A DNA stretch of 64,000 bases from Trichormus sp. ATA11-4-KO1 (GCA_019358915.1 JAHHIM010000014.1:37574-101573); one strand, 5' to 3'. Shown: positions 1-64,000, counted from the first letter of the stretch. Translations and numbers: made by a program. Notes: generated from the sequence alone by a model not told the origin.

Positions 1-191
1 CAGCTACTTTCATCATTACCAGTGTTTATCAGTTAGTAATTTTTAGCTTGCGTTACCCCTTTTTAAAATGGGTTGTTGGCTTGCTAGTTGGCATTATGTT
101 GATTTCCATTGCAGCTAACTTTGAAACTCGTCGCACTCAGATAAATTCCCTACTTCGCAATACTAGTGATGAGTTTCAAGAGTGGGAATGA
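1..191 (+). CDS. 3' end of a membrane protein (partial, runs in from the window edge)
   Basis: Open frame from base 3: ATFIITSVYQLVIFSLRYPFLKWVVGLLVGIMLISIAANFETRRTQINSLLRNTSDEFQEWE, stop TGA 189-191; hydrophobic helices. Confidence 0.7.
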   Translation, partial: ATFIITSVYQLVIFSLRYPFLKWVVGLLVGIMLISIAANFETRRTQINSLLRNTSDEFQEWE

Positions 192-292
192 GTAGATTGG
201 TTGAGGGGTGTTGCTAAGTGGAAATATGAATTTAGATCACGCAGAGGCGCAGAGTCGCAGAGAGTAAGAGTTGAAAAGATTTTTGGCGTGTT

Positions 293-1240
293 TTAATATA
301 AAGATTTAACCCATTGCCATTCCTTTATCAAACCTTCCCTTAAGGAAATTTGCGGCTGATATCCTAAAATTTGTCGCGCCTTAGATACATCAGCTGCCGT
401 GTGACGTGCATCTCCCATTGCTTTTTCTATGTGGTTTCTTTTGATTGCTTTGCCAACGATTTTTTCCATAGTGTTGAGAACTTCTGCCAAAACCACCCTA
501 CTCCCGCCACCAATATTGAAGATTTCGCCCACTGCTTGGGGTATGCTGGCGGCGGCTAAATTGGCAGCAATGACATCACTGACAAACGTAAAGTCCCGTG
601 TTTGCTGTCCGTCACCGTAAATGGGAATTGCTTCATCCTGCAAAATAGATTTAAAAAATTTATGAAATGCCATATCTGGGCGCTGTCTAGGCCCATAAAC
701 TGTGAAATAGCGTAATGCCACAATTGGCACTCCAAAGTTATTGTGATAAAGTCCACACAAACGCTCAGCTGCTAACTTCGTAATGCCGTAGGGAGAAACT
801 GGTTGAGGAGAAATTCCCTCATGGGTAGGTAATGTTTCTGCATCACCGTATACACTAGATGTTGAGGCAAATACTATTCTTTTCAAGTGTTGGGCATCTT
901 TTGCCGCTTCCAGTAAAACTTGGGTAGCATTAATATTGCGTTCAGTGTAAGTACGGAAACCATGGCCCCAACTCGCCCTGACACCAGCTTGTGCGGCCTG
1001 ATGGTAAACAACATCAACATCTTGCAGCAGCACCTGCCAGTCTAAAAACTGAATATCTCCCTCAATTAAGGTAAACTGAGGCGAACCGTACAAGTGTGCA
1101 ATGCTCTTGTGCTTTAACATAGGGTCGTAGTAATCGTTAAATTCATCAATACCGATCACTTCTTCCCCTCGTTGCAGCAGTGTTTCCACAAGATGAGAAC
1201 CAATAAAGCCTGCTGCTCCAGTAACAATAGTTTTAGCCAT
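293..1240 (-). CDS. NAD-dependent nucleotide-sugar epimerase/dehydratase (UDP-glucuronate 4-epimerase-like)
   Basis: TGAAGFIG Rossmann motif, YxxxK (YGITK), RYFTVYGPRQRPDMA. Confidence 0.9.
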   Translation of the reverse strand: MAKTIVTGAAGFIGSHLVETLLQRGEEVIGIDEFNDYYDPMLKHKSIAHLYGSPQFTLIEGDIQFLDWQVLLQDVDVVYHQAAQAGVRASWGHGFRTYTERNINATQVLLEAAKDAQHLKRIVFASTSSVYGDAETLPTHEGISPQPVSPYGITKLAAERLCGLYHNNFGVPIVALRYFTVYGPRQRPDMAFHKFFKSILQDEAIPIYGDGQQTRDFTFVSDVIAANLAAASIPQAVGEIFNIGGGSRVVLAEVLNTMEKIVGKAIKRNHIEKAMGDARHTAADVSKARQILGYQPQISLREGLIKEWQWVKSLY

Positions 1241-1458
1241 GTCCCTTATTTTATTGATATGTTTTTTAACGTAATATTTACAGGTTAATACTTACAATGA
1301 TTAAACGTCATTAGTTACTAAAGATTTTTAAATCAATTATTCTCACGTTAAAAAATTAATTAAAAATACTGAAAATCTGTATCAATTTTAGAAAAATTAC
1401 CGTAATTTTATTGTTGTTAAACAACAAAATTACACTGAAAATATACTAACTTACTAAG

Positions 1459-1554
1459 TATAGCAATCCTAAATTATTCATGAGAGATAAAAACCCCCAT
1501 TTTTTCAAAAAACCGGGGTTGTGAAGCCTCTTGATGTTCACAAATCAAATTGGA
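1459..1554. repeat. Degenerate Nostocales intergenic iterated (MITE-like) element
   Basis: TATAGCAATCCTAAAT...TCACAAATCAAATTGGA imperfect inverted ends around an internal AACCCC...GGGGTT hairpin. Confidence 0.5.
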
Positions 1555-1652
1555 AAAAATAAAATAAATATAACTCAGCACTCTTCAGGGGTCTTGCATA
1601 AGCATCAGAATTGGTGAAAAAATTGATTCGCAAGGGACGCACGAGGAAATAA

Positions 1653-2930
1653 GTGAAAGTTTTAGTTGTAGGTAATGGCGGGCGTGAACACGCTCTAGCA
1701 TGGAAGTTATTGCAATCCAAGCAAATTGAGCAAGTTGTCTGTGTGCCAGGAAACGGCGGTACGGCAAGCATGGCAGGTTGCCAGAACTTGTCTCTGGCAG
1801 TAGATGACTTTGAGGGTATGAGCCGATATGCTCTGGAAAATGACATTTCTTTGGTAGTAGTTGGGCCAGAAGTGCCCCTGGCTCAAGGCATTACAGACTA
1901 TCTCCAAAGTCAAGGATTGATGGTATTTGGGCCTGTAAGGGCAGGAGCGCAGATTGAAGCGAGTAAGGCTTGGTCTAAGGCATTAATGCAGTCAGCAGGA
2001 ATTTCTACAGCCAAGGCTGCGGTATTTACAGAAGCAGCAGCAGCCAAATCCTACGTGAAAGCACAGGGAGCGCCCATAGTTGTGAAAGCTGATGGCTTGG
2101 CAGCAGGTAAGGGTGTGATAGTTGCCGAAACATTGGAACAGGCAGAGATGGCGATAGATACGATTTTCCAGGGACAGTTTGGTAGTGCAGGAAATTTTGT
2201 GGTTGTGGAAGAATGTTTAATTGGGCAAGAAGTTTCGGTTTTAGCCTTGACAGATGGATTAACAATTCGCCCTTTGTTACCAGCTCAAGATCATAAGCGG
2301 ATTGGTGAAGGGGACACAGGCGAAAATACTGGTGGGATGGGAGCCTATGCACCAGCACCCATTGCCACACCAGAGTTAATGGCACGCGTTCAAACAGAAG
2401 TTTTAGCAAGAGCGATCGCCTCTTTAAGAGCGAGAGGTATTGACTACCGAGGCGTGCTGTATGCTGGATTGATGATTACACCCGATGGCGACTTCCAGGT
2501 TTTAGAATTTAACTGTCGCTTCGGTGATCCCGAAACCCAAGTAATTTTGCCATTGTTGGCCACACCCCTAGAAGATTTAATGTTAGCCTGTGTACAGCAG
2601 CGTTTAGGGGAAATGCCACCCATCGCTTGGAAACAGGGGGTCGCTGCTACTGTGGTCGCTGCTTCAGGTGGTTATCCTGGAGAGTACGCAAAAGGCAAAG
2701 TTATTACTGGTATTAAAGAGGCAGAGACAGCAGAAGTCACTGTATTTCATGCAGGCACAAGATTAAATCAGCAACAACAGATAGTTACAGATGGGGGGCG
2801 GGTGTTAAATGTAACGGGCATCGGCGAAAATTTTGAGCAAGCGATCGCCCAAGCCTACACTGGTATCAAAGCAATTCAGTTTGAGGGGATGTATTACCGA
2901 AGAGATATCGGTCATCGCGTGCTGAATTAG
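1653..2930 (+). CDS. purD: Phosphoribosylamine--glycine ligase
   Basis: MKVLVVGNGGREHALAW, KADGLAAGKGV, QDHKR, EFNCRFGDPETQ motifs. Confidence 0.97.
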   Translation: MKVLVVGNGGREHALAWKLLQSKQIEQVVCVPGNGGTASMAGCQNLSLAVDDFEGMSRYALENDISLVVVGPEVPLAQGITDYLQSQGLMVFGPVRAGAQIEASKAWSKALMQSAGISTAKAAVFTEAAAAKSYVKAQGAPIVVKADGLAAGKGVIVAETLEQAEMAIDTIFQGQFGSAGNFVVVEECLIGQEVSVLALTDGLTIRPLLPAQDHKRIGEGDTGENTGGMGAYAPAPIATPELMARVQTEVLARAIASLRARGIDYRGVLYAGLMITPDGDFQVLEFNCRFGDPETQVILPLLATPLEDLMLACVQQRLGEMPPIAWKQGVAATVVAASGGYPGEYAKGKVITGIKEAETAEVTVFHAGTRLNQQQQIVTDGGRVLNVTGIGENFEQAIAQAYTGIKAIQFEGMYYRRDIGHRVLN

Positions 2931-3039
2931 GAGTAACATCGAGCGATCGCATTTTTTGATGGACATGATGCGATCGCAAAATTCCCGATCAGAATGCGCC
3001 ATAATGAGGGGTAGCCCGATTAACATTCACCCTTGCTTC

Positions 3040-3318
3040 ATGCAATTCGAGTGGGACGAAGCGAAGAATCAAGAAAACATTCGCAAACATCAAATTGACT
3101 TCGCAGATGTTGCAGAAATGTTTGAAAGTCCTATGCTAATTGAGCCTGATAACCGTATTGATTACGGCGAGGATCGCTGGATGGGAATCGGTTTCTTGAG
3201 AAATGGTGTAGCGGTTGTTGTCTGGACAGAAAGACAAAGTGATGTCATCCGAATTATTTCAGCACGTAGGGCAAACAGATATGAGCGTAAACAATTCGAG
3301 CAATATCTCACGTACTAA
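3040..3318 (+). CDS. brnT: BrnT family toxin (type II toxin-antitoxin)
   Basis: MQFEWDEAKNQENIRKH...DYGEDRW...IRIISARRA signature; ATG at 3040 preferred over the ORF-track start. Confidence 0.88.
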   Translation: MQFEWDEAKNQENIRKHQIDFADVAEMFESPMLIEPDNRIDYGEDRWMGIGFLRNGVAVVVWTERQSDVIRIISARRANRYERKQFEQYLTY

Positions 3319-3559
3319 TTGGAAAGCATTGGAGGCAATGACTGATGAGGAAATTGATTATTCTGATATCCCGCCTCTGACTGAGGAGTTTTTTGAAAAA
3401 GCTACTTTACGAGTTCCAGCAGACCAAGCCCGCAACTTAATTCAGCTTGATCCAGATATCATTGAGTGGTTTCAGTCTCAAAGTGCAGAGTACAAAGTTT
3501 TGATTAACTCAGTTTTGCGCCGTTACATTGAGAATAGCGATGATCGGCAAGGGGGCTAA
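3281..3559 (+). CDS. brnA: BrnA family antitoxin
   Basis: IDYSDIPPLTEEFF and LDPDIIEWFQ...INSVLRRY; overlaps the 3' end of brnT. Confidence 0.85.
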   Translation: MSVNNSSNISRTNWKALEAMTDEEIDYSDIPPLTEEFFEKATLRVPADQARNLIQLDPDIIEWFQSQSAEYKVLINSVLRRYIENSDDRQGG

Positions 3560-3721
3560 GAAATTCCTGCAAGCGATCGCCTAAAATTTGTTTGCTGCCT
3601 TTGACCTCATATTGTATGGAGCAAAAACCCTCCTCTGTCGATTAACATGTTTGCCAAATTAACTGTTAATTTTTTAGTTGTTGGGGTTAAATAACCAAAA
3701 CTACTAACAACTTTGTTTAAG

Positions 3722-5710
3722 ATGCTGGCTCTTTTAAAAACAATCCGAGAAGCAATCGCCAATTGGTGGTCTGACTTCACCCTCCAGACCAAACTTTTGG
3801 CTGTTGCCACTTTGGTAGTGTCTTTAGTGATGAGTGGTCTGACTTTCTGGGCTGTGAATACAATTCAGCAGGATGCCCGGATGAATGATACCCGTTTCGG
3901 TCGTGATCTAGGATTGCTACTTGCTGCCAATGTTGCCCCCTTAATTGCTGACCACAATCTCACCGAGGTTGCCCAATTTTCTCAACGCTTCTATAGCAGC
4001 ACCTCTAGTGTGCGTTACATGCTCTACGCTGATGAGACGGGGAAAATCTTTTTCGGGATTCCTTTTTGGGAACCAGAGGTAGAAAACTCTCTGACCATTG
4101 AGCGGCGAATACAATTACCAGAAGATTACACTAGTGATGTGGAAAAGCCGATGGTACGGCAACACATGACCCCAGACGGGGCAGTCACTGATGTATTTAT
4201 TCCCCTAATTGTCGATCAAAAATACCAGGGTGTATTAGCGATCGGCATCAACCCCAACCAAACCGCAGTTATTTCTACTAATTTCACCCGTGATGTCACC
4301 ATTGCCGTTTTTATCACGATTTGGGTGATGGTGATTTTGGCAGGAGTGATTAACGCTTTAACCATTACTAAGCCGATTAAAGAACTGCTGGTAGGAGTAA
4401 AACAAATTGCGGCAGGGAATTTCAAGCAGCGCATTGACTTACCTCTGGGAGGCGAACTAGGAGAGGTAATTCTCAGCTTTAATGAAATGGCAGAGCGTCT
4501 AGAGCGCTATGAAGAGCAGAATATTGAAGAATTAACCGCAGAAAAAGCCAAACTAGAAACACTGGTTTCCACGATCGCTGATGGTGCTGTCCTGATTGAT
4601 AACAGTATGCAGGTGATTTTAGTTAACCCCACAGCACGGCGAATTTTTGGCTGGGAAGGAGTCGAAGTCGAAGGTACCAATGTTTTACATAATTTGCCGC
4701 CGGCGGTGCAAATGGAAATCACTCGTCCTTTGTCCGAAATGGCCGCAGGTGAACGTGAAAGTGCCGAGTTCCGGATTCATCTCAACCAACCTACCAAGCG
4801 CACCATCCGCATTCTCTTGACTACGGTACTCAACCTGCAACGGGAGAGCATCAAAGGTATTGCTATTACTGTGCAGGATATCACTCGCGAGGTAGAACTG
4901 AATGAGGCAAAAAGCCAATTTATCAGCAACGTATCTCACGAACTACGAACACCTTTATTTAATATCAAATCCTTTATTGAAACTTTGCATGAGTATGGCG
5001 AAGACTTGAGTGTAGAACAACGGCAAGATTTTCTGCAAACAGTCAATAATGAAACTGATAGACTTACCCGTCTAGTGAATGATGTTTTGGATTTGTCCAA
5101 GCTCGAATCTGGTCGCAGTTACAACTTTGGTGGGGTAGATTTAGCGCAAGCCATTGAGCAAACTCTGCGTACTTACCAACTCAATGCTAAGGATAAAGGT
5201 ATTGAAATCATTCAGGAAGTTGCCTCCAATTTGCCGCTAGTCGTGGGTAATTATGATTTGTTATTGCAAGTATTGGCTAATTTGGTGGGTAATTCCCTGA
5301 AATTTACTCCCACGGGTGGTAAAGTAGTCATCCGTGCTTACCAATTAAATCTCCAGCATCATTCTTCCTCTGGAACGCTGCTTAGTGAAACGCTAGGCGA
5401 TCGCGAACATCATCAATCTTCTCATGTGCGAGTGGAAATTTCCGATACTGGCATAGGTATCGCCCCAGAAGACCAACAGGCAATTTTTGACCGCTTTTTC
5501 CGCGTAGAAAACCGAGTTCACACCTTAGAGGGTACTGGTTTGGGTTTATCGATTGTCAGAAATATTATGGAGAGGCATCACAGTAAAATGCATCTGGTAA
5601 GTGAAGTTGGTGTGGGTACCACTTTCTGGTTCGACTTAGCCGTATTTGAAGAAGCAGCGCCAAAGATGATTGAGCCTACAGATGAAACAACCAAAATCCC
5701 CACACTATAA
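3722..5710 (+). CDS. nblS: Stress-sensing histidine kinase NblS/Hik33/DspA
   Basis: Two TM helices, HAMP, PAS, H-box SHELRTPLFNIK, HATPase with RVENRVHTLEGTGLGL; follows purD. Confidence 0.93.
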   Translation: MLALLKTIREAIANWWSDFTLQTKLLAVATLVVSLVMSGLTFWAVNTIQQDARMNDTRFGRDLGLLLAANVAPLIADHNLTEVAQFSQRFYSSTSSVRYMLYADETGKIFFGIPFWEPEVENSLTIERRIQLPEDYTSDVEKPMVRQHMTPDGAVTDVFIPLIVDQKYQGVLAIGINPNQTAVISTNFTRDVTIAVFITIWVMVILAGVINALTITKPIKELLVGVKQIAAGNFKQRIDLPLGGELGEVILSFNEMAERLERYEEQNIEELTAEKAKLETLVSTIADGAVLIDNSMQVILVNPTARRIFGWEGVEVEGTNVLHNLPPAVQMEITRPLSEMAAGERESAEFRIHLNQPTKRTIRILLTTVLNLQRESIKGIAITVQDITREVELNEAKSQFISNVSHELRTPLFNIKSFIETLHEYGEDLSVEQRQDFLQTVNNETDRLTRLVNDVLDLSKLESGRSYNFGGVDLAQAIEQTLRTYQLNAKDKGIEIIQEVASNLPLVVGNYDLLLQVLANLVGNSLKFTPTGGKVVIRAYQLNLQHHSSSGTLLSETLGDREHHQSSHVRVEISDTGIGIAPEDQQAIFDRFFRVENRVHTLEGTGLGLSIVRNIMERHHSKMHLVSEVGVGTTFWFDLAVFEEAAPKMIEPTDETTKIPTL

Positions 5711-5715
5711 AAGTA

Positions 5716-6087
5716 TCAAGCAGTTGACAAAGCTATGAGCAAACAGACAACTAATAAACCCAGTAGCAGCAACAAAGACTGATGGCGTTTTACCCATCTG
5801 TTCATAGATGCACCAAAACTGCTAGCGTAACGCTGTTCCTGCAATCTTAACTTGCTCTCTTCGAGATTTTCATACAAAGTACAATCTTTGGCGTAGGGAC
5901 GTTGGGGAAAATTACAGGTATTGTCGGCGTGGTATGTGCAACTATCACACAGATACTCGTCCCCAGTAGCGCGGTGCAAGGGAATACCGGGATGACCGTA
6001 AGCTTTGAGAGTTGTACGGCAATAGGGACAAGTAATAGCCTGACTATCAACAAGTTGATGGCAATGGGGACAAGTTACAGTGGCCAC
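5716..6087 (-). CDS. Zinc-ribbon membrane-anchored protein
   Basis: CPHC...CPYC plus a second Cys cluster; C-terminal TM helix. Confidence 0.75.
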   Translation of the reverse strand: MATVTCPHCHQLVDSQAITCPYCRTTLKAYGHPGIPLHRATGDEYLCDSCTYHADNTCNFPQRPYAKDCTLYENLEESKLRLQEQRYASSFGASMNRWVKRHQSLLLLLGLLVVCLLIALSTA

Positions 6088-6150
6088 AGCCTAAGCACAA
6101 ATAGGTAAACATCTCGATTCTAGCTATTTATATCGAGATGCGATCGCTGA

Positions 6151-6183
6151 TGAGGATGTTGCTGTGATATGGCAACATCCTCA
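6151..6183. terminator. Strong hairpin downstream of the SnoaL-like gene
   Basis: TGAGGATGTTGC...GCAACATCCTCA inverted repeat. Confidence 0.5.
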
Positions 6184-6211
6184 AAGCAGCTAAATCACAA
6201 TGTCAGAAATA

Positions 6212-6835
6212 TTAACGTCTTGAGCGACGAGGTATGCGTGGGTGTGATGTGGTAGTCGGTGGAGAACTGAGGTTCAAGAAATTAATCAGTTTAAGGGTAC
6301 GCCGTTGGATTTTCCAATGCCCATCTTGTTTGATAATTTCATCTTCATAAGTGCCATTAGCAACATCAATGCTAGTTTCTGAACGTTTGTGAGTTGCATG
6401 GAGATAAGAGGACATTGTTGCTTGGTTAGCTTGAACTGAGATGTTGATCGTACCAATCAGGTGTTGAGTAGTCTCATATCCATTACCTTGGAATACTGAA
6501 TAAACAAAATCCGCCCAAGCATCTGTCCCAGTTCGGCTTTCACTTGCGCCATCAGGAAAAACTGCTGTGATCACAGCATCTGGAGTAAAACAATCTCGAT
6601 AAATATTCTTTCCCTGTAGGATATCTCCTCTACCAATAGCATCAGTTCCTAGCGCGTAACAGGTTGTTAATTTTTGAATTTCTAATTCTGCGTTAGGTTC
6701 GGTTGCACTTGCTAGCTCAAACTTACCGCCAATCAGCAAAACAAAAGTACTTGCAAGGACAATTAAAGTTACATGATGCAACAAAAATGAAATAAGCTTT
6801 GAAACTGTTCGCCTGTTTTCTCTTCTCGTTTCCAT
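6212..6835 (-). CDS. Exported SnoaL/NTF2-like fold protein
   Basis: N-terminal signal/TM; DCFTPDA, TQHLIG, YEDEIIKQDGHWKIQRR typical of SnoaL_4-like proteins. Confidence 0.75.
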   Translation of the reverse strand: METRRENRRTVSKLISFLLHHVTLIVLASTFVLLIGGKFELASATEPNAELEIQKLTTCYALGTDAIGRGDILQGKNIYRDCFTPDAVITAVFPDGASESRTGTDAWADFVYSVFQGNGYETTQHLIGTINISVQANQATMSSYLHATHKRSETSIDVANGTYEDEIIKQDGHWKIQRRTLKLINFLNLSSPPTTTSHPRIPRRSRR

Positions 6836-7317
6836 GAAAAAAGTTCCTGATTGTTACTATGTTCGCATCTTGTACAGGTCCGTTAGCTAAAGTTTTATCA
6901 GGCAGTTTAAGCCTATTTTAATAAACTCGAACCATAACATATTAAACTAAAGCTAACTTTCAATTAATTCAGGATTTAATTTTTCCTACGAATAATAGGG
7001 CGAGTCCAAGATTTGCGTGTTTAATTATTTATAACAATTAAGAAAGTGTTTTGTAACCGTTAATTGTCAGCTATTTGATATTAACATAAATAGTTTATCA
7101 AACTCTTAATATAGCTAGTTATTAGCGAAATAATACTGATAAGCTAGGTAAATTTTTAGAACATGAATTCACTCCAACCATACGAAAAATTACTTTTACT
7201 CTACAAAAACTTTATGAAAACTTACTACTCATAGTATTACTTTTATTAAACATAAACGCTCAAGCAGTGTGCCCCCAAAAAAGCGAAGATAAAAAAGAGA
7301 GGATTTCACATCTGCCC

Positions 7318-10300
7318 TTAGCTCGAAGATTCGTTAACAGAAACAGGAATGGAAATGATAAATTCTGTTCCTTGTCCTAAAACTGACTCACAAATTAAGC
7401 TACCGTTGTGTTTTTCTTCTACAATTTTTTGACTGATAGATAATCCTAATCCTGTACCTTTGCCGACATCTTTAGTAGTAAATAAGTTATTGAAGATACA
7501 GGATTTTACTGCTTCAGTCATTCCTGTACCGTTGTCTTTTATCTTAATTTCTATACTTTGATTATTTTTAGATAGTTGAGTTTTAATTGTGATAACTTGA
7601 GGCGGTTTAGCTTGATTTTCTAGATAAGTATAACCAATATTCAACTCTTCTAAAGCATCAATAGCATTGGACAAAATATTCATAAATACCTGATTTAATT
7701 GTCCCAGATAACATTTTACTAACGGAATATTTCCGTAGTCTTTAATAATTTGAATAGCCGGACGATGATGATTGGCTTTGAGGCGATGTTGTAAAATTAA
7801 TAAAGTGCTATCAATTCCTTCGTGGATATTGGCTGATACTTTATAATCTTTATCGGCGCGAGAAAAAGTACGGAGAGATGTGCTAATGTTACGGATGCGT
7901 TGTGTACCAACTTTCATTCCATCAATGATTTTAGGTAAATCTTCTAGGAGGTAATCTATATCTTTTTCTGCGGCTTTTTCCTCAATATCAGTACCAGGAT
8001 TAGGAAATTTTGCTTGGTAAAGTTGCAGATAATCTACTAAATCAGTAACAGCATCTTTGGCTTGGACAATACTACCTGAAAGAAAAGCTACGGGATTATT
8101 GATTTCATGCGCTATTCCTGCAACTAAATTTCCTAGAGAAGACATTTTTTCGCTTTGGATAAGTTGCAGTTGTGCTGCTTGTAAATCTTTGATAGACTGT
8201 TCTAATTGTCTTGATTTGTCTTGCTCTCTTGCATACAAGCAGGCATTTTCTATGGCAATAGCCATTTGAGAAACTAAAACTTTTAATACTTCTACTCTTT
8301 CGGGAACAAAAGCTCCTGCTGTCAACTGATTTTCTAAGTAAATAATCCCTGTAAGCTGTGATTGATAAATAATTGGCAAGCAAAAGATCGATTTTGATTG
8401 ATATTTTTGGATATAGATGTCAATATTAAAAGGCTCAGTAAGCATCGCATCGTTTAAAACGAGATGTTTCTGAGTTCTGAAAACATAATTCACAACAGAA
8501 ATAGGTAAATTCTCATAGTCTTCAAGAGGAATAGATTGTAAATTTTTTACTATATCATTAGCATTATCACCAGAGGCTTCTATATATAGTTGATTATCTT
8601 TAAGTAACAGTAATTCTGCTTTTTGGGCAGCAGCATTTTCTAGTAAAATTTTGATTAACTTACTCAATAAATTTTCTAAAATTATTTCATTAGTAATCGC
8701 TTGGGAAAATTTAATGAATGTATTAAAATCTAATACATTACTCAAACCATTACTACTAGTAGTTCTAGTAGCAATGTGAGTCACATCTAGTTTTAATGGA
8801 GAAGTCTCTATAGTACTAGTTTGTTCTACTAGAAAACAATACTTTGATTCTAAATATTTAACTTTAGCGATCGCGCCCCATCGGATATAAGTATAATAGG
8901 CTTTAGTTATATAAGTTTGATGAATTAATTCTTTATTTAAAGATTTATAAAAATTTCCTGCTAACTCATAAGCTAAGGCTTCTTCTTGGAGATAACCATT
9001 TTCTTGAGCTTTGGTAATTGCATTTTCATAGTATTCCATTGCTTCTAGCTTTTGACCCAAAGCTTGATATTTTTCTGCCTCTACTAAATAAAATTTATGT
9101 AAGTGATTCATCGGGGCGTGGGTAGCCCAGAGTTCCATTTTTTGCTGGTTGGCTTGGACTTTTTGCAAAATTGATTGTTGTTCAGATTCTTGAGCAGTAG
9201 GATAGATTGCCAATTGGACTAAAGAATCATAGAAATAAAACAGAGGAACAACAAATAGCCCTGTGACTCCACCTAAAGACTTTTCTGCTATTGCAGCATT
9301 TTCTAAGGCTTGAATATACTCTCCAAACATATAAGAGAGCATTAACTTATTAACAAATAGATGATTAATTGTATAGAGGTCATTAAATTGTTGATGAATT
9401 GGTAGCATACTTTTCTCATCGTAAGCTTCTCCCATTAAACACCAAGCATTTTCTGGACTTCTTTTTAAATTGATAACTGTTTGTAAATATATTTGGTTCC
9501 AAGTTAAAGCAACTTGTTGCTTAATCTTTTTTAGCGATTCACAGTAAGCTATTAGCTCTTTTTCTAAACTCCAAAGTTCTTTACCAAGCCAAAATGAATG
9601 ACAAGGATAAATGTATCCACAATAGCCAGTATATTCTAAATCTCCGGTTTCCAAACCACTAGCATAGCCAGTTTTGGATGTTAAAAACGTCTCTCTAATA
9701 TGCTCTTTCCAATGAAGAACATGAGCACTAATAACTGTGAGAATCTTCGCTTTGAGTTCTGTGGCATTAAATTGTGATACCAAACTAAAAGCTAATTTAC
9801 CAAATTCATAGCCAGAATCAATCTGTCCTTGAACTCCGCAAAGAATTAATCCATAAAGACTGTAACCATAAGCAGACACTGCTGTATTGCCATATTTTAA
9901 GGATAAATTGACCATTTCACAAGCAATAATTGGCATCATTGCTGGAGCAGTTTGAAAAGCTGCGGGAAGAACTCCCATTAAGATTTTCATTGCTGCTATC
10001 TTGTTAGGATCAGTCATTAATGGTAGGTTAATTAAATCTGCAATTACTTTCTTTTGTAAATGAGTAGCAATATCATCCATCCCTTGCTGAATATCAGATG
10101 GTGTTGGTTGCTCTGGAAAATTTATCCCTAATAGTTGTAGTATTGATACTGCTGTTTGAATAGCTGTTAATTGTTTACTCTGAACTATAGCAGCAATAAT
10201 CTGTACTTCATAAACTTTAACTTTATCTAATAAAGTTTTGGCTTCTTGTAGCACTATCTCAGCCCATTGCTGCATCTGCTCAAAATTACCACTGAGATAG

Positions 10301-12753
10301 GCTACTTCTGTAGCTACCTCATATAAACTTATAGTTAAGTGATATTCGGTGTACCAAGCATCTTTACTTAAAAGCTTTATCCCAGTTTCCAAGTATTTTA
10401 GAGCAGCTTCATAAGCTGTTGAGGCTTTTGCTTTGCGTCCTGCGATTAAATTTAGTCGAGCTAATTCTGTTTTTTCAGGTTGTTCAACTAGGGAAATAAT
10501 CCCTACATTTAACTGATTAACAATATCAAAAATATTAGTTTCTATTTCATCTTTTGGTGTACTTTGCAGGAGCAATTTACCGATTTTTAGATGAGTAAAC
10601 TTCTTCTGTTCTTCTGGAATCAACGAATAAGCTGCTTGCTGCACTCTGTCATGCAAAAACTTATAACTTACGCGTGAAATATCAAAATTAAAATTAATTG
10701 CTTCCTCTTGATTAAATGCTAAAGGAATGCGGTAAGCTTCACTTAAAGGTAGAATTAAGCCAGCTTGCAAAGCCGAATATAAGTCATTTGCTGTCAAAGA
10801 AGGTGATTTTTCATGAATTATTGATAAAACATCCAGACTAAAACTGTCACCAACACAAGCTGCTAATTTCAAAACCTCTTGGGTGACTCTTGGTAGCTTT
10901 TCAACTCGACTTGCAACTAATTCAACAACATTTTTATCGATAATACTAATTGCTTGAATTTCCTCTAGGTTCCATTGCCATTTAGTAGTCTTAAAGTCAA
11001 ACTTTAAAAGATTTTCTTGATAAAGTGCCTGAAGAAGTTGTGTAATAAAAAATGGATTACCGCCCGTTTTATTATAAATTAGTTCAGCTAATTCAATAAG
11101 TTTTTTAGGAAAGTTTCTAGTATTATCTTCAAAAGAGTAGGTTTCTTGTAGAGTTTCACCAATTAACTGAGTTACATTCTCTAAATTTAAAGATTGCAAC
11201 ACAATATTATTAACGATCGCACCAGTATTTTTAATTTCTTCTACTGTTTGAATTAAAGGATGTGTTGAATTAACTTCATTATCTCGATATGCCCCAATTA
11301 ATAATAGATGTTTGCTTTCAACATCAGTCATGAGCATTTGTATTAAATTTAATGTAGCTGAGTCTGCCCATTGCAAGTCATCTAAAAATATAACTAGGGG
11401 ATGCTCTTTTTGCGTAAAAACTTTAATAAATTCTTCAAAAACACGATGGAAGCGATTTTGTGATTCCGTTGCTCCAATTTGGGGAACTTCGGGCTGTTGA
11501 CCAAGAATTAATTCAACTTCAGGAATCACATCAATAATAACTTTGCCATTTGTGCCGACGGCTGCTAGAATTTTATCCCGCCATGCTGCTATTTTTTCAT
11601 TTTTTTCTGTTAATAAATACCGCATTAAATAAGAAAAAGCTTGAATTAATGGAGCATAAGGAACATTCCTTTTTAATTGGTCAAATTTACCAGAAATAAA
11701 ATAACCTTGTTGGCGAGTGATTGGTTTATTAATTTCATTGACTAAAGCCGATTTACCAATGCCAGAATAACCAGAAACTAGCATCATTTCACTAGTTCCT
11801 GATGTCACATTTTCAAATGCATCTAAAACTTCCTTGACTTGTTGTTCTCGTCCGTATAATTTTTGTGGTATTAATAGCTGGCTTAAAACATCTAAAAGTC
11901 CCGGAACAAAGTTAGTAATTTCGCTCTGAGTTTCTAACTGATGAAGACACAATTCTAAATCTGCTAATAATCCTGTAGCGCTTTGATATCTGTCTTCAGC
12001 ATTTTTAGACATCAGTTTCATCACAACGGCTGAAACATTGGTAGGAATTTGGGGATTTAATAACTGTGGGTTTACTGGTTGCACAGCTATATGATTGTAA
12101 ATTAACTCTAGGGGATCTTCGCTAAAAAATGGGAGTTTATCAGTAAGCATTTCATATAAAGTCACACCCAGAGAATAAAAATCACTCCGATAATCAAGAA
12201 TACGATTCATTCTCCCGGTTTGTTCAGGAGACATATATGCAAGTGTACCTTCAACGCAGTTGGGGTTAGTAAATTGATGATTTTCTTTATTCAGACGGGA
12301 AGCTATCCCAAAGTCAGTTAGTTTAACAATACCTGTTTGCAAATTCATAATGATATTGCTGGGTTTAATATCTTTATGAATAATCTGATTTTTATGTAAA
12401 TAATCTAAAGCTTTAGTTATTTGAATAGCAGTTTTTAAATAATTAATTAAATCTAACTTTTCTATTTGTATAAGTTGTGCTAAGGACTGACCACCAAAGT
12501 CTTCTAACAACAGTCCTACACGATGATCAAAAGTTTCTAAACTGATGGCTTTTACTATGTTGGGATGATCTAACTCTTGTTGAATTTGATACTCATGTTT
12601 CAGGCGAGTAAAGGCTTCAAGAGTGGGGTATTCATTTTTCAGAACTTTCAGAATAACTGGCTGTTGAGTATTGGGGATTTGTGTTTGATAGATAATAGTT
12701 TGAATGCCTTCATGGAGAGTGGAGTTAATTTGGTATCCAGTAAGATTGAGCAT
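7318..12753 (-). CDS. HstK-type hybrid Ser/Thr kinase-AAA/STAND ATPase-GAF-histidine kinase
   Basis: HKDIKPSN/DFG kinase, Walker A GYSGIGKS, Walker B IFLDDLQW, GAF, H-box AHEINNP, GKGTGLGL. Confidence 0.92.
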   Translation of the reverse strand: MLNLTGYQINSTLHEGIQTIIYQTQIPNTQQPVILKVLKNEYPTLEAFTRLKHEYQIQQELDHPNIVKAISLETFDHRVGLLLEDFGGQSLAQLIQIEKLDLINYLKTAIQITKALDYLHKNQIIHKDIKPSNIIMNLQTGIVKLTDFGIASRLNKENHQFTNPNCVEGTLAYMSPEQTGRMNRILDYRSDFYSLGVTLYEMLTDKLPFFSEDPLELIYNHIAVQPVNPQLLNPQIPTNVSAVVMKLMSKNAEDRYQSATGLLADLELCLHQLETQSEITNFVPGLLDVLSQLLIPQKLYGREQQVKEVLDAFENVTSGTSEMMLVSGYSGIGKSALVNEINKPITRQQGYFISGKFDQLKRNVPYAPLIQAFSYLMRYLLTEKNEKIAAWRDKILAAVGTNGKVIIDVIPEVELILGQQPEVPQIGATESQNRFHRVFEEFIKVFTQKEHPLVIFLDDLQWADSATLNLIQMLMTDVESKHLLLIGAYRDNEVNSTHPLIQTVEEIKNTGAIVNNIVLQSLNLENVTQLIGETLQETYSFEDNTRNFPKKLIELAELIYNKTGGNPFFITQLLQALYQENLLKFDFKTTKWQWNLEEIQAISIIDKNVVELVASRVEKLPRVTQEVLKLAACVGDSFSLDVLSIIHEKSPSLTANDLYSALQAGLILPLSEAYRIPLAFNQEEAINFNFDISRVSYKFLHDRVQQAAYSLIPEEQKKFTHLKIGKLLLQSTPKDEIETNIFDIVNQLNVGIISLVEQPEKTELARLNLIAGRKAKASTAYEAALKYLETGIKLLSKDAWYTEYHLTISLYEVATEVAYLSGNFEQMQQWAEIVLQEAKTLLDKVKVYEVQIIAAIVQSKQLTAIQTAVSILQLLGINFPEQPTPSDIQQGMDDIATHLQKKVIADLINLPLMTDPNKIAAMKILMGVLPAAFQTAPAMMPIIACEMVNLSLKYGNTAVSAYGYSLYGLILCGVQGQIDSGYEFGKLAFSLVSQFNATELKAKILTVISAHVLHWKEHIRETFLTSKTGYASGLETGDLEYTGYCGYIYPCHSFWLGKELWSLEKELIAYCESLKKIKQQVALTWNQIYLQTVINLKRSPENAWCLMGEAYDEKSMLPIHQQFNDLYTINHLFVNKLMLSYMFGEYIQALENAAIAEKSLGGVTGLFVVPLFYFYDSLVQLAIYPTAQESEQQSILQKVQANQQKMELWATHAPMNHLHKFYLVEAEKYQALGQKLEAMEYYENAITKAQENGYLQEEALAYELAGNFYKSLNKELIHQTYITKAYYTYIRWGAIAKVKYLESKYCFLVEQTSTIETSPLKLDVTHIATRTTSSNGLSNVLDFNTFIKFSQAITNEIILENLLSKLIKILLENAAAQKAELLLLKDNQLYIEASGDNANDIVKNLQSIPLEDYENLPISVVNYVFRTQKHLVLNDAMLTEPFNIDIYIQKYQSKSIFCLPIIYQSQLTGIIYLENQLTAGAFVPERVEVLKVLVSQMAIAIENACLYAREQDKSRQLEQSIKDLQAAQLQLIQSEKMSSLGNLVAGIAHEINNPVAFLSGSIVQAKDAVTDLVDYLQLYQAKFPNPGTDIEEKAAEKDIDYLLEDLPKIIDGMKVGTQRIRNISTSLRTFSRADKDYKVSANIHEGIDSTLLILQHRLKANHHRPAIQIIKDYGNIPLVKCYLGQLNQVFMNILSNAIDALEELNIGYTYLENQAKPPQVITIKTQLSKNNQSIEIKIKDNGTGMTEAVKSCIFNNLFTTKDVGKGTGLGLSISQKIVEEKHNGSLICESVLGQGTEFIISIPVSVNESSS

Positions 12754-12852
12754 TTGCTTTTTAAATATATAGCTATAAAAACCCCTCTTTCATTGCCAAA
12801 AAGGGATTCTAGTTTAATTATTCCCATTAAACTGGGGATTTTGAACATTTCA

Positions 12853-13003
12853 TAGCGATCGCGGCTACACAGACATGAAGCGCAGCTTCTTCCCGAAGGG
12901 AAGGCCACCTCCGTGGGTTTGAAATACCTAATTTTTGGTTAGTCCGCGCAGGCGGATTTAGTTTGTGTAGTAGCGTACAGCCTGCGGCATTCTTGGGTTG
13001 CTA
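12853..13003. repeat. Composite Nostocales dispersed repeat with nested small hairpins
   Basis: CTACACAGAC...GTTTGTGTAG inverted arms, internal CTTCCCGAAGGGAAG hairpin; 12949-13003 recurs inverted at 56898-56952. Confidence 0.6.
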
Positions 13004-13035
13004 TTGTATTCGCCCAAAACTTTTCAAACATGCTC

Positions 13036-13344
13036 TCAAATATGAGGAAATTTCCGCACTTGATACTCTGCTGATTCGATAATGGGATAGGATTCTCCCA
13101 TCGCTTGAGTAAATTTAGCTTCAATAGCCTGCAAGTCTTCTAAGGGTATGGCTTTCCACTGTTCCCGTGTTGCCCAACGAACAATTAAAATCAGTTCTGT
13201 AGAGTCTTTGGGGTTAATCCAAACTTCTTTACCCAAAAATCCCGGATACTTAGCTAGGGCTGTTGTCCAAATTTCTGCATCCTGCTGGATATAATATTCT
13301 CGCTGTTCTGGAGCTACCTTAAACTTCAGCAGTTCTATGACCAC
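13036..13344 (-). CDS. Cyanobacterial ABM-like dimeric alpha/beta barrel protein (TIGR03792-like)
   Basis: MVIELLKFKV...DAEIWTTALAKYPGFLGKEVW...WATREQWKAIP. Confidence 0.75.
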   Translation of the reverse strand: MVIELLKFKVAPEQREYYIQQDAEIWTTALAKYPGFLGKEVWINPKDSTELILIVRWATREQWKAIPLEDLQAIEAKFTQAMGESYPIIESAEYQVRKFPHI

Positions 13345-13492
13345 ACTCTTGCTTCCTTCTCTGTGTTTACGTGTCTACGAATTTGCCAAAATAGAGCTGT
13401 AGGCTAAGATAACCACTTTTCCAGCATAGCTTGATTGCATACACTCAAGAGCAAGAGTCAGCTAGTGGGAAACAATTAAAGAGGAAGGGAGT

Positions 13493-13816
13493 ATGGATAG
13501 TAACAACTGGTTGCAACAGCTAATGATGCTTGGTATTGGTACAACGTCTTTGGTAGCAGAAAAAATGCGCCAAGTCAGCGAGGAATTGGTCAAGGACGGT
13601 AAACTCAATCCTGAGCAAGCTAAGGCAGTAATGGATGATGTTGTACAACAGTTAAAGTCCGAACAGGGAAACTGGGAAGAGCAAATGCAACGACAAATGC
13701 GAAATATGATGCAGGACTTGGGTGTTGCTCGTCAGTCTGAAGTGGATGAATTACGGGGTAGAATTGACCGTTTAGAGCGTCAAGTGCGCGATTTGGAGAA
13801 TAAGCTGTGGCGTTAA
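13493..13816 (+). CDS. Phasin-like coiled-coil protein
   Basis: LGIGTTSLVAEK...LVKDGKL...LGVARQSEVDELRGRIDRLE. Confidence 0.75.
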   Translation: MDSNNWLQQLMMLGIGTTSLVAEKMRQVSEELVKDGKLNPEQAKAVMDDVVQQLKSEQGNWEEQMQRQMRNMMQDLGVARQSEVDELRGRIDRLERQVRDLENKLWR

Positions 13817-13890
13817 ATTGTCCTTTCTGATTTAAACTAATTGTGTTCTGTTGGTAATGATAGTGATTAGAGGCTAGGAGCTAATATTCC

Positions 13891-13996
13891 TACTCAGCAA
13901 CGCCAGATGCTTCACTACAGCGCTGCGCGCATCCTGCGGCGGGGGAGACCCCTACGTACCCGTCACTGGCTCCTCAGCACTCAGCACTCAGCACTT
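13891..13996. repeat. (CTCAGCA)n heptamer tract interrupted by an AACGCCAG...CTGGCTCC iterated element
   Basis: CTCAGCA units on both sides of an element with GCCAG/CTGGC inverted arms. Confidence 0.55.
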
Positions 13997-14014
13997 TCTT
14001 AGGGAGAACTGATT

Positions 14015-14566
14015 TTGAAATCAATTTTACTCAGCGTGGGTTTCATGCTGGTATGTGTTGTAGTTTTGGTATTAGCACAAGTTGGCAGTAAACAGGACTC
14101 TGCTATTGCTGCTAATGTCACTGGTACTACACCAGCACTCAATAGACTTACTGAAAACAATATCTTAATTGCGAGCAATACTATGTCTGATGCCAATTTT
14201 GTAACTAACCCCTCTGGTGATGCCAATGTCGTAACTAACCCCTCTGGACTGAAGTACGTGGAACTGGAGGAAGGAACTGGGGCGACACCTGAACCTGGAC
14301 AAACCGTTGTAGTACACTACACCGGCACTTTAGAAGATGGGACGAAGTTTGATAGTTCACGCGATCGCAACCGTCCTTTTGAGTTTAAAATCGGCGTTGG
14401 ACAGGTAATTCAAGGTTGGGACGAAGGACTTAGCACCATGAAAGTAGGCGGTCGTCGTCAGTTAATTATCCCCTCAGAGTTAGGTTATGGCTCTCGTGGG
14501 GCTGGTGGTGTAATTCCACCCAACGCTACTTTGCTGTTTGATGTGGAATTGTTGGATATTAAGTAG
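14015..14566 (+). CDS. FKBP-type peptidyl-prolyl isomerase
   Basis: [41 protein letters not shown]-terminal TM. Confidence 0.95.
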
Positions 14567-14700
14567 GGAATGGGGAATGGGGAATGAGGAAGATGGATTG
14601 TAGTACAAAACTCAAATATTCTCCCCTGCACCCTGCCTCTCTGCTCTTCTTTCCCCCATGCCCAATAGCGACGTAATTACGAATTACGAATTACGAATTA
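14566..14700. repeat. STRR-type heptamer tracts (GGGAATG)n and (AATTACG)n between convergent genes
   Basis: GGGAATGGGGAATGGGGAATG at 14566; AATTACGAATTACGAATTACGAATT at ~14675-14699. Confidence 0.7.
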
Positions 14701-16056
14701 TTAATAATTCCCTGGTCTGGCTAAGTTTTTAAACTTTGTAAATTGCGGGTCGAATAAAAGCTTAACAGTGCCTGTCGGGCCATTACGATGTTTAGCGACG
14801 ATCGCCTCGGCAATTCCGCGATCGGGACTATCGCTGTTATAGTAATCATCGCGGTATAACATGATGACTAAATCCGCGTCTTGCTCGATACTGCCACTTT
14901 CCCTTAAATCTGACAACATCGGCCGCTTATTGGTACGCGCTTCTACTCCTCGACTCAACTGAGACAGGGCAATTACTGGCACAGATAATTCACGAGCTAA
15001 ACCTTTAAGAGAACGGGTAATCCTCGATAATTCTTGAACGCGGTTATCACCTGCACCTTCCATTAATTGCAGGTAATCTATCACTACTAATCCTAGTTCC
15101 ATGCCTTGTTCTGCTTGCAGTCGCCTGGCCTGACTCCGCATTTGAGTAACGGTAATATTCGGTGTGTCGTCAATAAATATGGGCATTTCCGAAAGCATCC
15201 CAATGGCGCGGCTTAAGGGTTCCCACTGTGTTTGACTGATACGTCCACTGCGGAGATAACCTGATTCAATTCCGGCTTCACTAGCCAATAACCTCTGGAC
15301 TAGCTGTTCTTTGGACATTTCTAAACTAAAAACAGCAACCGGTAATTTATAACCTGCGGCAATATTGTGAGCGAGATTTAGGCAAAATGCTGTTTTTCCC
15401 ATTGATGGCCTGCCAGCAATAATAATCAAATCAGAACGCTGGAAGCCACTGGTCATGGAATCTAAATCATAGAAGCCGCAAGGAATCCCAGGTAGGGCAA
15501 TGCCTTGATGACGAGTTTCAATATCTTGGAAGGTATTAATTAGGGTATCAGAAATGTGAATTAGACCTGATTGGGGACGTTCTTGAGTAACGCCGAAAAC
15601 TTGCTGTTCTGCTTTGTCTAAAACTGTTGGTAATTCTGTTTCTGTCTCGTAACCCAAATGCACAATTTCGTTGCCAGCTTTAATTAATCGCCGCCGCAGG
15701 TATTTTTCCATGACCAACCCTGCTAAAGCGTCGATGTTAACGGCTGACACTGTGCGGTCTACGAGAGTGGCTAATTTATTTCTACCACCAATGCGGGCGA
15801 GGATATCGTTATCAGCTAGCCAACTTGTGACTGAGAGTAAGTCTGTGGGTTTACCTTGAGCATGGAGGCGTAGCGCTGCTTGATAGATATCTTTGTGAGC
15901 GCTGATATAAAATGCTTCAGGAATCAGGCGATCGCTAACTCGACCAATCGCTTCTGGATCTAGTAAAATTCCCCCCAAAATCGCTTCTTCTGCCTCAATG
16001 TTTTGGGGTGGCAGGCGATCGCTACCATCGCCTTGAAAACTCAGTTCTTCAGCCAT
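14701..16056 (-). CDS. dnaB: Replicative DNA helicase (no intein)
   Basis: PPQNIEAE, AGRPSMGKT, IDYLQL, LSQLSR, DLRESGSIEQDAD. Confidence 0.97.
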   Translation of the reverse strand: MAEELSFQGDGSDRLPPQNIEAEEAILGGILLDPEAIGRVSDRLIPEAFYISAHKDIYQAALRLHAQGKPTDLLSVTSWLADNDILARIGGRNKLATLVDRTVSAVNIDALAGLVMEKYLRRRLIKAGNEIVHLGYETETELPTVLDKAEQQVFGVTQERPQSGLIHISDTLINTFQDIETRHQGIALPGIPCGFYDLDSMTSGFQRSDLIIIAGRPSMGKTAFCLNLAHNIAAGYKLPVAVFSLEMSKEQLVQRLLASEAGIESGYLRSGRISQTQWEPLSRAIGMLSEMPIFIDDTPNITVTQMRSQARRLQAEQGMELGLVVIDYLQLMEGAGDNRVQELSRITRSLKGLARELSVPVIALSQLSRGVEARTNKRPMLSDLRESGSIEQDADLVIMLYRDDYYNSDSPDRGIAEAIVAKHRNGPTGTVKLLFDPQFTKFKNLARPGNY

Positions 16057-16278
16057 AAACGATTTTAGTTGCGAGATTTTGGATTTGAGCTTGGGGGTTC
16101 ACTATTACCCTTATAGTCCAAAATCTTGGGGAGAATGCTGTAGAGGCAATTTTATTCACAACAGATTCTCCCCACCTACTCAACAAACTGTTGAGTGTTG
16201 AGTAGGGGAAAAGCATTGACGGTACTTGCTCAAGAAAATTCTTGTTCTTTCTTCTGACTCAGGAAGCACTCCTAAAAT

Positions 16279-16737
16279 TTAGCTGGCTACAACTTCAATA
16301 TTGATTTGGGCTGTAACATCGGAATGCAGCTTAATTTCAGCTTTGTAAGTACCCAGATGGTTAATATCGGGAATGGTAATTCCCCGCCGATCAATTTCTT
16401 GACTGGTAGCTGCTTGAATTGCCTCTGCCACATCTTGGGTGGTGACTGTACCGAAAATTGCTTCGTTTTCACCCAGTTGTTTGGCAATTTGCAAGCTGCC
16501 AATTTTTTCCAAAGCGGCTTTTTGTTCTAGCGCTTGTTGACGGAGTTCTAACTGCCGTTGACGTTCTTGCTCACGGCGGCGTTCTACCTGCTTGAGAATA
16601 CCGGGAGTGGCATGGGTTGCCAATTTCTGGGGAATTAGATAGTTACGAGCATAGCCGGGAGCTACATCTACTAAGTCGCCAGATTTACCCAGCTTGCTAA
16701 TATCTTGATTTAAAACTAACTGCACACGTTTCGCCAT
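16279..16737 (-). CDS. rplI: 50S ribosomal protein L9
   Basis: [24 protein letters not shown] at 16737 gives 152 aa; adjacent to dnaB. Confidence 0.96.
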
Positions 16738-17052
16738 CGGTTTCGTTTTTCCTGTAAAATTCTGATTAATTTGGGTTTCAGCAGCATAGCTCACATGAGT
16801 GTAGCTTGATCCCCAGCAGCTTTGCTTGTACCCCAAAGCTTACAGATCCTAGCGAATCGTCGGGTGCGATCGCAACTATTTGGTAATGAAAAAATCAAGT
16901 TGCGATCGCCAATGGCTGGAAATCGAATGGCACTAAGCTTCCTTTGGTCGCAATTAGTCAGAAGAGCATCCCTCGCTCCTCGAACCTCTGACTTCTGACT
17001 TTGTTGAACGTGACATAATCGAGACAGATCGATGTGCGGAGGGAGAACTCAG

Positions 17053-17634
17053 ATGCCACAACTGATCGATAAAACAACAGATCAACGCCTGATTCATCAC
17101 GGGGTGACGTGGGAGCAATTCAAGCTGATTCAAAAAGGCTTTGAAACCTCTCCTGGCATTCGATTGTTCTATTACAACGGTATTATCGAAATTCTGATGC
17201 CTGGACGCGACCACGAATTCTTTAAAACGTTGATTGGACTCTTACTAGAAACGTTCTTTGTGGAGAAAGGAATCGAGTTTGAGCCAACAGGTTCAATGGA
17301 TCAAGAAAAAGAAGGCGAAGTCTGTGTTCAAGCGGATGAATCCTATTGTGTTGGAACCTCCAAGCCGTGCCCTGACTTATCGATCGAAGTTATTTTTACC
17401 AGTGGCAGCGTGAAAAAATTAGAGCGGTATCATGCCCTAGGCGTGCCAGAGGTCTGGTTTTGGGAAGATGGACTGCTAACCATGCATCATTTGCGATCGC
17501 CGGGCTACGAACGCATCTATCGCAGCGAAATTCCTGAACTGGCAAGCCTTGATCTCGATTTATTCATTCGCTGCGTTCTGATCGCAGAAACGTCCAGACT
17601 GGAAGCGGTGCGAGTGTTCAAGCAAGGCATTTAG
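17053..17634 (+). CDS. Uma2 family putative endonuclease
   Basis: GVTWEQF, IEILMP..HE, ADESYC, PDLSIEV, LGVPEVWFW. Confidence 0.88.
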   Translation: MPQLIDKTTDQRLIHHGVTWEQFKLIQKGFETSPGIRLFYYNGIIEILMPGRDHEFFKTLIGLLLETFFVEKGIEFEPTGSMDQEKEGEVCVQADESYCVGTSKPCPDLSIEVIFTSGSVKKLERYHALGVPEVWFWEDGLLTMHHLRSPGYERIYRSEIPELASLDLDLFIRCVLIAETSRLEAVRVFKQGI

Positions 17635-17724
17635 CCAAACTTTTTGCCGCACTGCTGTTTTTGATAAAAGATACGCACGAATGGGGGGATGGGGAGTGGG
17701 ATATATTCTTGATTGGAGGGTTGG

Positions 17725-18375
17725 ATGATGTTGCTAGAACTAAGGCGATTGAGCATTCCGCCGGGTCAACGGGTGTTGTTGCATGAGGTGAGTTGGCAAG
17801 AGTTTGAGTTGATTTTAGAGGAGTTGGGAGACCATCGATCGGCTCGCATTGCTTATGACAATGGAATTCTGGAGATTATGACACCCTTACCTGAACATGA
17901 AGCGGCTAAAGAAGTCGTTGGAGATTTGGTCAAGGCACTGTTAGAAGAACTTGACATTGAGTTTTTAACGTTGGGTTCAACGACCTTCAAGAATCAAGCT
18001 ATGTTCAAGGGGATTGAGCCAGATCAGTGTTTTTATATTCAAAATGAGCTAGCTGTTCGGGGCAAGAAACGACTGGATTTGGCGGTTGATCCACCTCCTG
18101 ATTTAGCACTGGAAATTGACATTACCTCTCGAACCCATCCAAGTATTTACCAAGCGCTGGGAGTGCCTGAGCTTTGGCGATTTGATCGAGGTAAATTACA
18201 GATTAACGTGCTGCGGCAAGGGAAGTATGTGGAGGTTGAGAATAGTCCCACATTTCCAGGAATGCCGTTAACCGAGGTAATTCTCCGATATTTGGAACAG
18301 AGTAGAACCGCAGGTAGAAATGCAACTATGAAAGCTTTTCGGCAGTGGGTGAGAGAGAGAATGAAAGACACATAA
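17725..18375 (+). CDS. Uma2 family putative endonuclease
   Basis: VSWQEFE, YDNGILEIMTPLPEHE, EPDQCFY, PPDLALEID, LGVPELWRF. Confidence 0.9.
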   Translation: MMLLELRRLSIPPGQRVLLHEVSWQEFELILEELGDHRSARIAYDNGILEIMTPLPEHEAAKEVVGDLVKALLEELDIEFLTLGSTTFKNQAMFKGIEPDQCFYIQNELAVRGKKRLDLAVDPPPDLALEIDITSRTHPSIYQALGVPELWRFDRGKLQINVLRQGKYVEVENSPTFPGMPLTEVILRYLEQSRTAGRNATMKAFRQWVRERMKDT

Positions 18376-18693
18376 TTTGCATCAAGAGTCATTATGCCAA
18401 TAACTGGCGCGAACACATTGTTAGTCATCCAGATGTTTTGCAGGGTAAGCGGATCTGTCCCCTTGTTCCCTTGTCCCTCTTTCATAACTTGGCTGTGAAA
18501 CTCGTCATCGGATCTGCCTAAAGAGAGATTTTTATTTATGTTTGCTTTATTAAGGAAGCTTTTCATAATCGTTTATGTCAAAATTGTTTTGAATAGTTAT
18601 CACAGAATACAGATAAAGTCAAAAAACTCACGTTAATTTTTTAACATAATAGAAAAATAAAATAATATTTATTAAATTAATAAAATTAGCGTT

Positions 18694-19593
18694 ATGCCCA
18701 ACTTTCCTCATAAACCAGACTCAGATTCTTCTAATTCACCAGACTCAGACTCTTCTAATACAACTAATTCTATTTTTAACTTATTTAGTAATATTTTTAC
18801 CAGTTTTACTATCTCTAACCTAATAAATAATCCTTTTTTTGCACATTATTTAAAAAATCATCCTTTTATTGCCAATTCGTTGATTTTTTTGATTATACTT
18901 CTTAGTGGTGGAAATCTATATCAAATTCTTATAAACAATAAAATTTCCGATTTAGAGTTTCAAACTCAAGTATGTCAAAACAACCAAAAACTAATAGAAG
19001 AACACTTAGCAATAAAAGAAGAAGCAAGTAATATAAATATTTTGCCACAAGTCATAGTTGATAATAATAGCAATATTAATTTCTTACCATTTTATTGTGA
19101 ATATTCAATAGAAATAAATAATAAAAAATATTCTGAGCAAATTTATTTAAGACGTTCGCCTATCTTTGCTGAATATATCAATGAAGCTTATCATAAGAAT
19201 GAAATTAAAATGAATATGATAGATGTGTGTCAGCACCCTATTATGAAAGAGCAGATGAAGCTAGATGCTAAGAGTAATCATTTTTATGATGAGAAAAAAG
19301 GAGACATTATAAAAGCAGGAAAACCAGAGATTTTAAAAGAAAAAACATATGTTTATCCAGTACATCGATGGGTTTGTCACTATTCAATTCAAAGACCAGT
19401 TAAAGGAGTTGGATCTCATTTAATAAGTAGACACTACTCTAAGATAGACCTTGATTTAAAACCATATTGTTCAAAAAAAGCATCAGATGAAGGTAGAAAT
19501 TTTGTTGAACCCCACTATCATGATTATGATAATCCTTATTCCTTTTATTGCACAGATCCTTATTCACGTCCTGATTCAAGAGAGCAAGGGTAA
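18694..19593 (+). CDS. AT-rich hypothetical membrane-anchored Cys-containing protein
   Basis: 299-aa ORF with one TM (LIFLIILLSGG); no family recognised. Confidence 0.6.
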   Translation: MPNFPHKPDSDSSNSPDSDSSNTTNSIFNLFSNIFTSFTISNLINNPFFAHYLKNHPFIANSLIFLIILLSGGNLYQILINNKISDLEFQTQVCQNNQKLIEEHLAIKEEASNINILPQVIVDNNSNINFLPFYCEYSIEINNKKYSEQIYLRRSPIFAEYINEAYHKNEIKMNMIDVCQHPIMKEQMKLDAKSNHFYDEKKGDIIKAGKPEILKEKTYVYPVHRWVCHYSIQRPVKGVGSHLISRHYSKIDLDLKPYCSKKASDEGRNFVEPHYHDYDNPYSFYCTDPYSRPDSREQG

Positions 19594-19639
19594 ATCATCA
19601 GCACTTACCATCCCTTTCTTGTTTACAAAGTGCTTGTAA

Positions 19640-20581
19640 TTAATCGCTTAAAACGCCTTTCTTAATTTTACGGACTTGATTTTTAACTTTATCTAAGGTT
19701 TCTTGCAACTGAGTTTTTTCTACTGGTGTAGGGATATTTGCCACAGGTAACGCTGGATTGAGATGACGATAGTGTTGCCAAATTTCCCAGTAGGGACAAC
19801 CGGGTTGAATCCGAATACCTGCCCAGTGAAGATATTGTAGAGGTTGATTGACAGTAGGATCAAAAAGAATTTTGCCTTGAGTCTGAAAGTGGTGAGTCCC
19901 GCCCCAATTACCTGGTGCTTTACCCTCTCTGCGAACTACATTGAAGCGGCGCGGAATGCGCTTGAGCAACATATAATTAATAATCGGTTGGTCAGAAGTT
20001 TTTTCAGAAAAGTCAAAATACTCTGGATGAGCAGCACACTCAGCAAAAGTTTCGTACAAATCATTTTCCGAAATTAAGTTTTTCTTTGACCCCCAAAATC
20101 CGCCATTGAAAATATCTTTGATTTCAGTTTCAGTAAATACTTTTTCTTCTAAAACTTTGGCACTAAAAACATTTCTAATTCCCCCTAAATGTTGATAATC
20201 ACAACAAATAAAGTCGTTTGTAGCTAGGTAATTCAGATTATCAATTATTTTTTCAAAGACAACAATATCAGTATCAATATACAAAAACTCATCAAACGGG
20301 CCAAACCAACAAGCTTGCTTGCGAAATTGATTAGGACGGGCGAAAAATTGTCCCCCAAAGGTTTGATGTAAATTCTGGGAAAGCCTGTCGATAAATTCTA
20401 AATCTTCGTAGACTTGCACACCATAATATTTATTGAGTGTGTCTGCGATTTTGTGATAATTATCATCATAAGGAATCATGATAATTGGTGTATCCGCATC
20501 ATGCAATCGGATACTATTAAGTAAGGCGATCGCATGATCCATCACCTTATCATTAGCAATAATATAAATTCCCCGACTCAT
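19640..20581 (-). CDS. GT-A (GT8-like) sugar transferase, Npun_R2821/R2822-like family
   Basis: GIYIIAND, LYIDTD (DxD), FNGGF, DQPIINY, YLHWAG. Confidence 0.75.
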   Translation of the reverse strand: MSRGIYIIANDKVMDHAIALLNSIRLHDADTPIIMIPYDDNYHKIADTLNKYYGVQVYEDLEFIDRLSQNLHQTFGGQFFARPNQFRKQACWFGPFDEFLYIDTDIVVFEKIIDNLNYLATNDFICCDYQHLGGIRNVFSAKVLEEKVFTETEIKDIFNGGFWGSKKNLISENDLYETFAECAAHPEYFDFSEKTSDQPIINYMLLKRIPRRFNVVRREGKAPGNWGGTHHFQTQGKILFDPTVNQPLQYLHWAGIRIQPGCPYWEIWQHYRHLNPALPVANIPTPVEKTQLQETLDKVKNQVRKIKKGVLSD

Positions 20582-20590
20582 GTTTCCACC

Positions 20591-21586
20591 TCAATTTGTT
20601 AATCCTAATTTTCTTAAAACTTTTGTAGCTAAACCTGAGTTAGCTTTTTGATTTTTCGGTTGAGTTGTGAACTGTGGTCGCTTATCTGGTTCATGCAGAT
20701 AGCGATAATGCAAGAAAATATCTCTGTAGGGAAAATCAATATTTTCTCCCTCACATACTTGCCTAAATAATTGAGAAGATAAACCAATATAGTGAATATA
20801 AGTTAATCGTTGACCTTTGTCATATAAAATATTGTCTTTTGCTTCAAAATGTGTAGAAGTCACACAACAACCTGTTCTTTCACTCTGAGATAAATGATGA
20901 GCAAAGTTATAGCTAGAAATACCTGAACGCATAACCATGTAGTTAAGAATGGTTTGGTCAGGAGCCATATCATAGAGGATTTCTGCTTCGCCTTGGCACA
21001 GTTTATCTAGTAATAATTCTCGGCTTTGGGCATTAAAAATCCCTTTTTTAGAACCATAAAATCCAGAACAAAATATTTCTGTTTGTAGTTGTTCTGCTGA
21101 AAATATTTCTGTCAATTTTGGCGAAGATGCATTATAAACATGAGACAAATCTGTGTACTGAAAGTCATACACTACCCAGTCATGGTGATTTAGTTGTCTA
21201 AATACTTCTGTTAATGAACTCATTAATAAAGTATCAGCATCCATATAGACAAAGCGGTCAAAAGGCCCATCAAATGCACCATAACGTCTATGAGTACCAA
21301 CTCGATGATATTTGTTACTACCTAATTTCGACCAATGTGCTTGAGCGGTAGGGTGAACATCCCAAATATTACAAACAAATTCATCCCATTGTTGCATTGA
21401 CTCTTGATTATCGTAAATTTGCACATTGGGGCGATGAGCAATTTCCGCAGCAATTTGTGCTGTATTATCATCATAAGGATAGATACAAACAGGCATATCT
21501 TGCCCATAAATGGCTTCTATACTATTAAGTAAAGCAACAAGTTGGTCATAAACTCGGTCGTTGGCAAGGGTACAAATACCATCCAT
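20591..21586 (-). CDS. GT-A (GT8-like) sugar transferase, paralog of the neighbouring gene
   Basis: GICTLAND, YMDAD, DQTILNY, YIHYIG. Confidence 0.75.
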   Translation of the reverse strand: MDGICTLANDRVYDQLVALLNSIEAIYGQDMPVCIYPYDDNTAQIAAEIAHRPNVQIYDNQESMQQWDEFVCNIWDVHPTAQAHWSKLGSNKYHRVGTHRRYGAFDGPFDRFVYMDADTLLMSSLTEVFRQLNHHDWVVYDFQYTDLSHVYNASSPKLTEIFSAEQLQTEIFCSGFYGSKKGIFNAQSRELLLDKLCQGEAEILYDMAPDQTILNYMVMRSGISSYNFAHHLSQSERTGCCVTSTHFEAKDNILYDKGQRLTYIHYIGLSSQLFRQVCEGENIDFPYRDIFLHYRYLHEPDKRPQFTTQPKNQKANSGLATKVLRKLGLTN

Positions 21587-21601
21587 ATAAAAATCCCAAA
21601 T

Positions 21602-22567
21602 TTAGCAAGAGAATTTAGCGACAAATTCTGATAACCAGTTAAGTAGATTTAATTGATGTAAAATAATTTGTCTAGCTTCGGCGATCGCATCTTTAGCAGC
21701 ATACCAAGCATCAGGAGTAGCCGTCACTTCTTGGATGTAGGCAATACCTTTGGCATCTAAACTAGGCAACCGCAAAAAACTACCAGGTGGTAGTAATTTA
21801 TCGGCGGCTGGGCTACCATAGTAAATTGGTAAACACCATGCCAACAAAGCATCCCATAATTTCTCACTTACATACCAATTATTTTCGGCATAATTTTCAA
21901 TTGCCAGATTGTAATAGTAAGGTGCCATACCATGCCATTTGTTACCTAATTCCCCTGATTTTGTGGCCCATGTAGGTAAATCACGCCCATACAAATCAAA
22001 TTTAATGTTACTTGATTGTAAAGACTGTAAAAAGTCTAACCTCTGGCGATGGTTGGCTGTGCGACTAATTCCCGAAGTAATCCAACTACAAGGAGAAACT
22101 TTTTCAGGAGGTGGCATTTCATTTAATTCGCGAAATGAGTTGGTATGATACCAAATCGCCGGCATGTAATCAGGTGTGGGGGCAAAATCATCAGGGCCGG
22201 AAGTATAACCGCAATACTTTTGTGCTTCCTGATAATTGCGTTTATTTCTTTCCACAACTTCAGTTAATGGTGGTTCGCGTAAAAGATAAATCACCCGCTC
22301 TTGGGGAACACCTTTAAGGATAGAATTAACATCAAATTCTGGTTTTTGTCGTTTTTGACTTAACTTTTCCCACCAGGATTGCTGCTGAGGAAATTCTGGA
22401 AAGTCAAACTGATACATTAGCAAAAAGTCGGGTTTTGATGCTAATGCCTGCATTTGGATATTGCCCCAAATACCAAGCTGATTGGGGGTTTGTTGCCATA
22501 GCCAATCGGCTTTTTTATCCAAACCTCGATAGCTGCTAATCATGCCAACTGTTTTTCTATCCATCAT
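21602..22567 (-). CDS. GT10-like (alpha-1,3-fucosyltransferase-like) glycosyltransferase
   Basis: YYYNLAIENY...YVSEKLWDALLAWCLPIYYG GT10 motif. Confidence 0.8.
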   Translation of the reverse strand: MMDRKTVGMISSYRGLDKKADWLWQQTPNQLGIWGNIQMQALASKPDFLLMYQFDFPEFPQQQSWWEKLSQKRQKPEFDVNSILKGVPQERVIYLLREPPLTEVVERNKRNYQEAQKYCGYTSGPDDFAPTPDYMPAIWYHTNSFRELNEMPPPEKVSPCSWITSGISRTANHRQRLDFLQSLQSSNIKFDLYGRDLPTWATKSGELGNKWHGMAPYYYNLAIENYAENNWYVSEKLWDALLAWCLPIYYGSPAADKLLPPGSFLRLPSLDAKGIAYIQEVTATPDAWYAAKDAIAEARQIILHQLNLLNWLSEFVAKFSC

Positions 22568-22597
22568 GAGTTAATATTTATTATTTAATAATTTAGC

Positions 22598-23809
22598 TTA
22601 ACTTATAAGTTGAGGAAGGAGATTTTTATCAACGTAACTCAGGATTTTTGCTGCTCGATTTTCCCAAGAAAATTGCTTTACAAATTCGATATTATCTGCG
22701 TAACCTTCTAGTTTTCTGGGACGATTTTCTAAAACATATTTCAAAGATGCGGCAAATTTAGTGGGGTTATCAGGCTCACACCAAGCAGCGATCGCCTGAG
22801 TATTTTTAAATTCCAGTAACGAGGGAATTTCCGTCGCGACAATGGGATTTCCAGAAGCCAAATAATCAAATAACTTTAAAGGAGATGTAAAAGTTGCCGC
22901 TTTTCCAGAACAATGAGGATGAGCTAAAATATCGGCTGCTTGTAGTAGAGATGCTAATTGATCATGCAAAACGTAGCCTAAAAATATAATGTTGTCTACC
23001 TGTTTTTCTTTAGCTAATTGCTGATAATGTTCTACTTCTGTTGTCTTTCCGCCTGCACAAGCAAATTGCACATTTGGCATTTTGGCAGCAACATCAATGA
23101 GTACATCAATACCTTTAAATCGCTGTAACGCTCCTGCGTATACTACCAGATGCGATCGCCCATTTATCAGCAGCTTTTCGCGCCATTCTGCTGCTTTGTC
23201 TGGTTGTCTAGTCATAAACAACCGATTATAACCATTATGTAGGGTAATTACTTTTGCCGATGGCATACCATTTTTGATCATGCTGTCGCGAATAGTATCT
23301 ACGACTGTTACAGCAAGTTGTAATAATGGACTTTTAACGATTTCTGGCTCAAACTGTTTATTTTCATGGTGGTGATGTTCGTAAATTGCCGGAACACCAT
23401 TTGTAATGGCAGCTTTTACTAAATTCCAGTTGCGACTGTGAACAAGCTTTGTCGTGGGAAATATATGAAAGGGAAAATAATATTTGGTAAAGATAGTGTT
23501 GGAGTTAGTCAATTTGCTTTGAAAACGATCAATCGGCCAAGGCATTGGCAAAGGAGCCACTTTTAATTTATCTTGGAGATTGTAATATTTAACAATTTCT
23601 TCAGGTATTTTTCTCGGTTGAAAAGGACGATATAAATTAGCTGGATTAATATAATTTAATTTTTTATCAGGATATACTAAAACTGTTGAATATCCTAAGT
23701 TTGCCGCACCATTTGCCGCATTTGTAGATTGAACTAAATGAGCTTCTGGCTTTGGTAATTCTTCTTGAACAAAGAAAATATAATGTTTCTTGAAACTCGG
23801 ATTTTTCAT
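22598..23809 (-). CDS. GT4 family glycosyltransferase
   Basis: VYAGALQRFKG, SPLKLFDYLASGNPIVAT. Confidence 0.85.
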   Translation of the reverse strand: MKNPSFKKHYIFFVQEELPKPEAHLVQSTNAANGAANLGYSTVLVYPDKKLNYINPANLYRPFQPRKIPEEIVKYYNLQDKLKVAPLPMPWPIDRFQSKLTNSNTIFTKYYFPFHIFPTTKLVHSRNWNLVKAAITNGVPAIYEHHHHENKQFEPEIVKSPLLQLAVTVVDTIRDSMIKNGMPSAKVITLHNGYNRLFMTRQPDKAAEWREKLLINGRSHLVVYAGALQRFKGIDVLIDVAAKMPNVQFACAGGKTTEVEHYQQLAKEKQVDNIIFLGYVLHDQLASLLQAADILAHPHCSGKAATFTSPLKLFDYLASGNPIVATEIPSLLEFKNTQAIAAWCEPDNPTKFAASLKYVLENRPRKLEGYADNIEFVKQFSWENRAAKILSYVDKNLLPQLIS

Positions 23810-23819
23810 ATACTTAATC

Positions 23820-24698
23820 TTAAGTTCCTGTATCAGATAACATATTCAATATTTGCAAGTAGAACCAATGATTACGTTCACGATTCTCGTCAAGGCTCTC
23901 AGGGTAAGCCTTACAGTCTTTTAGATAATGCTGCCAATCATCAATTTTACAGGAAAACTTATTTTGATAACGAAACTCAAAAAAGGTTTTTTTGAATAGT
24001 GACAATTTGAATTTGTGCTGTAACCACTTCTGAATGGGAAAAATACCAGGAGTATGTTTCAGAGTCCAAAACTTACTACTAAAGGGAAAAGATAAAACTT
24101 TTCTCCCCAGCAGTGTACCCCAGTATGCCCCATGATAAGAACTGGTTAATATAGTTTCACCTGATCCTAAAAAATCTAAAATTTCCTCAATATCTTGATT
24201 ATTATTAGTCAGTTGCGGAAAATTACCAATTTTTATCTGGAATTTTTTATGCGAAAAAACTACAAATTCATGTTTTATTTCTCGTTTTTTATCAAAGGCT
24301 GGGTGCATACAACTAGCGCAAGGAACCCAATGAGAACTATAGTTAAAATCTCGAATACCAACTAAGTCAAAATTATGCAGATATTGAGAATAGTCAAAAT
24401 CTTGTAATTTTTGTGGCGCAAAAGAACTACCATAAATTTGCTGACCAATTCCCCAAGCAATTAACTTTGTATCTGCTTTAGACTCAATAAGTTGAGAGAA
24501 TGCATGTAAAAATGGAGAGTATAAAAGTCCACCTCCACCCACAATAATATGTTTACTTCTTATGTCATCAATGTTTATTGTGCGGATATCGGCTTGTTCA
24601 ACAGTATATCCAGGAAAAGCAAAATATTTTGTGGGAGCGGAGAATAAATCTCCAATGTTTGTGGGATCAATGACATGGTAATTAATAATTGATTTCAT
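23820..24698 (-). CDS. Polysaccharide pyruvyl transferase-like protein
   Basis: NIGD, VGGGGL, WGIG, VGIRD, TSSYHG motifs. Confidence 0.7.
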   Translation of the reverse strand: MKSIINYHVIDPTNIGDLFSAPTKYFAFPGYTVEQADIRTINIDDIRSKHIIVGGGGLLYSPFLHAFSQLIESKADTKLIAWGIGQQIYGSSFAPQKLQDFDYSQYLHNFDLVGIRDFNYSSHWVPCASCMHPAFDKKREIKHEFVVFSHKKFQIKIGNFPQLTNNNQDIEEILDFLGSGETILTSSYHGAYWGTLLGRKVLSFPFSSKFWTLKHTPGIFPIQKWLQHKFKLSLFKKTFFEFRYQNKFSCKIDDWQHYLKDCKAYPESLDENRERNHWFYLQILNMLSDTGT

Positions 24699-24793
24699 TA
24701 GTCCAGGGATATTTAACCCAAAAATAGTGTTGGTTTTTGTTAGACTTTTCTATAATTTTGGCTAACATATTTTTACTCCAAATTTCTGGTAAA

Positions 24794-25924
24794 TTAACAA
24801 GTTGGTATTTCTACCTTGGTATCAAAGTAGGAACTAACAACATCATTTATCTCAGACATAAATCTTTGGGTAGAAAATAAGTTTTTTTGAGTAGTTAGGG
24901 ATTGAAGTAGTTTGTTTTGTTTAGTAGAGTCATTTAAGACTTCAATAATTTTTTCTACAGCCTCAACTTCCGTATTAAAAAATAATTCATTATTATGTTC
25001 ACCGACAATTTCCACTTGTCCGCCATCACTTCTCACAAAAGGAATAGCACCAGCTTTTACCATTTCGGCAATAGAAATACCAAAAGGTTCTCTTTTAAAG
25101 TGAATACCATACTTACATTTAACTAAAACTTTAATATACTCCTCATAGGGAAGATTTTCATGTAAGGTAATCCAAGATGAATTTTCTTCTACCATCTTTT
25201 TGATGGAATTAGTATATTGCCATTCATAAACACCACCACCACCACCTGTCATATATAATTTAATATCAAAGCCTCGCTCACGAACCAGCTTCAGTATTTT
25301 GATGATTCTATGAGGTTCTTTTGCTTTGACTATTCTGCCACTACAAATGAATGCGTCTTCTTTGTCAATCCAAGGTATATCTGGTGTATCTATAACAACG
25401 GGAGGATACACTACATTTGAATCAATTTTGTATTGTTTTCTTGTCGTATTAGCAACACAATAAGAATTTGCTATTGAGATATTTTGGGATATTTGTTCTA
25501 GTGAAAAACCGGATATTCTTCTATAAAGAGGTGTACCCTCAAGAACTCTAACCCAATGTATGTATTGAATTCCTATTCGACCCATGTCCATCGCATTATA
25601 TGCAGACATAACTAAGTCATATTCATGGCAATGTCGCTTAAAATCCCGAATTAAAAGATGAAAAAATAACATTCTGACATCTTTATTTTTAACCATCATA
25701 AAATAGCAAATAACGGTTAAAATTTTGGGAATAATAGTTTTAACTTTTATATCTTCATTTGATATACTTGTTCCATACATAGAATTTAGTTCTTTAATAT
25801 CAATATCTCCAAGAGTAAATAATGTTAGATCATATTTATCTTTTAATGCTTGGAGAATCCATAGTCCCACTGCTTCTGCACCGCCACCCATAAAACATGG
25901 GTAATAAATGGCTACTTTTTTCAT
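24794..25924 (-). CDS. GT4 family glycosyltransferase (ALG11-like)
   Basis: GGGAEAV, VVYPPV, SGRIVKAK, EPFGISIAEM. Confidence 0.82.
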   Translation of the reverse strand: MKKVAIYYPCFMGGGAEAVGLWILQALKDKYDLTLFTLGDIDIKELNSMYGTSISNEDIKVKTIIPKILTVICYFMMVKNKDVRMLFFHLLIRDFKRHCHEYDLVMSAYNAMDMGRIGIQYIHWVRVLEGTPLYRRISGFSLEQISQNISIANSYCVANTTRKQYKIDSNVVYPPVVIDTPDIPWIDKEDAFICSGRIVKAKEPHRIIKILKLVRERGFDIKLYMTGGGGGVYEWQYTNSIKKMVEENSSWITLHENLPYEEYIKVLVKCKYGIHFKREPFGISIAEMVKAGAIPFVRSDGGQVEIVGEHNNELFFNTEVEAVEKIIEVLNDSTKQNKLLQSLTTQKNLFSTQRFMSEINDVVSSYFDTKVEIPTC

Positions 25925-26045
25925 AGTTAAATACTCTATATTTTTCTGATGTTTATCTTAGCCATGATTAGATATAATCGTCAATGCAATTTATACTAGA
26001 TGAATTAAATATGCGGCAATTTGTTGTTAAGGGTAATAAAAATAA

Positions 26046-28268
26046 CTATTGTTTTATACTTTTATTTATTTTTTCTAATGTTTCCATCTGAGCTAACAAA
26101 TAAATAGCCAAATGGTAAGAGTCAGCAATTAACTCATCTTCTGATTCAGTATTATCTACTAAACCATCTGCAAGTGAAACTAAGACATTAAGTAGATGAT
26201 TGAGTTTTCTCTGAAGTTCATCAAATATTTGCATTAAGTTTTCATTGTTATCTGTAAATAAGTTATTTTGTAGTTTAATGCTTTCTTGGAAAACTTCGAT
26301 ATTGGCGATAATTCTCAAGACTGATTTGTATGCTTCATTCAATAGTTCTTGGCGTTCTTTAGTATCATCTACTATGCCATCAGTTAATAATCTTAAGCAA
26401 CCAATCATCGAGTTCAGTCGCGTGCGAATTTCGTAAGACACGCGAATCAACACTTGATTGGATTTGCCATTAGTTTTTGCCGATTCGCCAAATTGCATCG
26501 AATAGAGGCGCGAATAATAACCACCTTTTTGTAAAAGTTCGTCATGGCTTCCTAGTTCCACCACACGTCCTTGATCGAATACGGCAATTTGATCAGCTTT
26601 TTGGACAGTAGAAAGGCGGTGGGCAATTACTAAGGTTGTGCGATCGCGGCTGAGATTATCTATGGCGGCTTGCACTAAACGCTCAGAAACAGTATCTAAA
26701 GCTGAGGTAGCTTCATCTAATATGAGAATTTCTGGATTTTGCAATAAAGCACGCGCTATGGCTAGACGCTGGCGCTGTCCACCGGATAACATGACACCGC
26801 GATCGCCAATCATCGTGTCAAATCCTTCTGGCAATTTACAAATAAATTCATAAGCATTTGCGCGCTTGCTAGCTGTCATAATTTCTTCATCGCTAGCATC
26901 GGGTTTCCCGTAGGCGATATTATTTTTTACTGAATCATTGAACAGAAAAGTATCTTGACTGACGATACCCATCGCTTTCCGTAGGGATCTTAAATCAAAC
27001 TTGCCTAGCTCAATGCCATCGATAGTAATATAACCAGATATGGGGTCATAAAATCTGGGTAAAAGATCCGCCAGCGTTGACTTACCCGCACCAGAACTAC
27101 CCACCAAAGCGAGAGTAGTACCTCGTGGTAAATATAAATCTACATCCTTCAGCACCAACTTATCATTACCAGGGTAGGCAAAAGATATATTATTGAAATG
27201 TATTCCCTCGTGTAATTTTGTGTAAGCTAAATTACCATTGGGCATAAAAGGCTTATTATCCCGTCGTAAAAAGTCAGCCACCATATCCACACTAGCTGAG
27301 TTATTGGCAAAGCTACTACGAAGAGTATTTAATTGTGAGACAAAAGGTAGTAGTCGCAGTAGCACTAATAAATATGTGAGCAGCACTGCTGAAAGTGTAG
27401 CAACTTGCTCTGCAAATAACATTCGTCCTAGAAAGACAATCATTATTAAAGATATAAGGCCTGCAACTTCACTAGTTGGCCCAATAAGATTGGAATTCAC
27501 CTGAGACCTAAACTCTGCTGTTTCGCGTGCATGAATTAGCTCGTTAATCTTTTGATATGTTGCTTCTTCATGTGCAGTTGCCTTAACTAGGCGAATTCCA
27601 CTCAAAGTTTCTATCAGATTATTTGTGAGTCTTTTAGACATTTCGGTAAGCATCTTGCCAAAATATCTTGAGCGAGAAATAGCATACTGATTTACTAAGG
27701 TAACGAAAGATAGTAAGACGGTAGATAATATTGTTAGTTGCCAGGAAATTGATAATAAAATAAATATAAAAACGAAAATTGTAATAATATCAATAATCAA
27801 TTTAATTATATTATTTACAGAAGCTGAAGCACGGGGAATTTCTCCATTAAGATGATTCATTAAATCACCAAGTTTCATCTTGGTGTAATAATTGATGTCG
27901 ATATCTAGTAATAACTGTACACCTGCCTTGCGCATATCTGATGTGAGTGTACGAGCGACAGAACTAGATGCCAAAGAACTGGCATAGCTAGCGGCATTTT
28001 TTAAAAAAATTATAAATATAATTGCTCCTGCCATCATTCCCAAGCGATAATTTTCGGGAAAATCATCAAATGGCGACATAATAGCTCTAATAATCCGTGG
28101 AGCATTAGTTAAATCTATTTCTTGTCCGACGATTTTTAAAACAATTGGCACAATCATTGCTGTGCTGATGCCATTAAATAAAGCTCCTGAAAATCCCAGG
28201 AGTATTGTCAAAATAATTCTACCTGGGTAAGGTTTAGTAAATTTTATAAGCTGCTTAAGATTAGACAT
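26046..28268 (-). CDS. MsbA/HepA-like ABC exporter with a C-terminal HisKA-like extension
   Basis: TM domain, GSSGAGKS, LSGGQRQR, ILDEATSALD; ~140-aa extra C-terminal tail. Confidence 0.9.
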   Translation of the reverse strand: MSNLKQLIKFTKPYPGRIILTILLGFSGALFNGISTAMIVPIVLKIVGQEIDLTNAPRIIRAIMSPFDDFPENYRLGMMAGAIIFIIFLKNAASYASSLASSSVARTLTSDMRKAGVQLLLDIDINYYTKMKLGDLMNHLNGEIPRASASVNNIIKLIIDIITIFVFIFILLSISWQLTILSTVLLSFVTLVNQYAISRSRYFGKMLTEMSKRLTNNLIETLSGIRLVKATAHEEATYQKINELIHARETAEFRSQVNSNLIGPTSEVAGLISLIMIVFLGRMLFAEQVATLSAVLLTYLLVLLRLLPFVSQLNTLRSSFANNSASVDMVADFLRRDNKPFMPNGNLAYTKLHEGIHFNNISFAYPGNDKLVLKDVDLYLPRGTTLALVGSSGAGKSTLADLLPRFYDPISGYITIDGIELGKFDLRSLRKAMGIVSQDTFLFNDSVKNNIAYGKPDASDEEIMTASKRANAYEFICKLPEGFDTMIGDRGVMLSGGQRQRLAIARALLQNPEILILDEATSALDTVSERLVQAAIDNLSRDRTTLVIAHRLSTVQKADQIAVFDQGRVVELGSHDELLQKGGYYSRLYSMQFGESAKTNGKSNQVLIRVSYEIRTRLNSMIGCLRLLTDGIVDDTKERQELLNEAYKSVLRIIANIEVFQESIKLQNNLFTDNNENLMQIFDELQRKLNHLLNVLVSLADGLVDNTESEDELIADSYHLAIYLLAQMETLEKINKSIKQ

Positions 28269-28323
28269 AAATAAATTTGATTTTTTTCTTCAACAAACTA
28301 AAAAAAACAAAGAATGTTACTAG

Positions 28324-29529
28324 TTATGTTGCTAAATTAGCAAATACTTGAGATAATATTGCTGCCATAGTATCAACACTATAATGTTTAACACATCTTT
28401 CTCTTGCCATCTGACCTTTTGCATTTGCCTCATCTAAATTTTGGAAGATCCATTGAATTTTCTCAGCTATTTGTTCTGGACAACTAGGCTCGACTAAATA
28501 ACCGTTTTCGCCGAGAATTTCGGGAATATCTCCTACTCGTGTTGCCAAAACAGGTTTTGCCATTGCCATCCCATCAGTTAATTTCAGGGGAAACTGAGCT
28601 AAAGCGGCTGGAGTATTACGCTGTGGGACAACAACAACATGGGCTGCTGCAACAATTTGCGGCATTTCTTGTGATGGATATTTTGGCAGCTTGATCATCC
28701 AACGCCCCCATTTTTCCATGAGTTGAGCATCATAGTCATCATAAGGACTGCCACCCACAATCACTAGTCTTAAATCAGGCTGATTTAATTGTTCCAACGC
28801 CATTAATATATCTTCAACTCCTTTGTATGGTCTTGGCGCACCAGGAAACATTAAAATTCGATATCCAGAAAGCCCATAACGCGCTCTACTTTCTTCAGGA
28901 TCATAGTGATCAGGATTAAACAGATCAGTATCTTTGCCGTTGGGCAAATATACACCACCAAATCGCTCTTTTAAAAATTGAGTGTGAATTGTAATGGCAT
29001 TGGCATTTTGTGTCATGCCTTCAACCCATTTTAAATAAAGCGGATGATCCGGAAATCTCAAAGCACCATCTGCTTTAAAAACATCTCTAAAAATTTTCTT
29101 AGGGGAGGGACGATACCGCCATTTTTCGCCACCATACCAACTTAATTCCCAATCATCTATATCTAAAATTATTGGTTGCCGACTTTTTAACTTTTTCAAC
29201 ATAGATAAACCGAAGGTGGTAGGCTTCGGTCTCATCGCATAAATAATATCACCATCAATTTTTTGGAAAAGCTGAGAGGCTGACAGTAAAAATTGCGGGT
29301 AGTTATAGCCATTAATATAACTAACTGGAATTTCCGATTGGGGAATTACTGCTGGTTCATCACCGAAAACAAATCCTAAAATTTCCACTCGATAATTCAG
29401 TTTTTGGAGTGCTTGAGCTAGTAAAAACGATCGCACACCTCCACCTCCCCATCTCCCGGCTCCAGCGCTCGATAAATCGCTGACCAGTATGGAAACTTTT
29501 AATTGAGTTTGGCTTGGCTGTAAACTCAC
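28324..29529 (-). CDS. GT4 family glycosyltransferase
   Basis: FPGAPRPYKG, FPLKLTDGMAMAKPVLATRVGDIPE. Confidence 0.85.
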   Translation of the reverse strand: MSLQPSQTQLKVSILVSDLSSAGAGRWGGGGVRSFLLAQALQKLNYRVEILGFVFGDEPAVIPQSEIPVSYINGYNYPQFLLSASQLFQKIDGDIIYAMRPKPTTFGLSMLKKLKSRQPIILDIDDWELSWYGGEKWRYRPSPKKIFRDVFKADGALRFPDHPLYLKWVEGMTQNANAITIHTQFLKERFGGVYLPNGKDTDLFNPDHYDPEESRARYGLSGYRILMFPGAPRPYKGVEDILMALEQLNQPDLRLVIVGGSPYDDYDAQLMEKWGRWMIKLPKYPSQEMPQIVAAAHVVVVPQRNTPAALAQFPLKLTDGMAMAKPVLATRVGDIPEILGENGYLVEPSCPEQIAEKIQWIFQNLDEANAKGQMARERCVKHYSVDTMAAILSQVFANLAT

Positions 29530-29879
29530 AATGATTTTACTTTGGTTAATAATAACTAAAAAATATCAGTGACTAGGAAGAAAAAATATTGCAAGTTATA
29601 ATTAGCGATTTTTTCACAAAAAATTACAGCATAAATCTAACTTTGAATTTAAACTTTCTCCCAGGGAAATTTTACTGATAAATAAAGAGAACCTTTGACG
29701 ACTTTTAGTATTATCTAGGTGTAAGTACGGTTGTATACTATCATTATTTATAAAAAATGACAGCTATAATAAAAAATATAGATAGTTGAGTAATTTTGTG
29801 CAAGTACCTCAGTAAGTCACTGAGATACCAAGATAGCTGATAAATATCAAACATCCACATGACGATGGAGGCAGAAGAA

Positions 29880-30653
29880 ATGCAGGTAATTCGTCTTGAG
29901 GCGCTCTCAGACAACTACATATTCTTGCTGCACGATAGCCAACACAATATTGCTGCTGTTGTTGATCCAGCAGTAGCTGAACCAGTATTCAGGAAGCTTG
30001 CAGAACTCAAAGCAGAGTTGGTAGCGATTTTCAACACCCACCACCATCACGACCATGTGGGTGGAAACCAGCAATTAATCAAGCACTTCCCCCAAGTAAT
30101 TGTGTATGGCGGAGCTGAGGATCAAGGCAGAATTCCCGGACAACAAGTATTTTTACAACAAGGCGATCGCGTCCAGTTTGCTCACCGCACCGCCGAAGTT
30201 CTCTTCGTTCCTGGGCATACCCGCGCTCATATCGCTTACTACTTCCCCCCCACAACATCTGATGAACCAGGCGAGTTATTCTGTGGTGATACCATGTTTG
30301 CTGGTGGTTGCGGTCGCTTATTTGAAGGAACACCTACACAAATGGTGGCATCCTTGGGTAAATTACGCTCTCTCCCAGATAATACTCGTGTCTGGTGCGC
30401 CCATGAATACACCTTAAAAAATCTGCAATTTGCTCTCACTGTAGATAGTGATAATGCTGAATTGCAAAGGCGCTACGCCGAAGTGAAGACCCACCGTAGC
30501 CGCAAAGAAGCTACTGTTCCTTCATTATTGGCAATAGAAAAACGCACCAATCCCTTTTTACGTTGGGAACAACCAGCATTACAATTAGCTGTCAACAGTC
30601 GTGATCCAGTTCAAACATTTGCCCGTTTACGGGGAATGAAAGATAGATTTTAG
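29880..30653 (+). CDS. gloB: Hydroxyacylglutathione hydrolase (glyoxalase II)
   Basis: [43 protein letters not shown]. Confidence 0.95.
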
Positions 30654-31328
30654 CTAATTTGCTTGCTTTCCCCAGCTATTCTCACGCTGGCGTAACTTCA
30701 CCAAAACTTTAACTCGCCGCTTGAATTCTGCAAATTCCTCTGCACTCAGCGCCGTCTTTTGCCATGCTGGACGCTGCATCAAGCGTTCAGACCAGTCATT
30801 TAACTTGGGGTAATTACTCAGAAAAAAACCCAACTTCGGCAAGAAAGGCACAATAGTTCCAGCAACAATATCTGCTAAGGTTAACTGTTCGCTGCCAAAA
30901 AAAGGGCGATCGCCCAAAGCTTTTGTGAAAAAATGTAATACCTTATCTATATGTTCCTTTATCTTCACAAATTTTGGTAAATCTTCGTTTTCATAAATCA
31001 GGGAAATTGCTTTGGGAAATAGTTCGTTAGTAGTCACCATTTGTACCATTCGCACGGTTGCTAAAGCTTGAGGTTCAGTTGGTAACAAAGCAGGTGTAGG
31101 GTATTTACTTTCTAAGTAGTCTAAAATTGCTATGGATTCTAGTACTGAAAACCCATCATCAACTATCACTGGGATATGATGAAATGGGTTAATTGCCAAA
31201 AAATCTGGTTGGAACTGATCATCATCCAACCTCAGCACTACAGACTCAAAGGCAATACCTTTTTCTAATAAGGCGAGCCATACACGACGAGCAATGGGTG
31301 ATTGACGATTATAGTAAAATTTCAGCAT
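30654..31328 (-). CDS. Glutathione S-transferase family protein
   Basis: SPIARRV, INPFHHIPV, LESIAILDYL, LTLADI. Confidence 0.9.
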   Translation of the reverse strand: MLKFYYNRQSPIARRVWLALLEKGIAFESVVLRLDDDQFQPDFLAINPFHHIPVIVDDGFSVLESIAILDYLESKYPTPALLPTEPQALATVRMVQMVTTNELFPKAISLIYENEDLPKFVKIKEHIDKVLHFFTKALGDRPFFGSEQLTLADIVAGTIVPFLPKLGFFLSNYPKLNDWSERLMQRPAWQKTALSAEEFAEFKRRVKVLVKLRQRENSWGKQAN

Positions 31329-31355
31329 AGTAATTTCCTGCAAAATTCGCTAAAA

Positions 31356-31369
31356 AGACCGAAAGGTTT
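31356..31369. promoter_or_regulatory. Putative TetR operator upstream of the GST gene
   Basis: AGACC-gaaa-GGTTT, 28 bp from the GST start; same motif recurs at 32216 and 32868. Confidence 0.6.
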
Positions 31370-31464
31370 GTTAATATCCAAAAAATTTACTCTATTCTAG
31401 GATCAACGCTTTCAAGGTGGGTAGAAATTGTCTAAAATTTTGTCCAATTTTAGGCTTTCTACCT

Positions 31465-31545
31465 TTGTGCTTTTGTGGTTCAAAAGTCATTTTTTTAACC
31501 ACTAAGATACCAAGAGAAATACATTACATCTTGAAAGGGCTAGTC
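31465..31545. repeat. Dispersed repeat (similar copy at ~54360-54420)
   Basis: Shared AACCACTAAGA...AAATACATTACA(T/C)CTTGAAAGGG(C/G)TAGTC. Confidence 0.6.
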
Positions 31546-31553
31546 TTCTATGC

Positions 31554-31701
31554 TTATAACAGAGTTTTTAGACAGCCAAATATCAGAACCAAAGTTCCCA
31601 TTAATGAGCCAATAGCTCCTACCATAAGGAATCCCTGTTAATAATCCGATTAACAAAACTATGGCTCCATGTAGTGTTAATTGAATAGCTAATTGATTCA
31701 T
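31554..31701 (-). pseudogene. Remnant of a small membrane-protein gene with an apparent internal deletion
   Basis: N-terminal MNQLAIQLTLHGAIVLLIGLLTGIPYG joins out of frame to C-terminal MVGAIGSLMGTLVLIFGCLKTLL* at a shared TATGGT. Confidence 0.55.
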
Positions 31702-31744
31702 TTTTTAATACTCTAAAATTAACATTTGGTTGATTAATTACAAC

Positions 31745-32188
31745 TTAAATTTGCTCATTTACTGCGTGATATTCTAAATATTTTTGCTGCAATTCTTGGG
31801 GAATCGGCATAGGGCGACCATTTTGTAAATTGACAAATGCACCCTTTTGTATTGCAACTGCTGCCAACTGATCGTTAGATAAAATTTCAGCTTGAGCCGT
31901 CAACTTTAAACGTCCCATACTACTCAGCCATAAACGCCCTTCTACTTTGTCAGCAAGTTTGATGGCACGCTTATACTCTATTTCGGTTCCAGATAATATT
32001 GGCACATATCCTTGTTCAATTAGTTTATCAAGTGGTAAGTATTCATCTAAGCATTTTAAGCGTAAATCTTCTAGCCATCTGATATAAACAATGTTGCTCA
32101 CAATGCCTGCAAAATCAATATCATATGTCTTGACAGAGATTGTGAGTTTTACTTCTAGTGGTCTACGTGGATGATTAGTTACTATCAT
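31745..32188 (-). CDS. Acyl-CoA thioesterase (4HBT/YbgC hot-dog fold)
   Basis: YDIDFAGIVSNIVYIRWLEDLR motif. Confidence 0.85.
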   Translation of the reverse strand: MIVTNHPRRPLEVKLTISVKTYDIDFAGIVSNIVYIRWLEDLRLKCLDEYLPLDKLIEQGYVPILSGTEIEYKRAIKLADKVEGRLWLSSMGRLKLTAQAEILSNDQLAAVAIQKGAFVNLQNGRPMPIPQELQQKYLEYHAVNEQI

Positions 32189-32215
32189 GGTGTTGTTTAA
32201 GGTTTTAAATTCTTA

Positions 32216-32229
32216 AGACCGTTCGGTCG
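32216..32229. promoter_or_regulatory. Putative TetR operator upstream of the thioesterase gene
   Basis: AGACC-gttc-GGTCG, 28 bp from the start. Confidence 0.62.
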
Positions 32230-32268
32230 GTTATTGAGCAAAATTTTTCTATTATCTGGAATATAGAT

Positions 32269-32856
32269 TTAAAATTGACTATCGATATACTGATTTAAAT
32301 GACTAACTGCTCGTTGCATATAAATTGAATTTCCGTAAAGTTTGCTCATCATAATCGCTCCTTCCAAAGTGGCAGTTATAATGGTGGCAATTTCGTCAGC
32401 ATTTACTTCAGGGCGAATTTCACCTTTTTCAATTCCCGTTTCAATAATTCGACGAATCAAATGCATCCAAGAGTTCATCGCCTGTTGAGTACGTTCCCGG
32501 AGTGCAGGATGAGCATCATCACTCTCAATAGCAGTATTCAGCAGGGGACAGCCTCCTGGGATGGGTGGATTCTCTGCAAAATTACTAAATACGCCAATAA
32601 TTGCTTGCAAACGCTCAACTGCATGACGTTTGTTTCGCAATGCCGCCCTATAATGCTTACTGACGCAGGCGATCGCAAAGTCAAAAGCCTGTAGCGCTAG
32701 CTCATCCTTGCTTTGGAAGTGATTATAAATTCCTCCTTTCTGTAATCCAGTTACACGCATGATGTCAGAAATAGATGAGCCAGCATATCCCTGTTGGTTA
32801 AATAATTCGGCTGCTTGTTGGAGAATTCTGGTTTTTGTTTCTTCGCCTTTAGACAT
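32269..32856 (-). CDS. TetR/AcrR family regulator (NemR/YcfQ-like)
   Basis: ILQQAAELFNQQGYAGSSISDIMRVTGLQKGGIYNHF HTH; GGCPLLN conserved Cys motif. Confidence 0.92.
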   Translation of the reverse strand: MSKGEETKTRILQQAAELFNQQGYAGSSISDIMRVTGLQKGGIYNHFQSKDELALQAFDFAIACVSKHYRAALRNKRHAVERLQAIIGVFSNFAENPPIPGGCPLLNTAIESDDAHPALRERTQQAMNSWMHLIRRIIETGIEKGEIRPEVNADEIATIITATLEGAIMMSKLYGNSIYMQRAVSHLNQYIDSQF

Positions 32857-32867
32857 AAAAATTTTAA

Positions 32868-32881
32868 AGACCGATTGGTCT
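32868..32881. promoter_or_regulatory. Putative autoregulatory TetR operator
   Basis: Perfect AGACC-gatt-GGTCT, 12 bp from the tetR ATG. Confidence 0.7.
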
Positions 32882-32968
32882 GATTCAGACTAGCATGATA
32901 AATATTTGGTAGTCAATTCATCCAGGGGATTGGGCATTGGGTAAAATTGCCCTCATCCCCTCTAAGCC

Positions 32969-34123
32969 CTATAAAGAAAGGGCTAAAATCTTCTCGACTA
33001 CCTCAGGGTTAACATCCTGGTGTTCACCTAAAGCTACAAAACCACGCTTTTCAAAGCGGTCAATAATTACAGGGATAGTATCTAACCCTACACCATAATC
33101 AGCCAAGCGAGTGCGTACACCCACAGATTCAAAGAAGTTGCGAGTTTGAGCGATCGCATCTGTAATTCTTGTTTCCTCAGAACCATCGACGATACCCCAA
33201 ACGCGCTCAGCATATTGTAAAAGTTTTTGCCACTTGCGATCACGCCTAATTGTTAGAGTACTGGGTAATACAATCGCCAAAGTTTGAGCATGATCTAAAC
33301 CGTGCAGTGCCGTCAACTCATGACCAATCATGTGGGTGGCCCAATCTTGGGGTACTCCTACACCAATTAACCCATTCAGTGCCATGGTGGCACACCACAT
33401 GACATTAGCTCGTGCATCGTAGTCTTGAGGATTAGCTAAAGTTTTTGGCCCCTCCTCAATCAGAGTTTTTAAAATCGACTCAGCCATCCTATCTTGTAAT
33501 GGTGCATTCACTGGATAAGTCAAATACTGTTCCATGACATGGGTGTAAGCATCGACAATACCATTGCTAATTTGTCGAGGAGGTAGGGAAAAAGTTGTTT
33601 CTGGATCGAGAACAGAAAAGCGAGGAAATACTAAAGGACTGCTAAAATATAGTTTTTCTTGGGTTTCCCATTTAGTGACAACCGAGTTTGTATTCATTTC
33701 TGAACCGGTTGCAGGTAAAGTTAAAACTGCACCGAAAGGTACAGCAGCAGTTACAGATGCTTGTTTAGCGAGGATATCCCAAGGATCGCCGACAAAGGGA
33801 ACCGCAGCTGCAATAAATTTTGTCCCATCAAGTACTGAACCTCCACCCACAGCTAGTAAAAAATCAATACCTTCTTTCCGCACCACTTCAACTGCTTTTA
33901 AGAGGGTTTCCAGGTGGGGATTAGGTTCGATTCCGCCAAACTCAGTTACATTACGTCCAGCTAACGCCAACTTAACTTGGTCATAAACACCATTGGTTTT
34001 GATGCTACCTCCACCATAAGTCACCAAAATTCTGGCATCAGCAGGAATTTCGGCAGCAATATTGGCAATTTGACCTTTGCCAAACAGAATTTTGACTGGG
34101 TTGTAAAAAACAAAGTTTTCCAT
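32969..34123 (-). CDS. Iron-containing alcohol dehydrogenase / YqhD-like NADPH aldehyde reductase
   Basis: YGGGSIK, GGIEPNP, AVGGGSVLDGTK, LPATGSE, THMIGHELTALHGLDHAQTL. Confidence 0.9.
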   Translation of the reverse strand: MENFVFYNPVKILFGKGQIANIAAEIPADARILVTYGGGSIKTNGVYDQVKLALAGRNVTEFGGIEPNPHLETLLKAVEVVRKEGIDFLLAVGGGSVLDGTKFIAAAVPFVGDPWDILAKQASVTAAVPFGAVLTLPATGSEMNTNSVVTKWETQEKLYFSSPLVFPRFSVLDPETTFSLPPRQISNGIVDAYTHVMEQYLTYPVNAPLQDRMAESILKTLIEEGPKTLANPQDYDARANVMWCATMALNGLIGVGVPQDWATHMIGHELTALHGLDHAQTLAIVLPSTLTIRRDRKWQKLLQYAERVWGIVDGSEETRITDAIAQTRNFFESVGVRTRLADYGVGLDTIPVIIDRFEKRGFVALGEHQDVNPEVVEKILALSL

Positions 34124-34223
34124 GAGTGATAGAGGCAGTAATAAAATTTAACCTTGATTATTCTAATCAGTTTCACCGCTTTGCCGTTTAATCCTGTTAA
34201 CCAACACACTTAGCTGCATCAGC

Positions 34224-35195
34224 TTATCTCCAAAATAAATTTATACCGTATAAATACAGTGGTATACCCACAATGATGTTAAAAGGGAATGTCACAGCTA
34301 GGGCAGTAGAAATATACAAACTGGGATTAGCTTCTGGAACACTTAGCCGCATGGCTGCTGGTACAGCAATATATGAAGCACTAGCACACAATACAGAAAA
34401 TAATAGGGTGTCCCCTTGTGACATACCAATCAATTTGGCCATGACTAAAGCAATGCCAGCATTAACAATTGGTGTGAGGATCGCAAACAAGATCAGGAAA
34501 GCGCCTGTTTTTTGCAAATCTTTGATTCTTTTGGCGGCCAGCAGTCCCATATCTAACAAAAAGAAGGTGAGGACACCATAAAACAAATCCTGGGTAAAAG
34601 GTTTTAATACCTCTGCACCATGTTCTCCTGTTAGTACGCCCATGATCAGGCTGCCAACTAAAAGATACACGGAACTATTGAGGCAAGCTTCCCGGATTAC
34701 TTCTGACCAAATAAATTCTCGCTTGTCTTGATTAGCTGTGAAAATATTGACTAAAATTAAACCCACAATAATCGCTGGAGATTCCATCAAAGCTAGGGCT
34801 GCTACCATATAGCCATCAAAGTTAATTCCCAATTGAGTGAGGAATGAGCCAGCTGTAATAAAGGTGACTGCACTGATGGAACCGTATGTTGAAGCGATCG
34901 CAGCTGCATTGTAAGCATCAAGTTTGAGCCTCAAAATAAAAAATGTATAAATTGGGACAATACATGCCATTAATATTGCTGCTACAAGCGTGAGGATGAC
35001 TTCCTGGCCAATACCACTTTTTACCAGTTCCACACCACCCTTAAATCCGATAGCAAATAATAAATAAAGCGAAAACAGTTTAGGAAGAGGTGCAGGAATT
35101 TCCAGATCCGACCTCAGAAATACCGCCAGCATTCCTAGAAAGAAAGCTAACACAGGTGGATTTAAGATGTTAGACACGATCAAACTGACATCCAT
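34224..35195 (-). CDS. SbtA-family (DUF897) Na+-dependent bicarbonate transport permease
   Basis: LYLLFAIGFKGG, YGSISAVTF, ALMESPAI, FLLDMG, SASYIAVPAA, TFPFNI. Confidence 0.88.
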   Translation of the reverse strand: MDVSLIVSNILNPPVLAFFLGMLAVFLRSDLEIPAPLPKLFSLYLLFAIGFKGGVELVKSGIGQEVILTLVAAILMACIVPIYTFFILRLKLDAYNAAAIASTYGSISAVTFITAGSFLTQLGINFDGYMVAALALMESPAIIVGLILVNIFTANQDKREFIWSEVIREACLNSSVYLLVGSLIMGVLTGEHGAEVLKPFTQDLFYGVLTFFLLDMGLLAAKRIKDLQKTGAFLILFAILTPIVNAGIALVMAKLIGMSQGDTLLFSVLCASASYIAVPAAMRLSVPEANPSLYISTALAVTFPFNIIVGIPLYLYGINLFWR

Positions 35196-35298
35196 TTCCA
35201 CCACTCCTACTTGCAATTAATCACTTTATGAATAAGTGTTACATGCAGAGTGGCAACTAGCACAGATAATAAGTCTTGACCGTACTAGCCAGCTAAGT

Positions 35299-35315
35299 CA
35301 TAGTTTTTATTTATG
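35299..35315. promoter_or_regulatory. Possible LysR-type box upstream of the SbtA-family gene
   Basis: CATA-N9-TATG inverted repeat containing T-N11-A. Confidence 0.35.
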
Positions 35316-35471
35316 TAAAATTCCTAATTTCCCGCTTTTATGCATAATTTAAATAATTAAAACTTATTGTTTTGCTGCTTAATTGCACTGATTGCCTGCT
35401 GAAAGCATGTTTTTGGGCGATCGCTATGAAAAAACTTTATTTTAAACAAATTTTCTCAGCTTATGTATATA

Positions 35472-35510
35472 ATGCAAGCAAGTACTTGCATTTGCAAGTA
35501 AGTGCTTACA
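35472..35510. promoter_or_regulatory. Tandem palindromic operators upstream of the truncated tetR/RND operon
   Basis: ATGCAAG-caagta-CTTGCAT (35472-35491) and TGCAAG-taagtg-CTTACA (35493-35510), 20-bp period. Confidence 0.7.
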
Positions 35511-35517
35511 TAATTTT

Positions 35518-35736
35518 ATGAATAATTTAGCATCAAGGACTGCACAAACTCGTGCCAGATTAATAGAGGCGGCAACCGAGGTGTTTGCAAATGCAGGTTT
35601 AATAGGGGCCACAACACGTGAAATTGCGCGTGTCGCTGGGGTCAATGAGGTAACGATGCTTAACTCTTGCTTCAACAGTTTTTACACGCGAATATCAGGT
35701 TCTATAAATTTGCAAATATACCAGGAGAATCGCTGA
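35518..35736 (+). pseudogene. Truncated TetR regulator (HTH fragment only)
   Basis: TRARLIEAATEVFANAGLIGATTREIARVAGVNEVT, then loses the expected LFRHF and the ligand domain; 72 aa. Confidence 0.8.
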
Positions 35737-35809
35737 AAAACTATATAAACTTTTTCAGCCAGAGATTACCAAAGTCTAAATCTGTTTATATAAAGATGAG
35801 AAAACACAG

Positions 35810-37351
35810 ATGTCCCATTCTGAATCCTCTGAGTCCCTAGTTGCTGCTGAAATTGAACAGCAAGAGCAAACATCTAAGCCTAATCAACAACGGCGTTGGC
35901 CGCTAGTTTTGGGTATTCTCCTGTTACTTGCAGGTAGTGGCTTTGGTTGGATCTGGTGGCAAAATCGCTTTGCTAGTAATGCACCTGCTGGCGATACAGT
36001 TGCTGCTGGTCAACCGATGGGAATTCCTGTGAAGTTAGCCACTGTAGAAACTGGCACCATCCAGGAAGCTACGGTATTTCCGGGTGAATTAGAAGCACCA
36101 CGCTCAGTGTCACTTAGACCAGAGATAGATGGACGAATTAGCCAAATTTTATTTCGCCAAGGCGATCGCGTCCAACAAGGGCAAGTGATCATTCGCCTCC
36201 AAAGTGACGATGCCCAAGCCCGCTTCAGACAAGCTAAAGCTTCATTGGAACGCACCCAAGCACGTCTGGCAGAACTCAAAGCGGGTACACGTCCAGAAGA
36301 GATTGCCCAAGCCAGAGCTAGATTAGCTCAAGCCGAAACCCGCTTGCAAAATGCCCAAGCAGGAGCTAGACCAGAAGAAATTGCTCAGGCTGAAGCTCAA
36401 ATTGTCGCTGCTAAATCCGATGTGGAATTGGCACAGTCACGAGCGCAACGCAACGAACAATTAGCCAAAGAAGGTGCTATTTCCCAAGACCAACTAGACG
36501 GATTTATCAGAGAACAGCGCAGTGCTGAAGCTAGGTTGCAAGAAGCTCAACGACGATTAGAGCAACTCCGCAAAAGCAGAAGCTCTGATATTAATGAGCT
36601 AGCGGCGGCTGTGGAATTAGAAAGGCAAAATGTCAGGCAATTAGAAAACGGCCCTCGTGCAGAAGAAATTGCCCAAGCCCGTTCTCAAGTCAGTGAAGCC
36701 GCCGCCCAAGTCCAGGTGGCAGAAGTCCAACAGCAATACACCAACGTTATTGCCCCTTTGACTGGCATTCTTGGTGATATCCCAGTGAGAGTAGGAGAGT
36801 TTGTTAATAAAGGAGATGAACTCTCGACACTCAACACAAATGATTCTTTGGAACTGAATATATCTGTTCCTACGACTCAAGCAGAACAGTTGCGAATAGG
36901 ATTACCAGTAGAAATGCTTGATGACCAAGGTAATCCCCAAGCTAAAGGTAAGGTGAGTTTTATCTCGCCCAATGTTACAGATAATGATACACAGACCGTC
37001 TTAGTTAAAGCCACCTTTGCCAACCCCCAAAACCAACTACTCAATCGTCAGTATGTGCCAACCAGGATCATTTGGGATGAACGTCCAGGAATTTTAATTC
37101 CCACTGAAGCTATCTCTCGCATGGGTGGGCAAAATTTTGTGTTTGTAGCCCAAGCACCAACAGAAACTAAACCAGGAATGCCAAATCTGGTAGCTCAACA
37201 AAAACCTGTGCAGTTGGGAGCCATTGAAGGCAGCAATTATCAAGTTCTCGAAGGACTGGAGGTTGGTGATCAAATCGTGGTTGCCGGCATTCTCAATCTT
37301 ACCAATGGAGCGCCTATTATCCCTGCGCCAGCAGCAACGAGTGCAAGGTAG
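35810..37351 (+). CDS. RND efflux periplasmic adaptor (MFP)
   Basis: TM anchor, LRPEIDGRI..GDRVQQGQ lipoyl half, long coiled coil with RPEEIAQA repeats, IAPLTG. Confidence 0.92.
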   Translation: MSHSESSESLVAAEIEQQEQTSKPNQQRRWPLVLGILLLLAGSGFGWIWWQNRFASNAPAGDTVAAGQPMGIPVKLATVETGTIQEATVFPGELEAPRSVSLRPEIDGRISQILFRQGDRVQQGQVIIRLQSDDAQARFRQAKASLERTQARLAELKAGTRPEEIAQARARLAQAETRLQNAQAGARPEEIAQAEAQIVAAKSDVELAQSRAQRNEQLAKEGAISQDQLDGFIREQRSAEARLQEAQRRLEQLRKSRSSDINELAAAVELERQNVRQLENGPRAEEIAQARSQVSEAAAQVQVAEVQQQYTNVIAPLTGILGDIPVRVGEFVNKGDELSTLNTNDSLELNISVPTTQAEQLRIGLPVEMLDDQGNPQAKGKVSFISPNVTDNDTQTVLVKATFANPQNQLLNRQYVPTRIIWDERPGILIPTEAISRMGGQNFVFVAQAPTETKPGMPNLVAQQKPVQLGAIEGSNYQVLEGLEVGDQIVVAGILNLTNGAPIIPAPAATSAR

Positions 37352-37507
37352 ATAAAAAAACTGCTGTTATTCCCTTTGCTGGTAATTTTACCTACTCAGC
37401 ACTTTCAACTCAGTACTCTTCATTTTGTGTCTTGGTGTCTTTGTAGTTAACATATGCCACCAAGACACGAAGCAGAAATAAGGCTACCCCAATGACCCAA
37501 TTTTCCT

Positions 37508-40500
37508 ATGTTTATTGATTTTTTTATCAAACGTCCAGTTTTTTCTACGGTCTGTGCCTTGATTGTGCTGCTACTGGGATTGATTTGTATTCCCACACTG
37601 CCAATCGCACGTTTCCCAGACATCGCTCCCACCCAAATCAACGTTACAGCCAACTATAGTGGAGCAAGTGCCGAGGACGTAGAAAGTGGTGTGACGAACA
37701 TCTTAGAAAGGCAAATCAACGGAATTGAGGGTATTAGATACATTACTTCCAGCAGCAGTAACGATGGCTCTAGTACTATTACAGCTACCTTTGATTCATC
37801 AAGAGACCCAGATATTGCAGCTGTAGACATCCAAAACCGTGTTTCTGTTGTCCAACCGCAACTACCAGATTCTGTGCAGCGCACGGGTGTTAGGGTTACC
37901 AAACAAGCTAACAATATTCTCTTAGGCTTTGGTTTGTTTGCTGAGAATGATGAATACGATAATGTATTTTTAAGTAACTATGCCGACCTTTACTTGGGAG
38001 ATGCCTTAAAAAGAGTTAAAGGTGTGGGCAATGTTCAAATTTTTGGCGAACGCCGTTACGCCATGCGTCTGTGGTTAGACCCAAATCGACTCGCTAGTCG
38101 GGGTTTAACAACGAGAGATGTAGTTAATGCCTTATCTGAACAAAACATCCAAGTTGGTGCAGGAAGAATTGGACAAGAACCTGCTCCCCCAGGGCAAAGG
38201 TTTCAAATTGATGTGCGTGCTTCTAGCAGATTACAAGAAGTATCCGAATTTGAAGAAATTGTTTTAAAAACTGGCAATAATGGTGCTTTAGTTAAACTCA
38301 AAGATGTTGGTAGAGCCGAGCTAGGGGCAGAAAATTACGATACATTTCTGCGATATCGCGCTCAGGATGCTGTCGGCTTGGGTATTTATCAGCTACCTGG
38401 TAGTAATGCCTTGGATGTGGCGCGGGGAGTTAAGGAAGAAATGGCGCGACTGGCATCAAGTTTTCCGCCAGGAATTAAGTATGAATTAGCCTTTGACACA
38501 ACATCATTTGTAGAAGAGTCGATGACGGAGGTGATTAAGACTCTCTTTGCTGCTGTTGTGCTGGTTGTGATTGTGATTTTTGTGTTTTTGCAGGACTGGC
38601 GCACTACTTTAATTCCGGCGCTGACAGTACCGCTATCTCTAATTGGGACATTTATCTTCGCCAGAGTTTTTGACTTTTCCATCAATAGTTTGACTTTATT
38701 TGGATTAACTTTAGCATCTGGGATGGTCGTAGATGATGCGATCGTGGTAGTGGAGCAAATCAGCCGTTTTATTCAAGATAAAGGCATGAGTCCCCGCCGG
38801 GCGGCTAGTGAGTCCATGGCTGAATTATTTGGTGCAGTTATTGCCACTTCTTTGGTGCTGATGGCGGTGTTTATCCCAGTGGCATTTTTTCCAGGAACCA
38901 CCGGGGCGCTGTATCGCCAATTTGCCCTGACCATTGCCTTTTCTATTGTGATTTCTACTTTTTTGGCGTTGACTTTAACACCTTCTTTGTGCGCGTTATT
39001 GCTACGTCAAGGACAAAAACCTTCAGGCTGGCTGGGTCGAGTGTTTGCGCGGATTAATCACTTTATTGACTCAGTACAAAGACGTTATCAGCGATCGCTC
39101 ATTTTTTTGCTCCGCTTCAAAAACATTATCATAGGGCTATTCATCGTCTCTTTAGGAATGACGGCTTGGCTCTACACCGCAGTACCTACAGCCTTTCTTC
39201 CAGAAGAAGACGAAGGCTTTTTCATCACGCTACTCCAGGGGCCACAAGGAGTTTCACTGCAATATACCAGTGATGTCATCGCCCAAGTAGAAAAAGAAAT
39301 CCTCCAAATTCCAGAAGTAGTGGGAACATTTGCTGTTGGTGGCTTTAGTTTCAGTGGAAATACAGCCAATAACGGGATTATTTTTACAACTTTAAAACCT
39401 TGGGCGGAACGCTCAAAACCAGACCAATCAGTACAAGCAATTATTGGTCAGCTGCGAGGGAAACTATTCGCCATCCCCGAAGCCAGAATTTTTCCAGTTA
39501 ATCCACCACCTATTCAAGGGTTAGGGAACTTTGGCGGCTTTGAGTTTCAACTGCAAGACCGTAGAGGTAGTAGTGGCTTAGACAGTTTGGTGCAATCGAT
39601 GGGTCAGTTGCTTGGTCGCGCCAATCAAACACCAGGGTTACAAGCTGTATTTACTACTTTTGCGGCGCAAACACCACAAATGCTGGTAGAAGTAGACCGA
39701 AACAAAGCTAAAGCATTACAAGTTTCCATAGATGATATCTTCGGCACTTTACAAACTGCTTTAGGGTCTCAATATGTAAATGATTTCAATCTCCAACAAC
39801 GTAATTACCGAGTCTACGTCCAGGCAGATAAACAGTTTCGCTCGAACCCCCAGGATATAAATCAACTGTATGTGCGTTCTCAAACCAATCAAATGATTCC
39901 TTTGAGTAACTTAATTACCACTACTTCTGTTGTAGGAGCGCAAACAATTAATCACTATAATCTATTCCGTTCAATTGGAATCAATGGCTCTCCTGCTCCC
40001 GGCTCTAGTTCTGGCAACGCTATTAAGACAATGGAGAGGTTAGCTCAAGAAGTTTTACCACCAAGTTTTGGTTACGAGTGGTCAGGAACTTCATTGGAAG
40101 AAATAGAATCTGGCGGTTTAGCACCCATAATTTTTGGTTTAGGAATTGTTTTTGTCTTTTTAGTCTTAGCTGCTCAGTACGAGAACTACATAGACCCCTT
40201 GATTATCTTACTGGCAGTTCCTTTGGCAATTTTTGGCGCACTGGTAGCTCAATCAATGCGGGGTTTTGCTAATGATGTTTACTGTCAAATCGGTCTAGTA
40301 ATGTTGATTGGTTTGGCTAGTAAGAATGCTATTTTGATTGTGGAATTTGCTAACCAATTACGGGATCAAGGGTTTTCAATTACTAAAGCCGCAATTGAAG
40401 CTGCACAAGAGCGTTTACGACCTATTTTGATGACAGCTTTTTCTACACTTTTGGGGATTTTTCCCTTAACTATTGCCACAGGTGCAGGCGCGGGAAGTCG

Positions 40501-40696
40501 TCAATCTTTGGGAACAACGGTATTTGGCGGCATGTTAATTGCTACTTTCTTAAGTCTGTTTGTGGTACCGATTTTGTACATCGTGATTAAAACAACTACA
40601 GAGCGTTTTATCAAACCTAACCGCCATCAAATGCAACTAGAAACAGATTATCTTGAGGAAGATACTGCTGCCTATTCGACAAGAAATGAGGATTAA
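37508..40696 (+). CDS. RND efflux permease (AcrB/HAE1 family)
   Basis: FFIKRPVF, MRLWLDP, GMVVDDAIVVVE, KNAILIVEFA, RLRPILMT. Confidence 0.95.
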   Translation: MFIDFFIKRPVFSTVCALIVLLLGLICIPTLPIARFPDIAPTQINVTANYSGASAEDVESGVTNILERQINGIEGIRYITSSSSNDGSSTITATFDSSRDPDIAAVDIQNRVSVVQPQLPDSVQRTGVRVTKQANNILLGFGLFAENDEYDNVFLSNYADLYLGDALKRVKGVGNVQIFGERRYAMRLWLDPNRLASRGLTTRDVVNALSEQNIQVGAGRIGQEPAPPGQRFQIDVRASSRLQEVSEFEEIVLKTGNNGALVKLKDVGRAELGAENYDTFLRYRAQDAVGLGIYQLPGSNALDVARGVKEEMARLASSFPPGIKYELAFDTTSFVEESMTEVIKTLFAAVVLVVIVIFVFLQDWRTTLIPALTVPLSLIGTFIFARVFDFSINSLTLFGLTLASGMVVDDAIVVVEQISRFIQDKGMSPRRAASESMAELFGAVIATSLVLMAVFIPVAFFPGTTGALYRQFALTIAFSIVISTFLALTLTPSLCALLLRQGQKPSGWLGRVFARINHFIDSVQRRYQRSLIFLLRFKNIIIGLFIVSLGMTAWLYTAVPTAFLPEEDEGFFITLLQGPQGVSLQYTSDVIAQVEKEILQIPEVVGTFAVGGFSFSGNTANNGIIFTTLKPWAERSKPDQSVQAIIGQLRGKLFAIPEARIFPVNPPPIQGLGNFGGFEFQLQDRRGSSGLDSLVQSMGQLLGRANQTPGLQAVFTTFAAQTPQMLVEVDRNKAKALQVSIDDIFGTLQTALGSQYVNDFNLQQRNYRVYVQADKQFRSNPQDINQLYVRSQTNQMIPLSNLITTTSVVGAQTINHYNLFRSIGINGSPAPGSSSGNAIKTMERLAQEVLPPSFGYEWSGTSLEEIESGGLAPIIFGLGIVFVFLVLAAQYENYIDPLIILLAVPLAIFGALVAQSMRGFANDVYCQIGLVMLIGLASKNAILIVEFANQLRDQGFSITKAAIEAAQERLRPILMTAFSTLLGIFPLTIATGAGAGSRQSLGTTVFGGMLIATFLSLFVVPILYIVIKTTTERFIKPNRHQMQLETDYLEEDTAAYSTRNED

Positions 40697-40741
40697 ATAA
40701 CTTGAATTTTATTCCCCAAGGTTGCTGGTGATTTTACTTTG

Positions 40742-40787
40742 CGTCTTGGTGTCTTTGTGGTAAAAAATTAACCACAAAGGCACGAAG
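40742..40787. repeat. Short palindromic dispersed repeat (related copy at ~37427-37472)
   Basis: CTTGGTGTCTTTGT(G/A)G...CCAC(A/C)AAG(G/A)CACGAAG in both spacers flanking the RND permease. Confidence 0.55.
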
Positions 40788-40811
40788 AAGATATAATATT
40801 TATCAAGTGTG

Positions 40812-41729
40812 TTATGTGCTTATTTCTCTGATAAATGGTGCGATCGCCTGCACAAATTCCGTGGTTGATTCATAAGGTAACACGTTTCGACCCGGTAATT
40901 TAATACCACGCCCTTGAGGTAAACAAGCCAGATAATCGGCCAAGCGTTGATCTGGAGTTTCTTGTTTACCTTCTTGGCTAATACTTGATGCTGTTTCTCC
41001 CACAACTACCAGTGTTGGCTGCTGAATAGAAGCAAGATAGCTACTATAATTTTGTCGCCAAAATCCAGCCAAAAATGAAAACACAGCATGGCGACTTGCA
41101 GGATTTTCTGCACCTGCAACCAGCATATTTAACCACTCTGCATCTACAGCATTTTCCGAGGCGAAAAGTTGGCGAATTGAGAAAGAGCGTAAAAATTTGG
41201 TAGTGCGTGCATAGCGATAAAATGCATTACCCAAAGGCGAATCAAAAACATTCCAAGCTAGTTTTTGTCCCCATGCTGATGATTCTTTTGTAATCACTGG
41301 CCAAGCTGGCGGTCCTGCTAGAATAAGTCCAGAAATTAAATTTAATTCTTTTTGAACTAATTCTATAGCAACTGGTAATAAAGCACCTTGCACCACTACT
41401 ACTACAGGTTTTTGTACCACTGTTTGTAAAAAGTAATGCAACTGCTCTGCCCAATCTTTAGGAGTATAAGCTACATGAGGCATATCACTTTCGCCACATC
41501 CTAGTAAATCAGGATTATAAATAAGATTGCGGTGTCCGGCTGTATACCATTCGCAGCGAAATCTCTGCCAAAATTGCCGCGATAATCCCACACCAATAGG
41601 ATGAATTAATAATAAAGGAATTCCTTCACTGAGAGAATTATTGGGTTGATGTAATTCGTAGGCACAACGATATTTTCTCCAGGTGTAAAACTGGGTAGAA
41701 GATATTCTAATATTGAGTGTATTAGCCAT
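40812..41729 (-). CDS. Alpha/beta hydrolase-fold protein with degenerate catalytic motifs
   Basis: LLLIHPIG, PDLLGCGESD, QPTLVVVGE; no GxSxG. Confidence 0.8.
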   Translation of the reverse strand: MANTLNIRISSTQFYTWRKYRCAYELHQPNNSLSEGIPLLLIHPIGVGLSRQFWQRFRCEWYTAGHRNLIYNPDLLGCGESDMPHVAYTPKDWAEQLHYFLQTVVQKPVVVVVQGALLPVAIELVQKELNLISGLILAGPPAWPVITKESSAWGQKLAWNVFDSPLGNAFYRYARTTKFLRSFSIRQLFASENAVDAEWLNMLVAGAENPASRHAVFSFLAGFWRQNYSSYLASIQQPTLVVVGETASSISQEGKQETPDQRLADYLACLPQGRGIKLPGRNVLPYESTTEFVQAIAPFIREIST

Positions 41730-41748
41730 ATAAATTATTTTATATATA

Positions 41749-42573
41749 TTAAAAGACCATCTGTGGTTGAATCAATTTGTATCCAGCTTCTTTGATTTTT
41801 TGATTGGATACTCTAGCATTATATGGACGGTTACTCTTACTAGAAGCATCCCATGTTACTTTAGCTAAGTTGTGTTTTTCAAATAAGCTATCAAGTAATT
41901 ATTGACTGGTAAGATGAGCATCATCTACCAGATTATAAATACCTTGTAAGTGCTGTTGACGCACAAATTCTATAGCCCCAACGATATCATCCAAGTGAAT
42001 CCAATTGTTTATATCCTCACCATTCCCAGGACGGGTTGTACCTGGAACTCTACTAAATATTTTCACCAATTCTCTGTTAGGTCTATAAATACCTCCCAAC
42101 CTTAAAATACAAATGCGGAGATTTTTCCGAGATGCTGCTAGTAATATTTCTTCAGTCTCTTTAAGAATCTTGCCATTTTCATGGGTTGGTACAGATGGCA
42201 TTTCTTCATCTACCCAAGCACCTTTTTGGTCACCATAAACTGCATAACTGCCTGTATATATTAGTTGTTTTACACTAGGAATATCCTGCAAAACTTCAAC
42301 TAAAGTTTTGGCAGTATTTAAATAAGTTTCTTTATATAAATTTGCTGCTTTTGCACCAACACTCAGCAGCACTACATCTTGATTTTGCAATACAGATTTT
42401 AGTTTTTCTGAATCATTTCCTTGGGTGACTATAACCTTTTGGGCTACACTTTGTAGAGTGGGGACACGCTCAGGGGTAGTTGTGGTAGCGGTGATGATAA
42501 AAGTCATCTTTTGTTGCCAATATTCAGCAACTGCACAACCAACATAACCACAACCAATAATGGCAATATTCAT
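41749..42573 (-). pseudogene. NAD(P)-dependent SDR/epimerase-like oxidoreductase interrupted by an in-frame stop
   Basis: IIGCGYVG, LRLGGIY, NWIHLDD; TAA at 41899-41901, then the frame continues LLDSLFEK...NARVSNQKIKEAGY...MVF* to 41749. Confidence 0.82.
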
Positions 42574-42639
42574 AAATAAAATTCATTTTTTGAGTCAATA
42601 GCCCGCATTTCTAGACTAATAATTCTTTGCGTACATATG

Positions 42640-43287
42640 TTAACTATGGACGACACCATCAGGCATAATTGCACCAGCCAAGTTAGCGCCAATTAATTTT
42701 ACCATTAAGCGATCGCCTGAACGAATTCGCGCTCCTGTTAAGTCGGCTCCGCGCAAATCTGCTCCACTAAGATCCGCACCAATCAAGTTAGCAGAACGCA
42801 AGTTTGCTTCTCTGAGATCAGCTAAAAGTAAGTTAGCCCTAAACAAATTTGCTTCTGACAAATCTGCACCTCTAAGGTTAACTTTATGCATAAAAGTATC
42901 ACTGAGATTAGCGCCACTCAAATTAGCGTAACTCATGTTTCTGCCAGATAAATCTTTATTGCTTAAATTAGATCCACTGAAATCCTTGCCACTCAAATCG
43001 GAATTTTGTCTTGGTGGTTTATAAGTACTTTGAGGTGGTTTCTTCTCATAAGGTGGTGGAGAGTGATGAATAGTTTTATGCTTACCATTTAAAGAACGCA
43101 ATTTTTCCCGCGCTTCATTAATTGCTTTCAGCTTCTCTTGAGCTTTCTTTTGTAAGCGAAGATTTTCTTGCGGAATACGATCAGGATGCCACACGAAAAC
43201 CAAGTCTTTATAAGCCTGGTTTACTTCCTCAAGTGTTGCTCCAGGTTCTATTTCCAAGACTCTATAATACTGCTCCATCTCGCTCAT
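42640..43287 (-). CDS. DnaJ-domain + pentapeptide-repeat protein
   Basis: YYRVLEI...VWHPDR J domain; A(N/D)LxG/A pentapeptides. Confidence 0.9.
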   Translation of the reverse strand: MSEMEQYYRVLEIEPGATLEEVNQAYKDLVFVWHPDRIPQENLRLQKKAQEKLKAINEAREKLRSLNGKHKTIHHSPPPYEKKPPQSTYKPPRQNSDLSGKDFSGSNLSNKDLSGRNMSYANLSGANLSDTFMHKVNLRGADLSEANLFRANLLLADLREANLRSANLIGADLSGADLRGADLTGARIRSGDRLMVKLIGANLAGAIMPDGVVHS

Positions 43288-43629
43288 AAGATATTTTGGT
43301 TGTTCCCAACCTAACAAATTAGGACTGGGCAGTTTTTTACTGGCATTTAGCTATTATACATACGTATCTTAAATAACTCAGTCCATCAATAACCTTTTGG
43401 TTGATATACCCAAAAATACTATACCTTTTTGGTATACACCGAAATTACATCGCGATCGCCACATCCAACGTGTAGTTTTGTGTAGATTTAGGTTTTTGAT
43501 AGTCAACCTTTTGCCCACTTTTTCAAAGCTATGTAAATATTTTTTTCATACAGAATAATTACTCAAGAACTCTTGGTATTTAACTCTGATTTTTTCCCTT
43601 TTGAGTTTTTAGTTTTACTTTTTGACTTA

Positions 43630-44124
43630 CTACCTCCCCATTACACCATTTCTCCACCGATTTATGGCTCCTAAATATGCAACAACTGGAATTTGATAAA
43701 CCTCAACAAAAATCCACACAATAATTGATAAATGTGACAAAAAAGTGAGTATTGTCCAGATATATGGTATCCACGTAATGGGAGTATTGGCCATAGGGGG
43801 AAAATAATAAGCTACTATACCAATCAAAATGGTGGGAAGCACTACAAAAGTAATTGCTGCTAGCCCATAACCCCAGCCTAATTCAACGCCCTCTAACTGG
43901 GCTTCTGTCCAGTTAAAGCCATTCCAGCGCCAAATCAAGGGAGGTTGCCGAGAAGGCATCTTGATTTGTTGTTGTTCTAGGTTAACAGTAAAAATCTCAT
44001 GGCAGAAGTCACAAGCCATAGTCTCCATCATTGGCATATGAGAAATCTTACCTATCCGACAAACTGGGCAGGGGTAAACTCCTTGAAAGTCGAAAGACGT
44101 GGTTAAGAGTTTAGAACTGGGCAT
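43630..44124 (-). CDS. Conserved hypothetical protein (CxxC zinc motifs + 2 TM)
   Basis: CPVC...CDFC, two hydrophobic helices. Confidence 0.7.
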   Translation of the reverse strand: MPSSKLLTTSFDFQGVYPCPVCRIGKISHMPMMETMACDFCHEIFTVNLEQQQIKMPSRQPPLIWRWNGFNWTEAQLEGVELGWGYGLAAITFVVLPTILIGIVAYYFPPMANTPITWIPYIWTILTFLSHLSIIVWIFVEVYQIPVVAYLGAINRWRNGVMGR

Positions 44125-44377
44125 AATGAAGAGTGCTGAGTGCTGAGTTAAAAGACTGCCTTCAAAGGGTGGGGTTTCAACCTAACCTGTAATACAAGGG
44201 ATTTTCGCCCATTAGGAGCATTAGCGTAGCATTCCCTAGGGTAGAGGCTTGATTAAATTTATGCACATCTGGTGATGTCTTGTATTAGCTGCTTGTGTCT
44301 GTGCCAACAAACAAGCAACCAGCGTTTACTTCCGCAGTTGTAATGAGTTTATCGCTTTTTTGGGTGTTCTGTGGGTC

Positions 44378-44406
44378 TTGACGCTGCCGACACCTTCTGT
44401 TAATGT
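44378..44406 (+). promoter_or_regulatory. Sigma70-type promoter of the DAHP synthase leader
   Basis: TTGACG-N17-TAATGT with an extended -10 TG. Confidence 0.65.
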
Positions 44407-44453
44407 GACCTTATTAAAGATGTACATTCAAGTTCTAACTTAACGCCCCACAA

Positions 44454-44510
44454 ATGTTCAGCAGCAATCACTACTTTTATTTTTGGTTTCAGGCGGTTCA
44501 CTGGGAGTGA
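44454..44510 (+). CDS. Leader peptide 1 (MFSSNHYFYFWFQAVHWE)
   Basis: 18-codon uORF with six consecutive aromatic codons; its 3' end overlaps an antiterminator arm. Confidence 0.82.
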   Translation: MFSSNHYFYFWFQAVHWE

Positions 44511-44574
44511 ATCAAGTTTCCTGATGGAAACCGCCCAGTGAACCGCAGAGCAAACTCTGCGGTTTTTGTGTTTT
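44493..44574 (+). terminator. Attenuator 1: antiterminator plus intrinsic terminator
   Basis: GCGGTTCACTGGG (44493-505) pairs perfectly with CCCAGTGAACCGC (44534-546). That arm overlaps the terminator AACCGCAGAG-CAAA-CTCTGCGGTT (44541-564), which is followed by TTTGTGTTTT. Confidence 0.85.
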
Positions 44575-44592
44575 AAGGAGCAGCCTTTCATC

Positions 44593-44658
44593 ATGATGAC
44601 CTATTCCAGTAGCTGGTTTTATGGCTTTTACTTTTGGCCCAGAGCAAGTTCCGGGTGA
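44593..44658 (+). CDS. Leader peptide 2 (MMTYSSSWFYGFYFWPRASSG)
   Basis: 21-codon uORF, SD AAGGAG at 44575-80, 7 aromatic codons within WFYGFYFW. Confidence 0.85.
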   Translation: MMTYSSSWFYGFYFWPRASSG

Positions 44659-44716
44659 GTAGTGTCATGCTGATGAATCAGAACACGCCCGGAACTCAAA
44701 GGTTTCGGGCTTTTTT
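44647..44716 (+). terminator. Attenuator 2: antiterminator plus intrinsic terminator
   Basis: AGTTCCGGGTG (44647-57) pairs with CGCCCGGAACT (44686-96). That arm overlaps the terminator GCCCGGAACT-CAAA-GGTTTCGGGC (44687-710), which is followed by TTTTTT. Confidence 0.87.
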
Positions 44717-44782
44717 AATGGGAGTGAGGGAGTGAGGGAAATAACTAATGACCAATGACCAATTTTTCAGGAGAATCAAACC

Positions 44783-45655
44783 ATGATTAACGCCAAACTA
44801 GCTGCACAATCTCATTCTGACCACCAAACAATTGTGAAACTTTCCGAAACAGTCGCTTTCGGTGGTAAAGAACTGGTAGTTATCGGTGGTCCCTGCACAG
44901 TGGAAAGTTTAGAGCAAATGGAAACAGTCGCCCAAACCTTAGCTGCTGCACCTGTGCAGGCTTTGCGTGGCGGTGTCTACAAGCCCCGCACTTCTCCCTA
45001 CGCCTTTCAAGGAATGGGAGAGGAAGGATTGGCAGTTTTAGCAAAAGTGCGATCGCGCTACAATATCCCAGTTGTCACTGAGGTAATGTCAATTTCTCAA
45101 ATTGCAGTAGTCGCTGCTCATGCTGATATGCTTCAGGTTGGTAGCCGCAATATGCAAAACTTCGACTTACTCAAAGCTTTGGGACAAGCTGGCAAGCCCA
45201 TACTACTTAAACGTGGTTTAGCAGCGACAATTGAAGAATTCGTCATGGCAGCCGAATATATACTCAGCCACGGTAATGCTGATGTGGTACTGTGCGAACG
45301 GGGTATCCGCAGCTTTGATAATTACACCCGCAATGTTTTGGATTTAGGGGCGGTGGCTGCACTCAAGCAAATCACTCACTTACCCGTGATTGTAGATCCT
45401 TCCCATGCAGTAGGTAAACGAGAACTTGTTACACCTATGGCCAAGGCTGCTATCGCTTGTGGGGCAGATGGGTTAATTATTGAGTGTCACCCAGAACCTG
45501 AAAAATCCGTTTCTGACGCACGTCAAGCACTTTGTTTAGAAGATATGGTTAATTTGGTTGATAGTTTAAAGCCCATAGCAGCAGCTGTGGGGCGGAGTAT
45601 ATGGGAAGCAACAGGGGCGGATTTGAAATCCGCCCCTGTTTTTTGTGCGGCTTAA
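44783..45655 (+). CDS. aroF: 3-deoxy-7-phosphoheptulonate (DAHP) synthase, class I-beta, catalytic domain only
   Basis: GGPCTVES, RGGVYKPRTSPYAFQG, QVGSRNMQNF, LKRG, CERGIR, DPSH, ECHPEP, SDARQ; SD AGGAG at 44769. Confidence 0.93.
   Translation: MINAKLAAQSHSDHQTIVKLSETVAFGGKELVVIGGPCTVESLEQMETVAQTLAAAPVQALRGGVYKPRTSPYAFQGMGEEGLAVLAKVRSRYNIPVVTEVMSISQIAVVAAHADMLQVGSRNMQNFDLLKALGQAGKPILLKRGLAATIEEFVMAAEYILSHGNADVVLCERGIRSFDNYTRNVLDLGAVAALKQITHLPVIVDPSHAVGKRELVTPMAKAAIACGADGLIIECHPEPEKSVSDARQALCLEDMVNLVDSLKPIAAAVGRSIWEATGADLKSAPVFCAA
45610..45644 (+). terminator. Terminator-like hairpin inside the 3' end of aroF
   Basis: AACAGGGGCGGATTT-G-AAATCCGCCCCTGTT followed by TTTT, upstream of the stop at 45653-55. 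Confidence 0.65.
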
Positions 45656-45822
45656 AGATTTGGCAGCATTACCCAAGAATTAAGGACTTTAGTCCTGACT
45701 ACGAACGTAGTTATCTATCAACTTAAACTTGGCAGATGACTACGTAAGTTGTCATAGCTTGTGTGGCGTAGGTATAGATTGCTGTTGCTAGAAGTCTATA
45801 ATTATTGACGATGCTGATGGTT

Positions 45823-46725
45823 TTATTCAAGTGGAAGACTATAAGCACTAAAGCCATAAGCTAACTTTTCTTTCATAGCACCTGAAGGCTTGATGCTTTG
45901 ATTGATTTGTTTAGCAAATGGTACGTTAATTCCTTTGATCGCTCCAGGCAAAATTGCATATTCTTTTGTCGGTTCTACAGTATACTGTGGAGACTTTTTC
46001 GTAATTCCGGAAGTAATTAACATTTCCTGGATTTCATCACTACTATATTGCTTGAGATAAACTGGATTTTGGGAAAACAAATTTAGTCTTCTGACAAAAT
46101 CATGAATGATATGAGATGGACAATGCTTATTGTGAAAAGAATGATTAAAAACAAATACTCCGCCTGGTTTTAGTACACGAGCTATTTCACGCAACAAGTT
46201 CTTTAGTTGTGCGTGTGGTATGTGCATAAAAACACAGTTAGATATTACTAAGTCTATAGAATTATCCTCTAGAGGCAATATTTCAGCAGAATTACAAATT
46301 GGGTAAAATTCAGCCCCTGGAAAAAAATCGTATTCTTGTTTAACCTTGATTAACCTTTGTAACAAGGTTTCAGAGATATCAATAGCATAGTATTTTTGGC
46401 ATCTCAAGTTTTTAGATTTTGAGAGATGTAAAGGAACACGTCCATAACCACAGCCAATCTCTAGAATAGAGTCTACAGATTTATTAATGGGGAATTTATG
46501 CCAAGTACCTCCAGGAATTCCAGTTAAAAGAGTGTAGTCTTGTTTAAGAGGTGATGATTTGCCAACCGTATCAATTTTTTGAGAACCGTAATATGTTTTA
46601 CCAATTTCATCCCACGTTTGCTTATGTTTAGTGCTGTTTAAAAACTCATGGTTAGGAGGAAAATATATACCAGACTGTAACGTAAAACTAGACAAACTGA
46701 ATTGATTATCTACTAGTTGACTCAT
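45823..46725 (-). CDS. Class I SAM-dependent methyltransferase
   Basis: ILEIGCGYG, LPLEDNSIDLV, RVLKPGG. Confidence 0.88.
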   Translation of the reverse strand: MSQLVDNQFSLSSFTLQSGIYFPPNHEFLNSTKHKQTWDEIGKTYYGSQKIDTVGKSSPLKQDYTLLTGIPGGTWHKFPINKSVDSILEIGCGYGRVPLHLSKSKNLRCQKYYAIDISETLLQRLIKVKQEYDFFPGAEFYPICNSAEILPLEDNSIDLVISNCVFMHIPHAQLKNLLREIARVLKPGGVFVFNHSFHNKHCPSHIIHDFVRRLNLFSQNPVYLKQYSSDEIQEMLITSGITKKSPQYTVEPTKEYAILPGAIKGINVPFAKQINQSIKPSGAMKEKLAYGFSAYSLPLE

Positions 46726-47080
46726 GGTAATATTCCAGTTGTGAAAATTTGCTTTTCCAATTCAACACATAACAATGAAATAGTAAGCAGTTAGGAAGAG
46801 GTTTCCTTCCAATACAAACTATAGTTACATCAGAGAAAGTTATGAGTATTACATCCCCATTGAGTGCATGATTATGGGGCGATTAAAAGTTAAAATACTG
46901 CACTGACGATTTTGAAGTTTTATATGTAATGGCGTGTAATCCATTTTTTAACTTATATTCAAATATAGTATAAGTTCAGTAAAAATACTATTGCATTTCT
47001 ATTGTAAAGTTATAGCGAAGTTAAAGTAATGTTTCCATGATTTGTTTAACCTGGAGAACATTACCAATCCCCAATCGTTA

Positions 47081-48688
47081 TTAGTTAGGTGAAGCAGATT
47101 GAGCAACACTCCACCAAGCTAAGCCATAAGATTGAGTTGCTTCATTAATCTGTTGGCGAAACTGGACGCGGATTTTGTAATTCCCGGTAGCAGGAACAGG
47201 GCAAAAGATATGTTCTACACTGTCAACTTCACTAACTGAGGAACAAATAGCACCAGCATCTGGATTTTTATCCTCAGCTTTTACTAGATAGAGGTCGAGA
47301 TTATTCAAGCCGCGATCGCTAAATTGTTCTCCCACATCATACTGCTGATTTTGATTGGAATCATTTAGCTCCACTAACCGATTCCAGTTCAGCGTCACAC
47401 TCACAAAGCTGCCCTGTTTTAACGGTTTTGCCAACGCATAATCAACAGTAGATCCAGCATCCACTGTGCGATAATCCCAACCAATAGCAGGCACTGTGCT
47501 TGATGGTTGCCATTGACCAGCACTAAATTGCTGATAAGCACGATCAGCATTTAAATGGCCTGTTCCCATTTGAGCATCCAAGGGAATTTTGGCATCTTGA
47601 TAAGCATCAGAAGCCAGCCAGTCTTGATTTTGTTTATCAATCAGCGTCCGAGTCATTCCCAAGCGTAAGCCATCACCACTATCTTGGATTTTGTCTGCTG
47701 AATTCAATAAAACCGCTTTCATCACTTGCTGACGGCGACCATCAAGACTCCAATTAAGTTGTTTTGTCCGCATCTGTCGGTCACCAAATTCTTGCAACAA
47801 AGCCACAGTAGCCGTAACCATAGGAGCGGCAAAACTTGTACCTGTGACCTTGTTCAACTTACCATCTGGATTGAGCATCGGAATATTACTACCTGGTGCT
47901 ACCAAACTAATCGCACGACGTCCATCAATATTAAATTCCTTACCAGCTAGCCGACGGTTTGCGCCCCGGTTAGCACCCGCCAGATTGGAAACATCAACTT
48001 TATTAAAAATCTCTCCTCGGCGGGATGAAAAAGCAACGTTTATGCCGTTAAAATTATCTGTAGGAATCGGAATACCGCCTTTACCCTGGTTGCCAGCGAT
48101 CGCATACAAAACATCATGGACGCGACTAGACCAGTCAATACATAACGTTAGTAAAGCATTACCGTCTAAGACAGCATCTGTCCGGGTATCGCGGCTTAAA
48201 GGTTCACCAAAGCTAAAATTGATAGCACGGACATCACCGCTATTTTGTAACGCGATGTGTTGCGCCGATAAGCATTCTTCTGGTTGTCCCATGTTTTTCG
48301 TAGATCCCACGGCAGACGAATACAGTCGCGCTTGGGGGGCAACTCCTGGTAAAGCTTTATCTCTACTGACCATCACACCAGCAACATTGTAGGCGTGAGA
48401 GTCAACACCAGTGTTAGATTTAGCTGTCTCGTTGCGTAAAAATACACCTGCTAAAGATATGGCACGATTTTTAGATACTGCCTTATCCCAACCAAACATT
48501 CCTGGACGCCCAATTTCTACCTGACCAATAGCAATTTTACGTCCAAGTAAATTATAAGGAGGTTGATGTAGTTTCAGTGCATCAATACCGTCAGTGCCCA
48601 GAGAACCATTTAAAGCTGAAGCAAGTACAGGTGCAGTTAAACAAGAAGCACTCAATCCCCAAATCATCCAGCTTAGTTTTTTGCCCAT
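47081..48688 (-). CDS. S8 (subtilisin-like) secreted serine peptidase
   Basis: Signal peptide, SHAYNVAG, GVAP, IAGNQG, TGTSFAAPMV. Confidence 0.85.
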   Translation of the reverse strand: MGKKLSWMIWGLSASCLTAPVLASALNGSLGTDGIDALKLHQPPYNLLGRKIAIGQVEIGRPGMFGWDKAVSKNRAISLAGVFLRNETAKSNTGVDSHAYNVAGVMVSRDKALPGVAPQARLYSSAVGSTKNMGQPEECLSAQHIALQNSGDVRAINFSFGEPLSRDTRTDAVLDGNALLTLCIDWSSRVHDVLYAIAGNQGKGGIPIPTDNFNGINVAFSSRRGEIFNKVDVSNLAGANRGANRRLAGKEFNIDGRRAISLVAPGSNIPMLNPDGKLNKVTGTSFAAPMVTATVALLQEFGDRQMRTKQLNWSLDGRRQQVMKAVLLNSADKIQDSGDGLRLGMTRTLIDKQNQDWLASDAYQDAKIPLDAQMGTGHLNADRAYQQFSAGQWQPSSTVPAIGWDYRTVDAGSTVDYALAKPLKQGSFVSVTLNWNRLVELNDSNQNQQYDVGEQFSDRGLNNLDLYLVKAEDKNPDAGAICSSVSEVDSVEHIFCPVPATGNYKIRVQFRQQINEATQSYGLAWWSVAQSASPN

Positions 48689-48862
48689 GTTTAGTTGTTA
48701 GTAATTAGCTATTATTTATTGTTTATCAAGATAATTTCGGTTGCATATCTGTTTGGGAGTATTTCTTTTGCACCCTTAACAGAACAGGATCAAAGTTATC
48801 AGCATTGGTGCAATATTTTGTTACAATGCCTACAGACGAGAACGCTTTAAAACCCACTAACC

Positions 48863-49570
48863 ATGACCCAAAACCCATCTCAAAAGCCCATTGTGATTGC
48901 TCCATCTATCCTATCAGCCGACTTTAGTCGTCTGGGTGACGAAATTCGTGCCGTAGATGCGGCTGGAGCAGATTGGATTCATGTTGATGTAATGGACGGT
49001 CGTTTCGTACCTAATATTACGATAGGTCCTCTGGTTGTGGAGGCAATTCGTCCAGTGACGAGCAAACCACTCGATGTCCACTTGATGATTGTGGAACCAG
49101 AAAAATATGTAGAAGGCTTTGCTAAAGCTGGTGCTGATATTATTTCTGTACATTGCGAGCATAATGCTTCGCCACACCTACACCGGACTCTCGGGCAAAT
49201 TAAAGAATTAGGGAAGAAAGCTGGAGTTGTGCTGAACCCCGGTACTCCTTTAGAGCTAATTGAATACGTTTTGGATTTGTGCGATTTAGTACTGATTATG
49301 AGCGTTAACCCCGGTTTTGGCGGTCAAAGCTTTATCCCCGGTGTATTGCCCAAAATCCGTAAGCTGCGTCAAATGTGTGATGAACGCGGTCTTGATCCCT
49401 GGATTGAAGTGGATGGGGGACTGAAAGCAAATAACACCTGGCAAGTTTTGGAAGCGGGAGCAAATGCGATCGTTGCTGGTTCGGCTGTGTTTAATGCTAA
49501 AGATTATGCTGAAGCCATGAACGCTATTCGTAACAGTAAGCGTCCTGCACCAGAATTGGCCAAAGTCTAA
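48863..49570 (+). CDS. rpe: Ribulose-phosphate 3-epimerase
   Basis: [44 protein letters not shown]. Confidence 0.97.
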
Positions 49571-49603
49571 TTGAGATATTTGCTTAACCAGATGCCACTA
49601 ATA

Positions 49604-49632
49604 GAATAGGGTGGAAATTCCACCCTATTTTT
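49604..49632. terminator. Intrinsic terminator after rpe (possibly bidirectional)
   Basis: AATAGGGTGGAA-A-TTCCACCCTATT followed by TTT. Confidence 0.8.
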
Positions 49633-49680
49633 GTAGCTTGTATTTTCCAGTTGTGATTTTGTGATTGATGTATCTAAGTA

Positions 49681-50184
49681 TTACTTCCGGCTACCCAACC
49701 ACTTAGCCGCAGCAATGCCAATAATCCCAGCAACGACAGGATTACTGAGGAATTTAATAATACCTGGTTGCTCTGCTAGCACTTCCCGGAAAATATCGGG
49801 GTGGTTGTGATAGGCAAAAGATGCAAGTCGGCTGACATCATCAGCAGTCATGCGGTTGGGGTTGCGGGTAGAAAGATTTAGCTGTTGTTCTAGATGTTTA
49901 TCGTCCAATCCTCTAGACTTCAAATGTTTGAAAAAAGCCCTAGCTACATCATCTCTTTCATTAGATTTAATTTGCGCGATCGCCTTCTGTAATTCTGGCT
50001 CCATTTGACTAGGAGGAATCTGCTGTGGATTTACAGACCTGCCAAATAACTGACGACGTTGATCAGTTGTTGTCCGTTGGGCAAAATCATCAAAGTTGTC
50101 ATAGGAAACATCATCGAGAGATTCAACATTACCCTCAGACAAATCTCGCATGATTTGATGTCTGTACTCTTCGCTGCTTGTCAC
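49681..50184 (-). CDS. Conserved hypothetical protein with a C-terminal anchor
   Basis: 167-aa ORF in the same orientation as csbD. Confidence 0.7.
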   Translation of the reverse strand: MTSSEEYRHQIMRDLSEGNVESLDDVSYDNFDDFAQRTTTDQRRQLFGRSVNPQQIPPSQMEPELQKAIAQIKSNERDDVARAFFKHLKSRGLDDKHLEQQLNLSTRNPNRMTADDVSRLASFAYHNHPDIFREVLAEQPGIIKFLSNPVVAGIIGIAAAKWLGSRK

Positions 50185-50246
50185 TTTACTTATCTCCTTA
50201 ATCAGGTTAAATTTTCCTATTACCTGAAGACTTGACTTTAATCAAA

Positions 50247-50687
50247 TTAGCTATACTGAATTTGATTAGTTGCCCTGTCATATTGAGTAGTCAAAATCAA
50301 CTTTTTGTCCGGCCCATATACCAAAACAGTTAAGTTTTGCTCGGGAAAGTTTTTCCGAAAACCTTGAACTAGGGATTTTGCTAAAGGTCGCACCTCATTA
50401 GGACGAACTTGAGGCGAGATCACAACACCTAGCTTATTGTTATCGCGAACATACGCATCTTTAACTAATCCCTGAGATTTTTCTACAACCCAGTTACCAA
50501 AACTTTGTCCAGATGGGGTATTACCTCGCTCTAATTCTGCATAAGTTACATCACGACCAATTGCTGGTGGGGTAGCTGTGCGGTCAACTTGTGAGACAGT
50601 ACCGCCGCCACAAGCAGTAGTGATAGTTAGCACCAAAATTAGAATGAAAGCTGTCGCAATTTTGCGACTCTGCTCAAGCAGAATCAT
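50247..50687 (-). CDS. Hypothetical lipoprotein
   Basis: Signal peptide ending ITTAC (lipobox-like). Confidence 0.72.
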   Translation of the reverse strand: MILLEQSRKIATAFILILVLTITTACGGGTVSQVDRTATPPAIGRDVTYAELERGNTPSGQSFGNWVVEKSQGLVKDAYVRDNNKLGVVISPQVRPNEVRPLAKSLVQGFRKNFPEQNLTVLVYGPDKKLILTTQYDRATNQIQYS

Positions 50688-50998
50688 TGTTCATCTCCTG
50701 TAGCAAAACAGTTGCAAATTTAGTGGTTTGATTCACATGAATAAAATGCATTGTTATGAGTAAGCTCCCGAAACCACAAAAATTCAATTTAAGTTACTAA
50801 GTTTTTGTTAGTTTTAGAATTAAGCAATATTTAAAAGCTCCTACTCCCTAAAGTCAGAAACAACCCCTAAATCCCTTTATTGATTAGGGATAAAAGGGTT
50901 AAACCGAGGTTTTATTCACTTGTTATCTTTTCAAAAGAAGATTCACGTCAATTAAATCTCTAAAACTTTTGCAAAGATACAATTATTATTTAAGCTGA

Positions 50999-51181
50999 TT
51001 AATCAAGCTTTTTCTTCACATTATCCTTCACATCTTCGACAGCGTGACGAACTTCACTTTCGGCTTGTTTGGCTTTACCTTCAGTTTTATCTTCTGGATC
51101 GCCAGTAACATTACCCAATGCTTCTTGAGCCTTTCCTTCAATATTTTTAGCAGTGGCTTTAGCCCGATCTTCTATACTCAT
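50999..51181 (-). CDS. csbD: CsbD family general stress protein
   Basis: IEGKAQEALGNVTGD...EGKAKQ. Confidence 0.85.
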   Translation of the reverse strand: MSIEDRAKATAKNIEGKAQEALGNVTGDPEDKTEGKAKQAESEVRHAVEDVKDNVKKKLD

Positions 51182-51466
51182 TTTACACTCCTAATTTGAT
51201 AAAGAATTAACTTCAAAGTTGTAAATTAACTTTGAATTTCTTTGTTATTACCTTTACAAGTTAGCTTAAAGTTTTTACTAAAGCCTTCCGCCGTAAGACA
51301 CATTAATTATCTATGTAAAAAGAGAGAGAACAAAAATAAGTTGAATATTTTATTTCATGAATGTTGAAAAAATAATCATGCCAGACTATTGAATATTAAT
51401 TATCTCAATAAAAAACCCGGTTCTTGGAGAACCGGGATAGTGCAGATATGGCAATAATTTTTGGAA

Positions 51467-51934
51467 CTAATCTAGAAAACCCATGAGAGTTTCAGATTCG
51501 TCAGTAATATTTGATGCCATTGGACGATTACCGAACACTGAATAGCTTTCGGAAATTACTAATGAACTCGAACCAATAGGACGTATTCCAGATAGGTTGA
51601 TACTATCAACAACTTCAAAGGTATGCGCGCCAATAGGACGAATTCCCATGACGTTCATTGTTTTAACTACTTCTAAACTGCTAGTACCAATGGGACGTAT
51701 TCCCGAAATTGAGACTGTCCCTGCAATTTGCAAATCACTGCTAGCAATTGGACGGACTCCAGCTACGGCCAGCTTGCCATTCTCTTTATGCACTGGTAGG
51801 TCAGTACCTTGTTCGACTTTATCTGTATTCAAGCTCTTATCCTGGTTATTTTCAACATCCACTGTAGTTTCCCCCTTCAGCTTGGTATCTTTTTGTCGAG
51901 AACTAACCACTTTACCAGTGCTGCTAATACTCAT
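51467..51934 (-). CDS. Hypothetical protein with 19-aa G(I/V)RPI repeats
   Basis: Five GxRP(I/M) motifs spaced 19 aa apart. Confidence 0.75.
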   Translation of the reverse strand: MSISSTGKVVSSRQKDTKLKGETTVDVENNQDKSLNTDKVEQGTDLPVHKENGKLAVAGVRPIASSDLQIAGTVSISGIRPIGTSSLEVVKTMNVMGIRPIGAHTFEVVDSINLSGIRPIGSSSLVISESYSVFGNRPMASNITDESETLMGFLD

Positions 51935-52183
51935 AAACGGACACCTCTGATTTATTAACTGAATTTTACAATAATTAAGGAAAACTGAAATTTTTCCTAT
52001 ATAAGAGAGTTTAACCTTAAAAAACCTTGTATATATATAAGTATCTTCAAATCTGTTACATAAGTAAATTTGAATAGTAAATTTTTGTAAAAAAATATTT
52101 CTGTTTATCAGTTTGATGATCCAGGCTCAGCAGGGGCGAAGCAGGATCGCTACCATGAGATAGGGTATTTCCAACAAAACTGT

Positions 52184-54181
52184 ATGACAGCATTTTGTCT
52201 TCAAGCTCCCTTTAGTCCGACAGGCGATCAACCACGTGCGATCGCTCAACTAGCTGCAAGTATTCAAACTGGCAACCGTTATCAAACTTTACTAGGAGCT
52301 ACGGGAACAGGCAAGACATTTTCCATAGCAGCAGTAATTGAGAAAATTGGTAAGCCTACATTGGTATTAGCCCATAATAAAACCCTCGCGGCACAACTTT
52401 GTAACGAGTTGCGGGAATTCTTTCCTCATAACGCAGTTGAGTATTTTGTTAGCTACTACGATTACTATCAACCGGAAGCGTATATTCCGGTTAGCGATAC
52501 CTATATTGAAAAAACAGCTGCGATTAATGATGAAATAGATATGTTACGGCATTCAGCCACGCGATCGCTGTTTGAACGTCGTGATGTGATTGTGGTAGCT
52601 TCCATTAGCTGCATTTACGGTTTGGGAATCCCAGCAGAATACCTGAAAGCTGCCATCCCCCTAAAGATAGGTATGGAAGTAAATCAACGCCAAATCTTAC
52701 GAGATTTGGCATCAGTGCAGTATAGCCGCAACGACATAGAAATGGGTCGGGGACGTTTTCGTGTCCGGGGTGATGTCTTAGAAATTGGCCCAGCCTACGA
52801 AGACCGAATCATTCGTGTCGAATTCTTTGGTGATGAAATTGACGCGATTCGTTATATTGACCCGGTGACAGGTGAAATTATCCGCAGTCTGGAAGCAGTG
52901 AATGTCTACCCAGCGCGCCACTTTGTCACCCCAGAGGAACGGTTAGAGGTAGCTTGTGATGACATTGCTACCGAATTAAGGCAGCAAAAAGCCGAATTAG
53001 AGCAAGCTGGGAAATTATTAGAAGCACAACGCATAGACCAGCGTACACGCTATGACTTGGAAATGTTGCGTGAAGTCGGTTACTGCAACGGTGTAGAAAA
53101 CTACTCTCGCCATTTAGCAGGACGACAAGCAGGAGAACCACCAGAGTGTTTAATCGATTATTTTCCTAAAGATTGGCTACTAGTAATAGATGAATCTCAC
53201 GTTACTGTACCGCAAATTCGCGCTATGTATAACGGTGACCAAGCTAGAAAAAAAGTTTTAATTGAGCATGGATTTCGTTTGCCTAGTGCTGCTGATAACC
53301 GACCGTTAAAAGCAGAAGAATTCTGGGAAAAAGTCAACCAGTGTATTTTTGTTTCCGCTACACCAGGAAATTGGGAATTAGAAATATCTCAAGATCATAT
53401 TGTTGAGCAAGTAATTCGACCCACTGGAGTAATTGATCCAGAAATTTTTGTGCGTCCCACAGAAGGACAAATCGATGATTTATTAGGGGAAATAAAAGAC
53501 AGAGTTGATCGCCAAGAACGAGTATTAATCACCACATTAACCAAGCGCATGGCAGAAGATTTAACCGAATATCTGCAAGACAACAGCATTCAAGTCAGAT
53601 ATTTACATTCAGAGATTAATTCCATTGAGCGCATTGAGATTTTGCAGGATTTGCGCGGAGGAAAATTTGATGTTTTGGTGGGGGTGAACTTGCTGCGGGA
53701 AGGCTTAGACTTACCAGAAGTTTCCCTAGTGGCAATTATGGACGCAGATAAAGAAGGGTTCTTGCGTGCCGAGCGTTCCTTAATTCAAACTATTGGCAGA
53801 GCGGCGCGTCACATCCGGGGACAAGCAATTTTGTATGCTGATAATCTTACAGATAGCATGATTAAAGCCATTGATGAAACCGACAGACGGCGAGGAATTC
53901 AGATGGCGTATAACCGGATGCATGGAATTACACCCCAACCGATTGTGAAAAAATCGAGTAACGCGATTTTGTCTTTTTTAGAAGTATCACGGCGACTGAA
54001 TGCTAATGATTTAAAAGTTGTCGATGAACACATAGACGAACTGCCTTTAGAACAGATTCCAGAGTTGATTGCCAAGCTGGAAGAACAGATGAAAGCAGCA
54101 GCGAAAAACCTAGAATTTGAAGAGGCGGCAAAATTCCGCGATCGCATTAAGCATTTACGAGATAAAATGCTGGGACGTTAA
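52184..54181 (+). CDS. uvrB: Excinuclease ABC subunit B
   Basis: [41 protein letters not shown]-terminal UVR motif. Confidence 0.98.
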
Positions 54182-54503
54182 TGCTTGGTTAGGTTGGCTG
54201 TTCTATTAACGAATTCATATTTTATCAGCCTAAAATTTTACAAGAACTAGAATTTGTGCATTAATTACTTTTCTCTTAGGAGCGATCGCCTTGGTTTTAG
54301 GTGCATATATTTTGCAGTTATTCACTCCTACACATTCCTTTAACTTCTCCAACTTCAATAAGTTATTTTTGAACCACTAAGACACAAAAAAAATACATTA
54401 CACCTTGAAAGGGGTAGTCCTATATTTATAGGTTTTATTTAGAGGCGATCGCATACCCAATTTAAGGCAGAACAGCATAAATACATTAGCCAACTATATT
54501 CCC

Positions 54504-54593
54504 AATACTTTTCGGTTAAGGAGTGTAGAGACGTTCCATGGAACGTCTCTACAAGGGTTTTTGGCTCACGAATTTGCTTAACCGAGTAGTATT
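54504..54593. mobile_element. MITE-like Nostocales element
   Basis: Inverted ends AATACTTTTCGGTTAAG / CTTAACCGAGTAGTATT enclose the perfect 30-bp palindrome TGTAGAGACGTTCCATGGAACGTCTCTACA (54524-54553). Confidence 0.65.
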
Positions 54594-54692
54594 AACTATA
54601 CTCCTTCATGAAATTTTCAAGAAGTTCAACGGGTAATAGGATGATTTTTAGTTAAGCTGTAAGCTCTATAATCGGAGTTTATTAAGTACGTT

Positions 54693-55523
54693 ATGCACTG
54701 GTTGTTATCTGGGCCGTTGAGTATAGAGAGATTAACGGTTAAGATTGCGGGTTTGCCTGCATCGTTACGAGGTAAAAAGTTGGTGCAGATGTCAGACTTT
54801 CACTATGATGGTTTGCGACTGTCAGAAGCAATGTTAGAAAAGGCGATCGCTGCTAGCAACCAATTACAACCAGATTTAGTTCTCTTGACTGGTGATTATA
54901 TAACCACAAACCCAGAACCTATTCACCAGCTAGCCTTACGACTCAAACATCTACAAAGTCAAGCTGGCATTTATGCTGTACTGGGTAATCATGATATACA
55001 TTGCAGACACTCAAGAAGTGAAATTACTAAATCCCTAACTAGCATCGGGATTCATGTCCTGTGGAATGAAATTGCTTATCCTTTGGGAAAAGAATTCCCA
55101 TTGGTAGGACTAGCAGATCGTTACTCACTGGAATATCATCCTGCATCAGTGATGAACCAACTCGACCCTGACACACCCCGAATTGTTTTATCTCACAACC
55201 CTGATACTGCGGAATTCTTGCAAGCGTGGCGAGTTGATTTGCAATTATCTGGTCATACTCACGGAGGTCAAATTGTGTTTCCAGGATTAGGGCCTATGCT
55301 ACTGTGTCATCAAAAGATTGTACAAAAGATACCTATGAAAGTACGGTATCGCTTTCCCTTTCTACGAAGAAACTATTTTGTCATTCGCCATTGGGAATGG
55401 GCACAGGGTTTACACCAAATAGGAAATAATCAGTTATATGTCAATCGTGGTTTGGGAACTTATCTGCCAGGACGCTTATTTTGTCCGCCTGAAGTTACAG
55501 CAATTACCCTCCAAAGTAAATAA
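54693..55523 (+). CDS. Calcineurin-like metallophosphoesterase (YkuE/YaeI-like)
   Basis: SDFH, TGD, GNHD, SHNP, GHTHGGQ, VNRGLG. Confidence 0.9.
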   Translation: MHWLLSGPLSIERLTVKIAGLPASLRGKKLVQMSDFHYDGLRLSEAMLEKAIAASNQLQPDLVLLTGDYITTNPEPIHQLALRLKHLQSQAGIYAVLGNHDIHCRHSRSEITKSLTSIGIHVLWNEIAYPLGKEFPLVGLADRYSLEYHPASVMNQLDPDTPRIVLSHNPDTAEFLQAWRVDLQLSGHTHGGQIVFPGLGPMLLCHQKIVQKIPMKVRYRFPFLRRNYFVIRHWEWAQGLHQIGNNQLYVNRGLGTYLPGRLFCPPEVTAITLQSK

Positions 55524-55610
55524 ATTAGCATTAAGTTTTGGTACTTACCCAAGATACATTTTGATTTTTGATAAGCTGTAAACGCTGGTATGAGGAGTCT
55601 GTGTTGCGCT

Positions 55611-56444
55611 ATGCATTGGTTGTTTACTGGAAGTTTAAGTATAGATAAATTAACGGTTAAGATTGGGGAACTGCCACAATCTTTGCAAGGCACAAAGTTA
55701 GTGCAACTATCAGATTTTCATTACGATGGTTTGCGGCTGTCTGAAGAACTTTTAGCAGAAGCGATCGCTGCGACCAACGAAGCCGAACCCGATTTAATTT
55801 TATTAACCGGCGACTATGTAACTGATGATCCCACACCAATTCATCAACTTGCCTTGCGACTTAAACATCTACAAAGTCGCTGTGGTATTTATGCCGTACT
55901 TGGCAACCATGATATACATTACAGTCACTCCCAGGCAGAAGTTACAAATGCCCTGACTAGCATTGGAGTTCATGTTTTGTGGAATGAAATCGCCTATCCA
56001 CTAGGACGAGAGTTACCAATAGTAGGGCTAGCTGATTATTGGTCACGAGAATTCAACCCTGCACCAGTGATGAATCAACTCAATTCTGGTACACCCCGCA
56101 TTGTGTTATCCCACAACCCAGATACTGCCAAGATACTTGCACAATGGCGAGTTGATTTACAACTATCTGGTCATACCCACGGAGGTCATATTGTTTTACC
56201 AGGGGTCGGCCCTGTTGTTTTTCATTATAAAAAGCTTTTGAAACAAATTCCCAAAAAAATGCGGCGTTGGGTGCCATTTTTACTAGGAGACTGCTCAAAA
56301 GTAGTGCGATATTGGGAATGGGCACAAGGTTTTCACCACGTATCAAATAATCAGTTATATGTCAATCGCGGCTTAGGAACTTATCGACCAGGACGCTTAT
56401 TTTGTCCACCTGAAGTTACTGTAATTACGTTAGTTAGTGAATAG
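55611..56444 (+). CDS. Calcineurin-like metallophosphoesterase, tandem paralog
   Basis: Same motifs; MHWL start at 55611 matches the upstream paralog. Confidence 0.9.
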   Translation: MHWLFTGSLSIDKLTVKIGELPQSLQGTKLVQLSDFHYDGLRLSEELLAEAIAATNEAEPDLILLTGDYVTDDPTPIHQLALRLKHLQSRCGIYAVLGNHDIHYSHSQAEVTNALTSIGVHVLWNEIAYPLGRELPIVGLADYWSREFNPAPVMNQLNSGTPRIVLSHNPDTAKILAQWRVDLQLSGHTHGGHIVLPGVGPVVFHYKKLLKQIPKKMRRWVPFLLGDCSKVVRYWEWAQGFHHVSNNQLYVNRGLGTYRPGRLFCPPEVTVITLVSE

Positions 56445-56649
56445 TTTATTTGTTATATCAAATTTGTTTTACTTAAAACTATAAACCGCTTTGTACCTTG
56501 TTTTTAATTTAGCATCCTTGTGCTCCTGGTAAAAGGCATGTTTACTACAGTTGATCACCATTAATGTATCGCAATAATTTGGAAAATTTTCTTAATAAGA
56601 AATCCACTTAATACCTACAGTCATCAAGGCTGGGAGTATCAAAGCCGCC

Positions 56650-56850
56650 TTTGGCAGCAAGGCAGGAGGCATTCGGCAGAAGGCATTCGGGAAACCTCTT
56701 CCCTTCATGGGAGAGGTTTGTATAAGGACGCATCTTTTCTCGTGCTACGCATCTGGCAAAGAATATTTTGATTTTTTTTGCCCACAAGGAGCAAGGTTTG
56801 TACCTTTTCTTCCTTCTGCCCTCTGCCCTCTGCCCTCTGCCTTTCTTCTT
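56650..56850. repeat. Nostocales iterated element with (CCTCTGC)n / GCAGAAGG arms
   Basis: GGCAGGAGGC/GGCAGAAGGC at the left, CCTTCTGCCCTCTGCCCTCTGCCCTCTGCC at the right, internal AAACCTCT...AGAGGTTT hairpin. Confidence 0.55.
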
Positions 56851-56980
56851 ATCAAATGGGATAAGAGGATGTTTTAAAAGTTTTGGGTGAATATATATAG
56901 CAACCCACAGATGCCGTAGGCTGTACGCTCTTATACAAACAAAGTCCGCCTGGTATTGTGATGAGTACAAAGATGATCCT

Positions 56981-57790
56981 TTATTTCTTTGCTTCCGTCA
57001 CTAATGTCAGACTAACCCATTCGCCTTTATCGTTGTAACTACGAATCATGCGTTGGCGCAGATGAGGTTGAATTAACCAACCTACTTCTAAAAATAAGGG
57101 TTGACGCAACTGTACTTGTAATGGAGATGTTACAGAAGCACCATCAGGTAAGAGTAATACTTGTATCGGTTTTTGAGGATTTTGGTCAAAGTTAATCATG
57201 GGACCTTGAATAATCCCAGTTGAAGTAATTGTATTTTCGCCAAAACTCAAACTTTGAATTAATCGGCCAGTATCATCAAGTTGTAATTTTAAATTTGTCG
57301 AGTAATTATCAGAAGAACGCCAATCTGGATATATGGTCACAGCTTCACCTTGCCATTCTCCCAACAAGTCATCTATTTGTAAGGTTGGGCGTTCTACTCG
57401 TTCAGTTCCGGCTAAATGTTCGCAAATTAAAGTTATCTTATCTAACTGACCATTTTTATTAAATAACTGAACTAGACGTAGGCGGCGATTTTCATGAATT
57501 AAACCGAGTTCAGCTCCAAATTCTGTAAATGGCGCTAGCTGAATTGAACCTTGGGAAAAAGCACCATTGGCGAAAAACAAGGTACTACGTGAAACGGAAC
57601 TGTATTCTAAAACTAAATCTGCCTGACCTTGGCGGCTGACAATCTGGCGGATAGTTTGGTTATTATTTAACCCTGCCAAGGAAACCATACTCTGAATATC
57701 TTCTAAGAGTGTCCCTTGGGGTGAGAATCGGGTGAATGAACCTTGCCATTCACCAAGATTTTGCAGCAAGGATTCCCACTGAGATGCCAT
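56981..57790 (-). CDS. DUF3598-like conserved cyanobacterial protein
   Basis: QWESLLQNLGEWQGSF and a second LLGEWQG lipocalin-like half. Confidence 0.75.
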   Translation of the reverse strand: MASQWESLLQNLGEWQGSFTRFSPQGTLLEDIQSMVSLAGLNNNQTIRQIVSRQGQADLVLEYSSVSRSTLFFANGAFSQGSIQLAPFTEFGAELGLIHENRRLRLVQLFNKNGQLDKITLICEHLAGTERVERPTLQIDDLLGEWQGEAVTIYPDWRSSDNYSTNLKLQLDDTGRLIQSLSFGENTITSTGIIQGPMINFDQNPQKPIQVLLLPDGASVTSPLQVQLRQPLFLEVGWLIQPHLRQRMIRSYNDKGEWVSLTLVTEAKK

Positions 57791-57815
57791 AAACTAAGTC
57801 CTGATTGCAGTAATC

Positions 57816-58718
57816 TTAACTTTTAGCAAACCGCCGCACAGCAAATAAGCTTCCCATTAATCCTACCATTGCACCGAAACTTAAAAGAATTAAAGGTAAT
57901 AGTAAAATTTGCGCGGGAGTCAGTTGTAAACCGTTGGTAATAAATTGAATAAATTCAGGCTGATTAGCTAGCAAACTGCCGAGAAACTGTTGAATTACAG
58001 CAATAAAACTCCAAGCGACCGCACCACCAACTAAACCAAAGGTGATTCCCTGTAAAATAAACGGCAGATAAATCCAAGCAGATGTTGCACCTACTAGTTG
58101 CATAATTTCAATTTCCCGCCGGCGCGCCATGACAATCAAGCGAATGGTGGTGGTAGTCACCGCGATCGCAGTTACAGTCAGAATAATTGTAATTGTCAAA
58201 GTCATCCAGTTCAAACCCCGATGCAACTGGGCAATGCGTTTCACTGCTTCATCGATATATTGCACTGTTTCCACACCCCGCAATTTAGCTAGTTGGGTGG
58301 CTAAAGTTGGTACAGCTTGAGAATTACGAGCTTTCACCTTCATCTCATCAACTAAAGGATTATTCCCTAGTTGTTGAGTTGCACCATCAATATCGGAGAT
58401 ACCTAGTTCCTTAACTAACTTAGTCCAAGCTTGCTCTTTAGTAATAATTTGCATTGCCACCACTTCCGGCATTTTCGCCACAAATGGCTCAATAGTTTGG
58501 GCTGGTGTATCTGGCTCGAGATAAACTGAGACTTCTAGCTGACTACCAAACTGATTGAGCAGTTTTTCTACTTGCCAGGAAGTTTGCAGACTCAAGCCAA
58601 ATAAAAATAATAATACTGTGACGGTACTTATAGCTGCCCAATTCATCCACCCGCCACGCAGCAAACCGAGGAAAGTTTCTTTGAGCAGATAGTCAAGTTT
58701 CGTGAAAAATTTAAACAC
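57816..58718 (-). CDS. ftsX: FtsX-like permease
   Basis: 4-TM architecture, TIRLIVMARRREIEIMQLVGAT..IYLPFILQG. Confidence 0.88.
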   Translation of the reverse strand: MFKFFTKLDYLLKETFLGLLRGGWMNWAAISTVTVLLFLFGLSLQTSWQVEKLLNQFGSQLEVSVYLEPDTPAQTIEPFVAKMPEVVAMQIITKEQAWTKLVKELGISDIDGATQQLGNNPLVDEMKVKARNSQAVPTLATQLAKLRGVETVQYIDEAVKRIAQLHRGLNWMTLTITIILTVTAIAVTTTTIRLIVMARRREIEIMQLVGATSAWIYLPFILQGITFGLVGGAVAWSFIAVIQQFLGSLLANQPEFIQFITNGLQLTPAQILLLPLILLSFGAMVGLMGSLFAVRRFAKS

Positions 58719-58931
58719 AGATCGCCCCAATATCTCAATTACGTTAATAATCGTTATACTCGACAGTTGAAGAAGGGAGTAGAAAATGAGGAGTAAGAGG
58801 CAGAGCAGGATGCAGGGGGGAATACTTGAGGTTGCTAATTGCGAATTACGAATTGGAGTGACAACAAGGGTCTAACTGAGATTGGTAGAATTGATTTAGT
58901 AGGAATTTTCACAAACTAGCCATTGATCATC

Positions 58932-59495
58932 ATGCCTTCTGAAATTGCTGTTGAGAAGAAAAAATTAAAAAATCCGCCTTTGACACTTCACTATCTAGGC
59001 GATCGCGTGCTGCGTCAAGATGCAAAGCGAATTACTAAAGTAGACGATGAAATCCGTCAGATGGTACGCGAAATGCTGCAAACTATGTACAGCAGCGATG
59101 GCATTGGTTTGGCTGCGCCTCAAGTGGGAATTCACAAACAACTAATTGTCATCGACTGCGAACCAGATAACGCTGCTAATCCGCCACTGGTATTGATTAA
59201 CCCCACGATTAAACAGGTAAGCCGCGAAGTCTGCGTTGCTCAAGAAGGATGTTTGAGCATTCCTGGAGTCTATTTAGATGTCAAACGTCCTGAAGCTGTG
59301 GAAATTGCTTATAAGGATGAATCCGGCCGTCCCCGGACTTTAAAAGCTAACGACTTACTGGCACGCTGCATTCAGCACGAAATGGATCACCTCAAGGGGG
59401 TGGTATTTGTTGACCGCGTGGAAAACTCCTTGACTTTAGCCCAGGAGCTATCTAAAAATGGCTTCTCGTATCAAGCCGTGAAACCAGTAGTATAG
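58932..59495 (+). CDS. def: Peptide deformylase
   Basis: GIGLAAPQVG, EGCLS, QHEMDHL. Confidence 0.97.
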   Translation: MPSEIAVEKKKLKNPPLTLHYLGDRVLRQDAKRITKVDDEIRQMVREMLQTMYSSDGIGLAAPQVGIHKQLIVIDCEPDNAANPPLVLINPTIKQVSREVCVAQEGCLSIPGVYLDVKRPEAVEIAYKDESGRPRTLKANDLLARCIQHEMDHLKGVVFVDRVENSLTLAQELSKNGFSYQAVKPVV

Positions 59496-59505
59496 GGGAC
59501 TAATA

Positions 59506-59709
59506 GTGTATTTAACTCCAAAAAGCGGTTTATTTCTGGGTGGTTCTTGCGTAACAGCGATCGCCGCCGTCGGTTCAGTGTTTGAACTTAGTTCTGGACA
59601 GCCGGATTTGGGCGTTCAGGTAACGGCAATTATCCTAGGATTGAGCATTCCCCTCACCGGATTATTTTTCTTTGCCGCAGTGAGGGACGCACGGGCTAAC
59701 ATTAAATAA
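59506..59709 (+). CDS. Small two-TM conserved protein
   Basis: 67 aa, two hydrophobic helices, directly after def. Confidence 0.7.
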   Translation: MYLTPKSGLFLGGSCVTAIAAVGSVFELSSGQPDLGVQVTAIILGLSIPLTGLFFFAAVRDARANIK

Positions 59710-59771
59710 GCATCAGGTACATAAAAAGGTAAAGGGATGAAAGAAAGAGGCAAAATTCATCTTTTTACCTT

Positions 59772-62700
59772 TTATTTTTCTTCGGCATCTTCTACCGCCC
59801 CTAAAGCTTTGAGTGTAGCTATTTGTGCTGCTGTCAATCCTGTCACACCAGTGATATTCATGCCTTCACAGAGTTTAGGCTGTTGCAAAGTTTTTATACA
59901 CTCACCCGTCAACACGTCCCAAACCTTGATTGTCTCATCTTGACTACCACTAGTTAGGGTTTCACCGTTCGGACTAAAAATCATTGCCCGTACCCAACTG
60001 GCTTCCTGTAAAGTTTTGCGACATTGTCCTGTGTCAACATCCCATAACTTGACTGTTTGGTCTTCACTACCACTGGCTAAAGTTTGACCATCTGGACTGA
60101 AAATAACTGACCATACCCGATTAGTATGTCCTTGCAAGGTTTTTAGGCATTTACCTGTGTGAACATCCCATAACTTAACTGTTTGGTCGTCACTGCCACT
60201 AGCTAAGATTTGACCATCTGGGCTGAAAGTTACTGATCTGATGCGATTGCGATGACCTGGCAAGGTTTTGAGGCATTGTCCTGTGTGGACATTCCATAAC
60301 CTCACTCTTTGGTTTTCACTACCGCTAGCTAAAGTTTGACCATCGGGACTGAAAGTTACTGACCTCACCCAACTACTATGTCCGTGTAAGGTCTTGAGGC
60401 ACTTACCTGTGTGAATGTCCCATAACTTGATTGTTTTGTCATCACTGCCACTCGCTAAAGTTTGACCATCTGGGCTAAAAGTTACTGACCTGACCCGATG
60501 GCGATGACCTGGCAAGATTTTGAGGCACTCACCCGTGTGGACATCCCATAACTTCACTGTTTGCTTTTCACTACCGCTAGCTAAAGTTTGACCATCGGGA
60601 CTGAAAATAACTGACCTCACCCAACTGTGATGTGCTTGTATTGTTTTGAGGCACTCACCCGTGTGGACATCGGATAACTTCACTGTTTGCTTTTCGCTAC
60701 CACTGGCTACAGTCTGACCATCTGGACTGAACGCTACTGACCTCACGCGATTGGTATATCCCTGTAAGGTTTTGAGACATTCATCTGTGTGGACGTCCCA
60801 TAGCTTGATGGTTTGGTTTTCACTGCCACTAGCTACAGTCCGACCATCGGGACTAAAGGCTACTGACCTGACCCGATTAGTATGCCCTTGCAAGGTTCTG
60901 AGACATTTACCTGTGTGAACATCCCATAACTTCACTGTTTGGTCATCACTGCTACTAGCTAAAATCTGACCATACTCCTGCGGTGACGTTGGACGAACAG
61001 GACTGAATGCGACTGACCAGACCCGATTGGTATGCCCTTGTAAGGTCTTGAGACATTTACCTGTGTGAACATCCCATAACTTCACCGTTTGGTCTTCACT
61101 ACCACTAGCTAAAATCTCACCATCGGGACTAAATGCTACTGACCTGACCCAGCCATTATGCCCCTGCAAGGTTTTGAGACACTTACCTGTGTGGATGTCC
61201 CATAACTTGATTGTTTGCTTTTCACTACTACTAGCCAAAATCTCACCATCGGGACTAAATGCTACTGACCTAACTCGGTTAGTATGTCCTTGCAGGGTTT
61301 TGAGGCATTCACCCGTGTGAACATCCCATAATTTTACTGTTTGGTCTTCACTACCACTAGCCAAAATCTCACCACTGGGACTAAATGCTACTGACCTCAC
61401 CCAACTGTTATGTCCTTGCAGGGTTTTGAGGCATTGTCCCGTGTGAACATCCCATAATTTTACTGTTTGATCATCACTACCACTAGCCAAAATCTCACCA
61501 TCGGGACTAAATGCTACTGACCTGACCCAAATGCTGTGTCCAGTACAGGTAAACAGTAGCTTGCGATCTTCAACTTGCCATAAATAAGTTTGACCATCAG
61601 CGTCACCTGTAGCCAAAAGTTTGCCATCGGGGCTAAATGCCACAGACGAAATATAAACTAAGTTTTCCGAAAAAACTGACTTAGCTAAATCAGCATTAGT
61701 AAAATTGACATGATGCAAATTCACACCTTGTAAATATGCTTGCCAAACATTTAAATTAGAAAAATTATAGTTTTTTAAGTTAGCCTGTAAATGACAGAGC
61801 ATATTCAGAATATTTCCACCTGCATACCCTGATTCTGCTGAATTTTTTGTTTGTAATTGCGCTAAAATTCGAGATAACTGGTTTTCCAGGTTTCGAGAAT
61901 TTATAAAAATAGTTAATAGTCTATCTACAACTGGTTTAAGAATTAGATTAATTTGATTATTTCTAATAAAATCTTTGGCAGTAGCTTCAATTAAAGGATG
62001 ACTGACAAATAGGACAATTTCTTCTTGAATAATTTCTTGACAAACTGTTTCCACCAATCGCTCAGTCATATACTCCATGACCACAGGTTGGAGTGTGAAG
62101 AGGGCAGCACTTTTTTCAATCAGCGATCGCCTCCGCAGAGATTCCAATGCTTCGAGTAATTCTCTTGTTAATAATGGACTCATAATACTATCTAGCAAAT
62201 TTTCTAGAGAAACTGCCTCTCGTTTAATTGCTAGCCAATATATGAGTTCTTTTTCGATTTCTGATAAACGTTCAAATTGCTGATCTAATAAATTTCGTGT
62301 ATCACCAAAAATTATTTTACCTAAATCAAGAAAAGCAGCAATATCACCACCAAATAACTCCCGAATTGGCTCAGAAACTAGTTTTAATGCTAAAGGATTA
62401 CCTGAATAATTTTCAACTAATTTTGCCCAGTCTTGCTTGGCTCCAAACAGACCTTTATCGTTAAGAATTTCTTGCCCTTCTGTTTCCCCTAAACCAGCTA
62501 AAAATAATGTTCTCACTGGTGATGCTTCACCCTCTAAAGGCACAAATTCTTGAGGTTTTTCCCGTGAAGTCAACACTAAGCAACTTTGATGTACTTCTTC
62601 TCCTACTCGTCTGAATAGGTGACCATAATCTGCATATCCTTCTCTATATTGTCCGGCGCGATCGCCACTTTGCAAAATCGCTTCTGTATTATCTAATACT

Positions 62701-63332
62701 ACAAGACAACGGCGATCGCGCAAATAATTAATTAACAGCGTTACTCTAGCATCTCCGGTTTCTGGTAATCGCGTTTCTCTCTCATCAGATAAAAATTGAA
62801 TTAAGTCTGCTAATAATTCTTTAATAGGTGGAGCATTACGAAGACTCCGCCAAATCAAATACTGAAAATGCTCTTGTACTTCGTCTGCTAATTTTACAGA
62901 AAAAGCCGTTTTGCCAATTCCCCCCATGCCCAATATTGCCACAAGTCGGCAACGATCTTGAACAATCCACTGTTTGAATAGGGAAAGTTCAGGAACCCGT
63001 CCATAAAAAACGCTGATACCAGGAGCTTGTCCCCAATCTTGGGGCTTGTGGACTGTAGGTTTGAGATTTAGCGAAGATACTTGATACTCACTGGCAATCA
63101 CTTGTTGTAACTTAGTGAGTTTTCCTGGTCCACTACCACTAACTTGGAATTTTTTATAAACCTCACTTAATCTTTTGCGTACGGCTTCGGCGCTGATACC
63201 TAATTCTTTGGCGGTTAGATTTGGCGATTTACCCTGAACAGCGTGTAATATCACCTCTAGTTCACTGCTTGACAAGCACCGTTCTTGAGCTAAGTCTAAT
63301 AAAAATTGTTCAGGAACGACACTCATACTCAC
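59772..63332 (-). CDS. HTH-NB-ARC(STAND)-pentapeptide-WD40 protein (14 WD40 repeats)
   Basis: N-terminal HTH ([19 protein letters not shown]), [24 protein letters not shown], 126-bp WD40 repeats. Confidence 0.92.
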
Positions 63333-63479
63333 ACCACTTAAAATTCATAGCGAGACGAACTACTAATTTCCCATGTTAACTCACTAGGTGAGAAAGCAAT
63401 ATGTCAAAATTTGATGACTTAATTGCGGACTTTAGCAGGTATTTTACACCTTTTTGGGTAATTTTCTTGATAAGTTACC

Positions 63480-63508
63480 TTGACTAAGTAACTAAGTTAC
63501 TTTACAGT
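63480..63508 (+). promoter_or_regulatory. Sigma70-type promoter with a palindromic spacer
   Basis: TTGACT-[AAGTAACT-A-AGTTACTT]-TACAGT; the 17-bp spacer is a perfect inverted repeat. Confidence 0.65.
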
Positions 63509-63876
63509 GAGTTTAAACCGGAAACTTTAGTAACTTAGTAAGATTACGGTTGATTTACAAAAGAGTTTGTGGTTAAGCACGTGAAGGCTAAGACTGGAAC
63601 TATTCATGATCCGTAGGTATTAAAATTTAGGGATTGATGCGCGGAGTCTGTGTTCTGCGCCATTACGCGCATGAAGCACCTAAGTTCGATGTCCAAATTA
63701 ACCTGGTAATTGATCTAAAACAATCATTTCCATCATCTGTAAATAAAAACCATTGTGGGTGAGCATTTCACCTGGCATTAGGTTTAACGAAACTGCTGTA
63801 TACCTTGACTGGCGGGGAGTAACGCTGTTGGTATTTGCTCCTTATTTAGAGTAGTCGGGGGTACGCTTGCGCCTTA

Positions 63877-64000
63877 GAGGGTGTTTGAAAAGTCAGAAAG
63901 GTTGTAAAAAAGCTCTCTCAGTATAAGCTGTGAATGAATAGTAAACAGCACCGAGAGAGTGACATGAGTAAAGCTTACCCCAGCAATTTGACCCGTGAGC
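63877..64000 (+). mobile_element. Left end of an IS5-family (IS1031-like) insertion sequence
   Basis: GAGGGTGTTTGAAAAGT terminal repeat after TTA; transposase start MSKAYPSNLTRE at 63964 (partial). Confidence 0.82.

Follow-up and report, generated by a model that had tools for sequence, protein, structure and literature searches.

Attenuation by leader peptides upstream of aroF and attenuators arranged in tandem are both known from other phyla, where the accessible literature describes them separately. In Corynebacterium glutamicum, aroF is preceded by aroR, a single leader with an F-Y-F motif (Neshat et al. 2014, as summarised in PMC11802643), and in Acholeplasma a Phe leader upstream of aroF, uORFC-13-1, has been predicted (PMC8632094). 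For cyanobacteria, the available text of PMC4833913, published in 2016 by a group surveying attenuators, states that there are no reliable data on attenuation. A search of the literature, mostly of papers accessible without subscription, found no cyanobacterial leader-peptide attenuator, and the available parts of PMC6596454, PMC13613805, PMC1173090 and PMC10895346 contain no such element. The absence of a cyanobacterial precedent, tentatively suggested in the initial annotation of the locus described here, survived this search, in agreement with PMC4833913.

The locus lies in a window of 64,000 nucleotides from Trichormus sp. ATA11-4-KO1 (GCA_019358915.1 JAHHIM010000014.1:37574-101573; the window is the whole stretch that was analysed, with positions counted from its first letter). 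Upstream of a DAHP synthase gene, aroF, two leader ORFs are each followed by an antiterminator and an intrinsic terminator (Table 1). Judged from sequence and predicted structure, these are very probably two classical ribosome-mediated transcription attenuators in series, controlling a DAHP synthase without feedback domain.

Table 1. Coordinates of the features at the aroF locus of the window.
Feature	Coordinates	Strand	Description and basis
Divergent ORF	43630..44124	-	164 aa; CxxC motifs, predicted membrane segments
Sigma-70-type promoter	44378..44406	+	TTGACG 44378-83, N17, TAATGT 44401-06; extended −10 TG at 44398-99; base-by-base check and conservation
Leader ORF 1	44454..44510	+	18 aa, no Shine-Dalgarno; control codons Y7 F8 Y9 F10 W11, F12 marginal (44472-44489)
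Antiterminator 1	44493..44546	+	44493-505 with 44534-546, 13/13 Watson-Crick pairs; encloses inner hairpin 44516-531
Module 1 protector / candidate pause hairpin	44495..44513	+	across stop codon of leader 1; RNAalifold consensus
Intrinsic terminator 1 and U-tract	44541..44573	+	stem 44541-50/44555-64, 10/10 Watson-Crick pairs
Shine-Dalgarno of leader 2	44576..44581	+	AAGGAG, immediately 3' of U-tract 1
Leader ORF 2	44593..44658	+	21 aa; control codons W8 F9 Y10 and F12 Y13 F14 W15 (44614-44637)
Antiterminator 2	44647..44696	+	44647-657 with 44686-696, 11 pairs, one G-U
Intrinsic terminator 2 and U6	44687..44716	+	stem 44687-96/44701-10, 10 pairs, two G-U, then T6
Shine-Dalgarno of aroF	44769..44773	+	AGGAG
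aroF	44783..45655	+	type I-beta DAHP synthase, 290 aa; TIGR01361 above cut-off
Terminator-like hairpin	45611..45644	+	perfect 13 bp and T6, within last aroF codons; z −5.3

A base-by-base check confirmed the promoter and the coordinates and translations of both leader ORFs as first annotated. The coordinates and lengths of the four stems also stood, with the refinement that both stems of module 2 contain G-U pairs. The initial annotation had correctly given module 1 an antiterminator and a terminator, but it was incomplete, having missed the hairpin across the stop codon, which is part of the consensus fold and may act as a pause element, and the hairpin enclosed by the antiterminator. It had further stated that antiterminator 1 excludes terminator 1. 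The two do overlap and compete, but the overlap is only 6 nt and the inner 7 pairs of antiterminator 1 are compatible with terminator 1. The alternative states of module 1 are predicted to be nearly iso-energetic (−38.1 versus −37.0 kcal/mol).

The fold z-scores of the four stems were −6.8, −4.5, −4.8 and −4.9. Two such leader ORFs were found in none of 5000 dinucleotide shuffles of positions 44378-44782, and one in 4 of 5000. Across the genome (5.97 Mb), 86 short ORFs contain at least five aromatic residues in six codons; a terminator lies downstream of only two of these, leaders 1 and 2. A search with the Rfam covariance models, the Trp and Phe leaders and the T-box included, assigned the region to no family and gave only unrelated matches at chance level (E 2.7 and 3.3). 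As a generic promoter scan returned 0 sites at the locus, the promoter call rests on conservation instead: the pattern TTGAC[AGT]-N17/18-TANNNT was present within 110 nt of the leader 1 start at 75 of 79 loci (72 with the TG), whereas none of 553 aroF coding windows taken as a control matched it. The divergent 164-aa ORF has no Pfam or NCBIfam match; a homologue also lies upstream of the locus in genome G147.

To assess conservation, the best 80 of 564 confirmed orthologue candidates, hence the closest relatives, were compared. Both modules were present at 78 of the 80 loci (three of these were found by a manual pattern, the regular expression having missed them), and the two loci without modules have just 47 and 102 nt of upstream DNA. 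Named hosts include Nostoc, Scytonema, Calothrix, Microcoleus, Coleofasciculus and Hydrococcus, with Nostoc punctiforme NIES-2108 (L030) and Microcoleus vaginatus FACHB-2002 (L076) among the strains that have the locus. At the control positions, an aromatic residue was found in 443 of 462 cells for module 1 (77 distinct sequences) and in 519 of 525 cells for module 2 (75 distinct sequences). The control codons show swaps between Phe, Tyr and Trp and TAT/TAC synonymy, and the N-terminal leader codons drift. Among the distinct sequences, 75 of 77 for module 1 have their stop codon 8 codons downstream of Trp, and 69 of 75 for module 2 have it 7 codons downstream of the last Trp; in module 2 the stop itself varies (58 TAA, 14 TAG, 3 TGA). 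The start codon of leader 1 is ATG in 77 of 78 copies and GTG in one; leader 2 has no ATG, GTG or TTG start in two of 78 copies and has lost its usual stop in one. A 4-mer resembling a Shine-Dalgarno sequence precedes leader 1 in 0 of 79 sequences and leader 2 in 51 of 79.

Codons for Phe, Tyr and Trp all occur within each single leader in 79 of 79 sequences, in line with the initial proposal of a double attenuator reading the three aromatic tRNAs. The AND-like control that had been proposed with it does not follow, for both gates have the same input. By their codon content, one input is read twice, rather than an AND of different signals being formed.

Every control codon begins with U, and Phe is encoded by TTT in 385 of 395 control cells. 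In aroF the share is 108 of 394, and it is 75% in the long ORFs of the genome, in which tRNA-Phe(GAA) is the only tRNA-Phe. This codon usage could suit a module that mainly reports how fast U-starting codons are decoded, for instance through A37 tRNA modification or global translation stress, and not aromatic supply; MiaA has been linked to Trp attenuation in Pseudomonas in the available part of PMC13434334. Non-aromatic U-starting codons, however, almost never substitute at the control positions, and the regulated gene encodes the entry enzyme of the aromatic pathway, with chorismate mutase next to it or fused to it in deep-branching relatives, which makes a sensor of decoding speed very improbable compared with a sensor of aromatic aminoacyl-tRNAs. 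A NusG pause motif was also considered as a cause of the TTT bias and rejected: the available text of PMC10895346 does not support it, and TTNTTT is present in just 31 of 75 module 2 blocks.

The initial annotation had named an alignment of orthologues as a check. Besides the conserved aromatic codons, this alignment yielded compensatory changes in the stems of module 1. Antiterminator 1 is paired in 91.8% of cells, with four pairs changed on both sides; its covariation score was reached by 0 of 500 shuffles, a count that overstates the significance, as do all shuffle counts for covariation given here, because the aligned sequences are related. The covarying pairs are AU63/GC16, GC59/CG15 and CG70/UA4. 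The protector and terminator of module 1 are paired in 95.7% and 95.3% of cells. Covariation did not extend to antiterminator 2 (85.8% paired, with a nearly invariant core), for which the score was not above shuffles (115 of 500). The helix of terminator 2 is 94.9% paired with three pairs changed on both sides, and the protector proposed for module 2 is weakly conserved (69% paired). Each RNA model, one per module, has one strong match in the genome, and the models do not find each other's module there. When HMMs of the 3' parts of the modules were matched across, 8 and 13 of the 79 sequences were hit, at up to 7.4 bits, and no shuffled ones; this similarity is suggestive of a common origin of modules 1 and 2.

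The residues following the aromatic block look conserved as well, with VHRE-like and PRxSSG-like tails, and F-Y-F-W is common to both leaders. Such residues might belong to arrest peptides. TnaC represents a family of regulators of this kind, and here a nascent peptide together with a free aromatic amino acid or a pathway metabolite would stall the ribosome, the RNA switch reading the stall. The conservation expected of an arrest peptide, at the level of residues and with free synonymous change, was not found: the tail is fixed as nucleotides (Val is GTT in 77 of 77 and Gly is GGG in 69 of 71), which points to RNA pairing and not to an arrest peptide, and His is swapped with Arg alongside a compensating base change in the paired stem. 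A stall, moreover, predicts read-through, and induction by an end product has the wrong sign for a biosynthetic gene. Little probability is thus left to arrest peptides, and attenuation by the decoding of aromatic codons is retained.

The geometry of the switch was evaluated by folding the transcript as it would be just before the 3' arm of the terminator emerges, with the RNA masked up to 13 nt from the P site; the ribosome is reported to cover 12-15 nt from the P site (PMC3641672, section 11). In both modules, as long as the A site had not moved beyond the last Trp codon, 79 of 79 sequences were predicted to form the antiterminator. In module 1 it was formed in 0 of 79 once the A site was one codon past this Trp, and in module 2 the flip came when the A site was two to three codons past the last Trp (antiterminator in 77 sequences at +2 and in one at +3). 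Footprints of +11 to +17 moved the switching edge by about one codon, and with +17 Trp11 of module 1 fell outside the sensing region. The classical layout of ribosome-mediated attenuation, put forward in the initial annotation, thus holds at the level of sequence, conservation and masked folding.

At full-length equilibrium with a stalled ribosome, the terminator was still favoured in 23-45 of the 79 sequences for module 1 and in 47-57 of the 79 for module 2; module 2 of the window itself switched cleanly, from 0.0 to 1.0. Since equilibrium often favours the terminator, the switch must be kinetic or partial and the antiterminator would need kinetic trapping. The idea that naked module 1 defaults to the antiterminator was partly true only and was dropped, 29 of 79 sequences favouring the terminator at equilibrium. 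The preference for the terminator hairpin in many orthologues would also fit hairpins with a post-transcriptional role, in RNA processing or stability or in masking the ribosome-binding site of aroF, rather than terminators. In the photosystem-less relatives described below, the second U-tract is weak in several cases, and in some of these the second hairpin lies close to the aroF Shine-Dalgarno sequence. Both stems of the window, on the other hand, have U-tracts, whose conservation extends across A1 and A2; about 58 nt separate the end of terminator 2 from the aroF Shine-Dalgarno sequence, and the spacing between leader 2 and aroF ranges from 72 to 661 nt. A post-transcriptional role is accordingly judged highly unlikely, and the hairpins are treated as terminators in what follows.

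The aroF protein aligns with positions 69-336 only of the 338 positions of NF006421, and its closest matches in the PDB are DAHP synthases of 262-276 residues. In profile searches, neither the N-terminal ferredoxin-like regulatory domain PF18152 nor a fused chorismate mutase was found in it. Domain PF18152 is presumably the mediator of feedback inhibition of DAHP synthase, and because it is missing, the aroF enzyme is probably insensitive to its products. The genome contains four members of PF00793. None of the three other DAHP synthase paralogues has such a leader upstream, and two of them (L081 and L083) carry the N-terminal domain. The domain-bearing paralogue L083 (G000:C36) adjoins a trpD-like ORF, and this region is perhaps the redundant trp/aro cluster treated in PMC1173090, as far as its available text goes. 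Paralogue L082 (G000:C12) is a DAHP synthase of another type, 347 aa in length.

The U-tract of the terminator-like hairpin at the end of aroF begins 14 nt upstream of the stop codon. A similar element at the 3' end was found in 32 of 81 aroF loci, and by its pattern it is single-copy in the source genome. It is possibly part of the control of aroF. Termination at this site would yield an mRNA without stop codon, so the element may depend on a trailing ribosome, or it may be a terminator through which the ORF grew.

A sample of 151 genomes from the phylum was screened for domain-less aroF, scored at an identity of at least 69%. The gene was found in 26 genomes and every one of these has at least one module: 24 have both, G038 has module 1 only and G089 module 2 only. 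Among the other 125 genomes, G050 alone has a module, a copy of module 1 that runs into an aroF fragment; nine weak matches to the module 2 model (E 2e-4 to 9e-4), mostly covering the terminator part, were left out of this count. In G050 (locus L105), a deletion joins module 1 to residues 46-104 of aroF, and the 3' arm of terminator 1, module 2 and the start of the gene are gone. In G147 (L088:1942-3129 and L160), the insertion of an IS605-type TnpB gene (PF01385, PF07282) separates module 1 from the 3' half of leader 2 and so breaks leader 2. Leader 1 of G139 (L101) has a premature TAA three codons past Trp, with intact stems. Natural versions with a single module, namely module 1 in L108/L141 (G038), L197 and L255 and module 2 in L137/L165 (G089), suggest that each module can work alone.

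In metagenomes, the module 1 pattern was found in 102 stretches, of which 86 continue into aroF, 16 break off within 450 nt and none leads into another gene. Module 2 was present in 95 of these stretches and absent in three according to the script; four were too short. One viral match, located away from aroF, was taken as chance. In five deep-branching metagenome loci (L197:193-1377, L195, L199, L205 and L253), chorismate mutase (PF01817) follows aroF or is fused to its C-terminus. In L195, a diverged second ORF of 11 codons was seen by eye after terminator 1, where the script had missed it; besides codons for Phe, Trp and Tyr, this ORF has its own Shine-Dalgarno sequence.

One deep-branching metagenome aroF protein is identical to that of G245, a genome belonging to another class of the phylum. 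An aroF orthologue was found in 74 of 104 genomes of the family of G245. Among the best 30 loci of this family, 29 have module 1 and the remaining one has 41 nt of upstream sequence; a second aromatic ORF was present in all 29 (27, and two more). PsaA and PsaB gave no match in four genomes of this family type, 92-98% complete, and were matched in the source genome. By sequence, a photosystem-less class of the phylum thus has the module pair too. In a third class, 47 genomes yielded no module 1, and no leader was found upstream of 24 loci in other classes encoding N-terminally extended homologues. In a quick tree with many open forks, which cannot order events or exclude transfer between classes, these aroF proteins form one clade, apart from the domain-bearing paralogues of the genome.

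Taken together, conservation, module 1 covariation, predicted folding and linkage to the gene strongly support ribosome-mediated attenuation by aromatic aminoacyl-tRNAs, and we infer translation of the leaders, termination in vivo and a response to amino acids as follows. RNA polymerase would start near 44413, as judged from the −10 box, and a ribosome would load on leader 1. With ample charged tRNA-Phe, tRNA-Tyr and tRNA-Trp, the ribosome would proceed past Trp11 and cover the 5' arm of antiterminator 1, upon which terminator 1 would form and the transcript would end near 44570. With any one of the three charged tRNAs in short supply, the ribosome would wait in the aromatic block, and the antiterminator would capture the 5' arm of the terminator before its 3' arm is free, letting the polymerase continue. 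Leader 2, with its own ribosome-binding site, would repeat the test with an end near 44716, and aroF would be reached only by transcripts that pass both gates. As each leader holds Phe, Tyr and Trp codons, a shortage of any one amino acid would open both gates. The output would approximate the product of two read-through probabilities, both driven by the same three tRNAs. Such a series design would keep the leak low and make the response steep. The isoenzyme under its control, an extra one, would normally be silent and be released on aromatic starvation.

This model requires coupling of transcription and translation. No match to Rho above the family cut-off was found in the source genome. In a crude count over 3102 long ORFs, 19 of 116 terminator stems lie no more than 12 nt from the stop codon; this spacing does not look like the short spacing of uncoupled B. 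subtilis, as described in the available part of PMC7858274, where the universality of coupling in bacteria is treated as debated. A conserved and precisely spaced attenuator would be a ready reporter for coupling between RNA polymerase and ribosome in cyanobacteria. The leader further offers a portable sensor of aromatic amino acids and, together with the domain-less aroF, bears on the flux into aromatic compounds in filamentous cyanobacteria. More tentatively, and with rather less chance of being right than not, the doubled attenuator may be an ancient device, shared by oxygenic cyanobacteria and the photosystem-less class, that stands in for allosteric control of DAHP synthase and squares one Phe/Tyr/Trp charging signal; gate 1, without Shine-Dalgarno sequence, would be near balance when untranslated, gate 2, led by one, would be off, and the hairpin at the 3' end of aroF would be a third coupling checkpoint. 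On this tentative reading, if true, the locus would provide the first direct proof that transcription and translation are functionally coupled in Rho-less cyanobacteria.

Among the systems described, E. coli trpL and pheL share with the modules a short ORF with cognate codons, an antiterminator competing with an intrinsic terminator and a ribosome footprint of about 12-15 nt from the P site (accessible parts of PMC11802643 and PMC3641672). Clustered end-product codons, an intrinsic terminator, a competing antiterminator and the stall geometry were all found in the sequence and predicted structure of the locus, the antiterminator with covariation in module 1 and by conservation only in module 2. 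The E. coli leaders each respond to one amino acid with one module and precede branch-specific operons, whereas here three amino acids and two modules are placed before the common first step, in a genome which, unlike the E. coli setting, has no Rho above the family cut-off.

The aroR-aroF arrangement of C. glutamicum likewise has a leader peptide with Phe and Tyr codons upstream of a DAHP synthase gene, in which stalling raises transcription, as is predicted here. That leader is a single module without Trp and with a reported response to Phe and not to Tyr, whereas each of the two modules here has Phe, Tyr and Trp codons; the C. glutamicum enzyme is feedback-inhibited and the present one has no regulatory domain, the two systems being compared by their description in the accessible literature. 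The Acholeplasma uORFC-13-1 resembles the locus in being a predicted uORF with an intrinsic terminator, exclusively upstream of aroF, but according to the available text it is a single, Phe-only leader, predicted from 24 sequences in another phylum. The literature searched contains no design in which two attenuators with intrinsic terminators follow one another and both read the three aromatic tRNAs. The mgtCBR leader of Salmonella also has two ORF-based attenuators, mgtM and mgtP, in one leader; as far as PMC3641672 could be consulted, these sense two different signals (ATP and proline), act additively and have no intrinsic terminators. Here, unlike mgtM and mgtP, codons for all three aromatic amino acids occur in both leaders, and each module closes with an intrinsic terminator.
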